From the human T2T-CHM13v2.0 reference genome, Homo sapiens, in assembly GCF_009914755.1 (NCBI RefSeq), contig NC_060931.1: 64,000 nt of DNA; one strand, 5' to 3'. A program made the position numbers and the translations under genes. The number at the start of each line of letters is the position of its first letter. Position 1 is the stretch's first letter. Of this stretch, positions 1-64,000 are shown in pieces. Below the pieces are notes generated by a model, which saw only the letters and a program-made list of their open reading frames with translations, was not told the origin of the DNA and did no database searches.

Positions 1-59
1 GTGCCAGTTATGTGAGCTAAAAAATCGCCACAAAACCCAATTATGCATAACTGGTCAAG

Positions 60-830
60 ACATACTTCTGTTTCTGAGAACTGAGGAGTCTTGTCTAATA
101 AATGTCTAAATTTCCTTTATTTTGCACATATATCTATGTAACATTATGGTATTTCTATTATAGGAACCATTATTTTATATTAAATTACATATTAAATTGG
201 ACAGCTACATATATGTCTTTCCCTTTCCTAGATTTATTTTCCGTTATTTGGATTATACACTTGAGTATAATCTAACTTAGGAGGGTATACTCTCGAAGCT
301 CTCTTGCGTCTGAAGGCTGGCTCCATTTACTTGTTATCCTTGACTACCAGTATATGGCTAAACCAAAGGAAGATTCAGATGAAAATCCTTCTTCTTTAAG
401 ACTGTCTTCTCCGCTTCTCTGTTTTCTAGCATCTTGTGTCATAGATGAGAAGGCATATGTTCACATGATTTGTTTATAGCTATATATAATCCCTCTCTAG
501 AAGCTAGTAAAATTTTATCTGTGGATTTTTAAAATTTTTACCTGAATGTGTCTAAATGTGCACATTTCTAAAGATGTGTATTTAATTTCCAAGAATGTTT
601 TGATGCTTATTTGTTTTTCAATAATAGCCTGCTCTTGTTTTATGTGATGATCTACTGAAATTTTCTGAGGCAATGACTAAAAGTATTTATTTTAAAGTTC
701 TGTTCTATTTCCTAACTTAACTCTACTTCCTTTGGAGTAAATTTCTCTGACCACTTTGTTGTCCTTCTTTCATGCATTAAAAACAAAATTGTCTACCAAC
801 TCTTGGCTGTCTTTCCTGTGTTTAAATGGG
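60..830 (-). mobile_element. Very old L1M/HAL1-like remnant
   Basis: T-rich degenerate sequence typical of antisense ancient L1; boundaries uncertain. Confidence 0.4.
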
Positions 831-2875
831 GGTATCAGCGATGGTACGGAGTGAATTTCTTTGCCGCACGTGAATATTCCTGTTTCCTTACTATGGATCA
901 GAAAGCCTATCAACAACAGTCATGGGTGCGGTGCATGAACCAGGACTGGACTAAGTGAAGTTCCACAGGGACAGAGACGGACGCTTGCATTCCGGGGCAA
1001 GGATTCCATCTGGATAGGGTGGCCAGTTTTTCTCTGTAGCCACAATGCTGGCTTTGGCTGATGATGCTTAGAATCAGTTCAGCTACCCTGAAACTGAAGT
1101 TTCATTTTATTGTAATGTGCTTTTTGTTGTTGTTGTTTTTAAGCCAATAGTTAAACAGGATTCCTTCTCTATGCCACTGTCATGGGCTTTAAGAGTAGTC
1201 TAAAGTATTACACTATTGGCTAATTTACTATCAGACAGTACAGCTCAACACTGATATTTGCAAACCACATAACGGTAATTGGGTTTTGACATTCTGCAGT
1301 GTTCAAATGGATAATATTTACCTACCTCCTTATTTAGTCCACATGCCCCCTGTAGTGTGGATATTATTATTATTCCTATTTTGCAAATTATACAAGAAGC
1401 CCCAACCAACAAATTATGTCACCTATCCCTGAGGGTGTGTGTTGCAGAAACACTCTGCTCAGCTTATAAAAAGGGCAAGTTCATTCAAACCTCATAAAAA
1501 ACCCACATGGTGGGCAGGAGTCAAATTAAGGTTCTTTAACCAACGTGTTACATGAATCCTACTGAGTATATCTGCATTTAGACTTTTCTAAGCCAAAAGA
1601 TTTTCTTCCATGTTCTATGGAACAAATCTTGGATCCATTTATCTGGGAATCTCAACATATTTGAAACCATTTCTTGAGGCAAAAACCTTCAGTCCTTTTT
1701 TACACATTTCTGGGGCCTCACCTTTGAGGGAAGTGTGGGGCAGTGGATGGCCATCCCTGCTGGCAAGAACAAAGCTGGTGTCTTAGTTTTCATTGTCAAA
1801 ATAGAAACTCTGTCTCCAGGTTGTCTATCTATTAAAACACATAAATTTTATTTAATCAATGCCTCAGAAAGAGAGGTTCAGGGACCTGCCAAGGTGCCAA
1901 GGGACTCAATCTCAAATTGACTATGCTTTGGGTCTATTATGAAGCAAAGGTGAGGCAGCCACCATCTGAGATGGGCAACCTAAGAAAAATGCCATCCCTC
2001 CTTCTGCTGCTTTCTTCCAACTTCTATCCTTTTATCATCAGAACTCTAGAGAATAAAGTATGTGGCCTACTTTTACTTAGCTTTCCATAACACACTGTTC
2101 ATCTATCACTCTGGATGTAAATTTGATATAAAAATGACCAAATTATTAAATAAATGAGTGCTGTTTGACACAGCATCCTCTCTGATCCCTTTGGCCTTGT
2201 TTCCCAAGAAGGCAGGACCGAGCTGTGCCTTTGTGGCTGCCTTTAACTGCATTTCCTTCTCCCTCTCCCTTCCCAGCACATATATTTCTGAGCTCTCCTA
2301 GTGTTTACTTCTAACCACTTAAGGAAAATGTAGATTTCAAAAATAGCATTAATTAACATATTTTTATTTCCAATCATTTAAAATAAAAATTATTCCTTTT
2401 TCTAGACTTTTCTAATTTGAATAATACTGACACAAAAAGCTGCCTACAATCCCCTTTGAAATTCACTGTGATTTAAATAAGAAATAAAATAGATCTCTAC
2501 GGATGATAAGAGAGGAAAGGAGTCAGACCATCCTCTTGCCTGACAGGCAGATGGCATCTTCTGGGCAAGCTGTGTGCCCTGCCCTGTGCTGCCCTCAGGG
2601 ACCCAGGCTGACCCCGTTCAAATGGGCACTTGGAGTTCAGGGCATCTCACCCAGTCAGGAAGGCCTCCTCAAGCTGGCACACTGTGCAATGTAAATTCTC
2701 AATAATATAATCAACGTTTAGTGTGCAATAACAGAAAAGAGCATTCTTTGACAAAAGCTAAGAATCCAGATATCTGAGCCTCGTCTCTTGCATGCTGAAG
2801 AACAGACAATATTACAGGTCACTTTCTATAACTCAGAGAAGATGTCCGGGTGTGCTGTAATGCCACCCTGTAATG

Positions 2876-3012
2876 TCAGTCATCCCAAGCGCCCGTCCCT
2901 GTGCCTCGCCTGCCCCTGAGAGGTGCCTCCCCACCTGGCACAGGGCCCCTCGGCCGGGCCCGGCCAATCTTAGCTTCTCGTCTTTGTGTCTCTGCTCCTC
3001 CTTCCCTTGTAC
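2876..3012 (-). CDS. Candidate further phase-1 terminal exon: GTREGGAETQRREAKIGRARPRGPVPGGEAPLRGRRGTGTGAWDD*
   Basis: Acceptor ccaccaacctccacttttag|GTACAAGG, purine-rich start, in frame with exon 7, minus-strand AATAAA near 2363. No independent support. Confidence 0.25.
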
Positions 3013-3099
3013 CTAAAAGTGGAGGTTGGTGGTAACAGACAAAATTGTCACTGTTCCTCTGCAATGCAACATTTTATTAGCTGTTTTAAAGAAAAATTA

Positions 3100-3427
<328 letters not shown>

Positions 3428-4499
3428 ACATAAAAAGGAAACTTTTCGCTTTTTTTTTCTTTTCACATAAATTACAAACTTCTTTCTTGGCCAGTTCTTT
3501 TATTTCCTTATGGACGGCTTTTTAAATTTTGCCATCTATAAAATCTACTGAGTTTGTGAGATTTCCACTGGGTTGGCCCCACAGTTCCCGTTTTGCTGTG
3601 CAGGCCTCTTCACGCTCCTTGAAGGTGAAGGACTCTTCATGGGCCTTCCTCGTATGTGTGCTGGGCTTGTTGGGAGATGGCCATGTTTCAGGTGAACTGA
3701 AGCTACTGTAACTTTTTTTCCTTTCTGACTGCCTGGCCTGGAGAGGAGTGACTTTCTGATGTTTTTTCTCCATGGCATCTCCCTGCACTGGGGACTGCTG
3801 TGGGCCCCGTTCCTCTCTGCCGCTTGGCCAGGGGCCCTCGGAACCCCTAAGGGAGGCCCCAGATGACTAAGACCAGCCCCAGCCTCCTCAGAAGCCCCCA
3901 GCATCTCAGCTCTCCCTCACGCTTCTGTTTTATGATTTCCTTCTCATTTTCTGTGCAACACAAAGCTTGGCTACGCATTTACAATGATGTCCACGACAGA
4001 AAACCCAGCCTTTCAAGATGCTTGGTAGCAGGAGGGGTTTTCGGGGCACATCACCCATGATATGGCTGGAAATATAAGAAAACGGAACTTGCTTTCAATG
4101 TAAAACATCGTTTCCTTTCCACAGCCTTCCTCGTTTCAGCAGAGAAGGTGGTCCGCTATCCAGGATCCAAACCTTTCTTCCCTGGAGCAGCCTGGAGAGT
4201 TGAGGGGACAGATGGGGAGCCAGGAGACAGGGGGTGCCTTTTAGGAGCCAAGGGAGCAGGTTCAGAGAGAAGAGGACTTGCAGATATGACCCCAGGGTTG
4301 GCTACTGCACGCATCCCCAGCCGGAGTTCTCAGAACAAGTCCTTCTCTTTCCTCTTGAAAGTCCTTATCTTCCCGCAAGGGCGGCTCAGGCCCTCCCTCC
4401 TCCATGAGGTTGGTGTCTCCAGGGGCCCCAGCGCGCATCCTTCCTGGACTCGCAAAGCCCACGCTACTGCCACTCTTTCCTGTTGCACTAATAGCATGT

Positions 4500-4672
4500 C
4501 CTTCCAGCTTGGCGCTCAGCCCCTCAAGGGCTGCGGGAAACTCAAACTCATCTCTTAACGTCCTCATCCACAAGGCCGAATTCCTCTCTCTAAGGACTTA
4601 GTGAAGATTAAACGAGACAGCACTTATGAAGGAGCTAGCAGGGCACAGGGTCAATGCTCAGTAATGGTAGCT
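4500..4672 (+). mobile_element. MIR (diverged)
   Basis: tcctcatcc...gtgaagattaaacgaga...atgctcagtaatggtagct resembles the MIR core and 3' end. Confidence 0.6.
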
Positions 4673-4740
4673 AAAATTATCACAGGCGCTGGGCCTAGCT
4701 GCCTGGCTGTCCATAAACATCCTAAGTTCTCTGAGAAGAT

Positions 4741-4915
4741 GATGGTCTTGCACTTGGCCCGTGTCAGAACGCCCTGGAGGGCTTGTTAAAATAGAGATTG
4801 TCCAGACCCCATACCCCCATGAGTTTCTGATTCAGTGGGGCTGGGGTGGGCCCAGGGGCGCATGTTCCCAGGTGTTGCTGCTGCCGGCCGGCCGGCCTGG
4901 GCGACACATGGGAGG
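4741..4915. mobile_element. MER5A (hAT-Charlie MITE)
   Basis: cctggagggcttgttaaaa...gagtttctgattcagt...ggggtgggccc. Confidence 0.75.
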
Positions 4916-6024
4916 GCTTCCTTCGTACCTCCCCCAGAGTTCCTGGCCAGCCGGCTTTCTCCCCTCACTGGGCTGCAGGTGAGAACCACCTACATTTAAG
5001 CTTTGTATCCCCATGTAGCTTTCTGTTGTCATCTTACTGAAACCTATTCCCTGCAATAGTTCAAAGACAGCTGTCTCCAACAACAGGCGCTGGAGTTAAC
5101 GGACGACCAGTTTTAAAAAGTCACATTCAGTCCCTGCTCTCAAAAGGCAGGAGTATTTGCCTTTTTCTAAAATTAGCAGATTCCATTTCCCATCTCAGTG
5201 CTCTTCACATGTCTCCTGTTTCATGGGAACTTGTCCCAAAATGCCCTCAACAAAGTTACAAATGTCATTTTTCTTCAGACAGAAGTAGAGCTGAAATAAT
5301 TACTTGCGGAAACTATAATAGAATAGTTTCAGAAAGACAGAATGAGGAAATTACTTACAAAAATAAAACACATTCCAAATGTTTGTAAACTACGTCAAAA
5401 ACAAAGAGCAAAGAAACAATATGGGGGGGTGCATGATGAAGTGGGGGCATGAGGAAGAGCAGGGGGAGGAGAGCTGAGCAGGGTAGGGGTGGCACAGCCT
5501 GAGTGTGAGCAAATGGGACCCCGAGATGCTGGAGAAAACAGAGGAGAGGCAGCAAAGAGCCTCTACATCCCAGGTGTCAAAAGGCTGTCAAAAGGCTAGT
5601 GAGAGGTGCCTGTATCGTCACCGGGGGAAATGAGCCCTCATCAATGGCAGCATTGAAACCTGAGTCTCCAAGGATGACCTGTCTGGTGTCTCTGCATCAG
5701 TGCCTCCATCTGCAACCTCAGGGCATCAGTTTCCTGGCCAGCTGGGTTATTTTTGCCTTATTAGTTATTTGTATCAATTGCCTGAAGTTTGGGTCAGATT
5801 AAATAGCAAAGACTGTGAAGATGACTAATTTAAACTGTTACCTGGTTCTGGACTAAGGAATAAAACATATCTTTTAATATTGAAAAGATACTCTAATCGG
5901 GGCTTGTTCCAAGATGAGTTCTCTTCTGAGTATTTTTAGAAATCACACAATGCTAACATACCATTAAAAGTGAGTGGAGAAAAGCGAAATGACTAATAAC
6001 TATGCTTGTATACAGTGCTCTCCC

Positions 6025-6026
<2 letters not shown>

Positions 6027-6069
<43 letters not shown>
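6027..6069. repeat. (CA)n microsatellite
   Basis: Pure CA run. Confidence 0.95.
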
Positions 6070-6071
<2 letters not shown>

Positions 6072-6083
6072 CAAAAACCATCA

Positions 6084-6649
6084 TAGTAGTCCCTCCTTGT
6101 TGGAGGTTTTGCTTTCTGCAGTTTGTTACTTGTGATCAACCAAGATATTAAATGAACAATTGCAGAAATAAACACTTGGTCAGTTTTGAATCACGTGTCC
6201 TTCTGAGTAGCCTGGTGAAATCTGCCATCCTGTCCTGTCCCACCATGAATGGGAATCTTCCCTTTTTCCAGTGGATCCACACTGTCTCCTCCCCTGCCTG
6301 TGAGTCACTTAGCAGTGGTCTTGGTTCTCAGACGGACTGTCTCAAGGTTGCAGAGATTGTGTTCAGGGGCCCTTACTGTACTTAATAATGGCCCAAAGCA
6401 CAAGAGTACTGATGTTGGCATATTGTTATAATTGTCCTATTTCATTGCTAGTCATTGTTGCTCACTGTGCCTAATGCAGAAATTAAACTTTATCACAGGT
6501 ATGTATGCATAGGAAAAAAACAGTATATATATATGCGTGCACGCACACACATACACACACACACACACACATATATTCAGTGCTGAGGTTTCAGGCATCC
6601 ATGGAAGGTCCTGAAACATATCCCCCTGTGAATAAGCAGGGGACTACTA
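6084..6649. mobile_element. MER44 (Tigger-derived DNA transposon)
   Basis: Terminal inverted repeats tagtagtccc / gggactacta; internal MER44 motifs (acttaataatggcccaaagcacaagagta). Confidence 0.8.
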
Positions 6650-7479
6650 TACTTAAAAGGTACTCAAATACAGTAGAGTAGTCAGCATAAAAGCAATGAA
6701 TAGTAACAAGATTTTTCTCTAGAGCTCCCCTCCCGTAGTCCAGCCTGCCTTGGCACTGTGCGTCTGCTTGTAACAGTGATAAGATCAGCATCAGGGCCCA
6801 TCATTTTGGGAAACTAGTATAGAATTGTTTCTAGCCTTATCCAAAGTCAACAGACTACACAGCCAGCAAATTAAATGTTTCACACACAAACCACCTGTCT
6901 AACTCACAATTATGGTGGCCCAAAATAACTTGGCTTTATTGGCCAGAAAACACTCACCTCAGCAAAACCCACCAACACTCAAAATAACCTACATGAGATG
7001 CTGGGGCTCCAGCCTTAGGGTTTCAGGGTCTGTCCCAGGGACTGGAAGTTGGATGCTGTCCCCTTGCGAGGCAGGGACCCCATTTTCCCCTCCATGCCCT
7101 GAAAGGATAGATGGCCACACCTCACCTCTTCCATTCCTCTTATTACGGATACCCTCCTATGACCACATTCTACCAGAGTTTTTAAATTAGGATTATTTTA
7201 GTTTTTAAAATGAAGTTTGTTTTCTTTTTCTTTCATATAGAAAGTAAGGAAAACACAAACATTTGGAAAGAAAATAATCACTTATCCCCAAGATAACCAT
7301 GGTTTACATTAGGTTGCTTTTTTTGGTAATCTTTTTTTTTTAGAAGCTTTTTGGATAAACGTAACAAAATTTCTTAAATGTTTGAAGAAAATCAGATACA
7401 TTGCCCTTCTATGTTTATGTATGCACTTTGTACTCAACAGATTAAAGACACATTTTTCTCCATCTTTTGTGTCAATTTA

Positions 7480-7881
<402 letters not shown>

Positions 7882-8068
7882 CTATGGCTTCTCATCTGTA
7901 AAACGGGGATAAGAATAACAGTATTCATTCACTCAGGAGCTTCATGGAGAGGCGTGATGAGGCAGGGAAAGCCTGACAGAGCATGGACAGCCGGAGCCTC
8001 TGAGCGTGGGCTGTTAGAGCGAGTCTGATTGCTGAGATTCCCATCTGTTTTCAGCCTACAGGCTGATA

Positions 8069-8644
8069 ATGGCAGGTCCTCCAACGACTTTCGTTCAGCG
8101 TCATCTTATTATCCCAGGCCGGGGCTACTGTCTGTGCAGATTACACCTTCTCGGCAGGTCTGCATGGGTTTTCTCTGGCTGCGCTCATGTCCTCCCATGT
8201 CCCCAGACTGCACATGTTAGGGTCACTGGGGTGTCCGAATTGTCCCCATGTGGGTGAGTATAAGTGCACCTGCAATGGGATGGGGGCCAGTCCAGGGCTG
8301 GCTTCTACCTTGCCCCCTGTGCTGCCACGGTAGGCTGCGGCCACCTGTGACCCTGAACTGGAAAAACTGGGTAAATCATCACATTACTTGCTTTTATTAA
8401 TCTTTCTTAAATGTATGTATAGCTCGTATTTATTTCAATGTTTAATATTAGTAGTGTTTGGTCTTTATTTAGAAGTGTTTTGGTCTTTATTTCGATGTTT
8501 TGGTGACCAGAAATATATGCTAGGAACTTAACTCATTTTTATCAGTTGGCCTATGGTAAAACTGCTTTCATTATCTATTGTTCTGCATAAAGCTGCGGTT
8601 TCCAAAAACCTAACCTATTGATGATGGTAAGTGAGGACTTACTG
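8069..8644 (+). mobile_element. MER6-type Tigger element
   Basis: Ends caggtcctc... / ...gtgaggacttactg followed by TA; central V-SINE-like block. Confidence 0.75.
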
Positions 8645-9494
8645 TATAATCATTCATTAGTGGTCATGATCTTTAGAAAGACTGGAAATTAAAGAACAAA
8701 TGTGATTATGTGGGGGCTGCAGAAACTGCAATCTTAAGGCTTTGGGGAACTTTCCCAGGAATGGGAGAGAACAGGGAGAAGGGGGGGCCTGAAACACATG
8801 GGTTTCTAGGAGGGAGTCCCAGGAAGCCTTGGGATTGTTTGTAGATCAAACAAGCCTGGTCAGGTAGGGGTGGGTGGGAGGGTGAGGGCTGGCCCTGTTC
8901 GCATAAATGAGTCCGAGCCAGGCAGGGAGGAGTTGGTGAGGGCACTGTCTCCCAGCTACCCCGCCACTGTTCCCTCATCCTGCTGTTTGCACTAACTCCA
9001 CCCAGAAATACAGCCAAGATGATTGCCTTCTATGTGCTATTCTCTAGTCCCAGTGGGATCTGAAGTTTTTCTACTTCTTAGCATTACCCAACGTGGCCTG
9101 TTTTTTGCTAACTGTTCAATCCTCATCTCACCCCTCACAGGGAGCATGTGGTCCTCCATGCCTGTGTAGGATTGAAATGGAGACATCTGCTCCTGATTTG
9201 TCTTGAATAAACCCTCCACAGGCCCTCCCTTCATCATGGGTCCTGCCGTAAGCTCTGCCGGATGCCTCCATGAGTCGATCTGATCTCGTCTTCAGTGCAC
9301 ACGCTTCACCCTGGCTGTCTGACAGCAGTGCCTCCTCCAGGTGTTTTCCAACACTCCACAGGTCTCTGAGCACATGAACACCAGCCCAGATCTCACAATG
9401 AAAGGTCTTAACAGGTTGCATTTTCTTCACAGTTATCAAAGCAATCTCTGCAGGAAACTACTTCTTGGGAAGAAAAGTTTCCCACTTGCTTCTC

Positions 9495-10776
9495 CATCAG
9501 TAGCTTACAGAATGTAAGTTCTGCCAAAACTACTATCAGTAGCTTGACTTACAGTAGGCCTTATCCATTGTCATGGTATTCCAGAGAGCATTGCTTCTGA
9601 TCAAGGAACTCGCTTCCCAGCCAAAGGAGTGCAGCAATGAGCCTGTGCATGGAACTCACTGGTCTTACCAAGTTCCCCACTACCTTGAAGCAGCTGGTTT
9701 GATAGAACAGTAGAGTGGCCTTTTGAAAACTCAGTTACAGGGTCAGAGAGGTAGCAGTACCTTAGAGGGCTCGGGTGATGTTCTCCAGAAGGCTGTGTAT
9801 GCTCTGAATGATGTCCAATATATGGTGCTGTTTCTCCCATAGGGTCCAGGAATCAAGAGGTTAAAAAGGGAGTGGCACCATCATTATCCCTAGTGACCCA
9901 CTAGCAAAACGTTTTCCTCATGACTTTTATGTTCTATTGGCCGATGGGTCTTAGGTCCAGAGAAACAAATTATTCCACCAGGGGGCACAACAATGATTCC
10001 ACCGAACTGGAAGTTAAGATGCCACATGGTCAGTCTGGGCTCCTCAGGCTTTTGAGTCAACAGGCGAAGAAGGGGTTTATGGTGTTGGCTGGGTGACTGA
10101 CCCAGACTATCCAGGGGAAAATAGACTACTGCTCTAGAATGGAGGTAAGGAACAGTATGGGATGTAGGAGATCCCTTAGGACTTCCCTTAGTAAGCCCTG
10201 CGATGAAGGTCAATGAAAACTACCCTGACCCAATCCAGGTAGTACCACTAATGGCCCAGACCCTTCAGGAATGATGGTTTGCATCACACCACCAGGTAAA
10301 GAACCACAACCAGCTGAGGTGCTTGCTGAAGGCAAGGGGAATACAGAATGGGTAGAAGACATTATAAATACCAGCTGTGATGTGACTAGTTTTAGAAATG
10401 AAAACAGTAATTGTCAATGAGTATTTCCTTCTCATTTTGTTAAGAATATGTTTGTGTGTGTGTGTGTGTATATATGTATATATACATATAAATATCTTTG
10501 TTTTCTTTCCCCTTATTCCCTTAACATGGGACATACGCGACTTCCATAGCAGTGTCTAATTGTTGATAATTTTACATCATAGTATTTTAAGTTACAGGAT
10601 ATCAGGAGAGAGTAAACATCAACTCAAGGACTTTACCTTCTCTTCTGGAAGGGATGAGTGCATTTTCGGTTGTATACAGGACAGCAGTGTCATGCCAGTT
10701 GGAATTGTGACCTTGTTTTGTCTTTCTCTGGAGAAAAAGACATGCATATAGGGGGCGAGTTGGCAAGGGGTGAATT
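9495..10776 (+). mobile_element. ERV-L internal 3' region: decayed integrase, dUTPase and polypurine tract
   Basis: Broken frames give HGIPESIASDQG..HWSYQVPHYLEAAGLIE..GLLKTQLQ (integrase) and IPPGGTTMIPPNWKLR (dUTPase); ends at PPT gcaaggggtgaat. Confidence 0.85.
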
Positions 10777-11245
10777 TGCAATGGCTAAGCAAGGGGTGTT
10801 CGGGTACGTGGTGAAACGTTATTTCTGGGTGTGTCTGTGAGGCTGTTTACCAGAGTGATCAGCATCTGAATTGACAGACAGTAAGGAAGATGTGCCCTTA
10901 CCGCTGTGGGCAGGCATCCTATCTGCTGAGGGTCTGAACAGAACAAAAAGGCAGGGAAGGGTGAATGTGTTCTCTGTGTTTGAGCTGGGACACCCATCTT
11001 CTCCTGTGCTTGAGCATCAGAGCTCCAGGTTGTGGGGCCTTGAGACTTGGATAGAATCTCATCACCAGCTTTCCGGGGTCTCCAGCTTACAGATGGCAAA
11101 TGGTCAAACTTCTTGGTTTCTATAATTACACAAGGCCATCCCTATAAAAAAAAATCTCTCCCCACCATAGATACACACACACACACACACACTCTCATAA
11201 ATATATCCTATTGTTCTGTATCTCTGGAGAAGCCTGACTAATAGA
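10777..11245 (+). mobile_element. MLT2-family 3' LTR of the ERV-L
   Basis: ttatttctgggtgtgtctgtgagg, agaacaaaaaggcag and cctattgttctgtatctctggagaagcctgactaata match MLT2. Confidence 0.85.
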
Positions 11246-12343
11246 GATTTTGGAATAAATATTCCATTAGGGCTAAACAGTAGGGAGGGTTAAAATAGGC
11301 CTAATTTTAAGAAAATCTTCATTATCTTTCTAATGCTTTGAATTTGTTCAGAAAATAAAACATACATTTAGCAATGGTCTAATTATTCATTACTTTAAGT
11401 CTACAAAATTAGCTTTCCCAGGATGCAACCCTGACAGCAGATACAGTGTGGATGTTTGCTGCAGTAACAACAGTTCATGTCTCTCTCTCTCTCTCTCTCT
11501 CTCTTTAATTTGCGTCTGTGAGAGGTGGCAGGAGATACATCCAAGGAAACTTGCTTGAAGGTGCAGCTGCTTCTCCAAAGCCTCCATAATCCCAAGCTCT
11601 GGGTCAGCCCGAGTCACAGCATGACTTCAGGGCAAAGGCTTAAGTCAGAGCCATGGTGTCCCGGCGCTCGGCTGGCCTGCTGAGACTTGGAGAGAGGCTT
11701 CCAATTAACACTGCTGGTTTCTCTGAAGTGGCCAACAAGTGGCCACTCCAAGTGTCTCAACTAAACTAGACCAGTTTAAGACCAGCCACACTGGCTGAAG
11801 CATTCCCAGACAACATCATGGCTTATTTACTTGTGTGTTTCATCATTGCATGGAAACGTGGGCGCTTGCTGATCTGCAGGGGCTGGAGGAGAAAATGATC
11901 TTTCCCTTGTCAGCCAGGGGCATGGCTCAATGTGCCATCTGAGGAAGCTCTCAGCCTGCCATCCCAGGAGTCGTGCCTGCCAGCACCAGGGACTGCGTCT
12001 GCAGGGGGTGGCATGAGCAAGGCTGCTGGTCCCGGCTCAGCTGTCCTGGAAGAGGCTGTGAGACACCCGTGGAGAGCGCTGGGGCACACACAGGAGCAAC
12101 CACGGTGAAGTCCTGAGTCCTTGACATGCATTTGCTCAGGACTCCAACCCAGCAGCCCCCAAAACAGTGAGACGCTCTGCACTGCAGGGCAGGCACTTCA
12201 TTTTTATAAGCTGTAGGGGGCACACCTTCAGCACTCTGTCAAAGGCAATACGCACAGTTATTAAACTTCCTAAGAAAAAGGAAGACAGAAATTGCTCTAC
12301 ATCACTTGTGTGACTGTATGAAGTAGAAAATTAAACATTTTCT

Positions 12344-12704
<361 letters not shown>

Positions 12705-13049
12705 TAAAAATGAGGGTTTGAGTGACTTCATTTCTCCAGTATGACTGAATCAGGGAACCTGCACTGATCCATCTACAGAGGTCTGCAGACAGCAGTAGGA
12801 GGCAGGCTGAGGGCCAGGTGTGGCCCCACGAAGACCCTGAGGAAACCTGGTGCCTACATGTGCCTGCAAGAAGCAGCTAGTATGCATCCCACACTTCCTT
12901 TCATGCAGTAAAACTGGTGTTGCCTTATCTCTAACTTTTTTTAAAAAGAAGAAATCAAGATTTTAATGCACGATCTTCTGCATTTTAAATTATGGCTATT
13001 TTCATAATAATTAGGATCTGTTGACTCCAACCCAGCAGCCCCCGAAACA

Positions 13050-13215
13050 TTTCTAAATGTTCTACATGTATTTGTATGTGTAATTCTCAAAAGCACTTTT
13101 TCTTTCAATATGAAGAAACTCAGGCACAGAGAAGTTAAGCAAGTTGCCTGAAATCACCCAGTAACAGACCCAAACCCTGAGTCCATGCAGCCTGGCTCTA
13201 GCCCCATGCTATGTA
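13050..13215 (-). mobile_element. MIR
   Basis: gaagaaactcaggcacagagaagttaagcaagttgcc. Confidence 0.75.
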
Positions 13216-13549
13216 CTTCTCTGGACAGTGCAAGACCCTCAGCACCCTTTCTGCCCCATCCCCTTTGTGGAGCAACCTGGTTGTCTGGGAGATGAACCCT
13301 GATTATCCAATCAAACACAGTAATCCTGTTCTCCCTGACAATTGATCAGTGCATTCTGGCCTAAGCCAATGGGTGTGTGGCACTCCCTTGGCTACTGTGA
13401 TTGGTTCAGGAACTCGCATGTGGCTGATGTGGGGTAAGTGAGCTGACACAACCCCTATAGGTGCAGTATAGGATCCCATATATATCCCTGTGCATTAACT
13501 CAGCTTGAGTGGCTTTTTTTTTTTTTTCAGGCAAAGATATGCTGGATTC

Positions 13550-13992
13550 ACCAGCAATCCCACTTCTAGGTATATATCCCCAAGAAATGAAAGCAGAGTC
13601 TCAGATATTTGCATACCTGTGCAGCATCATTCACAATAACCATGAAGCGGGAACAACTTAAATGTCCACTGACAATGGATGGATAAAGAAAATGTGGTCT
13701 ATACATATACTTGAAAGATATTTAGCTTTAAAAGGGAAGGGAATTCTGTTATATGCTACAATATGGATAAACTTCGAGGAAATTGTGCTAAGTGAAATAA
13801 GCCAGGCGCAAAAAGACAAGCAGGCAAAGGGGAGTTGCTGTTCAGTGAGTAGAGTATCAGATTTGCAGGACGATGAGGTCCTGGAGATCTGTTTCACAGC
13901 ATTGTGAATATACTTAAATCTACTGAAGTATGCATTTGAAAATGGAAGGAATGGGACATTTTATATTTTTTTTTAAATCACAATTTAAAAAA
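13550..13992 (+). mobile_element. L1MB-type 3' end
   Basis: ccagcaatcccacttctaggtatata...gataaagaaaatgtgg...A-rich end; ORF 13662 resembles the L1 ORF2 C-terminus. Confidence 0.85.
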
Positions 13993-14344
13993 GCATACTG
14001 ATGCTGCAGCTTATTCAAACAATTTTAAAAGTCTTGCCTGGGTTGAGCAAAACAAGCCTAAGTGAAACACAGAGGCTGCCAGGCCTGAGCACAGTCTCCA
14101 GGGCCCTGCTGCCTGGAAAGGATGCAGTGCGGTCTGTGGTGACGGGTTCATATTCAGGCTCATTTTCCTCTCTATTAGCTGGGAGAAACCAGGGACAATA
14201 TGGCAAGCTTTCAGACAGACAGAATTCATTACATTAGAACTGTGTGAATAACACTGATTTCAGGAGGAACATTTAGAAGTCGGTCCATAGAAAACACCTT
14301 CACAGTATTCTAACAAGCACACAGAGGATAGAAAAAAACAAGTG

Positions 14345-14658
14345 TTAGCTGATTAGGGATTGTCTCCCAAATGCCAATATTTCAGAGGTAGGTAAGACAC
14401 AAGATGGGTTGTGTGTGTGTGCGTGTGTGTGTCTAAGTGTGCACATGCATTCACAAATGCTTGAAAGACCCAAGAGAAGGCTGAGCAGTGACTGGGGAAA
14501 TGGGGAGGAGGAAGAGAAACAGGAACACTTGATTTCAGGATTGTGTAGAGAACTGCGGCCCTCACTCATCCACAGGGTTCTTGGCTTTGCTGTGCCCGGG
14601 GCTGTGGTATTCAGAAGCAAGCTCAGAAGTCTTATCACAGCTTCAGCTGCTCCATAAA
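14345..14658 (-). CDS. COBL: Putative COBL alternative last exon, coding part (phase 1, 104 aa): VYGAAEAVIRLLSLLLNTTAPG...LAFGRQSLIS*; gives a ~469-aa WH2-less isoform
   Basis: Strong acceptor tttcctccttgcccctacag|TTTATGGAG; in frame with exon 7 and with ORF 14345..14725; predicted length agrees with a short COBL isoform as I recall it. Confidence 0.7.
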
Positions 14659-14924
14659 CTGTAGGGGCAAGGAGGAAATTCAAAGTCAGGGCAGAGGCCG
14701 AATGCACGCAGGAATGGTGGTTCACATACAGTGTTGGGCTAGGGTGGGCTACAGCCAGCTTTGGGCAAAATCAGCACAGCTTGCCAGAAAGGTGGCAGGG
14801 CCCAGGCCTCCAACAGGGCCAAGCCCTGGAGTCAGAGTCCGGGTCTCCCCTGTGCATCCACTTGGGTACAACAGAAGCTCTCCAGCCTCTGTCGTCATCA
14901 GCACACAGGCTAATGCACACCAGG

Positions 14925-15287
14925 TGCTATGGGCTGAACTGTGTTCCCTAAAAATTTATATGTTGAAGTCGGAACCTCCAGTACTTCAGAATGTAACATT
15001 ATTAGGATAAGGTCTTTTAAACGATGTTTAAGTTAAAATGAAGCCATTCGGGTGGAGGCCTCATCCAACAGGACTGGTGTCCTTATAAGAGAATGTTAGG
15101 ACACAGACACACAACAAGGGAAGACCCAGGGATAAGGCAGCCATCTGCAAGCCAAGGAAAGAGGCCTCAGGAGAAACCAACCCTGCCGACACTTTGATCT
15201 CGGACTTCCAGCCTCCAGGACAGTGAGAGAATAAATTTCCACCCATTCTGTGGTATGATATCATGGCAGCCCTAGCAGACTAACATA
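14925..15287 (+). mobile_element. MLT1B-like solo LTR (MaLR)
   Basis: tgctatgggctgaactgtg...gacttccagcctccag...atggcagccctagcagactaacata. Confidence 0.88.
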
Positions 15288-15669
15288 TCAGTGCACTGTG
15301 TTGCTGCGCACTGTGATGAAAATATTAAAGTAATTGAAGTCCACGACAGTGTCTGTGGCTTGACAGGCCCACACATGGTGACTGTCTCAGTCTCTGTGGG
15401 GTCCTCTGATCTTCCTTCCTCTGGAGTCAAGCCCCTCCTTCCTGGTATTTTTGTGCAGCCCCATACTTGTTGTTGGCTGTGGGCTTAGGTGGGCTTGCAC
15501 ATGAGAGATCCTCCCATAAAGCTCAAACAGCACGCACCACCTCCTCCACTTTCTCCTTCCTCTGTGGACACAGGGAATGGCTTCCTGGGGAGATATGAGC
15601 AGGGTTAGAGCCTTGTAGCCCTCCCTACAGACTAACAGGACACAGAGTAGGGAGGAGGGATATGGAAGT

Positions 15670-15840
15670 TAAGCAGGTGCTTGGGACCAGACTGGCAAGG
15701 TTCAAGTCCTGGCTTAAATATTAACTTGCTTTTGGTTGCAGACAAGTTTCTTATCATCTACGTGCTGTTTTCTTATTTGTAAAATGAGGATGATAACAAC
15801 AGCAGTGACCTCATAGGGCTGTGGTATAGATTTAAGGGTT
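15670..15840 (+). mobile_element. MIR
   Basis: ggttcaagtcctggct...tgtaaaatgaggatgataa...cctcatagggctgt. Confidence 0.75.
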
Positions 15841-16401
15841 ACTCCAGGAAAAGTGCATGGGAAGGGGGTGCCACTTTAGCCATCATCACTTCCTGCCCCG
15901 ACCCCGCTGGCAGCGAATCTATGAAGACTAAGACCCCCACCCCTCCATGGGCTGTACCTTCCTGTAGTCCCACTGTGCAGTCTGCACTCAAGCAGAGGCC
16001 ACCTCCTTCATGGCAAGGTGCCTCCTGGCTAATAAATAGCCAGATGGAGGCAGACATAAGTGCAAGGGCAGAGACGAAAGATGAGGTTTGAGTTTACTAA
16101 CATGGTTGATTTGGATTTCTGCCCTATCTAACTATGGAAGACTATTCATTTAAACAACTAACTGGCCATATTCTCTTTAATCTTTAAATCTCTTCCAAGT
16201 CATAAATTAGGCACCAAACAAGAGGCCTGACAATAACTTCTGGGAGGCCAAAGTGGACAAGTTCAGAATCCTTGCAAAGCCTGCCAGTGACCGAAGCACC
16301 AGGCTCAGAGATATATTGTGTGTGGGGTGGCGTGGGGGTGGGGAAGCATACTGGCAGCAACAAGCTAATATAGCCACATACTGTCCTTGGCCTCATATCT
16401 T

Positions 16402-16775
16402 CACACACGTGCAGGCACACACACACAGTGTATACACATGGATGTATGAGTGCACGCACGTGTTATGTATATTTGCACACAAGTTACAAATGTATATAGA
16501 TGTGCATGTATGCATGAATATATACAAACATGAATATGTACACCATGTGTAGGCATATATGTATGCATGTGTATATATACACAAATATTTTGTACACACT
16601 TGTGTATGTATGCATAGATGTTTAAGATACACAATGTGCACATGTATTGTGTGGGTATGCATACATGCACTGTATATACATCTATGCACATGTACATGAG
16701 TCTAGATATGCATGCACCATGGGTGCACATGCATGTATGCACATGTATGTGTGCATGTATACACATACACACACA
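16402..16775. repeat. Alternating purine-pyrimidine low-complexity tract (TA/TG/CA mix)
   Basis: About 370 bp of near-continuous RY alternation. Confidence 0.9.
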
Positions 16776-16829
16776 TCCCTTTTTAGAACCACTAGTCACA
16801 CTGTAACAGCGGATGGGGAGTCAGCCATC

Positions 16830-16990
16830 TGAGCACAGACCCTTCTTAGCTGCATGATCTTAGGCAAGTTACTAGACTCTTCTTGACTCACTTTCCCCTC
16901 TTTGTAAATGAGAGAACTCAATCCTATAATTACAGTCACTAAATTGTTGTGTGACTAGCTGCAACATAATATTGGCATAAATGCAGCAAA
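16830..16990 (+). mobile_element. MIR
   Basis: ttagctgcatgatcttaggcaagttact...tgtaaatg. Confidence 0.65.
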
Positions 16991-17799
16991 GCCCCAATGT
17001 TAACTTCTTGTATGTTTCTTTCCATTCTCTTCAACTCTGTCTATCAATGGGATAATCAGGGTTCCCCCTGGTGGCTGAAATGTGCGGGTAAAGTCATCCA
17101 AGAATCTCTTGTCTCTTAAATAAGCAGCCCCTTCGACTGCTTGCTAACCTGGCAGAGACGGAGTGAGGGTCAGTGGGCAGCTGGCCACTGCAGTGGAGCC
17201 CAAGACAGATGCTGCCCTGGTGCCTGCCGCTGCCTAGCCCCAGCCTGGCAGCTGGGCTCCTGACTAGAGCCAGCAATCCTGGTCAGCGGTTCTCAAGCCA
17301 GGCTTGAGCGGCAGAGGCGGTGGGCTGACCTCCTCTCAGCTACTTTTGGTAAACATGGTTTAAAGAACACACTCATGCTTCTTTAGCAGAAGAAAATTAA
17401 GTGGAGAAATTACCTTTGTTTCCTCTTGAAAACTTGGATAGGGGAGAAATAGTTCCAAAGGTTGTATGTGCACTCACATCCCCACATTTTCACTTCACAA
17501 AGGATGCATTCAGATGACTATTAAAATGCTGCGACCAGCTTTCTTTCTCCTCAGATCAAATACTCGCTTTATCATTAGGGTCATCAATTTTAACACTTAA
17601 TGTTCTCCTTTTAAACAATTTCCCAATTAGCTAGAATGAAGTTTTACTTCTCAATTAATTTAGGATTTGTTATTAAAACCTATATTTTGCTAACTTTCCC
17701 ATTCGATGTACAGTACTGTCATAAAGTAATATATATAGTTGTGTGCATGTCTTATGTACATATACACATATACATACACATACGCAGATTAAAAATGAT

Positions 17800-17972
17800 G
17801 ACTAAGGGATGCAAGGAAACTTGAGGGTGATGGATGTTTATTACTCGATGGTGAGTGATGGTTTCATGGTGTATACAAGAGTCGAAACTGATTATATTAT
17901 ATACTTTCTTTGTACATATGCAGTTTTTTGTGTGTCAATTACACTCCTATAAAGCTGTGAAATATAAAAAAT
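17800..17972 (+). mobile_element. L1MC/MD 3' end fragment
   Basis: gagggtgatggatgttt...gatggtttcatggtgtata...tcaattacactcctataaagctg. Confidence 0.7.
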
Positions 17973-19598
17973 AGCATAAAACCCAGAAATCCCCATCAAT
18001 GTTCTTCCTACACTTCACTTTGCAATATTAAATGGAGACTTGTAGTTTTCCTACTAGAAGCTAAACGTCTCAATTTATAACCATTTACTATTATTTTATA
18101 TTTATTGAACTTAAGTAACTCACTCTTCACATCTAAGGTTTCTGCTATGGAGCCTGAAGACTCCAAATGTAGGCCACTTGTGCAGTGAGTGACAGTTCCA
18201 GCTCATCAAAACGTTGCCCTCGGCCTGATCGCACCCAATCCTCACTAATATGACAATGACAATGTAAAGGGGCAGAATGGAGCCAGCAGACATGAAAGGT
18301 AATTTGCCTTCTGGGGCATTCCCTGCACAGCTCTGCCAATACACCACTGTGGGTGCAGATTCGGGGTTTGCCCATATGAGAGACCAGGTAGGAGAGAGAA
18401 ATGATTGAGAGAGAAGGGCCAAGCGAAGGGAGCAGGGATGAGGCAGAAACAGGCCAGAGATACAAATATGCTTACTTCCACCACCAACTACACTTCTCTT
18501 GTTGGAACAGCAACTCTGTAAGTTTGTGCTGCATCTGCCTCTCTGGTCCTCTCAGGCTCCTGACTATAGGACATAATCACTTTCCCTTTAAATTTCTTTT
18601 TGGAAAAACATGAGCCTGAAAATACTGGATTCTTAGCCTGGGTGTTAGCTGTGGGATTGGTGGGCTCCGCAGTGCATGGCAAGTGCCGGCCTGTGCTCAG
18701 GGAGCACCTGCTGCCAAGCTATGCTCAAGGCTTACTTGAAGGATGTGAGCCCTTTGGGAAGGCTCTTTACACATTCCAGGAAGAACCAGAATTTCAAGCC
18801 AAATCTGACTTTTAATATTGGCAACTTTACCTGGCAGAGAGGATGTGTGTGTGGGCTAGACATGGCAATCTGCCATCCATTTCCATCCTGTGGTTGATGA
18901 TTTGTGTGATTCAGGATGTCTTTATATTCCTCCCTACCACTTCTTATTCACACAAAACATACAAGGAAAGGATGCATCCACTCTTTAAATCTTGTCCCTT
19001 ATGGGCCAAAGAAGAAAGTATGATAGATACTGACTATTCCATTTGCGTTTGGGTTTTATGTTTTGGTTATTTTTTCTCCTCACTTCCTGCCCTGAAGCCC
19101 TGTAGCAGATTTATCAACCAGGAAACAGTGTGTCCAGTCTAAATAATCTCAATAGATCTAATCTCTTTTGGGGGGGTTTCTTTTTCCCTTTACTGAAAAA
19201 TATACTCAGAGCCTTATTTTATGCAGCTTCGTTCACGTAATAAAAGTTTGTTATTTTCTTAATAAGAAGGAAAAAGAAGGGTTATAACATAAAGCCTTTA
19301 AGGGTAAAATCAACACAGAAGTAACAGTAAATTTAAATCACAAAACTTCCAGCAAAGGGAGTTATTCGGCAAAAGGGTTACCAATTATGCGTTGCTATTG
19401 GTGACAAATAAAGCAAAGAAACCAAAAATATACAGATAACTCCTGAGCCTCATTTTATTTAATACTTGAACCTCTGTCTTCACTGAAGTGTTTGAAGTTT
19501 GCTTGTTGTCATTTTACCATGGTGACTAATAAGGTGCAAAAGCTATTTTGGGTTTTTCTCCTGCTCCACATTCCTTGGGTATGAAGGATGAAACAGTT

Positions 19599-19601
<3 letters not shown>

Positions 19602-19662
<61 letters not shown>
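19602..19662. repeat. (AC)n microsatellite, about 30 units
   Basis: Pure AC run. Confidence 0.95.
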
Positions 19663-19666
<4 letters not shown>

Positions 19667-21739
19667 TCCGAGAAGCCAGAGGAAGCAAGTGCTCTGTATG
19701 TGGATTAATTTCTGGGTCTGGATAATCTGTAATTGGTTATGATGACTCAAGACATCTTGAATACTTGTTTGAAAGGCCCTCACTTTCTCTTGTAATTTTT
19801 GGAAGATGCACTCTTATCCCTATGGTAGAAAAGTTTGTTTTGTTATGGGAAATGTTAGTCTGCACGTGGAAACGTTTTGAATTACATTACATGAGCTATG
19901 GAAGTTGTGAACAAACTGTATCATTTTATGGATCCAAATTAGCATGAAAACTGTGAAAATTAACAGTTGATAAGCATCACAAACACAGATGCGATGTGTG
20001 ACTGATTATAATGGGTGCTAAAATAAAATGTCAGTGAGTAAACAGTAACGACTTTTCCAAATTGTTTCATCTACAGAACTAGGAGTATTTATTTACAAGT
20101 AAGTGATTTTAGAATCATATGAAAAGGTCAAAAGTACTGGTAAAGTGAGATGGCAAACATTATCATATAAACTAGCTTGCATTTTATAAATTACAGCATG
20201 CTCAATTGTCCACTGGCAACATGGTCTCCAGGGTGAAACTAAGAATTTAAGCCAACTATAGTTGAAAAATAATGCATAGTTTTTCTTTTACCTTAGCATT
20301 TGCTACAGAATTGGTATTCCCAAGGGATTCTTCATGCTCTCAACTTGCCTGCACGTCTCTAGTTAGAAAACGTGAGCTACCATCTTTTGTGGATAGGGTG
20401 TATGACATGATGGAAAAAAGAAACAGACATGGCTTATAAGGAGGAGAAATGACCTGTAACAAGGGATGGGTTCTAAGCTGAGTCAGAAATGAGAAACTTT
20501 CTGAAATGCAAGTGCTTTGGGAAAAAATGTTTCACCTAATTAATTTATCTGATTCTTAGAAGGCTCTAATGTCAGCACAGTGCCAAGTCACATGTAAATC
20601 TACAAAACTTGTTCATCAAATGGCCCTTCATTCTATCCAACATCTATCAGGCCATCTCTCATGGAGATCACTAGAGTATTGTCAAAGATCGACCACTCAT
20701 GTCTTTGGCTAACTTTATGATCAAGTAAATTGGGGGTGCCATGTTCAAATTATATTCACCCCCTGTAAGCTGACTTAGCCCTATTGCATTTGTTTTCCCC
20801 CACCACATACCTCTGTCCTCTATTTTTAATTGAGTTTGATATACTTATTGCATCATATTTGCTGCCTCTCGAACCAATAATTCTATGAGCAGTATCACTT
20901 TCCCCTGTTCCAAGGATTTGCCTAGAGATTTTGTGTGCCCATCTTTCTTCAGCATAATAGCTACTTCTTACACAAATGCTTATTGCTGTAATTATATACA
21001 ATCTTCTACAATCTTTAAGTCTGGGCCATAAATCCTAATGCTTTCCCCAACATTCAGGTAAACATTACCTTTTCTTGTTTAGACTTTCCCCATTTAATGA
21101 TTTGAGGTCAAATGACTGCTACTTATCAGACAAAAGTCCTTTATTTCAAAAAAAAAAAGGCCCTTTCTAACTTGTTCTATGTTTCATTGTGAGTAATTTC
21201 TGTAACTTTCTGTTTTTTTCACCAATACATAGCACTAAATTGGTTATATATAGCTTTGGCTTATATTTGTTTATTATTAATACCAATGTAAGTTGTGATA
21301 ATTCCTTCATTAGTCATAGCTAACATTTTCATTGTGATCAGCCAGGCAACAATCCTACATGTCAGGAATACTTACTGATTCTTTTTTTTTTTTTCCATTT
21401 TGAGCAATAACATTTAAAAACATCTTTTAGAGAGAAACATGACAAGCTTCTCCAGTTCAAATGCATCTGCATAATAAAAGTTAATCAAAGCAAGCAAGAA
21501 CTAGTTGTCTTTTTATCTAAACCTTGAATTTTAACATATGACTATTTTTACCTACTCTGCCTGTCTTGGGACAATGCAGTTGAGGTGACTAGCTCTTCGT
21601 AACTGGGTGAGGTTGTGTGACTGCAGAGGGATCTCACACTCAAAGAGGAGCCAGCAGCACCTCTGCACAGACATGGTGGTCACAACCTCTGGCATCTTTA
21701 TCACATGTACAACCCTTGTGACTAGTACTTATCAAATGG

Positions 21740-21965
21740 AACCATCTTTACTTCTTTTCATGTGCCTGGGGAGCCACAGGTAGTAAAATCCAAGGCCAGA
21801 GGTCACGTGCTTGTTATTCACTCTTATAGCCCACAAAACTGGTGTAATACCTAGCATCAAGTAAGTACTATGTCACTGTTTAGTGAATAAATGGGTGAAG
21901 AAATGAATAGAATAATGAAGAGAACAGAATAATGAAGAGAATCATAATATAGAATAATGAATAGA
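21740..21965 (+). mobile_element. L2 3' end with degenerate GAAT-type tail
   Basis: ttgttattcact...cctagcatc..gtaagtact..tgtttagtgaataaatg followed by agaataatgaagagaa twice. Confidence 0.6.
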
Positions 21966-22518
21966 ACACCCTTCTTCTCCCACTTCTTTCTTTTTAGTGA
22001 ACTATGTAAAATGGCAAAGTACACAGTAACAGGAAAACCTCAAAAACACAAAGACATTGGGTCCTATGTATCATTGAATGGATAGTATATATAAGTTGTG
22101 AGTTCCTAGTAACTACATTTATAGTTCATGTTTTTAGGCACTTAGTTTTACCAGGTAGACAGAAAGTTTCAGTTCTATCCAAATTGACTATACTGGTCAA
22201 TTTATGGATACAATCTAGTTTTAAGAAAAATTGGCAATAAATTCTGGAACTGAATATCCAATAAGAAAAACATGAATTAATAATGAATTAAAATAAAGCA
22301 GAGTTCTTCACAGGAACATTTCCAAGTATCAGTGAATTTCAGACAGGTGAATATTATCAACCTAAAATTTGCATATAATTTACCTCCTTCAAAAAAATAT
22401 AAACCTCAATCAAACAAATCTCTGTTATTAATGCATTTATATGTAAACCCCAAAGGAAGTAAATTCTGGGTATACAATGAGCCCTTTTATCCTGAAAGGA
22501 GGAAGAACAACAGGAAAA

Positions 22519-22592
22519 TCAGAGCCAGGGCAGAAGAGACACTGGGAAAGGTCCGAGGTCAGGAAGAGGCCCGTCCATCAGAAGCGCTTGGC
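22519..22592 (-). CDS. COBL: Putative COBL alternative last exon, coding part (phase 1): GQALLMDGPLPDLGPFPVSLLPWL*
   Basis: Acceptor gctgtgcgtcattccctactcag|GCCAAGCG; 74 nt to TGA in frame with exon 7; long AT-rich downstream region with minus-strand AATAAA (e.g. 20088-20093). Confidence 0.6.
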
Positions 22593-23407
22593 CTGAGTAG
22601 GGAATGACGCACAGCAATAAACTGCGGGGGGAAAATAAATGGCAAAATGTGAACGCACACTTGCGGTGAAATAAATATCTGCCATTATCATTCATTTTCC
22701 AGCCCCTGGAGATTTAACACTGCATAGCAAGCGTTCTATCAGCCAAAGCATATTGTTATTGTTTTCTTCCTTTCCATTTAGTCTTTTTGTATGCCAGCTG
22801 TGGAAAGGGCCTATTGATCCAACAGATATGATTCTGCCTCCTGTAAGAACCATATCATAAGCATCACTTCCCTCATGGTTGGTCTTTCAGGTTGCCACAT
22901 AAAATTATTTGGATTTGGTATGAAACCTAAGGTCCTTACAAGCAGAGACACGAAGCAGCTGGTAGGCAAGTCATTTATTTCTTACCTCTTGAAAAACAGT
23001 CTAAGTTACTTGTAGAACTCCAGAGGAAAACAGACCATATGGCTTTGTGATGCCCTCAATTTCAGTGTATCCCATCTTGATAATGGTGACACTGGGCAGG
23101 CCCCACATATAAACTTAGAGAATACTGGTTGATTTACTGAGTTGGAGATGGATATCAACTCCAAGTACCTGTGGAGCAAACTCCTCTTGAGTGCTGCTGT
23201 TTTCTCTAGTGGGAGACTGACCTGTGGTGCAAAGGGCTATTACATGAGAGTAGCTTTAAATCTCTGAAGGCCTTGGGGGAAAGGGATTAAAATAAAGAAG
23301 GGCCATGCCTGAGTGCACATCAGCACCCAAAACCTCCTGAGACAAACAGTTTAGAAGACTATTGTCATAAGAGAATGCCTGATTCATAATCTCTATTTAC
23401 TTCTTAA

Positions 23408-23714
<307 letters not shown>

Positions 23715-24559
23715 AAGGTAATGATATTTAATAACAACTTCAAACCATTGTTGAAAAATCAAGATGTTTATGCCTTATTTCTGGGAAGGACTCAAATTTA
23801 TATAAACCCAAAGAGAAGTTCTTCAACATGGTTTTTATACGTAACCTGAGTACATGCTACTAGTTAAAGCTCAAGGAAACAAAATACAGTTGTGATTATT
23901 TGCATCAGCTTAGGGCTTGAGCACTCATGAAAATCAAAGAAATCTGTTCTCAGGTTTCTTAACTAAATAATATTACTTCTTTTCACCATTTCTATTCATA
24001 TTTGTTACTACTTTGCAGTGGTATTTTGGTAAATGGTTAGTAACCAGCTCTTTGGAGGAAAAAGGTATAAATAGTTATAATCAGTTTTACTTATATAAAG
24101 GATAAGTAGCACAAAATTTATAAGTAATAATAAAATGCATAATACTATTTTTTGTAAATTCTGTATTACCAGTTGATTCTCATAGAATGCTTTCATTAAT
24201 TTTTCCCAGATTCTTTAACCTGTAGCCAGTCAATTATTACCGTTAACAAAGAAGTATAACTTCAACATGATGGCATCAGACAGTAAGATGAGAATAAAAC
24301 CAGAAAGATATATGTTGGAATTTTACTCATTTGTCAATCCCATGAATGACTTGGCTGAATTGATCATGGTTTTTGGAAAATGGATGTACAACTCAATTTT
24401 TTCTGCTATTCACAATGTATTGGCTACAGATATGACATACTTTTCTATTTAATCTGTATTATTACATTTCCCAATCACTGTCTTATATCTAGACAATTAA
24501 CAAGACCAATCAATATCTGATTTGTAACATTTGCTAATTCCTATGCTATAAATAGTTTC

Positions 24560-24909
24560 TTGATGGTTGATTTCCTGCTATTGACATCAGTCACTGAATG
24601 CGGTGCTGTGAAGAGATGTGTAGTAGCACACTATGATATATTTTTACTATTCTAAAGCATTAAATCCTACAGATCCGATACATGTAAACAACCTCAAGAA
24701 CACTGAAATAGTAATGAAATGTACTAAAATAATTAGGAAGTGATGAGTTTTTAGTATTTGTTACCTCTGTTTTTAATATTATTTATTTAATTGTATGTCT
24801 ATATAATTTACTTTTTAATAGTGGATCTGTTCAGCCATTGGTTTGCAAAATTCCTGAAATTTTAACGATCTGCTTTTATGAGCTGGCAAAGTGCTGTTCT
24901 GTTCCACTG
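24560..24909. mobile_element. MER63-like hAT element
   Basis: aaataattaggaagtgatgagttt...gcaaaattcctgaaa...ccactg terminus. Confidence 0.65.
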
Positions 24910-27339
24910 AGTTGTCACTAAGTTCTTTAATTCTCTCAAGTTAGGGACATTGTACCTTGTAAATAAAAGACTAAGAAGTAATTAGCAAAAAGAAATAGGC
25001 TCATAAGGTTTTTTTGAAAAGCTATATATAGATCTATTTTGATTCTCACTACTTCACTTCTAAGCTACATCCAATCTTCAGTCTATGTTGGGTTGACTTA
25101 ATGGTTTTCAAGGTACAATAGTAACAGGTTAAAAGTTCAGTTCCGTTTTTTTCTAATGTACTTTTGAGTAGGGACAGATTCTGCTCCCACAGTTGACGAT
25201 TTCCTTCCATTTTATGAAAAGGCCCATTTGCTCACGACCCACTTCCTGTTTTCCTGGATGCCATGCCTGCCCCGTGGCAGCAGGAACAGCTGTGTGGCTG
25301 GCTCTCCTGCCAGGGAAGGAAAGTGGCAAATAAACACCAGCCAAGGGCAAGAATGCTTCCCAGGGCTTGCTCTGAGCTCCACACCTGTAGTGTTTCATGG
25401 GTGTTTCCCACAACAAACAGGACTCACAGAACTGTGTTTGTGTCACAAGCTTTAGAACTAACTGCTTCGTTTTGAAATAGGAAAAGTACTTAGTTTGGGC
25501 TCAAATTTGAGAATAAGGCATTAGGGGACTCTAATGAGGACTGGTCCCAACCTAAGGGCCATCAGCCAAATTCCCGTCCTACCTTCTCCAGTTCCACGCC
25601 CTCTGCTCAAGCAGCACATGGCTGTTCACCGAGCCAGCAGCCCTTAGTGAGCATCTGGTCCCCAAGTGTAGAGATAGGATTGTAGCCACCAAATATTTCA
25701 AGCTGTGCCACAAGTATTTCTAGATTCGCAATTCGCAGTTCCTCTGCTCGATCACTTGCTTAAAATGTAAATCATTCTTATTATTATTTCTGCATTGATC
25801 AAACTCAAGATACTCTCTTCTAATTCAAAATAGATAGTTCATTCCTCTCATTTTATTTCCTTGTTTTAGAATTTCCTTAAAGTTCTTTAGAATTGGATAC
25901 TTGGTCACAAATTTAAAATCAATTAGCTAGAAATAGTATCCCTTGTTGGGGGGGGTTGCTTAGAACAGGAGACAATGACCTATCTTCCCTTTATGCCTTT
26001 TGATCTTTTGTCAATTACCCTGTAAATGTATGCCCAAGGAAAGATTTATTTGCTTAAGCCTGGTGTAGAAAAATGTGTAAGAAAATGACAGTCACTGAAT
26101 ATTTTCATTTTAAAAATGTAAAGTAAATTGAGGATCTGTAATTTGAGCTCCATATGCATTGATCTTTAAATCTCCAAGGTCTGCTAATTAAAATAGATAA
26201 TTCATAACTTGTTAATAACCTAATTATAATCAGCACTGCAAATCTTGTAAATAAACAATTCAATGCACTAAGGGAATAGGCTCCATTATGGTGATTCACA
26301 ATGAAGGTTCAACTGAAATCAAATGGCGGCAGAAAGCAAGCTGATTCGAAAGTTATGATGAAAAATCCGTATGCACACAACTGTATTGGTTTAGACATGC
26401 ACATAAAGCATCTGTGTACATGATTAGATATCTGAAGTTTAATGCAAAATCTTATTAATAAGAAAAAACATGATTAAAGACCACAGACCTGGGAGCCAGT
26501 CTTCCATTGTTCTTAAAACCATGCTGGGAAACATCAAACACACACCAAAACCCTACTAGTGATGCCCTTTGTGACATGCAGCTTTGAGAGGTTACATAGC
26601 TTAGTAGCCCTTCTCCTATATGTGTGATATTTATCAACTCAGACTCTGCAAGTTGTCCTGACCATGACAGCCAGGAAGACATGGACAGCCTGGATCAGGC
26701 AACAGAAATCTCAGTTCTATACAAGGTGACAGCAGGGAGCACTAGTTTGTTCTTTGGCCACACACACCTTCACACTTGCCCTATGTTGCCTTTAAAAAGG
26801 CTGCACTTTGTCCACTGTAAACTAACTCTGGAAGAGACAAGATTATGCTTTCTACAGCAGGAAGTAATTTTAAGTGAGATCCAGTATTCTTCAGATTCAT
26901 GTGATGAACACACCTCTTACTACAAAGATTATCAAGAAAGCAGATGCTTTAGTTCCTGAACGCTGAATAGGCATATTCTACTGCTAGGAGCATTTCTAAT
27001 AGTTCCTCTGCTCCAGAAAAGCAGAAAATGAGAAGTGTAGGTGGAGGCTAGATTTGAAGTGGCCAGTTCTGCACTGAAATCGTCCCTCAAGGAGGATGGT
27101 TCCTTGGTGACTTTTGACTTTCAGATGCTTGGCCTTACTGTTTTTGAGCCAAATCACCCACTTGCTCTTCAACAGTGATTCACCATCCTCTCTGTACCTA
27201 CTCATCACACATCCTACATGCTCCAGACTAAAATCAAACTGAAGGCTGCAACCCATGTGTAGTGCGCACTGCTGGCTGTTCACATAGCATATGTTGCCCA
27301 TACTTCCAAGTTAACAGAACTCCAGTATTGACCAGTGAC

Positions 27340-27798
27340 TTCCACGTACCTCAGAGAAAGCTGACCCCATCCCCGTCTGCCAGATGGGCCTGGCTCATCT
27401 AAGGTCATTCCATTCTTGCCAAAGAATTGGGTCAGTGTATTACTCAATTGTAGTCAATGAAATATGAGAGGAACTCTTTAGTGGGGGCTTTCTGGGAAAG
27501 GTTTCCTTTCTCCTACAAAACTATTAAAAGAGATAGTCTCTCTTCCTCTTATGAAAATTCTAGTGTCTGGATATGATACATGGAACAGCCACAGACCCAT
27601 TGCTCCCAGCCTTAGGGGGAAGCTGACCCCAAAGATGATACAGAGAAGAATTAGGAAGAACTAAGATCCTTGATGACAACTTGGGCTTCAGATTCAACTA
27701 ATACTGAATGCTACTCCACTCTGGGATTCCTGTTCCATGAGATAAGACATTCCCTAACTGTTGAAGTAGGTTTGAGATGGGTTTCACTTACTTGAAAC
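27340..27798 (+). mobile_element. LTR16-like ERV-L solo LTR
   Basis: agctgaccccatcccc...ttctgggaaaggtttcct...ccttgatgaca...ttacttg. Confidence 0.65.
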
Positions 27799-27799
27799 T

Positions 27800-28389
27800 T
27801 GTTTTAGTTATCTATTGCTGCAGAACAAATTATCCTAAAATGTAGAGGCTTAAAACAGTAAGCATTGACTATTCCATAGTTTCTGTGAGTCTAGAATCTA
27901 AGCATGGCTTTGCTGGGTGCCTCTGACTCATGGCCTCTCACCAGGCTACAGTGCAGGTGTGGATCAGGACTATGGTCTCATCTGTAGGCTCTACTGGGGA
28001 AGGATCTGCCCCCAACTTCACTCAAGTGGCTGTTGGCAGGTTTCTAGGCTCATGATCAGTGGACAAAGGGCCTCAGCGCCTCGCTGGCAGGTGGCTGAAG
28101 TCTCCCTCAGCTCCTTGCCATGTGGGTCTCCGTAGAGCAGCTCACAGCGTGGTGGCTGGCTTTCCTCAGAGTGAGCAAGTGAGCGAGGGTGCCCAAGATG
28201 GAGACCACAGTCCTTTTCAACCCTAATCTTGGATGTAAGAAGTGACATCCCACTACCTTTGCCATATTCTATTCCTTAGATAGGAGTCACTAAGTACAGT
28301 CAGCATTCGTGGCAAGAGGCTACAAGAGGCTAGGGGGTGAACACAGGAGGTGGGGATCACTGAGAGCCACTTCAGAGAGGCCAACACAC
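27800..28389 (-). mobile_element. MLT1F/G/H-type LTR
   Basis: tgttttagttatctattgctgc.gaacaaattatcctaaaa...gcttaaaaca antisense MaLR end. Confidence 0.82.
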
Positions 28390-29989
28390 AACTGAAGGCA
28401 TCCAGCAGCAAGGCCAGACCAAGAAACCACTCGAGAAGGTGCCAAGGCTGGATGCTGAAATCCACGGAGATTTTCACATCTTTCTCAAGTATAACTGCAA
28501 CAGGTCTTTGATGCACTGTTGACTCTTGAGGGATGTCCTACAGACAGACCTAAAATGCTGGGTACTAGATGCTCTTTAGCCTGGAAAACATGTTTAATGA
28601 AGCTGAATAGAATAGCACATTCCACTATAATTTGATACTTGTAATTCACATGGTGAGATAAATTCTGGTATATTTCTTTATTAAATTTATGCTATGTGTC
28701 AGGCACCTATCTGAAGGACGGATATAAATATGAATAAAACAGTTAAGCCTCCAAGTATTAATAGCTTAAACTAGTAGAGGAGGCACATAACAGGTGTGTG
28801 TAATATGGTATAGTGAGTACAGTAAAGGATAAATGCCTAGAGGGCAGTGGGAGGAATTCCCACTGGAGGGAGTGAGAGGCTTGCCAGAGACAGGCACCTG
28901 AGGTGGCCACAGGGTGTGCACAGAGAACTTGCCCTGTGCAGCTGTGGCTTGAGCAGGCACGCAGCTCAGAGCAATCTGCACATGGGCTGGGTGAGCTGCA
29001 GAGCCGGCTGCCGAGAGGTGGCCTCTTAGAGCCACATACACCCGGGGAAGGTGGTTGCTCCACCTCTTCTGAACTCTTGATACAAACCATGTATTTGTTC
29101 AAAAGAGTTCAGAAGCCCCACATATACATGGCACTGAACATCTGAGCACACAGTTTTCTCCATTTGGCCTTTGTTCCAGGTAAACGTGGTTTTCCTGACC
29201 AAATATCAAGTACTAATAACAGTTTCAGCATCAAAATTGGAGTGAGGGCTTTGTGCTTGGGCTGAGTTCCAGGCAGGCTGGCAGGAGGCTGGCTGTGGAA
29301 GGGAGGCTGGCAGTAGGCCTACTGGGACCCCAGCAAAGCCATCAGGCCTATGAGTGGGTCAAGACCTTACAGAGGTCAGGGAGGAGACAGGGGAATGGCT
29401 GGAACAGAATGGCTCAGAGTTGAAGAGATAAAATAAAGGGTGAAGTTGTATAGGACTTATTTATGTCTTCTCCTCACCCTCTTAAATCTGCGCACAAATC
29501 CATTATCCATTAGCTTTTTGAATCTTTTAATCTTATTTAGGTTAGTGGACACTGGTTTTCAAAAAAGTATATTTCTCCTTTTTAACAACCTAAGTGGAGT
29601 ATACCATCTGCTGTAGCAATCACAATGGATGTGAAAGCCACAGTGTCCCCTGGGAGTTCCTGCAGTGGCAGAAGAGAAGTGCAGGGTGATGGATGAAGCA
29701 AAGATTGAGAGTCCGAGATCCCATAAAGAGAAACCCCTCTGTACCGCTTATGGTGGTAAGGCCTCCTGCCTCGGTTTCCCCATGGTGTCTGTGCATACCC
29801 TACGAAGCAGTGAGAGAGCTTCTGTGAGATGCCTGGTGGACCGGCTGGGCCTCATATGTACTCAGGGTAAGCTCCCCTATAAACACAGCGTTTGTTATGT
29901 GAGGAACATAGTTTTAAAACTGAACTCAAGAGGAGATAGGCAAGTGCTTGTAGCTGGCATTAAAATGTCTCCACTGAGCTTCCACACAG

Positions 29990-30007
29990 CCAAAAATAGC
30001 CGGAAGT
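29990..30007. promoter_or_regulatory. Adjacent MEF2-like (CCAAAAATAG) and ETS (CCGGAAGT) motifs, candidate intronic enhancer
   Basis: Motif match only; a GC box follows at 30331-30338. Confidence 0.3.
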
Positions 30008-32300
30008 TTGCTCAGGAGCCCAGGGGTGAACATGGGCCACAGGGACGCACATTCACACCCAGCACTCAGGCGCCAACAGCCTGTGCCTCACTGGGGATGG
30101 GTGGAAGGAGCACCCAGATTTCAACATTATGAAAAACGATACAACAAATGAAAAGAAAAGATTCATTTTCCTTAACTTTTTTAAGTCCTGAAGGCAAGTT
30201 GCATTCTGCCTGCTTAGGCGGGGAATCCTAGTTTGTAAAGCCATAAACAATGGGCAGGCTGGTTCTGCTAATTAGCAACATAAAAGCTCCGAGATGCTTG
30301 AACATGTGGTGCGCTGGCAGCCAGGAGCGCGGGGCGGGAGCGGGGCAGGAGAGGGAGGGGAGACTCTGAGTCCCAAGAAGGGCAAGGCGCTTGCCTGGTC
30401 TGAAGGGGAGGTGGAGTTGAAATCAGTGCACTCCATCTAACACCTCCTGGGGCCTCCCCATCCCAACCTCCTCTTCCCCCAACTCCATTGCTGTGGGCAT
30501 GAGAGGGGAAGAGAGGGAGAAGGTGAATTATGATGCTGAGGGCAAAGGAAGTCCCAGGTGCCTGTACCTGGGGGAATGAACTGGTATGGAGTTGGCAAGA
30601 GGGCACAAGGAGGAAATGGAGCCACAAGGCAAGACGAAGGTGAGTCTGGTTTTCTCTCCGCCACTTCGCTCTCCTTCCGGCTCAGACCTGTCCAAAGGTC
30701 TAAGGGCAGCAGGTGGGGAGGTTCCACTGCTCTGCAGAGATGCAGGAGGAAGCCTGATGCTGCCTTGGTAAGTACCCCTCCCACATCTTGTCTGCCCGTT
30801 GCCCCAGCAGATGCTGCACCTGAACAGTGAGTGCCCCCAACACACAGGGAGCCCAGGAGAAAGCGAGGGTCTGCAAGTTTGCACCCAGCTCTCCCATCCT
30901 GTGCAGGCTGCCACAGAGCCACTGGTGCTGGGCCCGTTCTGTGACTGCCAACAGGCTGTACTTGGCTTTATAGCTTTCATCCAGCTATCTTTCCCTCACT
31001 TTTTCCTGCAGGAAGGAAATTCTGTAGGTGAGCACAGCGGCCACAGGAGAGAGCACCGACTCTCATGGCCTTGGTGTGTGGGGCTTAAAACCCACTGTCT
31101 TCAGAGATGAAATGGCTCTGGAGCCATCCACGCCACGGCTGCCGTCTTTCTGATTGATAAGCCTAACCCTTCCTTTTTGAATGCCCTAAAAAATTCATTT
31201 GCATTCGGAAGCATGTCTAATGTCAAGATGATCAAATGTATTTTAAGGGTGGAAAAGAAGTACTTGTGAAGAAAGATAAAATGAATCAGGATTATTTTGC
31301 CTAGAGAAAGTCAATAAGTAATCCAACAATTATCTTCTTTACCCAGAAGCTGGCAGGCAGCTAGTCAACACTTCCAAAGAAGACAGAAAAAGATAAAGCA
31401 GTCCAGTGGCAGAAAAGTATGAACTTCCTAACTAGAGGGCTGTGCACACTCATGTGGGCACCAGCAGGGCTCCTGGCCGCATGCACAGTGATATTGCGCT
31501 GCTCCGTGTACACAGCCCAGGATGGCACTTGCTTTATCAGAAGTGTCGCCGCCCAGCTGAGACATACTGAAGCGGTCCAAGCGCAGGCCCAACGTGCCCA
31601 TAATGCCATGGAGTGTAGAGAGTAAGTGTATAAAACTATGCCTGTCCGGAGGTGGGAATGCTATCTCTACTTACTAAAGTCCAAAAGAACCCCAGGAAAC
31701 AAAGAGAGCCCCATCTCAAACAGGGTGTGCCAGGAAACAGAAGCAAAGCAGGACTTCAATTCTGGCTTATTAGTACACTCAAAGTGAGCTGCTTCCCCTT
31801 CTCGTACACCTCAGTTTCCTTTTCCATAGAGAAGCAGTGCTCATGCTTGGCCGCTGGCGACAGAGTTCCACGGCTAACTTACGAAGGACGTCCTCCCAGC
31901 TCTTGAGTGCGACCTCTACAGGTGTGCCCACAGCCTGCCTGAGTTAGCCCACCATCCAGATCACACGACGGCTGTGCCGGACAGCTGTCTCTCTCTACAG
32001 ACACTCTGAGGTTCATTCTAATATGAGAACACTGGCTCCTAGCTGACATCTCTACAACCACAAGGTGTGTGTTTAGCTGAAGTCTGACCACAGATAGGCA
32101 TGATTACCTGGTTAAATTCTCCAGAGTGTGTTCTCTGTGAAATCAGACACACTGCATTCAGCATTGGGAAACAAGAGCTGAGAAGGAAAGGCACACACAT
32201 CCAAAGACAAGAATGGAAAATCTGGAAACCCAGCCCTGACATCGCAGTGCTCAGAGAGATGAACAGTTAACACAGTCGGAATGAAGCAAGAGGAACATAC

Positions 32301-32471
32301 GTTTGGGTATCGGGTCTGAGGCCTCGGAACCAGCGCCTTCCCCGGGAAAGCTGAGAGGCTCCACCACGTCTGTGTCGGGAGGAGGGTAGGGCGGGGGTGG
32401 GGGAAGCACTAACTGGGGTGGACCCCGAGCAGTGCCTCTGGGAGGCTTTTGTGGCACCTGCCGTCCACCAC
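32301..32471 (-). CDS. COBL: COBL alternative cassette exon (171 nt, 57 codons, phase 1-1): GGGRQVPQKPPRGTARGPPQLVLPPPPPYPPPDTDVVEPLSFPGEGAGSEASDPIPK
   Basis: gttgattccatatag|GTGGTGGACGG...ATACCCAAAC|gtatgt. Symmetric and in frame with exon 7, overlaps ORF 32251..32457, and resembles the remembered rodent Cobl proline-rich insert. Confidence 0.9.
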
Positions 32472-32508
32472 CTATATGGAATCAACAGGGAGTTACTTCA
32501 GCAGGTTA

Positions 32509-32665
32509 AACCAAGCCGTCACTCACTAGGCACCAAATCCAACCTCACTGGGCACCAGATCCAGCCACACTCAACACCAGATCCAGCCACACCTAACACC
32601 AGATCCAGTCATATCCAGCACCTAATCCATTCTCATCTGGCACCAACCACATCCAACCACACTCA
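32509..32665. repeat. 22-bp degenerate minisatellite (~7 units, consensus caccagatccagccacacyyar)
   Basis: cacc unit starts at 32531, 32553, 32575, 32597, 32619 and 32641, exactly 22 apart. Confidence 0.88.
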
Positions 32666-34378
32666 CACTTTAACATTTTACATACGTAGTGTTCTATCAT
32701 TGGAGCAGTTTGGAAAGATGTGCCTGGTTGCAATTTCTTTTTAACAGACACAACTACATAAATGCTGGGCTTGAAAACTATTCTTCAACACCCTCGACAG
32801 AGCTTTGTCAAGTTTAAAGGAACTCCTTTTATTAATGTTAGTCTTTTTCAGGTTCACAGATCTGTTTTTAGCCTACTCTTGTTGCTTTTCTAGAGCCACT
32901 GACCTATTCTGGCTAGATTAAGCATTCATTTAGCTTATCTCCTGAGTCCATTTATACTTTTCAACCCCTTTGGTTGTTTAGAATAATAGTTCTCCAAGTT
33001 TGTTTTGAAGAATGTCCTGAGTTGTAGAGAGGGTGGGGATGTTGTCCCAAGCACATGGGACACAAGGACTCAGGCCTCCAGGGCGGAATCAGGGGGTCCT
33101 GCCCTGGGTTGAAGTGACTGGCCTAGGGATTGGCACGATCCAACCACATACAGCCATTTACAGTGGATGCCACTTAAAATTTAAACCAGGGGCTTTTGTC
33201 CATTTATGAAAAATGGGGAGAGAGCTTGGAAGGGAGAATGGGGGGCTCTTCACGAAACAGGAGAAAACCAGGTTTATTTTAATGATCCACTGATAATGTT
33301 TTCTTTCAGTCCTTTGGGAAAGAGGATGAGCTGACATGGAATACAGGTTATTGCTTCTTAAGGTAACTGACTCCCAGGCTGAAATGCTAACACATTAAAA
33401 GCGAGGAACTGACTAAGGGGAAAGACGCTGACAAACTGCCACGGAGCTCTCACTAAAGGTCCAGAAACTGCCAAGGCAGCCACTTATCTCAGAAGGACTT
33501 TCCCTCCTGCAGCTGCAGACCTTAGGGCAAAGGCAAAACGCGGGGCTGCCTGGGTGGGTTAAAGGGCATGGTGAGTGGCCTGTGAGTGCTGGTGGCTTCG
33601 TCGTGAGCACTGACACACGCCATTCTTGGGGCTCTCAGCTCAGGAAGGTGTGACTCCTAGGCTGCCATTTTCCAACCACTCCATGGAAGAGCCATTTCTG
33701 TTCCAACATAAGTGAAATAACAAATGCTGAATGATTTAAAAAGAAAATGAACCCTTGACTCCCCTGGACCTGGACAGCGCCATCATTCAGCTTCTCTCCA
33801 CCTCGCCTGTAGCACGAGGGGTGGGCTATGATGATCTAATAGGTCTCTTTCTGCTCACAGATAGTATAATTCCATCTTCTTTCCTCTGGGCTCTCTTTCC
33901 CTCAAAGAAAATCAGGGTCTTTGCTAAATGTGTACCAGGTAATATAAGTGGAGATCAATTTCAAACAGGATGGTCCAAAAATTACTGAGCTGATGTCAAC
34001 TTGTCTATACATCACCTGTGGCCTAAGATCTCTTTGAAATGCCAAATGTCCTTCAAAGCAGTTTCCACGATGTCACCCTAGGAACTTCTCCTTTTGCCAT
34101 CAGAGACACACGTCGCACACTCACACTCACAGGCTTTCCATTTTCACCCTCTCCCGGCTCCTGCAGCCGTTTCTCCCCTTCCACCGTCCCCCGCCTCCTA
34201 AATGCTCACATAATGCCCACCAAATACTGCTAGTAAGATATGAAGTGAACTTGCAATTATTTCTTTCCAGCCCTTCTTTCTTTAGCATTAATATTTTTTG
34301 GGTTAATGTCATTATGGATGAGGCCACTGCAGGAGTTCACATCAGAGCTGACATTCCAGGACAGAGCAAGCATCCCCG

Positions 34379-34384
34379 CATGCA
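34379..34384 (-). promoter_or_regulatory. UGCAUG (RBFOX) element ~25 nt downstream of the exon 7 donor
   Basis: Plus-strand catgca; the position is typical of functional RBFOX sites. Confidence 0.4.
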
Positions 34385-34408
34385 GACGGCAGGCCGAGCC
34401 TCACTCAC

Positions 34409-34547
34409 CCATCGTGCTCTTCCTGTTCTCCTCCTTATCCTCAGTGCGGTTGGGGATCAGGGGACTCGGTGGTGGTGGCTGTGGTGGAGGGGGAGCTGGC
34501 GCTCGCCGCTTCTTCTTCTGTAAATCAATCTGTGACCCAAGAGATAC
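34409..34547 (-). CDS. COBL: COBL internal coding exon (canonical exon 7, 139 nt, phase 0 to 1): [46 protein letters not shown](G/V); carries a KRRAPxPP syndapin/PACSIN-SH3-binding motif
   Basis: Minus strand reads ccttctttgtacttcatag|GTATCTCTTGGG...AGCACGATGG|gtgagt with an open frame; peptide recognised as Cobl. Confidence 0.97.
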
Positions 34548-34610
34548 CTATGAAGTACAAAGAAGGAAAGTACAATCAAAGTACTTTGTACCTATGAAGT
34601 ACAAAGAAGG
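34545..34610. repeat. Perfect 22-bp direct repeat (34545-34566, 34589-34610) duplicating the exon 7 acceptor
   Basis: tacctatgaagtacaaagaagg occurs twice, offset by 44 nt. Confidence 0.97.
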
Positions 34611-35452
34611 CAGTATTAGGGTGATTGTGCTGGGGCAGGGACCTGCACCGGAAGGTGGTGCTCCAGGAGGGTTGTTAGATGGCCAGTTCCCTTTCCAGGT
34701 CCTCCCACACAGGCAGGGGAGGCCATGAGGCGAGAGACCAGCGGATGTCCAAGGAGTGGCCTGGAGGTGGCACAGTGTTGCTCATAGACACCCCAAAGAC
34801 CCCTATGAGCAGGGAGCTCATATTTTCTAGGGACTCCAGGCAAGTCTGGAGAGTTGGTAAACTTCCCTGTCACACAAGAGAATGAGACCCATAGTCCTTC
34901 ATTAAATGTAAGGAGAACAATTCCTTCTGGAACAGGATGGGCTGCCGTGAATTGTGATCACACAGAGGAAGAGCTGATGGGGGCAGCTCAGACCTCACCC
35001 TGCTCTGACTTAGGTTTGTTTCCCTGACTGCATGTTCACGTTCCAGAGCAGCTGCAGCCAAGACTATCTAATGGTCCACAGGTGGACACATCTTGATCCA
35101 GAATCGCAATGAAGTTTCTTAGTATATGGGTTATTAGATCGGTGTATGGGACATTAGCCCCCAACCACAGCAGAAATCCAGCTCCTGCTCACAGCTTTCA
35201 ACAGTGAAAGACACACAGCTTCTAAAGGCAGCTCATGAATACTGGGCAGGTCTAATTGCTGAATGTGAAATCTGTTTTGTCTGTAAAATTGAATTCACTG
35301 ATTCCATTTCTTTGTTTCTGAAGGACTACATAATCCTACTCTCCTCTCCTCCTCATTAGGGCGAAAGTTTTTATTCGTTCACTCTCATTGATTAAAATTC
35401 ATTGATTAAAGAACATTGTGTATAGAGCAGTGCAGAGTATGTGCAAAGAATG

Positions 35453-35679
<227 letters not shown>

Positions 35680-35909
35680 TCAGAGCCAAGTCTGTACCTC
35701 CAGTCCAAGTACTTCCTGGCCTTCCAAGGGCTCATCATAGGAATGGTGCCTGCAACACCCTGCCTCTGCCACTTCAACTCTGACCTTGGTGCTCTCTGGT
35801 TTATTAACTCATGCTTGCACCATGTGTACCACGTATATGGGAGAGAGAAAGGGGGAGAGAGACAATGAGAGGGAGAGAGAGAGAGAGAGAGTGTGTGTGT
35901 GTAAAAAGT

Positions 35910-37920
35910 CTCCTTTTAATTTTTATCAGCAGTACACATTTATTGCAAAAAAGTTAAAAAATATATGTAAAAGGAAGAACATAATCACTTTATTAATACT
36001 CAAACTACTAACAATTGGCATGTTTTTCTAGACTATTTTTTCTTCTAAAAATATTTTTTTCTTTCCTTCTGTTATAGTATATTATAACCACCTCCTATAC
36101 CTCTAAAATTCTGTAATATATTTTACATAAAACATGGACATAACAGAAAGTAAATAACCCCATAAAGATGAGTCAAAACCAGCAATTTATTGTCCACCAC
36201 CCCCTCTCCAGCAGTAAGCATTTCACATTTTTTTTTTGGCATTTATTCCGTTTTTCTAAATAAGAAGCTTATTGTACTGTTTCTTGATTTTTCCATGTTA
36301 GGTATTGGCATCTACTCCAGAAGATGAGGATTTGGTTCTTTAAGACACACACATACACACAAACACACACACACACACACACAGAGACATACACACACAC
36401 ACACACGCACAGACTCATACTTTTCCTCTCCATTTTCCAAAAAATTATAGCAAAAGATTTAAATTAATATTTACTATTTAGTTATATATATTTAGTTATA
36501 GTAGATATCAAAATTATGAAAAATATAAGTTTTCTTCAGCAGGAATTTTCTCCTCCTGAGATGTATAATGTATATCATAATTACAATTTCTAAATTACCT
36601 TTTTGTTTTCCCTGAACCTGATAACTGATTTGTTTTCTAGCTTTTTTCTTTAATTGCATTTCCTGGAAATTCCCATTCCCTCTATTCAGTTCTGATCCTT
36701 ATGGATATTCCACCTGTTTTGTGTGGGGTTTTTTTGGTTGTTGTTGTTGCTTGTTTTTTTTGAGACAGAGTCTCACTCTGTCGCCCAGGCTGAAGTGCAG
36801 TGGCGCGATCTCGGGTTCCAGTGATTCTCCTGCCTCAGCCTCCTGAGTAGCTGGGACTACAGGCACTGCCACCACGCCGGGCTAATTTTTGTATTTTCAG
36901 TGGAGATGGGGTTTTGCCATGTTGGCCAGACTGGTCTTGAACTCCTGGGCTCCAGTGATGCACCCGCCTCGGCCTCCCGAATTGCTGGGATTACAGGTAT
37001 GAGCCACTGTGCCCGGCCCCGCCTTTTTTTTTTTTTTTTTTTTAATTCTCTGCATCTTAGTGGTTCCCAGTTTCCAGCAACTTTCTGACACAAGATGCGT
37101 ATGAGGAAGATTTTTGAGACCTTCAAAATGTAAGAATGTTTTTATTCTACTATACTGGACAGTCAGTATAGATGCCTACAGGAACCTAGGATGAAAAGAA
37201 TTGTCCCTCAAAATGCTAAGCCATTACTCCACTGTCTCCTAGTTTGGAACTGTTCAGCTGAGACACCCGGATCCAGAGTGGGGCTCAATCTTCTGCATAG
37301 TATCTGCTTTTCCTCTGCAGGCTCAGGGGCTTCTGAGTCCTTCCTGCTGGGAAGTTTCATGATGGCAAGTGCTGGGTGGGGCTCTTTTCATTCATTGTCT
37401 GGGGCATTCACTGACCCCTGCAATCTGAATATCCTTAATTCTGCAGAATTTTTTAGTGTTATTCTTTTCAACTTTTTCTTTCCTCTGTTTCTTTCTCTCT
37501 GGGATTTCAATTAATTCAACACTGAGGATTCTAATTCAATTGTCTATTTTTTTCTTGAGTACTCTTGCCTAAATTTTTTCTGATTTCCCCCCCTCTTGGA
37601 AATTTTCTCCATTGTAAGACTCATGAATTTTTAAATTAGTTACTGTTTTTTTTTTGTTTTTTGTTTTTAATTTCCAAGAGCCCCTTCTTGTTATGTATTT
37701 TAAAAATAGCATCATGGTCTTGTTTCCTGGATACCATAGCTTCTCTTTCCTCTCAGAAGCTATGCTTTATGCTTTATATCTTTTTCAAGACCACATTTTA
37801 ATTTCCATTTTCTTCAGCCATATGCATCGCACTTTCCTCCAGCATCCTTTCTGCTCTCTGTCTTGGCCTCTGCTTATCATATTTTGAGTCTTCCTCAAAT
37901 TCATGACTGATTGTTTATAA
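35910..37920 (-). mobile_element. Ancient L1ME/HAL1-like fragments interrupted by (CA)n and an Alu
   Basis: T-rich degenerate antisense L1-like text; boundaries approximate. Confidence 0.45.
36729..37018 (-). mobile_element. AluS with a ~20-nt internal deletion in the right arm
   Basis: gatctcgg joins directly to gttccagtgattct; a T-run abuts the Alu head at 37024-37043. Confidence 0.92.
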
Positions 37921-38476
37921 TATGTATGTTTCTGTGTCTAGAGTCTGTTCACACAGTAATGGGATTCCCAGTGGGGATCTGGGCAGAAATGCAGTAGCTG
38001 AGAGATCCCCAGATATTCATACCTGCAGGATTGTCTGCTAGCTCGGCCATCTTCTGCACAGGGGAAGCCCAGCTCCTGCCTGAGGGAAACTAGGCCTTCC
38101 CGAGTACTCTGGTGAGAGGGCCTTGAAGCTCTCCTGTGGCATGTGGGTTTTCGCTTATCCCTGTGTCGGTGCAGACTTGGTTGTGCCTGATGTCCTGAAG
38201 TCAGAGCCTCTTAGTTCTGCCACTGCAGGGGGTGGCAGTGCAGACATCTGGTTGTGGTGGGCAGGCAGGGGTATGGAGATCTTACTGTTTCACATGCAGG
38301 CATTCAGCCATTCCTTCATCATCAGCTCGTTCCACGGTCATGTGCAAACAAACATGTGCCCCAAATTCCTGAGTGTCCTAGGATCTGGCGTCTTCTGCTG
38401 GGCCTCTTTCACCCAGCAGTCAAGTTTCAGCTTCTTCTGCTTTACTAGGTATTTATCACAATCTAAATACACCGCA

Positions 38477-38800
<324 letters not shown>

Positions 38801-38924
38801 CTACTGAAAACTGTCATCAGTGGCCATTGCTTCTCTCGTCTTTGTCACAGTGAAGTAATACTTTTTTTTAGTGGAGTTTCAGAGGGAGAGACATAGATTT
38901 GTTTTGTTAGCCATATATTTTCCT

Positions 38925-39130
38925 GTAATTTTTCAGCTTTACTGAGGAACAAACAAGTAAACATTGTGTGTGTGTATGGTATACAACTGATGATCTGATA
39001 TACATATCTATAGTGAAATAATCACAAGCAAGCTAATTAACATATCTATCAGTTCACATCATTACCATTTATCTTTTTTTTTTTCCTTTGTGGTAAAAAC
39101 ACTTAAAATCAACCCTCTTAGCAGAATTTC
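38925..39130 (-). mobile_element. L1MA/MB 3' end fragment
   Basis: tacaactgatgatctgatatacata...aagctaattaacatatctatc. Confidence 0.7.
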
Positions 39131-41201
39131 AACTATTTTTTAATGGCTGCCTAGTACTCCACAGAATTGATGAGCCATAATTAACTAAATTAGCCCCTAT
39201 TGCCTTTAGCTAAATATTAAAATTATTTGGTTTTGGCAATAACAAATTAAACTTCTTAAAACACTCTGTAATTTTATCTTTTCCTCACATTTCTTTTTCT
39301 CTCTTTATTTTTCGAGTTTTCAATAAATCCATTTACTAAAACTCCTCAGGTATACAACACATAAAATTCAGTGAAGAGACAAGATCCTAAAATTGCTATC
39401 TCAATTTTAAGACTCCTTGTCATGAAGAAGTGATGTTGACTAGATAGCAGAAAAGGAAGCCCCGCACCTCAGTTTCCCCACAAAGACATCAACTTAACAG
39501 CAATTTGTAATCCAGAAGCTTTTATGAGAACTCCAGAAACCAGTTAAGAAGGCACAGGACCATAGGCAAGCTTAATGCCAAGAATGGCCATGCTGAAATG
39601 GGTAAGAAAAGCCATTTCACCTCAACTGTGACAGCCCTTCCCCTAACCCAGTATCGCTCAGTGTCTGCAGGAGAAAAGCCCAATTCATGGCTTTTCCCTT
39701 GGGAAGAAAAGAGAAGAATGGAATGTACATCTAACATTCCAGCTTTTCAGGGGGGCTGCCTGAGGGACTAGTTTATGTCTCGACTGACTGGGAGCACTGA
39801 TGGGAAACTGGCACACTTTGAATGCCTGGGAGCTACTGAGAAAAAAGGAGCTCAGAGGCTGGTTGCAACAGCAGAGATCTGCCAGTGCCACAGGCAAAGG
39901 CCAGCACAGCTCAGTGCAATCAAGAGAAAGCACCCAGCTCACTGCTTATCCCTCGGGAGGAAATGAGTAAAAAGTACATGCAATGTTCTGGATTTGTGGG
40001 GAGGCTTGTTCAGGGACTGATTTCTGTCTCAGTTGACCAGGAATACAGACAAAACTGAAATACTATGGATGACTGAAGGCTTTAGAAAATAAGAGAGCTC
40101 AGAAGCTGGCCGCAGTGCCAGAAAATCTGCAGTACCATAGACAGATGCAAGAGAGAGCACGAGATTACAAGCTCATAAAGAAGAAATCAGCAAACCTTCT
40201 AATTGGAAAATACACCAACAAGCCCAGGGAAGATGGATATCCAGAAAAGGGTTGAGAGGCCCCAAGAATCTCTAGCTGAGCTGACTGACATGTTATTACA
40301 CTGTAAGAAGCCAGTCCGTAAAGGCTGGAAGAGGTGGCTATTTTGTCAAATGCACAAATTACATTAAAAAATAACAAGGTACATGAAGAAACAGGGAAAC
40401 ATGGCCCAATTAAAGGAACAAAATAAACATCTAGAGAGAAATAACAATAAATGGAAATCTATGGCCAGAAAAGACAAAAAAATTAAAGTTCAGTGCACTA
40501 CAAGAGAATACTCAGAAAGACAGCTAAACAAAATCAGCAAAACTATGCATGAATAGAATCATATCAATAAAGAGACAGAAACTATAAAAAACAGAAGTTC
40601 TGAAGCTGAAAAATAAAATAACCGAACTAAAAAGTTCACTGGAGGAGTTCAACAGCAGGCTGTATTAAGAAGAAGAAGAAATAATCAGTGAACTAAAAGA
40701 CAGGTCAGTTGAAATTATTGAGTAAAGGAATAAAAAAAAATTCAAAAATTGAACACAGCCTTAAGGACTTTATGGGACAATGCCAAGGGGATGAAAATAT
40801 GCATTATGGGGATCAGAGAAGGAGAAGAGAGAAAGGGGCAGAGAGTTGATCTGGAGAAGTAATGTCTGACAATTCTCCAAATTGGAGGAAGGAAATAGAC
40901 ATACAAAATTTTAAAAGCTCAAAGGACTCCAACTAGAATAAACCCAAAGAGGACCATACCACAATTCATTAAAATCAAGCTATCAATAGTCAAAGACAAA
41001 GAAAGAAACTTGAAAACAGCAAGAGAAATTGATTCATCACTTTCAAGGGAGTCTTATAATATTATCAGTAGGTTTCTCAGTAAAAACTTTGCAAGCCAGA
41101 AGAGGGTGGAATGACATATTCAAAGTGCTAAAAACGGAGAAAAAAAACGCCACCTGCCAATCAAGGATACTTAAAAACTTCCAACCAAGAATAGTTTATC
41201 T

Positions 41202-41539
41202 CAGGGGTTCCCAAACCCTGGGCCACAGACCAGTACCAATTCGTGGCTTGATAGGAACCAAGCTGCACAGCAAGAGGTGAGTGGTAAGTGAACAAGCATT
41301 ACTGCCTGAGCTCTGCCTCACATCACATGAGTGGCCACGTTAGATTCTCTTAGGAGCGCAAACCCTATTGTGAACTGTGCATGCATGGGATCTAGATTGT
41401 GCACTCCTTATGGGAATCTAATGTCTGATGATCTGAGGTGGAACAGTTTTATCCCGAAACCATCCCTGCCCCACTGGTCCGTGGAAAAATTGTCTTCCAC
41501 AAAACTGGTCCCTGGTGCCACAAAGGGTGGGGACTACTG
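41202..41539. mobile_element. MER1B (hAT-Charlie) nested in L1 ORF1
   Basis: TIRs caggggttccc / ggggactactg; gcgcaaaccctattgtgaactg core. Confidence 0.88.
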
Positions 41540-41572
41540 CTTCATCTGGCAAAACTATATTTCAAAAGTGAA

Positions 41573-43775
41573 GTCGACTCATTCAATAAATCAATGCCGA
41601 GGCCAATGTCATAGAGCTTCCCTCTATGTTTTCTTCTAGTAGCTTTATAGTTGCAGGCCTTACATTTAACTTTTTAAAAACCATTTTAAGTAGATTTTTG
41701 TATATGGCCTGAAATAAGGCCCCAATTTCATTCTTCCATATGTGGATATCAAACTTTACCAACATCATTTACTGAAGAGACTGTTCTTTCCCCATTGTGT
41801 GTTCTTGATACCTTTGTCAAAAATCAATTGACCATAAACACTTGGGTTTATTTCTGGGCTTTCTGTACTGTTCCATTGGTTGATATGTCTGTTTTTTAGC
41901 CAGTACCATGCTGTAGTCAAAGCTATTGACTACAATAGCTTTACATTTCGAAATCAGGGAGTGTGATGCCTCCACCTTTGTTCTTTTTGCTCAAGATTTG
42001 GATTCTTTTCTGGTTCCACAGTAATTTAAGAATTGTTTTTTTCTATTTCTTTGAAAAAAGACATTGGAATTTTGATAAAAATTGCATTAAATGTGTAGGA
42101 TCACTTTGGGTAGTACGGACATTTTAACAATATTAATTATTTTAATCCATGAACATGAAACATCTTTCCATTTTTGTGTGCCCTTTCCAATTTTTCAGCA
42201 ATGCTATATAGTTTTCAGTGTACAGATCTTTCACCTCCTTGTTTAAATTAACACATACAAAAATTCATAAATAGGAATGCATTAAACTAAATAGCTCCTG
42301 CACAGCAAAGAAAACAATGAACAGAGTGAAGAGACAATCCATGGATTTGTTAGAAAATATTTGCAAACCATATAGCTGATAAAAGGCTAATAACCAAAAT
42401 ATGTAAGAAACTGAAACTCAATAGCAAAAAACTAAATAACTGAATTAAAAAGTGGGCAAAGAATGTGAACAGACATTTTGCAAAAAAAAGAGAGATACGA
42501 ATGACCAACATACATATGAAAAAATGTTCAATATCGCTAACCATATGAGAAATGCAAAGTAAAATCTACAGTGAGGTATCACCTCACACTTGTTAGAATG
42601 GCTATGACAAAAAAAGATGAATGAACCCTTGTGTATTGTTGGTGAAAATGTAAATTAGTACAGCCATTTTGGAAAATATGTTGAAGGTTCCCCAAAAAAC
42701 TAAAAATAGAACTACCGTGGGATCCAACCATCCCCACTTCTGAGTACTATCCAAAAAAATTGAAATTAGTACATCAAAAGACATCTGCACTTCTATGTTC
42801 ATTTCAACATTATTATGAATGCCACAGCAGGGCTGTATGAGCCAACTATCCCCACAGCAGGGCACAATGGCTCACACCTGTAATCCTAGCACTTTGGGAG
42901 GTTGAGCAGGGAGATCTCTTGAAGCCAGGAGTTTGAGACCAGCCTGGGCAACACTGCAAGACCCTGTCACTACAAAAAATGTTTTAAAGTTTAGCCAGGT
43001 ATGGTGGCATGTGCCTGTAATTTCAGCTACTCAGGAGGCTGAGTCAGGAGGATTGCCTGAGCCCAGGGATTGAAGGCTGCAGGAGGCCATGATGATATCA
43101 CTGCATTCCAGCCTGGGCGATGGCACCAGGCCCTGACACCAAAAGAAAAAAAAAAAAAGTATAGTCAAGATATAGAATTACCCTAAGTGGCAATCAACAG
43201 ATACTTGGATAAATTGTTTTTTATATACATATATATATATGTATATAAAACACATATATTTATATTACATATATATGTAACAATACACAGCCTTTAAAAA
43301 GAAGAAAATTCTGTGATTTGTGACATCATGGGTGGAACTGGAGGACATTATGCTAAGTAAAATAAGACAGCACAAAGAGACAAATACTGTATGTTCTCAC
43401 TTATATGTGGAATCTAAAACAGTTGATCTCATAGAAACATAATAGAAAGGTGGCAACCAGAAGCTGAGGAGTAGAGGAGAGAGAGGAAAAGAGGAGACAT
43501 TGGTTAAAGGGTGCCAAGTTTCAGTTAAACTGGAGGAATAAGTTTCAGTGCCCTGCATGGTGACCATAGTTAATAACAATGTGTTGTATATCCCATAATT
43601 GCTTAAAGAATATAATTTTAATAATCTCACCACAAAAAAAAGTTAGTGAGGTAATATATATACATTAATTAGCTTGATTGAATATTTTGACAATGCATAC
43701 ATAGATTAAAAATCACATTGTACCCCATAAATATAAACAATTATTATTTATCAATTAAAAGTAAATAAATTTTTA
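41573..43775 (+). mobile_element. 5'-inverted (twin-primed) L1MA nested in the host L1; inverted part ~41573-42249, sense part ~42250-43775
   Basis: Antisense ORF2 block followed by its sense continuation, an L1MA 3'UTR and an A-rich tail; host ORF1 resumes at aaggagaaataaagacc. Confidence 0.8.
42858..43158 (+). mobile_element. AluJ nested in the L1MA
   Basis: Diverged dimeric Alu with J-type positions. Confidence 0.9.
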
Positions 43776-44282
43776 AAATAAAGGAGAAATAAAGACCTAG
43801 CTAGATAAATAAAAGCTGATGAAGTTGATCATCTCTAGACCTGCATTACAAGAATTGGTAAAGGAAGTCTGTCAAGTTGAAAGGAAAGGACACTAGTTAG
43901 CAACATGAAAGCATATGAATATATAAAGTTACTCTCTGATGGAGTAACTATATAGACAAATACATAATCCTGGAATATAATATGTTCACAATAGTGTGTG
44001 AATAATTTTTAATTCTGGTAGAGAATTTAAAAAATAAAAGCATAAAAATATAAGTATAAAACTGTGAATAAATACAAAGTATGAAAATATGTACTTTGTG
44101 ACATCAAAATATGATGTGTATAGGGTGAAATGCAAAGGAAAACAGCTTTTGTATGTTACTGAAGTTAAATTGTTATCAATTTAAAAGAGATTGTTATAAG
44201 ATTTTTATGTAATCCTCATGGTAAGCACAAAGAAAATACCTACAAAAGATGCACAGGAGAAATGAAAAGGAATCAAAGTCTG

Positions 44283-44652
44283 TGTATTAGTCTGTTCTCA
44301 TGCTGCTAATTAATAAAGGCATACCAAAGAATGGGCAATTTATAAAGGAAGGAGGTTTAATTAACTTACAGTTCCACATGGGTGGGGAGGCCTCACAATC
44401 ACAGTGGAAGGTGAATGAGGAGCAAAATCATGTCTTACATGGCGGCAGGCAAAGACAGCATGTGCAGGGGAACTCCCCTTTATAAAACCATCAGATCTCA
44501 TGGGACTTATTCACTATCATGAGAACAGCAAGGGACAGATCCACCACCATGATTCAATGACCTCCCATTGGGTCCCTCTCACGACACGTGAGAACTATGG
44601 GAGCTAAAACTGAAGATGAGATTTGAGTGGGGGACACAGCCAAACCATATTA
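44283..44652 (-). mobile_element. THE1 solo LTR nested in the host L1
   Basis: tgtattagtctgttctcatgctgcta...ggggacacagccaaaccatatta. Confidence 0.92.
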
Positions 44653-46987
44653 CTATGTAACTACAAACGTCAACAAAATACAAAGGAGAGTGCCAACAGA
44701 ATAAAAGAGCAACAAAACTACAAGATATACGGAAACCAATTAACAAAATAGTAACAAGTCCTTCTCTATTAGTAAATAATTAAATGTAAATGGATTAAAC
44801 TCCCCAATCAAAATATATAATCAAAATATTTAATCCATTCATGGCTGAATGGATTAAAAAACAAGATCCAACTATACACTGTCTACAAAAGATTCACTCT
44901 GGATATAAGGACATAAATAGGCTGGAAGTAAAAGGAGGGAAAAAGATATTCCATGCAAATAGTAACTAAAAGAGTGAATATGGCCATAATTACATCAAAT
45001 AAGATAGACTTCAAGTCAAAAACTGTCATAAAACAAAGAAGGACCTTATATAATGATAAACGATCTACTCACTAGGAAGGTATAAAAACTATAAATACAT
45101 GCGCATCTACCAGCAGTGTATTCAAATACATAAAGCAAACATTGACATAATTGAAAGTAGAAATAGACAGAAACACAATTAAAGTAGGATATTTCAATGC
45201 TCCACTTTCAATAATGAATAGATTAACCAGAGAGATCCATAAGTAATAGAGGACTTGAACAACAATATAGACCAATGGGATCTAACAGATACCTATCTCT
45301 GTCTCTTTCTCTGTCTCTATGTTATATAGAACATTCTCTATGATAGATCACATTTAAAGCCACAAAAGAAGTCTTAACAAGATTAAAAATATGAAAATCA
45401 TATCAAATATCTTTTCTGACTATAAATAATGGAATGAAGCTAGAAATCAATAGTAAAACGAAAAGTGAAAAAGTCACAAATATGTGGAAACTGAATAATA
45501 CAATCTTGAACAACCAATGGTTCAAAGAAGAAATCACAAGGGTAGTCAGAAAATATATTGAGACAAATGAAAATAAAACCATAATATGCCAAAACTCATG
45601 GGATTCAGGCAAAGCAATTCTAAGAGGAAAGCTTGTAATAATAAACACCCATATGAAAAACAACGAAAGAGCTCATCAGCAATATGACTTTGTACCTCAG
45701 GAAACTGAAAGAACAAATTAAACCAACATTTAATAGAAAGATTAAGGCAGAAATAAATGAAATAGAAAATAGAAAAAGGAAAAAAGAACTTTGGTTAAAA
45801 TATTAACAGAATTTCAGTTTTTTTAAAAGATCAACAAAATTGACTACCCTTAGTTACAGTAAGTAAAAAATGAGAGAAGACTCATATTTTAAAAATTAGA
45901 AAGAGACATTACAAGTGATGCTACAAAAACAAAAAAGATCATAGGAGGCTATTGTGAATAATTACACACCAACCAATTGGATAACCTAGAAGAAATGGAT
46001 AGATTTCTACAAACATATATCCTACTAAGACTGAGTTATAAAGAAACAAAAATTCTGGACATAACCTATAAGCAGTCAGGAAATCGAATCAGTAACCAAA
46101 AACCTTCCAACAAAGAAAAGCCCACAACCAGATGGCTTCAATGGAGAATTCTACCAAATACTTAAAGAACAAATACAAATTCTTTTCAAAATCTTTCCAA
46201 ATATTGATGAGGAGGAAGACTTCCAGACTCATTTTATGATGCCAGCAGGACCCTGACACCAAAAATAAGACAAAGATAGTATAAGAAAATTACAGACCAG
46301 TATCCCTGATGAAACATTGGTATAAAAATTCTCAACCAAGCACTAGCAAACAGAATTCAACATCACAATAAAAGGATTATACACTACAATCACACGGGAT
46401 TTATTCCTGGAAGGTAAGAATGCTTCAATATAAAAACATCAATCAATGTAATATGCCACAGTGAAAGACAAAAACCATACAAAACTCAACACCCTTTTAT
46501 GATTTAAAAAAACACTCAACAACTAGGAATCAAAGGAAATTACCTAAACTTAACAAAGTCCACACATAAAAATCCCACAGCTGACATCATACTCAATTGT
46601 GAAAAACTGAAAGCTTTCTCTTTAAGACGAGGAAGAAGGAAAGAATACCTTCTCTTCCCATTTCTATTGAAAATAGTGTTGGGAGTCCTAGCCATAACAA
46701 TTAGGCAAGAAAAAGAAATATAAGGCATCTAAATTGAAAACGGAAGAAGTGAAATTATTCCTTTTGCATATACATGATTTTATATGTAGAAAATCCTAAA
46801 GATTTGACAAAAATGCTGTTAGAACTAATACATACATTCAGCAAAGTTGCAGGATACAAAATCAATTCCAAAAAATCAGTTTTGTTTTTATACACTAACA
46901 ATAAACAATCTAAAAAGGAAATTAAGAAAATAATTTAATTTGCAGTTGCATTAAAAATAATAAAATACTTAGAAATAAGCTTAATCA

Positions 46988-47290
46988 GGCTGGGTGCAGT
47001 GGCTCACACCTGTAATCCCAGCACTTTGGGAGGCCGAGGCGGGTGGATCACAAGGTCAGCAGATCGAGACCATCCTGGCTAACACAGTGAAACCCTGTCT
47101 CTACTAAAAATACAAAAAAATTATCCGGGCATGGTGGCGGGCACCTGTAGTCCCAGCTACTCAGGAGGCTGAGGCAGGAGAATGGCATGAACCCGGCAGG
47201 CGGAGATTGCAGTGAGCCAAGATTGCGCCACTGCACTCCAGCCTGGACAACAGAGCGAGACTCCATCTCAAAAAAAAAAAAAAAAAAAGC
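46988..47290 (+). mobile_element. AluY nested in host L1 ORF2
   Basis: gagaccatcctggctaacac and gaatggcatgaaccc diagnostics; 14-bp TSD aataagcttaatca. Confidence 0.93.
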
Positions 47291-49803
47291 AATAAGCTTA
47301 ATCAAGGAGATAAAAAAGACTTGCACACTGAAAACTACAAAACATTGCTGGAATTAGAGAAGACACAATAAATATTTTCATGAAAGTATTAATAATGTTA
47401 AAATGTCCATGCTACCCAAAACAATCTATACATTCAAAGCAATCACTATCAAAATCCCAATAGCAGTTTCTTTTTTTTTTTTGGAGAAATAGGAAAAACA
47501 AATCCTAAAGGTCATGATGGAATCTCAAAGTACTCCAAATAACCAAAGCAATCTTGAGGGGAAGAAAACAATAAAACATAGCTGGAAGCCTCACACTTTC
47601 TGGTTTCAAAACATATTACAAAGCTACTATAATGAAAACAGTATGGTACTGACATAGAGAACAATGTGTAAATCAATGAAACAGAATAAGGAGCTCAAAA
47701 ATAAACTTTCATGTATATAATCAAATGATCTTTGATAAAGGTGTTAACACAATGTGGAAGATAGTTTCTTCAACAAATGGTGTTTGGAAAATGCAAAATA
47801 TTCAAATACAAAAGAATGAAATTGGGCCCTTACCGTTAACCATATAAAAAAATTAAAATGGATTAAACATCCAAATGTAAGACCTGAAATTATAAAGTTC
47901 CTAGAAGAAAACATAGAGGGAAATCTTTATGACATTCTATTTGGCAATGGTTTCTTAGATATGGCACCAAAAGTACAGACAACAAAAGCAAAAATAGACT
48001 AATGTGAGTATATCATACTTAAAAGCTATTGTGCAACAAAGGAAACAATCAACAGAGTGAAGAGGGAACCTATAGAATGAGAGAAAATATCTATAAACCA
48101 TATGTCTGAAAGGGGGTTAATATATAGACTATATAAAGAGCATCAAGTCAACAATGACAATAAGCAAACAATCTGATTTACAAAGAGGCAAAGAATTTGA
48201 AGAGACGTTTCTCCAAGGAAGATATACAAATGGCCACAAAGCATATGAAAAGATGCTCAACATCACTAATCATCTGGGAAATGCAAATCAAAATTACAAT
48301 AAGATATCACCTCACTTCCACTAGGATGGCCACTATCAAAAAAAAAAAAAAAGAGAGAAAACAAGTGTTGGTGAGGATGCGGAGAAATTAGAATTCTTAT
48401 GCATTGTTAGTAGGAATGTGGAATGATACAAGTACTATGGAATAAGTATAAAGTTCCTCAAAAAATTAAAAATAGAATTACCACATAATCTAGCAATCCC
48501 ACTTCTGGATATACATCCAAAAGAACAGCAAACAGAATTTCAAAGAGATGTGTTCTTGTTCACTGCAGCACAGTTCACAATAACCAAGAGGTGGAAGCAA
48601 CATAAATATCTATTGATGGATGAATGCATAAAGAAAATGTGGTCTATACACAGAGTGGAACATTATCAAGGAAATTCTGACACATGCTGTAACTTAGAGA
48701 AACTTTGAAAAGGTTATGCTAAGTGAAATAAGCCAGTCACAAAAAGACAAATAATCGCATAATTCCATTTACATGAGCTATATAAAGTAGTCAAACTTTA
48801 GAAAGTAGAATGGTGGTTGCCAGGAGCTTGAGGGAGGGGGAAAAGATGAATTATTTTTCAATGGGTATAAAATTTCAGTTATGCAATATGAAAAAGTTCT
48901 AGTGATCTAGAGGTGCCTATATTAAACATGACACTTAAAAATGATTAAGATTATACATTTCATGCTATGTGGTTTTTTTAACCACAATTTTTTAACCACC
49001 ATTATTATTAATAATAAAGAGTCCTTGTCATCTGGTTAGCTCACATTCGGTTTGTGATAATATCACCAGAATTCTTTCAAATAAATGGATATGAAACCTT
49101 TCCATTTTTTCTGTTAATACCTACTTATCACTTTAGCCCACTGTTCTAACTTGTAAGACTTTTCTAGGCCTAGAGGCTGGTGTGATGTGGTGTTCTAGTC
49201 TTTTAGAAGCCCTGACTCGACCTTATACCTGAGTATTCAAGAGTTCTTAGGAAGAGATGAGATGCCTGGCCTTGCCACCACCTCCACTGTGGTAATCCTG
49301 CCTATTATTTCCACCCTATTTGTTGATAACACTGAAAGCCATAACACCTTGGCTTTAGTTACTAGACTTCTTCCTTCAGAGTTGACATCAATCTATTAAC
49401 TAATGGTGATTGTTCAAATGTTATAGGTTTGCCCACGTATTATTTTCTAGTCTCTATTTCTCATTCTCTCCTTAAAATATTGAGAGACTTTGTTAAATGC
49501 CACGATTTCACTTACTCCTTCAATTAACTAGCAAGGGGCTGCTGAGTCCTTTCTCTGTGATAGGAACTGTAGTGGATTCAAAGATGTAAAACGTTCCTGA
49601 CCTCAAGCTGTTCAAAGTCTAATGGAGGAGAGATAATTCTATAGCATTCACACAATCTACCAGGTTGGAAACACTACCAAAAACTACCATTTGTATCCTA
49701 CTTGGGGACTTGCTTTGTTCTATGAATCCACATTGGTTAGCTGAAGCCCTCTAAGCTCTCACTGATGGCTGTAATAATAACGACATATTCCAGAATTCTC
49801 TTA

Positions 49804-50185
<382 letters not shown>

Positions 50186-50569
50186 CGCAGCAGCAGCTCT
50201 TTTTCAAATTGTTTACCCAACTTGAAAAAGCAATTTCACCTGTTGAAAGATGGTTCTGGCTCACTCATTGTTACACAATTTGGAGAAGCATTAAACTCCT
50301 TGAGGCTTTGCCAAAATTGCCTAGCTTTGCCTCTGGAAGTTCTTCTCCCAAAGTTAATAACATCTATTCAACAAACAATTATTGAATACCATGTATTTCC
50401 CAGTCATGGTGCTACTCCTGGTAAATTAAGATAACATGCTTGAAAAATGTCTGGCAAAGTCAGAGACCCTTCAATAAAGACAAGGTCTAATGGGAGTTTG
50501 TGTTAGTTTAAGGTGCTTAAACAAAAGGATTCTGGTAGATGTATTTAGAGACTTCAAGCAAATATTAAC

Positions 50570-50800
50570 ATTGTCAGCCATAAATATTTATTAAACATTT
50601 ACTCAGGGTGTTAATTGTATCTCATATGACTCAAATCCCCCCAAAGGGAGGTAATTTTACTATATCTATTTTTATAAAGGAAGAAACTGAAGATTACGAA
50701 AGATAACTTGTCCAAGATCATACAAGTAATAAGTGAGCAGAGTGAGGATTTAGCTTTGGTTTGACTCTAAGCCCATCCTCTTTAACCACTGTCCTTACCT
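50570..50800 (-). mobile_element. MIR
   Basis: gaagaaactgaag...taacttgtccaagatcataca...tttaaccact. Confidence 0.8.
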
Positions 50801-51099
50801 TGCCTTCCCAGCCTCAGGCTGATAGGTCAGGAAGAAATAACTGCTGCAGTTTTGAATGGAAATGTTTATTTTTATGATACCATAGTGACTAAAGCCCATG
50901 GATTTCTCACCTAGTAAAGCACCCACCTACTGGGCATATTAGAAACCAGTTTGTGCTTCAAAGTGTTGCTTTAGAAAATACTTTAAAAGTCTATCTTTAG
51001 CATATTCTATGAGGAACACTTAATATCTAGTCCTGCCTGATTTCCAAAGCATGCAGCTAGCCCTTTTCCTTCCCGCAACCAGGAAATCTAGTGCCTTCT

Positions 51100-51444
51100 C
51101 GTTATGGACTGAATGTGTGTGTTCCCCCAAAATTCAGGTGTGGAAATCCTAACCTCCAAGGTGATATTAGAAGGTGGAGCCTTTGGGAAGTGGTAAGTTG
51201 GTGAAGCCTTCATGAATGGCATTAGAGCCCTTACAAGGGACCACAAAAAGCTCTCTAGCTCTTTTTCTGCCATATGAGGACACAGCAAAAAAAGAGTTGT
51301 CAGAAAACCAGGAAGAGATCACTCATCAGTCACCGAGTCTTCTGGCGCCATGATCGTGGACTTTCTAGCCTCCAAAACTGTGAGAAATAATGGTTGTTTA
51401 ACCCATCCAGTTTATATTTTCTATAGCAGTGTGAGCTAAGACAC
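51100..51444 (+). mobile_element. MLT1A-type solo LTR
   Basis: gttatggactgaatgtgtgtg..ccccaaaattca...actgtgagaaataa...gagctaagaca. Confidence 0.88.
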
Positions 51445-52089
51445 CTCTTTTGCTTGGTCAGGACTGATTTTTAAATGCCTCCCGTCTGGCATATGGTAGG
51501 AAGGAAACTTTCCCCAATAGCAGAAACAGTGACGGATTTCTGGGTCATTTTTGGAAGCATTTGCTCCACTTTGGTTTCTTTGGTCTCATAATCTCATTGT
51601 GCCAATTATGTACATCATCCTCGAGGTCAGAAGTGTTTAAGGGGGAGGGAAGTTCTAACTTAAAGAGGACAGATAAGAACTCTCACCACCAGACACAGCC
51701 TCACGCTCCCACTCCCGACCTTGGTTCTATACCTCACTCTGGGAGTGGCACTTCATAGGAACTTAGTAAAAGGTGATTAAATGCTGGTGTGTTTATCTTC
51801 CATGTCCCTTTATGCCTTTCATCTGTACACATACATTAGGTTCACGTTATTCTTAGGGGAAGTGAAGACACTCCTTAAGGTCTCACTTGTTTAGCTAAAG
51901 AAGACAGACATCCACAGAGCCTTGGTCTGTATAATAAGAAAATGAGCAGGATTCAGCACCTTGCATCCATTTACATATTCATTTGTTCGCTTGTTTGTTG
52001 ATTTGTTCATTCATTCACATGTGGGTCTCCTCAGTGCCAAGGCCCATGGGCAAATAATACACACAAGCGAAGGAAAACCAGGTGGATTT

Positions 52090-52325
52090 CTTCTAATATA
52101 GTCAAATCATAGAACCAAAGAGTGGAAAGGTGGTTGCCAGGCGATGAGGGGAAGAGGGAAATGGGAGTTGCTGTTGAAGGGGTACAAAGTTCCACTGATG
52201 CAGGATGAATAAGCTCTAGAGATCCGCTGCACAGGCTGTGCTCAGAGTGACAACACTCTTGTGCATTTCACACTTTGTTCAGAGGGAAGATCTCATGTTC
52301 AGTGTTCCTACCACAAAAAAATAAC
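52090..52325 (+). mobile_element. L1MA/MB 3' end fragment
   Basis: ggtggttgccagg..ggggtacaaagtt..ggatgaataagctctagagatc. Confidence 0.8.
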
Positions 52326-53624
52326 ATTCTTAAAAACTGTGATTCATGCTGTAAACAGGCTTTCAGAAAGGCTATTAGTTTAAGTCATCAGCAGCCCCTA
52401 TCCCCCATTCAACAACACAGAGTATCAATGACCATGCTTGTTTTTTTATCAAAGTGTAAGTGTTCTGAATACTTTAAAAATTTACATTTTTTCACATATT
52501 AGGATTAGCAATGTTTAATGCTTATTATTTATGTGTTTGTGTGTGAGAAAGAGAGAGAATTGGTTGTTCACATCAATTTTTTTTCCTACTGTGGTGTCCA
52601 TGTGCTCTTAGCAATATCCTCTAAATAGCATATATATTGTAAATATTTTCCCTAGTTTGTCATGGCCTTGAATTTTCTAAATTTTACTTTTTCAGAAGGT
52701 AAAATTTTATCTGATTCAATCTGTCAGGGTTCTCTCCGCCCTTTTTTGGTTTCTCACCATGTGGCATACTAAGAAAGGGACTTGATTCGAAGTTTTTAAA
52801 ATTCGTACTATTTTAAAGTGGCTTTATGATTTAGTTTTTTTTACCATTTTACTTTAAATAAACCTGGATTTAATTTTGCTATGTGCTCTACATTTCCTCC
52901 AAATGATTAGCTTACAATGAAGATGTTTATTTTATAAACCTGCAGATACCTGTACAACAATAAAACACATTACAATAATATTACAACTTTTGACATTTCC
53001 TTCACTAACTAAAGTATAAAGTGGCATCTCATCCATGGAGAATCTGGCTTGCTGGAAATCTTACCTATTCAGAACACAGACTCAAACCATGCAGAGCTGG
53101 AATATCTAACTCAAATCAGAGGGGTGCCCTTCCCGACAGGCCTGCCCGCACCTGGCCTCGGCCCCAGCCTCAACCCAGGCCTTGGCGGCCACTTTGCAGC
53201 GCCTGCCTAACTTTGTCACCAAAGTTATCTAATTCCCTTTCCACTAATCAATAAGCCCAAAGTTTCCTGAGAGAGTCAGGGTCAAGTCTGAGAATTCAGA
53301 AAAGTTTTGTGATTCATTCTAGAAAGAGTTCCCTCTAAAGTGCTTAAGTAATTTCTTAAAAGAGATTTGTACATAACAGGATAAATCCTCAATACCTAAT
53401 GTAGTTATTTCTTTATCATATTCTCATTTTCCAGAGACACCAGGAGGCTAACATTTTAGTATAATGAAGCTACTCTGAATTAAATTTTTAAACCTACATT
53501 TTAACCTATTAATCTTTTACATGATGATTATATGTAATTTCCTCTAAATATACTTGTATTTTTAAGATGATGACCAAAAAGATTATGAGCCAGAACAGCC
53601 TAGAAAAGCAGAGCAAGAGATGAG

Positions 53625-53850
53625 AGCACAGCGTGGTGGCCCCACTCACACCCTGGAGCCAGATTGCAGGGCTTAGAGTCTGGTGTCCACCATTAGCTGT
53701 GTGATGGTGGATAAGTTGCTTAACCTCTCTGTGCCTCAATTTCTCCATCTGTAAAACGTGGACAAAAATACTACCTGCCTCCCTTGTTTACTGTTAGGAT
53801 TAAGTAAGTAATAACATGAAAAGTACAGAAACCAGTGCCCTCACTGGTGG
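53625..53850 (+). mobile_element. MIR
   Basis: ttaacctctctgtgcctcaatttctccatctgtaaaa core. Confidence 0.88.
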
Positions 53851-54070
53851 GCAGGTTATTCTGAAGTTTTCTTCTCACCATCACCCTAATCACTCCCCTA
53901 ACCAACAGTCGGCAGTCTAAGGGGAGCCTGGAGACCCTGACATCACCCCCAGAAACAGATATGAACTACCTAGATCTTGGTCTCACTCCTGTAGGGCACA
54001 CCAGGGTCCTGAGAGAATTCAGTCATCCTCTGTCACCTGGTTAAGTTTCTTGAGGCTAAATGCATTGACA

Positions 54071-54527
54071 TGTAAGAAAACATTTTAAATGGTCCATTTT
54101 CAAGGCATGATAAATCTAAGTATGAGCAGCCAGCCTGAGAATGTAACCAACCGCAAGTTCATGCGTCTAGAAAGTCACAATAAGCGAACACAATGTAGAG
54201 TGGGGGTCAGCCCATAAAAGGGAAGAAAATTTTGTTATTGGGAAATCGAAACTTAAGCAGGGAAGGGGACGGGGTATAACCTTAAAGGAAGGTAATGAAA
54301 CTTAGGTGACGTCAAGGAAAATTGTAACCCCATATTACTCGACCACTGAGAAACTGGGGAGGGACTTCCATGCTAGGAGATAAATTACCTGCTGTACCTG
54401 CCCCGGGTGTGCCTGCCTACAAGACGCCCGATCTTCCAAGACCGCCATTAAAAGTCTCGCTTCTGCTGTTTTTCGTGTCTCCGAGCCCATTCTTTGGGTT
54501 TGGACGGGTGAATGCGTGTTTCTCACA
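54071..54527 (+). mobile_element. Solo LTR (tentatively LTR47-like), antisense to COBL
   Basis: TG...CA termini (tgtaagaaaac / gtttctcaca), TATA-like gataaat, ATTAAA near 54447; family name uncertain. Confidence 0.75.
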
Positions 54528-54712
54528 GTCAGTACCACCCTACAGAAAGACAAGGACGCACAGGCTCTGCAGCAGCCTGCCTGCCCTGCTACCCACCACC
54601 TGCTGCGCGAACTTGCTCAAATACCAAACCTCTCTGTGCCTTGGTTCCCTCATTTTAAATGGGATAATGATAGCATGCCTACTGCAGGGTTGGTGTAAGA
54701 ATTAAATGAGTT

Positions 54713-55001
54713 GGCTGGGTGGGGTGGCTCACACCTGTAACCCCAGCACTTTGGGAGGCTGAGGCAAGCAAATCACTTGAGCCCAGGAATTTGAGACCAG
54801 CCTGGGCAACATAGCAAAACCCCATCTCTACTAAAAATACAAACAAATTAGCTGGGTGTGGTGACATGCACCTGTGGTCCCAGCTACACAGGAGGCTGAG
54901 GCAGGAGGATTGATTGAGCCCAGTAGTTCGAGGCTGCAGTGAGCTGTGATCGTTCTACTGCACTGCACTCCAGCCTGGGCAACAGAACAAGACCCCATCT
55001 C
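54713..55001 (+). mobile_element. AluJ lacking a poly(A) tail
   Basis: Ends gaccccatctca then unique sequence. Confidence 0.92.
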
Positions 55002-55191
55002 AGATCCACCCTCTGTCCTCCTGGGTTCCCTCCTAGGCTGAGAGAGGCCTGGGAAAACAAGGCTTAAGTACTAATACAAAAGAACGACTTTAATTCCGCA
55101 GAATTTCAGGAGGAGTGAAGGAAATGGTGACATCCTGATCTTACAGGAATAATTTGGGAGCACCTGGCACCTTGCAAGGTTTGCCAAATCA

Positions 55192-55581
<390 letters not shown>

Positions 55582-56251
55582 TTATTTGGTCACTGTAATA
55601 AAGCAGTGCCGACCCCTGTGTGTAAGGGGCATGTTTGCTGGAAGCAGTATCCCGGCTGGTGTCATCCTGGCAGATGGAGGAGGAAAATTCTAATTTAAGT
55701 GACATGTCGCCATTTCAATCCCAAATCCGAAACAAGAAAAGAGTTCTCCCAGGGACTGCACAAACCACACATCATAGGCCTGTACCCAAGGTATAGGAAG
55801 TTTTTACTAGTCATTTGCTGTTAGATAAATATAAAATCACTATATTTTCTGCCATCGATTCTGCTTTATTCTTGAGGCTCCTAAGCAAGGTTGAAAAGAC
55901 TCCCATCAAATGCTGATGCCTTAGGTCAACCAAATGATTCCCTGCAGTTCTTGATGTTCCACTTGGTAAAATGAAAGGCCTCTTCACAGGTGGGCACAGG
56001 CATGCTGGCAGGGAAAACAGTTTCTATCATCATCATTCTTGTTAATTACAGAAAGAAAAATACTGGGCATGCTTCATGGAAAGTTATGAGGAGAAACAAA
56101 AGTTGCTGTTTAAGTCCTTTTTTTTTCTACCTGACTGAGAACAAAATGCCCTGAAACAGAATACTAATGTGCTCCTAGTTTATTTTCATTACAAATTGAC
56201 AGCTTATAATCGTATAAATTTATGATACAAAGTTGATGTTATGATCTGTAA

Positions 56252-56632
<381 letters not shown>

Positions 56633-57514
56633 CTAGTATTTTTAAATAGAGGTTTTAACATGGAGATCTCTTCATATTTTCCAATATGTATATCCCAGTT
56701 CAGTAAATATTATACAACTACATGGTTTCATATTCCCACTTCAGTAAATATCAATATTTGTTAAGGATTAATTTTTCTGCTAAAATTGTTTTAGCTAGAA
56801 ATATGTGCAGACGTTTATAATCTTTTTACTTTTTTAAAATAATGTGGGAAGATACTGCTTCTTTTAAAATTGTACACTGGTGCATGTATACAAGTTGCCA
56901 ATCACCAGTACCAACATACCATGGGCAGACCTCTCACCTCTCCGTACCCGGGCTGCACTCAGGACCCAGAGAGAGCAGAACCCAAAGAGGCCCTTAGAGG
57001 CACAGGACAGGATCCACCTCACAGTCCCCTGGGGAATACAAGATGCCAAAGCAGCAGGGAATCTCCTTAATAAACAGGAAGGAAGATATGTAAATCAAGC
57101 CAAGAGATTTAATAGCATCTGCCACTTGCAGCAAAATATCCCCCAGTCCAAGAGAATGGGTGTCCTGCTAGCAGCCACCACTTCCCACTGATTCTTCCTC
57201 CTCCTGCAGTGTCATCCTTCCTGCAGCCCACCCTCTCCCTCAGCAGAAACCTGGAGTATGTCTTCAGAGGAAAAGAGAATATTCCACTGCCTACATGTTT
57301 CCATCCTGCCTGGTGCCTCTAAGTCAGATCCAGGGCTCACCCAGAGGCCACGCTTCCAGCCTCCAGCACTCCTAACTCTGTTCCTCTTCCCTGCCACTGT
57401 GGGCCAAGCTCACCAAGGATCCTCGGGCCAACATTCTGATTCCCCACCCTCTCCTGACAGCAGCCACTCTCCTGGTGGCATGAGTGGAGGCTGGCTCTGC
57501 CTGTTTTGGGGCTT

Positions 57515-57830
57515 TGTATCATGATATCTGGCTTCTTTTGCTCTGAGGCTCATCCGCTGCTGTGTGGCTCGTTGCTGTGCAGTGGCACTCGGTGTGAATA
57601 CACCACGCTTTATGTGCTGGACTGTGGAAAGGGATTCGGTTGGGGTGAGCCTGGGGATGCTGTCAACAGTGCTGCTGTGAATACTCACGTGCATGGCTTG
57701 GTGCAACTGTTGGAGGTGCACACAGTTGGAGGTGCTTGGGTCATGGGGTGTGTGACCAGCTATTGAAGTCGCTGGCAAACAGTTTTGCAAAGTGATTGTT
57801 TAGAAATCCTTATTCTCATTCCTTCTGTTT
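57515..57830 (-). mobile_element. L1ME-type fragment, unusually GC-rich
   Basis: gtgtgaatacaccac, agtgctgctgtgaata, tgggtcatggggt and caaacagttttgcaaagtgattgt align in order to the antisense L1M 3' region. Confidence 0.7.
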
Positions 57831-58135
57831 GCTTTTCCCATCTGCAAATTCCAAACATGTATTCCCATCCTGTGGCCTCCTGGGTTACTCCACCTTCGTT
57901 CCCTTCCCTGTTAGCAGATGATCTTACCCCATAACTCAGAAAAAGTGGAGGTCCCAGGCAGGAGCCAGCTCTCAGACACTGGGCCCCATTCTCCAAAGGA
58001 AAGCTGCTTCCCCCAAACTCAGCCCTCCCTGGGGCGCTGGAGCCAGCCTTGGGGAGGTCACCCTGAGCTCTTGTATAGCTCTCCAGTACCTCCTTATCAA
58101 AGACACCTGCCTACTTCTCCCATCATGGAGCCGTC

Positions 58136-58162
58136 ACACAAAGATACACACACTGACACATA

Positions 58163-58206
<44 letters not shown>
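58136..58206. repeat. (CA)n microsatellite
   Basis: CA run. Confidence 0.95.
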
Positions 58207-58209
<3 letters not shown>

Positions 58210-58210
<1 letters not shown>

Positions 58211-59200
58211 GCCCCATGAAGTTTACTGAAAGAACTGGTTCCACTTCAACTTCCTTTTCCTTAGTCTCGGTCACCCCACCTTCCTTGCCACTGGCCTCCT
58301 GCCTAGTGTGGCACCTGTGTGAATGGCCCAGTGTTCTGATGGTCACATCCAAAGGTCCTGTGAGTTCCCACCAGGCAGCCTCTTCCCTCCTTGCACTATG
58401 CGAGTTTCTGCACACTCTCGGGCTGCTCCCCATCCTGGGCATGGTGCTCCGCAGGGCTGCCTCTTCTCTTCATCTCTGGTTTTCATCCATTCTTATTTCC
58501 CCAACTACCACCTACTGGTGGTCATTTTCAAACCACCTGTGTGAATGCACCACCCTGTGAGCTCCAGACAACTGCCAGTGCGGTTCCTGTAGACATTTCA
58601 GCTCCAACTGGTTCTGCATCATCATCTGCATCTGCGGACCCTTCTGGATAATCTTTAAAGGTTGGATTCTTTGCCACTTCCATCTCGCTCGCCACCTTCA
58701 CTGCACTGCTCCTGAAGCACCTCAGTTCTTGCTGTGACAGTCCTAAAATCCCATCTCCCTCCTTGCCCCCCACCCCTGGCTACCCCTGCTTTTATTCAGG
58801 CCCTTTGCATTTCCTGCCTGAGTTATCTTAAATGCTTCTTCCCTCTCTGTCGTTCTGTCTCTCAGAGTCAGTTACCACTGTGCTACCAGGCTCGATCACT
58901 CATTTATTTCTCAAAAATTTTACTAAAAAAACTGACTACATGCCAGGCACTGTTCTCCACAAAGGAAGGGGAGCCTCAAAAAAGACAGCAAACTCCTTCC
59001 CTGCACTCACAGAATGTATGTCTCGTGAGGGGAAGACAGAAAGAAACCACTGCATCATGTTAGTAGTGCCACCTTCCACAGAAACGAAAGGCAGCCACAT
59101 GTTTCCGTGGCTGAGGATGGAGCGCTGAGGCAGTGAAAGAAACAGGCCACCTGTGCAAAGGTACGAGGAAGAATGACACAGGCGAGAGCAAGGGGATGGA
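58210..59200. mobile_element. L2 fragments (sense to ~58880, then antisense)
   Basis: gagctccagacaactgcc..tagacatttc; ctacatgccaggcactgttct. Confidence 0.55.
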
Positions 59201-59217
59201 AACTGCTTGGCCTCTTC

Positions 59218-60615
59218 TTTTTTCTTTAAAAAAATTGATACATAATAATTGTACATATTTATGGGGTACATGTGGTATTTTGATACAAGCTTACAATGTG
59301 TAATAATCAAACCAGGGTAATTGGGATATCTTTAACCTCAAACATTTAGCATTTCTTTGTATTGTAAACATTTAAAATCTTTTCTATTTCAAACTATACA
59401 ATAGTTATTGTTAACAATAGTCATCCGACTATGCTACCAAACACTAGAACTTATTCCTTCGACCTAATTGAACTTTTATATCCATTAAGCATTCCCTCTT
59501 CCTCCCTCTCCCCTCCACCCTGCGCAGCCTCTGGTAACCACCAATCTACTCTCTACCTTCATGAGATCCACTTTTTTAGCTCCCACGTAAGAGTGAGAAC
59601 CTGCATTATTTCTCCTTCTGTGCCTGGTTTATTTCACTTAATATAATGGCCTCCAGTTCCATCCATGTCGCTGTAAATGACAGGATTTCATTTTTTCCTT
59701 TATAGCAGAATAGTACTCTATTGTGTATATATACCACATCTTCTCTAACCATTCATCCGCTGACGGACACTTAGGTTGATTCCATATCTTTATTTTATTT
59801 TTCAATAAGTTATCGGGGTACAGGTGGTATTTGGTTACATAAGTTCTTCAGTTGTGATCTGTGAGGTTTTGGTACACCCATCACCCAAGCGGTATATACT
59901 GCACCATATTTGTTGTCTTTTATCCCTTAACCAACCTTCCACTCTTGCCCACAAGTCCCCAAAGTCCACTGTATCATTCTTATGCCTTTGTGTCCTCATA
60001 GCTTAGCTCCCACATATCAGTGAGAACATACGATGTTTGGTTTTCCATTCCTGAGTTACTTCACTTACAATCATAGTCTCCAATCTCATCCAGGTCACTG
60101 CAAATGCTGTTAATTTATTCCTTTTTATGACTGCATAGTATTCCATCATATGTATATAGCACAGTTTCTTTATCCACTCATTGATCGATGGGCATTTGGG
60201 TTGGTTCCACGATTTTGCAATTGTGAATTGTGCTGCTATAAACATGCGTGTGCAAGTATCTTTTTCGAATAATGACTTCTTTTCCTCTGGGTAGATGCCC
60301 AGTAGTGGGATTGCTGGATCAAATGGTAGTTCTACTTTTAGTTCTTTAAGGTGATACCATATCTTGACTACTGTGAATAATGCTGCAATAAACATGGGGG
60401 TGCAGACATCTCTTCAACATACTAATTTCATTTCTTTTGGATAAATACCTAGTGGTGGGATTGCTGCATCATTTAGGTTTTTGAGGAACCCCCATACTAT
60501 TTTTCATAATGGCTATACTAACTTACATTCCCACCAAGAGTGCATAAGCATCCCCTTTCTCCATATCCTTGCCAGCATTTGCTTTTTCTCTCTTTGATAA
60601 CAAGCCCTTCTAACT
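59218..60615 (-). mobile_element. L1MA 3' region interrupted by an L1PB insertion
   Basis: aattgtacatatttatggggtacatgtg 3' end; element resumes at ~60351. Confidence 0.88.
59791..60350 (-). mobile_element. L1PB 3' end nested in the L1MA
   Basis: ggggtacaggtggtatttggttacat; TSD gattccatatctt / gataccatatctt; ORF 60003..60395 is the ORF2 C-terminus. Confidence 0.88.
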
Positions 60616-60849
60616 TGGCCTTTTACATACTACAAGAGGAACAGATGGGAGGCCAGTATGGCATTATTGGCATTGGAAAGAAGCTTGGTTTGTATTCACT
60701 GTCACTAGCTGCATAATTGTAAGCAGGATCCTACTCAAATGGTGTGTGCAGTGTGGCATCCTGCTCTTCCAGTGGCCCTGATTCTCCCCGCCGGCCCCAC
60801 CTCAGCCTCAGCACGGAGTGTCCTCTCTCGCTGAACTGTCCTGTCCTCA

Positions 60850-61105
60850 CGACCCATCCATCCTTCAAGGCCCATCTCAATACTACATGTCACAGAAAAG
60901 AAACAGCTGCCTCTCCCCCGTGCCTGGGCCCCTGCATGCTCCTTGACTTCATGGTAACATCTGTGTATCTTCTTAGACGGGGCCTCCTCAATACCAGGAG
61001 GAGCTGTATCCATCTGTGCTGCTCAGCACTGTGCAGTGCCAGCCAGGGCATGTGATGGGCCCCAGCAAGTGTTCACAACTAGGAGATTAAATGAGTGCAT
61101 TTCTG
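60850..61105 (+). mobile_element. L2 3' end
   Basis: catccttcaaggcccatctcaa...cagtgccagc...aatgagtg..tgaatg. Confidence 0.65.
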
Positions 61106-64000
61106 AATGGCAAGACTGGGCAGAAAGGGCCTGTGTACATAATGCGATTTATTTATTTTACTCTCTTAACACTTACTTCACAGGGACATATGGTAAAGTG
61201 TGTTCCTAGGAAGAGGTGAAGATTAGGTAATATCCTCATCAATATCATCAAAGGAATCCAGTTCACTTGCATGGCACGGGGACCACTAAGAACAAGTCCA
61301 GGCAATTTTCAGGTGGATGTCTATTTCTATTTTTACTAAAGACTCCCACACACATAACAGTCAACTGTACAAGGCTTGGAAACAATTTAATGGTTGCAAA
61401 AGCATAAGAGAGGAGAAACTAGAATGCCATGAAGTGGGATTACAAAGTAGATTCTGTACATAGAGTAAGTATCTTTGCTATACATCAGCATTTCTATTCC
61501 AATTCATCACTGATGGAAATTGTATTGCTCTCCTCAGTGTCCTGTGGATTATTTTTATTTTTTGCCCTAAAGAAACATTGGAAGCAAAGGACCACAGAGA
61601 ACTTCTAAGATATGGACCATTTAAAAATATATAGTTTATGATTAATATGTAACTTAAAAACTACTTATTAACACAATGTTACCTCCAGAAGCAAGCAGTG
61701 CTTCATGATCAATGAGCACTGTTTCCTTTCTAAGCTCCCATTCATGTTGGGGTGTCCCTGCAGATGCATAGGTTACAATATTCACTTCTGCACACAGATC
61801 TTTCAGGGAGTTTCTACAGATCTCTTTCCTGAGCACCAGTATTTGACTAATAGCTGAAATCCTCCCCTCATTTAGGCCTTGCATGGGGTCGGCTGTCCTT
61901 TGCACCTTTGGGTCTCATCAGAAGTAAAACTAGTCTGGCCTTGCTTTGCAGTCCACAGAGGAGGGGCCCTTGGGGTCCTTGCATAAGAATGCTGGTGCCT
62001 AGGGCTTAGGTCAACGCTGCAGGCAGGAAGGCACAATCAGGTTTCTCATTAGCTTCAGTTGCCCCATCTAGATCTGTTTTGAACATAATAATTGTGCTCT
62101 TGATGCCAACAGCTTCAGACACTTCTTAGACAAGCATACTCAAGTATCATCTTCTTCCCATATGTGGCAACCACAAACAAAATATAAAAACTCCTACAAC
62201 CGAAAATAAATTTATTAATGGTGATGTGCTCCCATAAGACGTGGAAGCTGCAGACATCTTAACCTTCCGGAAATGATAAAAATCCTTTGGCACAGGTCTA
62301 GGGTGTGAAATGCACTCCCTCTGCACAGTAACATCTCTTGGAGAGGTACTGGTCCCACACATCCAGGGAATAGACTTCCACCCAGGATGACAGCTCATTT
62401 GGAGCATCTATGCTTCATCACAAGTTTCTAGCAGGATTCTGGCAATATTCTTAAGAGAATGGCAAAAGCAGATGTGTCAAGTGCAAAGGTGCAAAGTACT
62501 ACTCAGAATATATGAAGGAAATAAAATACAAACCACATAAATAAGGAAGACTTACCAGGCTTACTGTTCTATCAACTGTTAGAACTGTATAATGAAAAGT
62601 AAAAGCTTTTATGAGCTACCATGGCTATTGTTTATAAAGTGTCCATTAAGAAATCTGACTCTTCATTTTGTCTAATCTCTCTCCAATAATATTCTATCCT
62701 CTCTTAAAAAACATTGTTAAGAAAGTTTTTAGTCACTGGAAGCTTTTACTGTCACTCAATTCCACGGCTTAAAATTACTAAAGTGGTTCCTTAACATTTA
62801 TTCCTTGGCAAATGTAGAAGGCTAAATAGAAAAACACAAAAATATTGTGCTTCTTTTATTATAATTATTTCTACCAAAACAATAGATTTTGGAAAAAAAA
62901 TATGTCTGAATGAGTGCTTTTTAAAGAAATCAGTCCTTTTCAATATTATTTGGAATAAATTTCTCTTCCATATCAGAAATGTGTTATTTGCTGTTCTCAG
63001 CACTTAATGGTTTAGTTTATGAGAAATATGAAACAAACTTGAATTTGATGAAATTAAGTGTGGTTCTCTTCACATAACCTAAGGTTGTCTGTTTTATATT
63101 CATTGTCTAAAAATAATCAAGGCCTGTGATTGCGCTGAAAGATTTCCAACTGACCTCAATCTATAGACACAAATCACTCCTTGCCCTCTATAGTTACAGG
63201 CCAAATGGTGGCCTTGGGAAATGTGCGTGTTTTCTAGGTTATTCCGTGTGATCCTCTCAGTACTGACAATTAGATATTTTAAAATGTGGCCAACACTCTG
63301 AACTGCTGTGAAAGATCCAAAACCTAGACTTTGGGTCTACATAAGCGATCTCCACCTTTATATGTGCAGGGAGCCTGCTGGGGAGGTCTAACACAAGTCT
63401 ACGCTTGCCACAAGGCTGGAAGCTGGGGCGGCCCCTCCAACACAGTCAGGAGGGGGTGACTCCTAACACAACAGCAGAACCCCCAGGGATGACTTTTTTC
63501 TCAGCTCCACCCATCAAAGGCAAATCAGTGTGAGGAGTCCCCTGTCTCTCTACCGTGCTGCCCCTTCCTCACTGTTATACACGGTCAAATTCTGAGGGCT
63601 GGTTCTTACGTACTCCAGAAAAAAAAAAAATCCAGAGATAATAAGTGTTTCAAATTGGGTATTTAACATAAGAAACATTTACTAAAACAAAAATCTCATA
63701 CTTAGAATAAAACTTTAAAAAAGGAAAGAAATCACAGTTAGCCAGAATCTCATCCTAATACTGTTTCTATAAGACAGTAAATCTGGAGAGAGATGAGAGA
63801 AAAGACTAACCTGGAAGTTTTCTTACAGAAATGATGTATCTGCCATTCTCTGTCCTTGATCAGAAGTTTGTCCTGACCTCAGGCCTTTGCAATAGGGGTC
63901 CCTTGCTTGGGATTTTCTTCCCCCAGATTGTCACAAGGCCAGTTCCTCCTAAGCATTTATTCCTTAGCACAGAGCAGAGTTCCTCAAGTTGGAATTGAAA

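What the first reader, a model, noticed from the sequence alone, without database searches (positions are those of the whole stretch)
34545..34622. Duplicated 3' splice site with mutually exclusive hairpins at COBL exon 7 (possible RNA-structure splice switch)
Seen: the pre-mRNA reads cctaatactgCCTTCTTTGTACTTCATAG|gtacaaagtactttgattgtacttt CCTTCTTTGTACTTCATAG|GTATCTC, i.e. two identical acceptors 44 nt apart. The distal copy keeps a canonical branch point (CCTAAT, A at -25); the in-frame proximal copy has only TTTGATT (A at -29). The filler octamer GTACAAAG (34584-34591) is the exact complement of CTTTGTAC in both pyrimidine tracts. Pairing upstream folds a hairpin over the distal tract and AG; pairing downstream masks the productive tract. 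Distal use adds 44 nt, shifts the frame and stops at TGA 34457-34459. Inference: either the hairpin silences an otherwise damaging duplication, or this is a docking/selector switch linking COBL output to NMD.
Basis: partly seen in the sequence, partly recalled or inferred. Interest (0 to 1): 0.8.

Follow-up and report, generated by a model that had tools for sequence, protein, structure and literature searches.

The report
Duplicated splice acceptor in human COBL
The coding exon of human COBL in this window is preceded by two letter-identical splice acceptors 44 bases apart; the upstream one looks like a mostly silent by-product of a small insertion, not a proven RNA switch.

Summary
A perfect 22-nt direct repeat, 44 nt apart, duplicates the last 19 intron bases plus the first 3 exon bases of the COBL exon 34409-34547 (minus strand). 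It is the only exact local repeat of 20 nt or more in the 64-kb window. Using the upstream AG adds 44 nt and reaches TGA at 34459-34457.

- The hairpin over the upstream tract and AG is predicted: 10 bp, -8.5 kcal/mol. It forms first on a growing transcript, with pair probability 0.5-0.75 in contexts of 178 nt or more but 0.04-0.25 in shorter ones.
- The proposed second hairpin, over the productive tract, has probability 0.01 or less in all 9 contexts. A two-state docking/selector switch is therefore not supported.
- The annotated acceptor is self-sufficient. It has its own branch motif (TTGAT, A34576, -29), the only full yUnAy match in its 34-nt AG-free zone, and a longer pyrimidine run (12 versus 8).
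- A published lariat-derived branchpoint (hg19 chr7:51153025, one read) maps into the filler by my coordinate conversion, which rests on a recalled gene span.

No RNA-seq, population or cross-species data were available, so usage, age and fixation remain open. Most likely this is a tolerated decoy acceptor whose leakage goes to NMD.

The parts
34589..34610 (-). Upstream copy of the 22-nt repeat: pyrimidine tract, AG 34593-34592 and GTA. This is the decoy ('distal') acceptor, and no RefSeq exon starts at 34591.
   Evidence: D1 (100% identity). The hub annotation lists no exon starting at 34591.
34545..34566 (-). Downstream copy of the 22-nt repeat: the annotated acceptor (AG 34549-34548) and the first 3 exon bases.
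   Evidence: D1; hub annotation (exon 34409-34547).
34567..34588 (-). 22-nt filler between the copies. Together with GTA it carries inverted copies of neighbouring sequence.
   Evidence: I2-I5.
34584..34591 (-). Octamer GTACAAAG, the reverse complement of CTTTGTAC in both tracts (34606-34599 and 34562-34555).
   Evidence: I3 and I5. Chance is about 0.3%.
34577..34588 (-). 12-nt perfect palindrome CAAAGTACTTTG.
   Evidence: I4.
34584..34606 (-). Predicted 10-bp hairpin with a CAU loop that covers the upstream tract and pairs its AG.
   Evidence: -8.5 kcal/mol, 1 of 2000 shuffles as stable; mean pair probability 0.04-0.25 in contexts of 88-133 nt and 0.52-0.75 in contexts of 178-778 nt.
34567..34587 (-). 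Predicted central hairpin AAAGTAC/GTACTTT with TTTGATT in its 7-nt loop. It competes with the upstream hairpin for AAAG.
   Evidence: ensemble fraction 0.84 at 121 nt; 0.38-0.94; -5.2 kcal/mol.
34615..34619 (-). Branch motif CTAAT; A34616 lies 25 nt upstream of the decoy exon start.
   Evidence: full yUnAy match. P(unpaired) is 0.76-0.97.
34575..34579 (-). Branch motif TTGAT; A34576 lies 29 nt upstream of the annotated exon start. It is the only full yUnAy match inside the AG-free zone 34583-34550.
   Evidence: A published branchpoint at hg19 chr7:51153025 converts to window 34569-34579 using a recalled hg19 gene span.
34559..34570 (-). 12-nt uninterrupted pyrimidine run of the annotated acceptor. 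The decoy has 8 (34610-34603).
   Evidence: U count in -3..-40 is 19 versus 13.
34409..34547 (-). COBL coding exon ([46 protein letters not shown]).
   Evidence: hub annotation.
34457..34459 (-). TGA reached when splicing uses the upstream AG (+44 nt).
34622..34631 (-). Upstream arm of a 9-of-10 inverted repeat with 34569-34578. If paired, it would bury TTGAT.
   Evidence: I2. Pair probability is 0.00-0.40 depending on context.

Best explanation
A small, probably young, local insertion of 44 nt gave the COBL exon two sequence-identical acceptors. The insertion is a direct copy of the acceptor joined by a 22-nt filler that contains inverted copies of neighbouring sequence.

The annotated downstream copy keeps working because the insertion supplied a complete 3' splice-site module:
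- a branch motif, TTGAT, with A34576 at -29;
- a pyrimidine run lengthened to 12;
- no AG between that branch point and the annotated AG.
A spliceosome that branches inside the filler can therefore only use the productive AG.

The upstream copy keeps the old branch motif (CTAAT, -25) and acts as a decoy. It is partly held down by a 10-bp hairpin formed with the inverted octamer as soon as that is transcribed. Whatever escapes adds 44 nt, shifts the frame, stops at TGA 34459-34457 and should be removed by NMD.

Status of each step:
- Shown: the sequence anatomy and the frame consequence.
- Predicted only: the RNA structures.
- Published data with an inferred coordinate conversion: one lariat read placing a branch point in the filler.
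- Inferred: relative use of the two AGs, NMD of the long form, and the age and origin of the insertion.
For: - Identical 22-mers mean the -19..+3 splice signal is the same at both sites. Any difference must therefore lie upstream or in structure.
- A34576 is the only full yUnAy match in the AG-free zone 34583-34550. AG dinucleotides lie at 34631, 34593, 34585 and 34549. The pyrimidine run is 12 versus 8, and the U count 19 versus 13.
[quoted passage not shown] Choice of branch point should therefore decide the AG.
- File S2 of PMC5959240 lists a branchpoint at hg19 chr7:51153025, minus strand, score 1, at moderate or high confidence. With the T2T gene span from the hub and my recalled hg19 span, the offset is 93544-93554. 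That places the branchpoint at window 34569-34579, and A34576 needs an offset of 93551.
- Upstream hairpin: -8.5 kcal/mol and 1 of 2000 shuffles as stable. It is the first structure on a growing transcript, and its probability is 0.52-0.75 in the 6 contexts of 178 nt or more. The G of the upstream AG is unpaired with probability 0.00-0.04 in all 9 contexts.
- With short-range local folding (span 40), the upstream tract core is unpaired at 0.16 against 0.69 for the productive one.
- None of the RefSeq exons listed by the hub starts at 34591.
Against: - No RNA-seq, lariat, probing or conservation data for this site could be examined, so actual usage of the upstream AG is unknown. Its absence from RefSeq could simply reflect NMD or annotation policy.
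- The structure prediction is context-dependent. The upstream hairpin has probability 0.04-0.25 in the 3 short contexts. With local-folding spans of 60-150, both tract cores are mostly paired (0.07-0.11 against 0.08-0.25), and the productive AG heptamer is, if anything, less accessible.
- Hairpins this stable are common: 154 separate places on this strand of the window.
- Genome-wide, real splice sites are reported to be more structured than decoys (PMC3041747, passages). Structure is therefore not a general mark of silencing.
- By my own base-by-base comparison with the recalled U2 pairing motif, the old branch motif CTAAT pairs better than TTGAT.
- The branchpoint evidence is one read. Its mapping rests on a recalled hg19 gene span. 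If hg19 lacked the 44 nt, the same coordinate would fit the old branch point at -25.
Confidence: 0.5

Rival explanations
1. Regulated RNA-structure switch coupled to NMD. The filler toggles between pairing with the upstream tract (decoy masked, productive mRNA) and another fold (decoy exposed). A helicase, an RNA-binding protein or transcription speed would then tune COBL output through unproductive splicing.
For: - Two predicted states differ by only 2.7 kcal/mol, with a findpath barrier of 9.5 to 12.2 kcal/mol.
- The two hairpins compete for AAAG.
- Use of the decoy gives a premature stop.
- There is a precedent for stem-loops that hide splicing signals and control a poison exon: SF3B3, in PMC11162794 (abstract and passages).
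Against:
- The alternative state does not expose the decoy AG. Its G stays paired in all contexts.
- There is no evidence of conservation, of regulated isoforms, or of any COBL-specific report.
- The perfect identity of the copies suggests a recent event rather than an evolved device.
Confidence: 0.08
2. Unmasked competition. Structure is irrelevant, and both acceptors are used according to branch-site and tract strength. A sizeable constant fraction of COBL pre-mRNA is then spliced to the upstream AG and destroyed by NMD (constitutive unproductive splicing).
For: - The splice signal is identical from -19 to +3.
- The decoy keeps a full yUnAy branch motif at an ideal distance, -25. By my own comparison this motif has the better U2 complementarity.
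- Accessibility predictions do not separate the sites robustly.
Against: - The productive site has the longer U-rich tract.
- The one mapped branchpoint falls in the filler by my conversion.
- No annotated transcript uses 34591 (hub table). The last two points are weak.
Confidence: 0.22
3. The old branch point A34616 serves the productive AG. The fold-back of the filler onto the upstream tract hides the first AG, so the second step skips to the annotated AG 68 nt downstream of the branch.
For: - The CTAAT motif is predicted unpaired (0.76-0.97), while the decoy AG is paired.
- Structure that sequesters elements or shortens distances is a described idea (discussion passages of PMC4691745).
Against: - A further AG at 34585-34584 also lies between this branch point and the productive AG.
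- By my conversion, the mapped branchpoint lies in the filler and not at 34616.
- Hairpin occupancy is only 0.04-0.75.
Confidence: 0.07
4. The 44-nt insertion is a polymorphic or CHM13-private allele, or an assembly error. In that case it is not a feature of the human COBL gene in general.
For: - The copies are identical at 22 of 22 positions, so the event may be very recent.
- No second human assembly could be consulted.
- If hg19 lacked the insertion, the mapped branchpoint would equally fit the old branch point at -25.
Against: - The T2T and recalled hg19 gene spans differ by only 10 nt in 300.6 kb. The branchpoint-to-TTGAT offset (93551) lies between the offsets at the two gene ends (93544 and 93554).
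- An assembly error of this kind is unlikely in a finished haploid assembly. That is general knowledge and was not tested here.
Confidence: 0.1

Closest known systems
Cryptic or alternative upstream 3' splice sites whose use gives a premature stop (unproductive splicing / AS-NMD)
   Same: A second AG with its own tract and branch motif lies upstream of a coding exon. Using it adds 44 nt, shifts the frame and meets a stop well upstream of later exon junctions.
   Different: Here the competing site is a letter-perfect copy of the real one, not a degenerate look-alike. No transcript using it has been seen by me or is annotated.
Stem-loops that conceal splicing signals and control poison-exon use (SF3B3; PMC11162794, abstract and passages)
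   Same: A local intronic stem-loop is predicted to cover a splicing signal whose use would lead to a stop-containing mRNA.
   Different: In SF3B3 the concealed elements are branch sites. That structure is conserved from fly to human and was validated by SHAPE and compensatory mutations. Here the covered elements are the tract and the AG, both branch motifs are predicted open, and nothing is validated or known to be conserved. Human COBL did not appear in the held part of that paper's supplement; only COBL entries of other species did (the file is cut).
Docking/selector competing RNA pairings (Dscam exon 6, as summarised in the introduction of PMC4691745)
   Same: One short element (GTACAAAG) is perfectly complementary to two alternative partners next to two alternative 3' splice sites (I3 and I5).
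   Different: In Dscam the pairing activates the chosen exon, and many selectors are conserved. Here one of the two pairings is predicted essentially never to form (0.01 or less). The two partners are identical only because they are one duplication.
Disease variants that place an AG inside the AG-exclusion zone of an acceptor (PMC9284458, abstract in the listing; PMC7317903, passages; PMC1431707, abstract in the listing)
   Same: The arrangement puts AGs (34593, 34585) between the old branch motif and the productive AG. In patients this typically causes mis-splicing.
   Different: Here the insertion also brought a new branch motif downstream of those AGs, which restores a clean 34-nt AG-free zone. 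That would explain why it is tolerated.
Decoy 3' acceptors and decoy exons (decoy exons: PMC6097662, search listing only; the caspase-2 intronic decoy acceptor is recalled, not seen in any call)
   Same: A complete but unproductive acceptor lies close to a real one.
   Different: Known decoys act by engaging splice sites non-productively to cause exon skipping or intron retention. There is no evidence of such an effect here.

Membership tests
Alternative tandem 3' splice sites | Both AGs are observed as exon starts in mRNAs | not testable with these tools
   No transcript or read data were available. The hub table lists no exon starting at 34591.
AS-NMD (unproductive splicing) | Use of the alternative site creates a premature stop upstream of later exon junctions | tested here: met
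   stop after 44 codons, TGA 34459-34457, in exon 7 of 13 (hub table). The NMD distance rule is recalled.
AS-NMD (unproductive splicing) | The stop-containing isoform exists and rises when NMD is blocked | not testable with these tools
   No expression data. Literature searches found no COBL report: the top 15 of 528 papers contain no mention of COBL.
Docking/selector competing RNA structures | One element can pair with each of several alternative partners | tested here: met
   I3 and I5: 8 of 8 complementarity to both tracts.
Docking/selector competing RNA structures | Each alternative pairing is a credible, populated structure | tested here: not met
   Filler with the productive tract: mean pair probability 0.00-0.01 in 9 of 9 contexts; ensemble fraction 0.0001.
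Docking/selector competing RNA structures | Pairings are conserved or covary across species | not testable with these tools
   No other vertebrate genome is held. Two scans of genome contigs found nothing.
Hairpin-masked splice site | A local stem-loop includes the signal and is more stable than composition predicts | tested here: met
   -8.5 kcal/mol, 1 of 2000 shuffles as stable; 101-nt region z = -3.79, 0 of 200 shuffles. However, 154 places in the window hold an equally stable 23-mer.
Hairpin-masked splice site | The masked site is clearly less accessible than the used site | tested here: inconclusive
   0.16 versus 0.69 at span 40, but 0.07-0.11 versus 0.08-0.25 at spans 60-150; depends on context length.
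Hairpin-masked splice site | Breaking and restoring the stem changes splice-site use | not testable with these tools
   Needs a minigene experiment.
Distant-branch-point exons (extended AG-exclusion zone) | An AG-free zone much longer than the usual 40 nt or so upstream of the acceptor | tested here: not met
   the nearest upstream AG is at 34585-34584, so the zone is 34 nt.
Recursive splice site | The AG is followed directly by a strong 5' splice-site sequence, with a removable downstream segment | tested here: not met
   GTACAA follows the upstream AG. By my reading against the recalled consensus it lacks the consensus bases at +4 to +6. The 44-nt segment leaves only 15 nt before A34576.
Tandem repeat array / known RNA family | Detected by Tandem Repeats Finder or Rfam | tested here: not met
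   0 rows; 0 matches at E up to 1 in 33800-35300.

The most novel reading that the evidence does not exclude
The duplicated acceptor and its inverted octamer form a bistable RNA element. The element gates entry into an NMD-destined isoform, so that COBL output is set by how the nascent intron folds (through transcription speed, a helicase or a binding protein). This would be a human or primate example of a splice switch born in a single insertion event.
Probability: 0.08. Interest if true: 0.65.

Novelty: new member of a known kind. Interest (0 to 1): 0.35.

Why it matters
If the upstream copy is used at all, part of COBL pre-mRNA is wasted through a frameshifted isoform. Variants in the filler, the stem or the TTGAT motif could then change COBL dosage without touching the coding sequence. 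That is worth knowing when intronic variants at this exon are interpreted.

It is also a clean natural experiment on how a spliceosome chooses between two identical acceptors. Here only branch site, tract length and local structure differ.

If the copy is silent, this is simply a tolerated insertion. It shows that an acceptor duplication can be neutral when it carries its own branch site.

Tried and rejected
- Other genomes: none are held for this assembly. A 22-mer scan and a degenerate exon-pattern scan of genome contigs for stray vertebrate DNA both found 0. The age of the insertion could therefore not be tested.
- Paralogue comparison: a search of the own genome with the exon peptide gave 7 matches. 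Only the exon itself was significant (E = 1e-21); the next best had E = 0.945.
- Repeat-family origin: a DNA search of the own genome gave 2 matches, the locus itself and one 52-nt, 85% match at chr7:96683963-96684013. That second locus is an 11-nt-period AT-rich array. I treat it as low-complexity likeness, not homology.
- Idea that the filler is a gapped inverted copy of the upstream 54 nt: not significant. The local alignment kept only the octamer, and 238 of 5000 random pieces scored as high.
- Branchpoint maps:
  - Taggart 2017 (PMC5378181): no hit for COBL or for the coordinate prefixes in the held text. Table S1 could not be read and other tables are cut.
  - Mercer 2015 (PMC4315302): the only hits were chr2 capture probes, and the file is cut.
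  - Pineda and Bradley 2018: no further COBL branchpoints near the other exons of the window in the held part of the file. Absence of a branchpoint at 34616 therefore means nothing.
- Anchoring the hg19 coordinate: text searches for chr7 coordinate prefixes and for the acceptor sequence found 0 papers.
- COBL literature: 227 papers hold COBL plus the splicing terms, and none of the 15 listed concerns this acceptor. The two papers I opened for COBL events report alternative-terminator events. The third mentions only COBLL1 and an author named Coble.
- Searches for papers on duplicated acceptors by phrase found nothing relevant.
Full report
**What is there**

On the minus strand, which is the COBL sense strand, the intron ends with CCTAATACTG followed by a 22-nt block, CCTTCTTTGTACTTCATAGGTA. 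A 22-nt filler, CAAAGTACTTTGATTGTACTTT, comes next, and then the same 22-nt block again. The exon follows.

The repeat finder reports the block as two 100% identical copies at 34545-34566 and 34589-34610, with spacing 44 (D1). The upstream AG is 34593-34592. The annotated AG is 34549-34548, and the exon 34409-34547 begins at the G of GTA.

The last 19 intron bases and the first 3 exon bases are the same at both sites. Any conventional splice-site score over -19..+3 must therefore be equal for both.

The octamer GTACAAAG (34591-34584) is the exact reverse complement of CTTTGTAC in both copies (I3 and I5). The filler also holds a 12-nt perfect palindrome (I4). In addition, it holds a 9-of-10 inverted match to 34631-34622, upstream of the old branch motif (I2).

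**Is it more than chance?**

In the whole 64-kb window this is the only exact, non-microsatellite direct repeat of 20 nt or more within 100 nt (1 event). At 18 nt there is one more, at 32553/32575.

An 8-nt reverse-complement match to the block occurs in 679 of 200000 random 25-mers of the window, and in 617 of 200000 shuffles of the filler.

Tandem Repeats Finder finds no array. Rfam finds nothing in 33800-35300. The own genome holds no other copy, apart from a 52-nt, 85% likeness to an 11-nt-period AT-rich array on the same chromosome, which I regard as incidental.

The feature is therefore a real, single, local rearrangement: a direct duplication of the acceptor joined by a filler with inverted pieces. 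A template-switch type of origin would fit the mix of direct and inverted copies. That is inference only, because a gapped inverted alignment of the filler to the upstream 54 nt was not significant (238 of 5000 null pieces scored as high).

**Consequences for the message**

The exon is open only in frame 1 and encodes [46 protein letters not shown].

Starting the exon at 34591 adds 44 nt. This gives 44 residues and then TGA at 34459-34457.

A third AG, at 34585-34584, would add 36 nt in frame. That stretch ends in TAG at 34550-34548.

Every AG upstream of the annotated one therefore gives a stop. This is exon 7 of 13 (hub table). By the usual rule, which I recall rather than cite, such messages should be NMD substrates.

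**Splice-signal anatomy**

I listed every A upstream of the two AGs.

| Feature | Decoy (upstream) site | Annotated site |
|---|---|---|
| Full yUnAy match | A34616 in CTAAT, -25 | A34576 in TTGAT, -29 |
| Longest pyrimidine run | 8 | 12 |
| U count in -3..-40 | 13 | 19 |

- AG dinucleotides upstream of the exon lie at 34631, 34593, 34585 and 34549. The annotated acceptor therefore has a clean AG-free zone of 34 nt (34583-34550).
- A34576 is the only full consensus match inside that zone.
- The yUnAy consensus is from the abstract of PMC2367711 (listing).
- Both pentamer types occur among mapped human branchpoints. In the 68 rows of Taggart's Table S2 that I saw, TTG(A)T occurs twice and CTA(A)T three times.

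[quoted passage not shown] A branch at A34576 can therefore only lead to the productive AG. A branch at A34616 should lead to the decoy AG.

Even so, by my own comparison with the recalled U2 pairing motif, CTAAT does pair better.

**Published branchpoint**

[quoted passage not shown] Its score is the number of lariat reads with a mismatch at the branch (legend; methods passages).

It contains chr7:51153025, minus strand, score 1.

The hub gives the T2T span of COBL as window -34547..266069, that is chr7:51177453-51478069, 300617 nt. My recalled hg19 span is chr7:51083909-51384515, 300607 nt. The offsets at the two ends are 93544 and 93554.

Any offset in that range puts the branchpoint at window 34569-34579. 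That is inside the filler and downstream of the decoy AG. A34576 needs an offset of 93551, and A34571 needs 93546.

This is the only experimental datum I found, and it favours a working branch site inside the insertion.

Caveats:
- It is one read.
- The hg19 span is recalled.
- Indels between the assemblies could move the offset.
- If hg19 lacked the 44 nt, the same coordinate would fit the old branch point at -25.
- The held copies of this file and of the other branchpoint maps are cut, so the absence of a record at 34616 says nothing.

**RNA structure**

The 101-nt region folds better than all 200 dinucleotide shuffles (-24.1 kcal/mol, z = -3.79). What it folds into depends on how much sequence is given.

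- *Short contexts (88-133 nt).* The two copies pair with each other around a central hairpin, AAAGTAC/GTACTTT, that shows TTTGATT in its loop. The probability of the central hairpin is 0.72-0.94. Both AGs are paired.
- *Longer contexts (six, from 178 to 778 nt).* The main local element is a 10-bp hairpin with a 3-nt loop over CTTTGTACTTCATAGGTACAAAG (34606-34584). Its mean pair probability is 0.52-0.75. The productive AG is then largely open: its A has P(unpaired) 0.54-0.98 and its G 0.49-0.90.
- *The hairpin itself.* It is -8.5 kcal/mol, and 1 of 2000 shuffles is as stable. It is the first structure to appear on a growing transcript, as soon as 34584 is made.
- *The G of the decoy AG.* It is paired in every context (P unpaired 0.00-0.04).
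- *The two main states.* They differ by 2.7 kcal/mol, with an estimated barrier of 9.5 to 12.2 kcal/mol.

Points against reading much into this:
- 154 separate places on this strand of the window hold an equally stable 23-mer.
- In window-limited local folding, the clear asymmetry (decoy tract core unpaired 0.16, productive 0.69) appears only at a maximum span of 40. At spans of 60-150 both are mostly paired: 0.07-0.11 for the decoy and 0.08-0.25 for the productive core.
- A genome-wide study reports real splice sites to be more structured than nearby decoys (PMC3041747, passages).
- All of this is naked-RNA thermodynamics.

**Most likely mechanism (about 0.5)**

The insertion duplicated the acceptor and also delivered a new branch motif and a longer U-rich tract directly upstream of the productive AG. 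The exon therefore kept a complete, self-contained 3' splice site.

The upstream copy is a decoy with the old branch motif. It is partly restrained by the hairpin that the inverted octamer makes with its tract. Leakage gives a frameshifted message that NMD should remove.

The rivals, with rough weights:
- Constant, sizeable unproductive use of the decoy, with no role for structure: 0.22.
- A polymorphic or private allele: 0.10.
- A regulated fold-dependent switch: 0.08.
- Use of the old branch point with the decoy AG skipped because it is paired: 0.07.

These are not all mutually exclusive.

**Comparison with what is known**

The arrangement works like a cryptic upstream acceptor coupled to NMD. 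It possibly also works like the stem-loops that hide splicing signals next to poison exons (SF3B3, PMC11162794).

It resembles the Dscam docking/selector idea only in that one element can pair with two partners. One of the two pairings fails the test of being populated, so I do not file it there.

It is the mirror image of disease variants that put an AG into an AG-exclusion zone (PMC9284458 and PMC1431707, abstracts in the listing; PMC7317903). Here the new AGs came together with a new branch site downstream of them.

It is not a distant-branch-point exon, a recursive splice site, a tandem array or a known RNA family.

**In print?**

I found nothing on this acceptor.
- The COBL splicing search returned 227 papers. 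None of the 15 listed was relevant.
- Three papers were opened.
- The sequence-string search returned 0.
- The coordinate search returned 0.
- The COBL/NMD search showed no COBL mention in its top 15 of 528.

Supplementary tables of large splicing or NMD studies may list the junction, and I could not search those.

**Verdict**

The switch interpretation is only partly supported.

This is a curious, clean example of a duplicated acceptor, and most probably a tolerated one. I rate it of modest interest (0.35). It could become more interesting if junction counts or primate alignments show regulated use or conservation.

Noticed in passing
window 32553-32596 (minus strand), about 80-125 nt upstream of the alternative exon 32301-32471: A short tandem repeat with a 22-nt unit (an 18-nt exact repeat at spacing 22; GGATCTGGTG-rich) lies just upstream of the acceptor of an alternative COBL exon.
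   Followed up: partly
L002 1501-1553 (own genome chr7:96683963-96684013): An AT-rich array of period 11 (unit TAATAGTACTT, 5.3 copies) resembles the COBL filler: 85% over 52 nt, E = 7.3e-6. The COBL acceptor region also reads as loosely 11-nt periodic GTAC-led units, and 44 = 4 x 11, but Tandem Repeats Finder does not call it.
   Followed up: partly
window 34584-34585 (minus strand): A third AG lies between the two acceptors. Using it would add 36 nt in frame, but that stretch ends in a TAG stop at 34550-34548.
   Followed up: yes
window 34639-34658 and 34683-34702: A 20-nt inverted repeat, 70% complementary with 24 nt between the arms, lies in the GC-rich intron stretch upstream of the branch motif (I1).
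   Followed up: no
window 34525-34529 with 34621-34625, and 34533-34536 with 34617-34620: In folds of 101-133 nt, exon bases (GGGT and GATTG) pair with intron bases (CAATC, ACCC) flanking the old branch motif. This closes the whole duplicated region into one long imperfect stem.
   Followed up: partly
Supplement of PMC11162794 (not the window): The table of 'concealed branch site' stem-loops lists COBL introns of two other species (records on chr2 and chr6 of non-human assemblies). Human COBL was not in the held, cut part. Whether those are the homologous intron is unknown.
   Followed up: no
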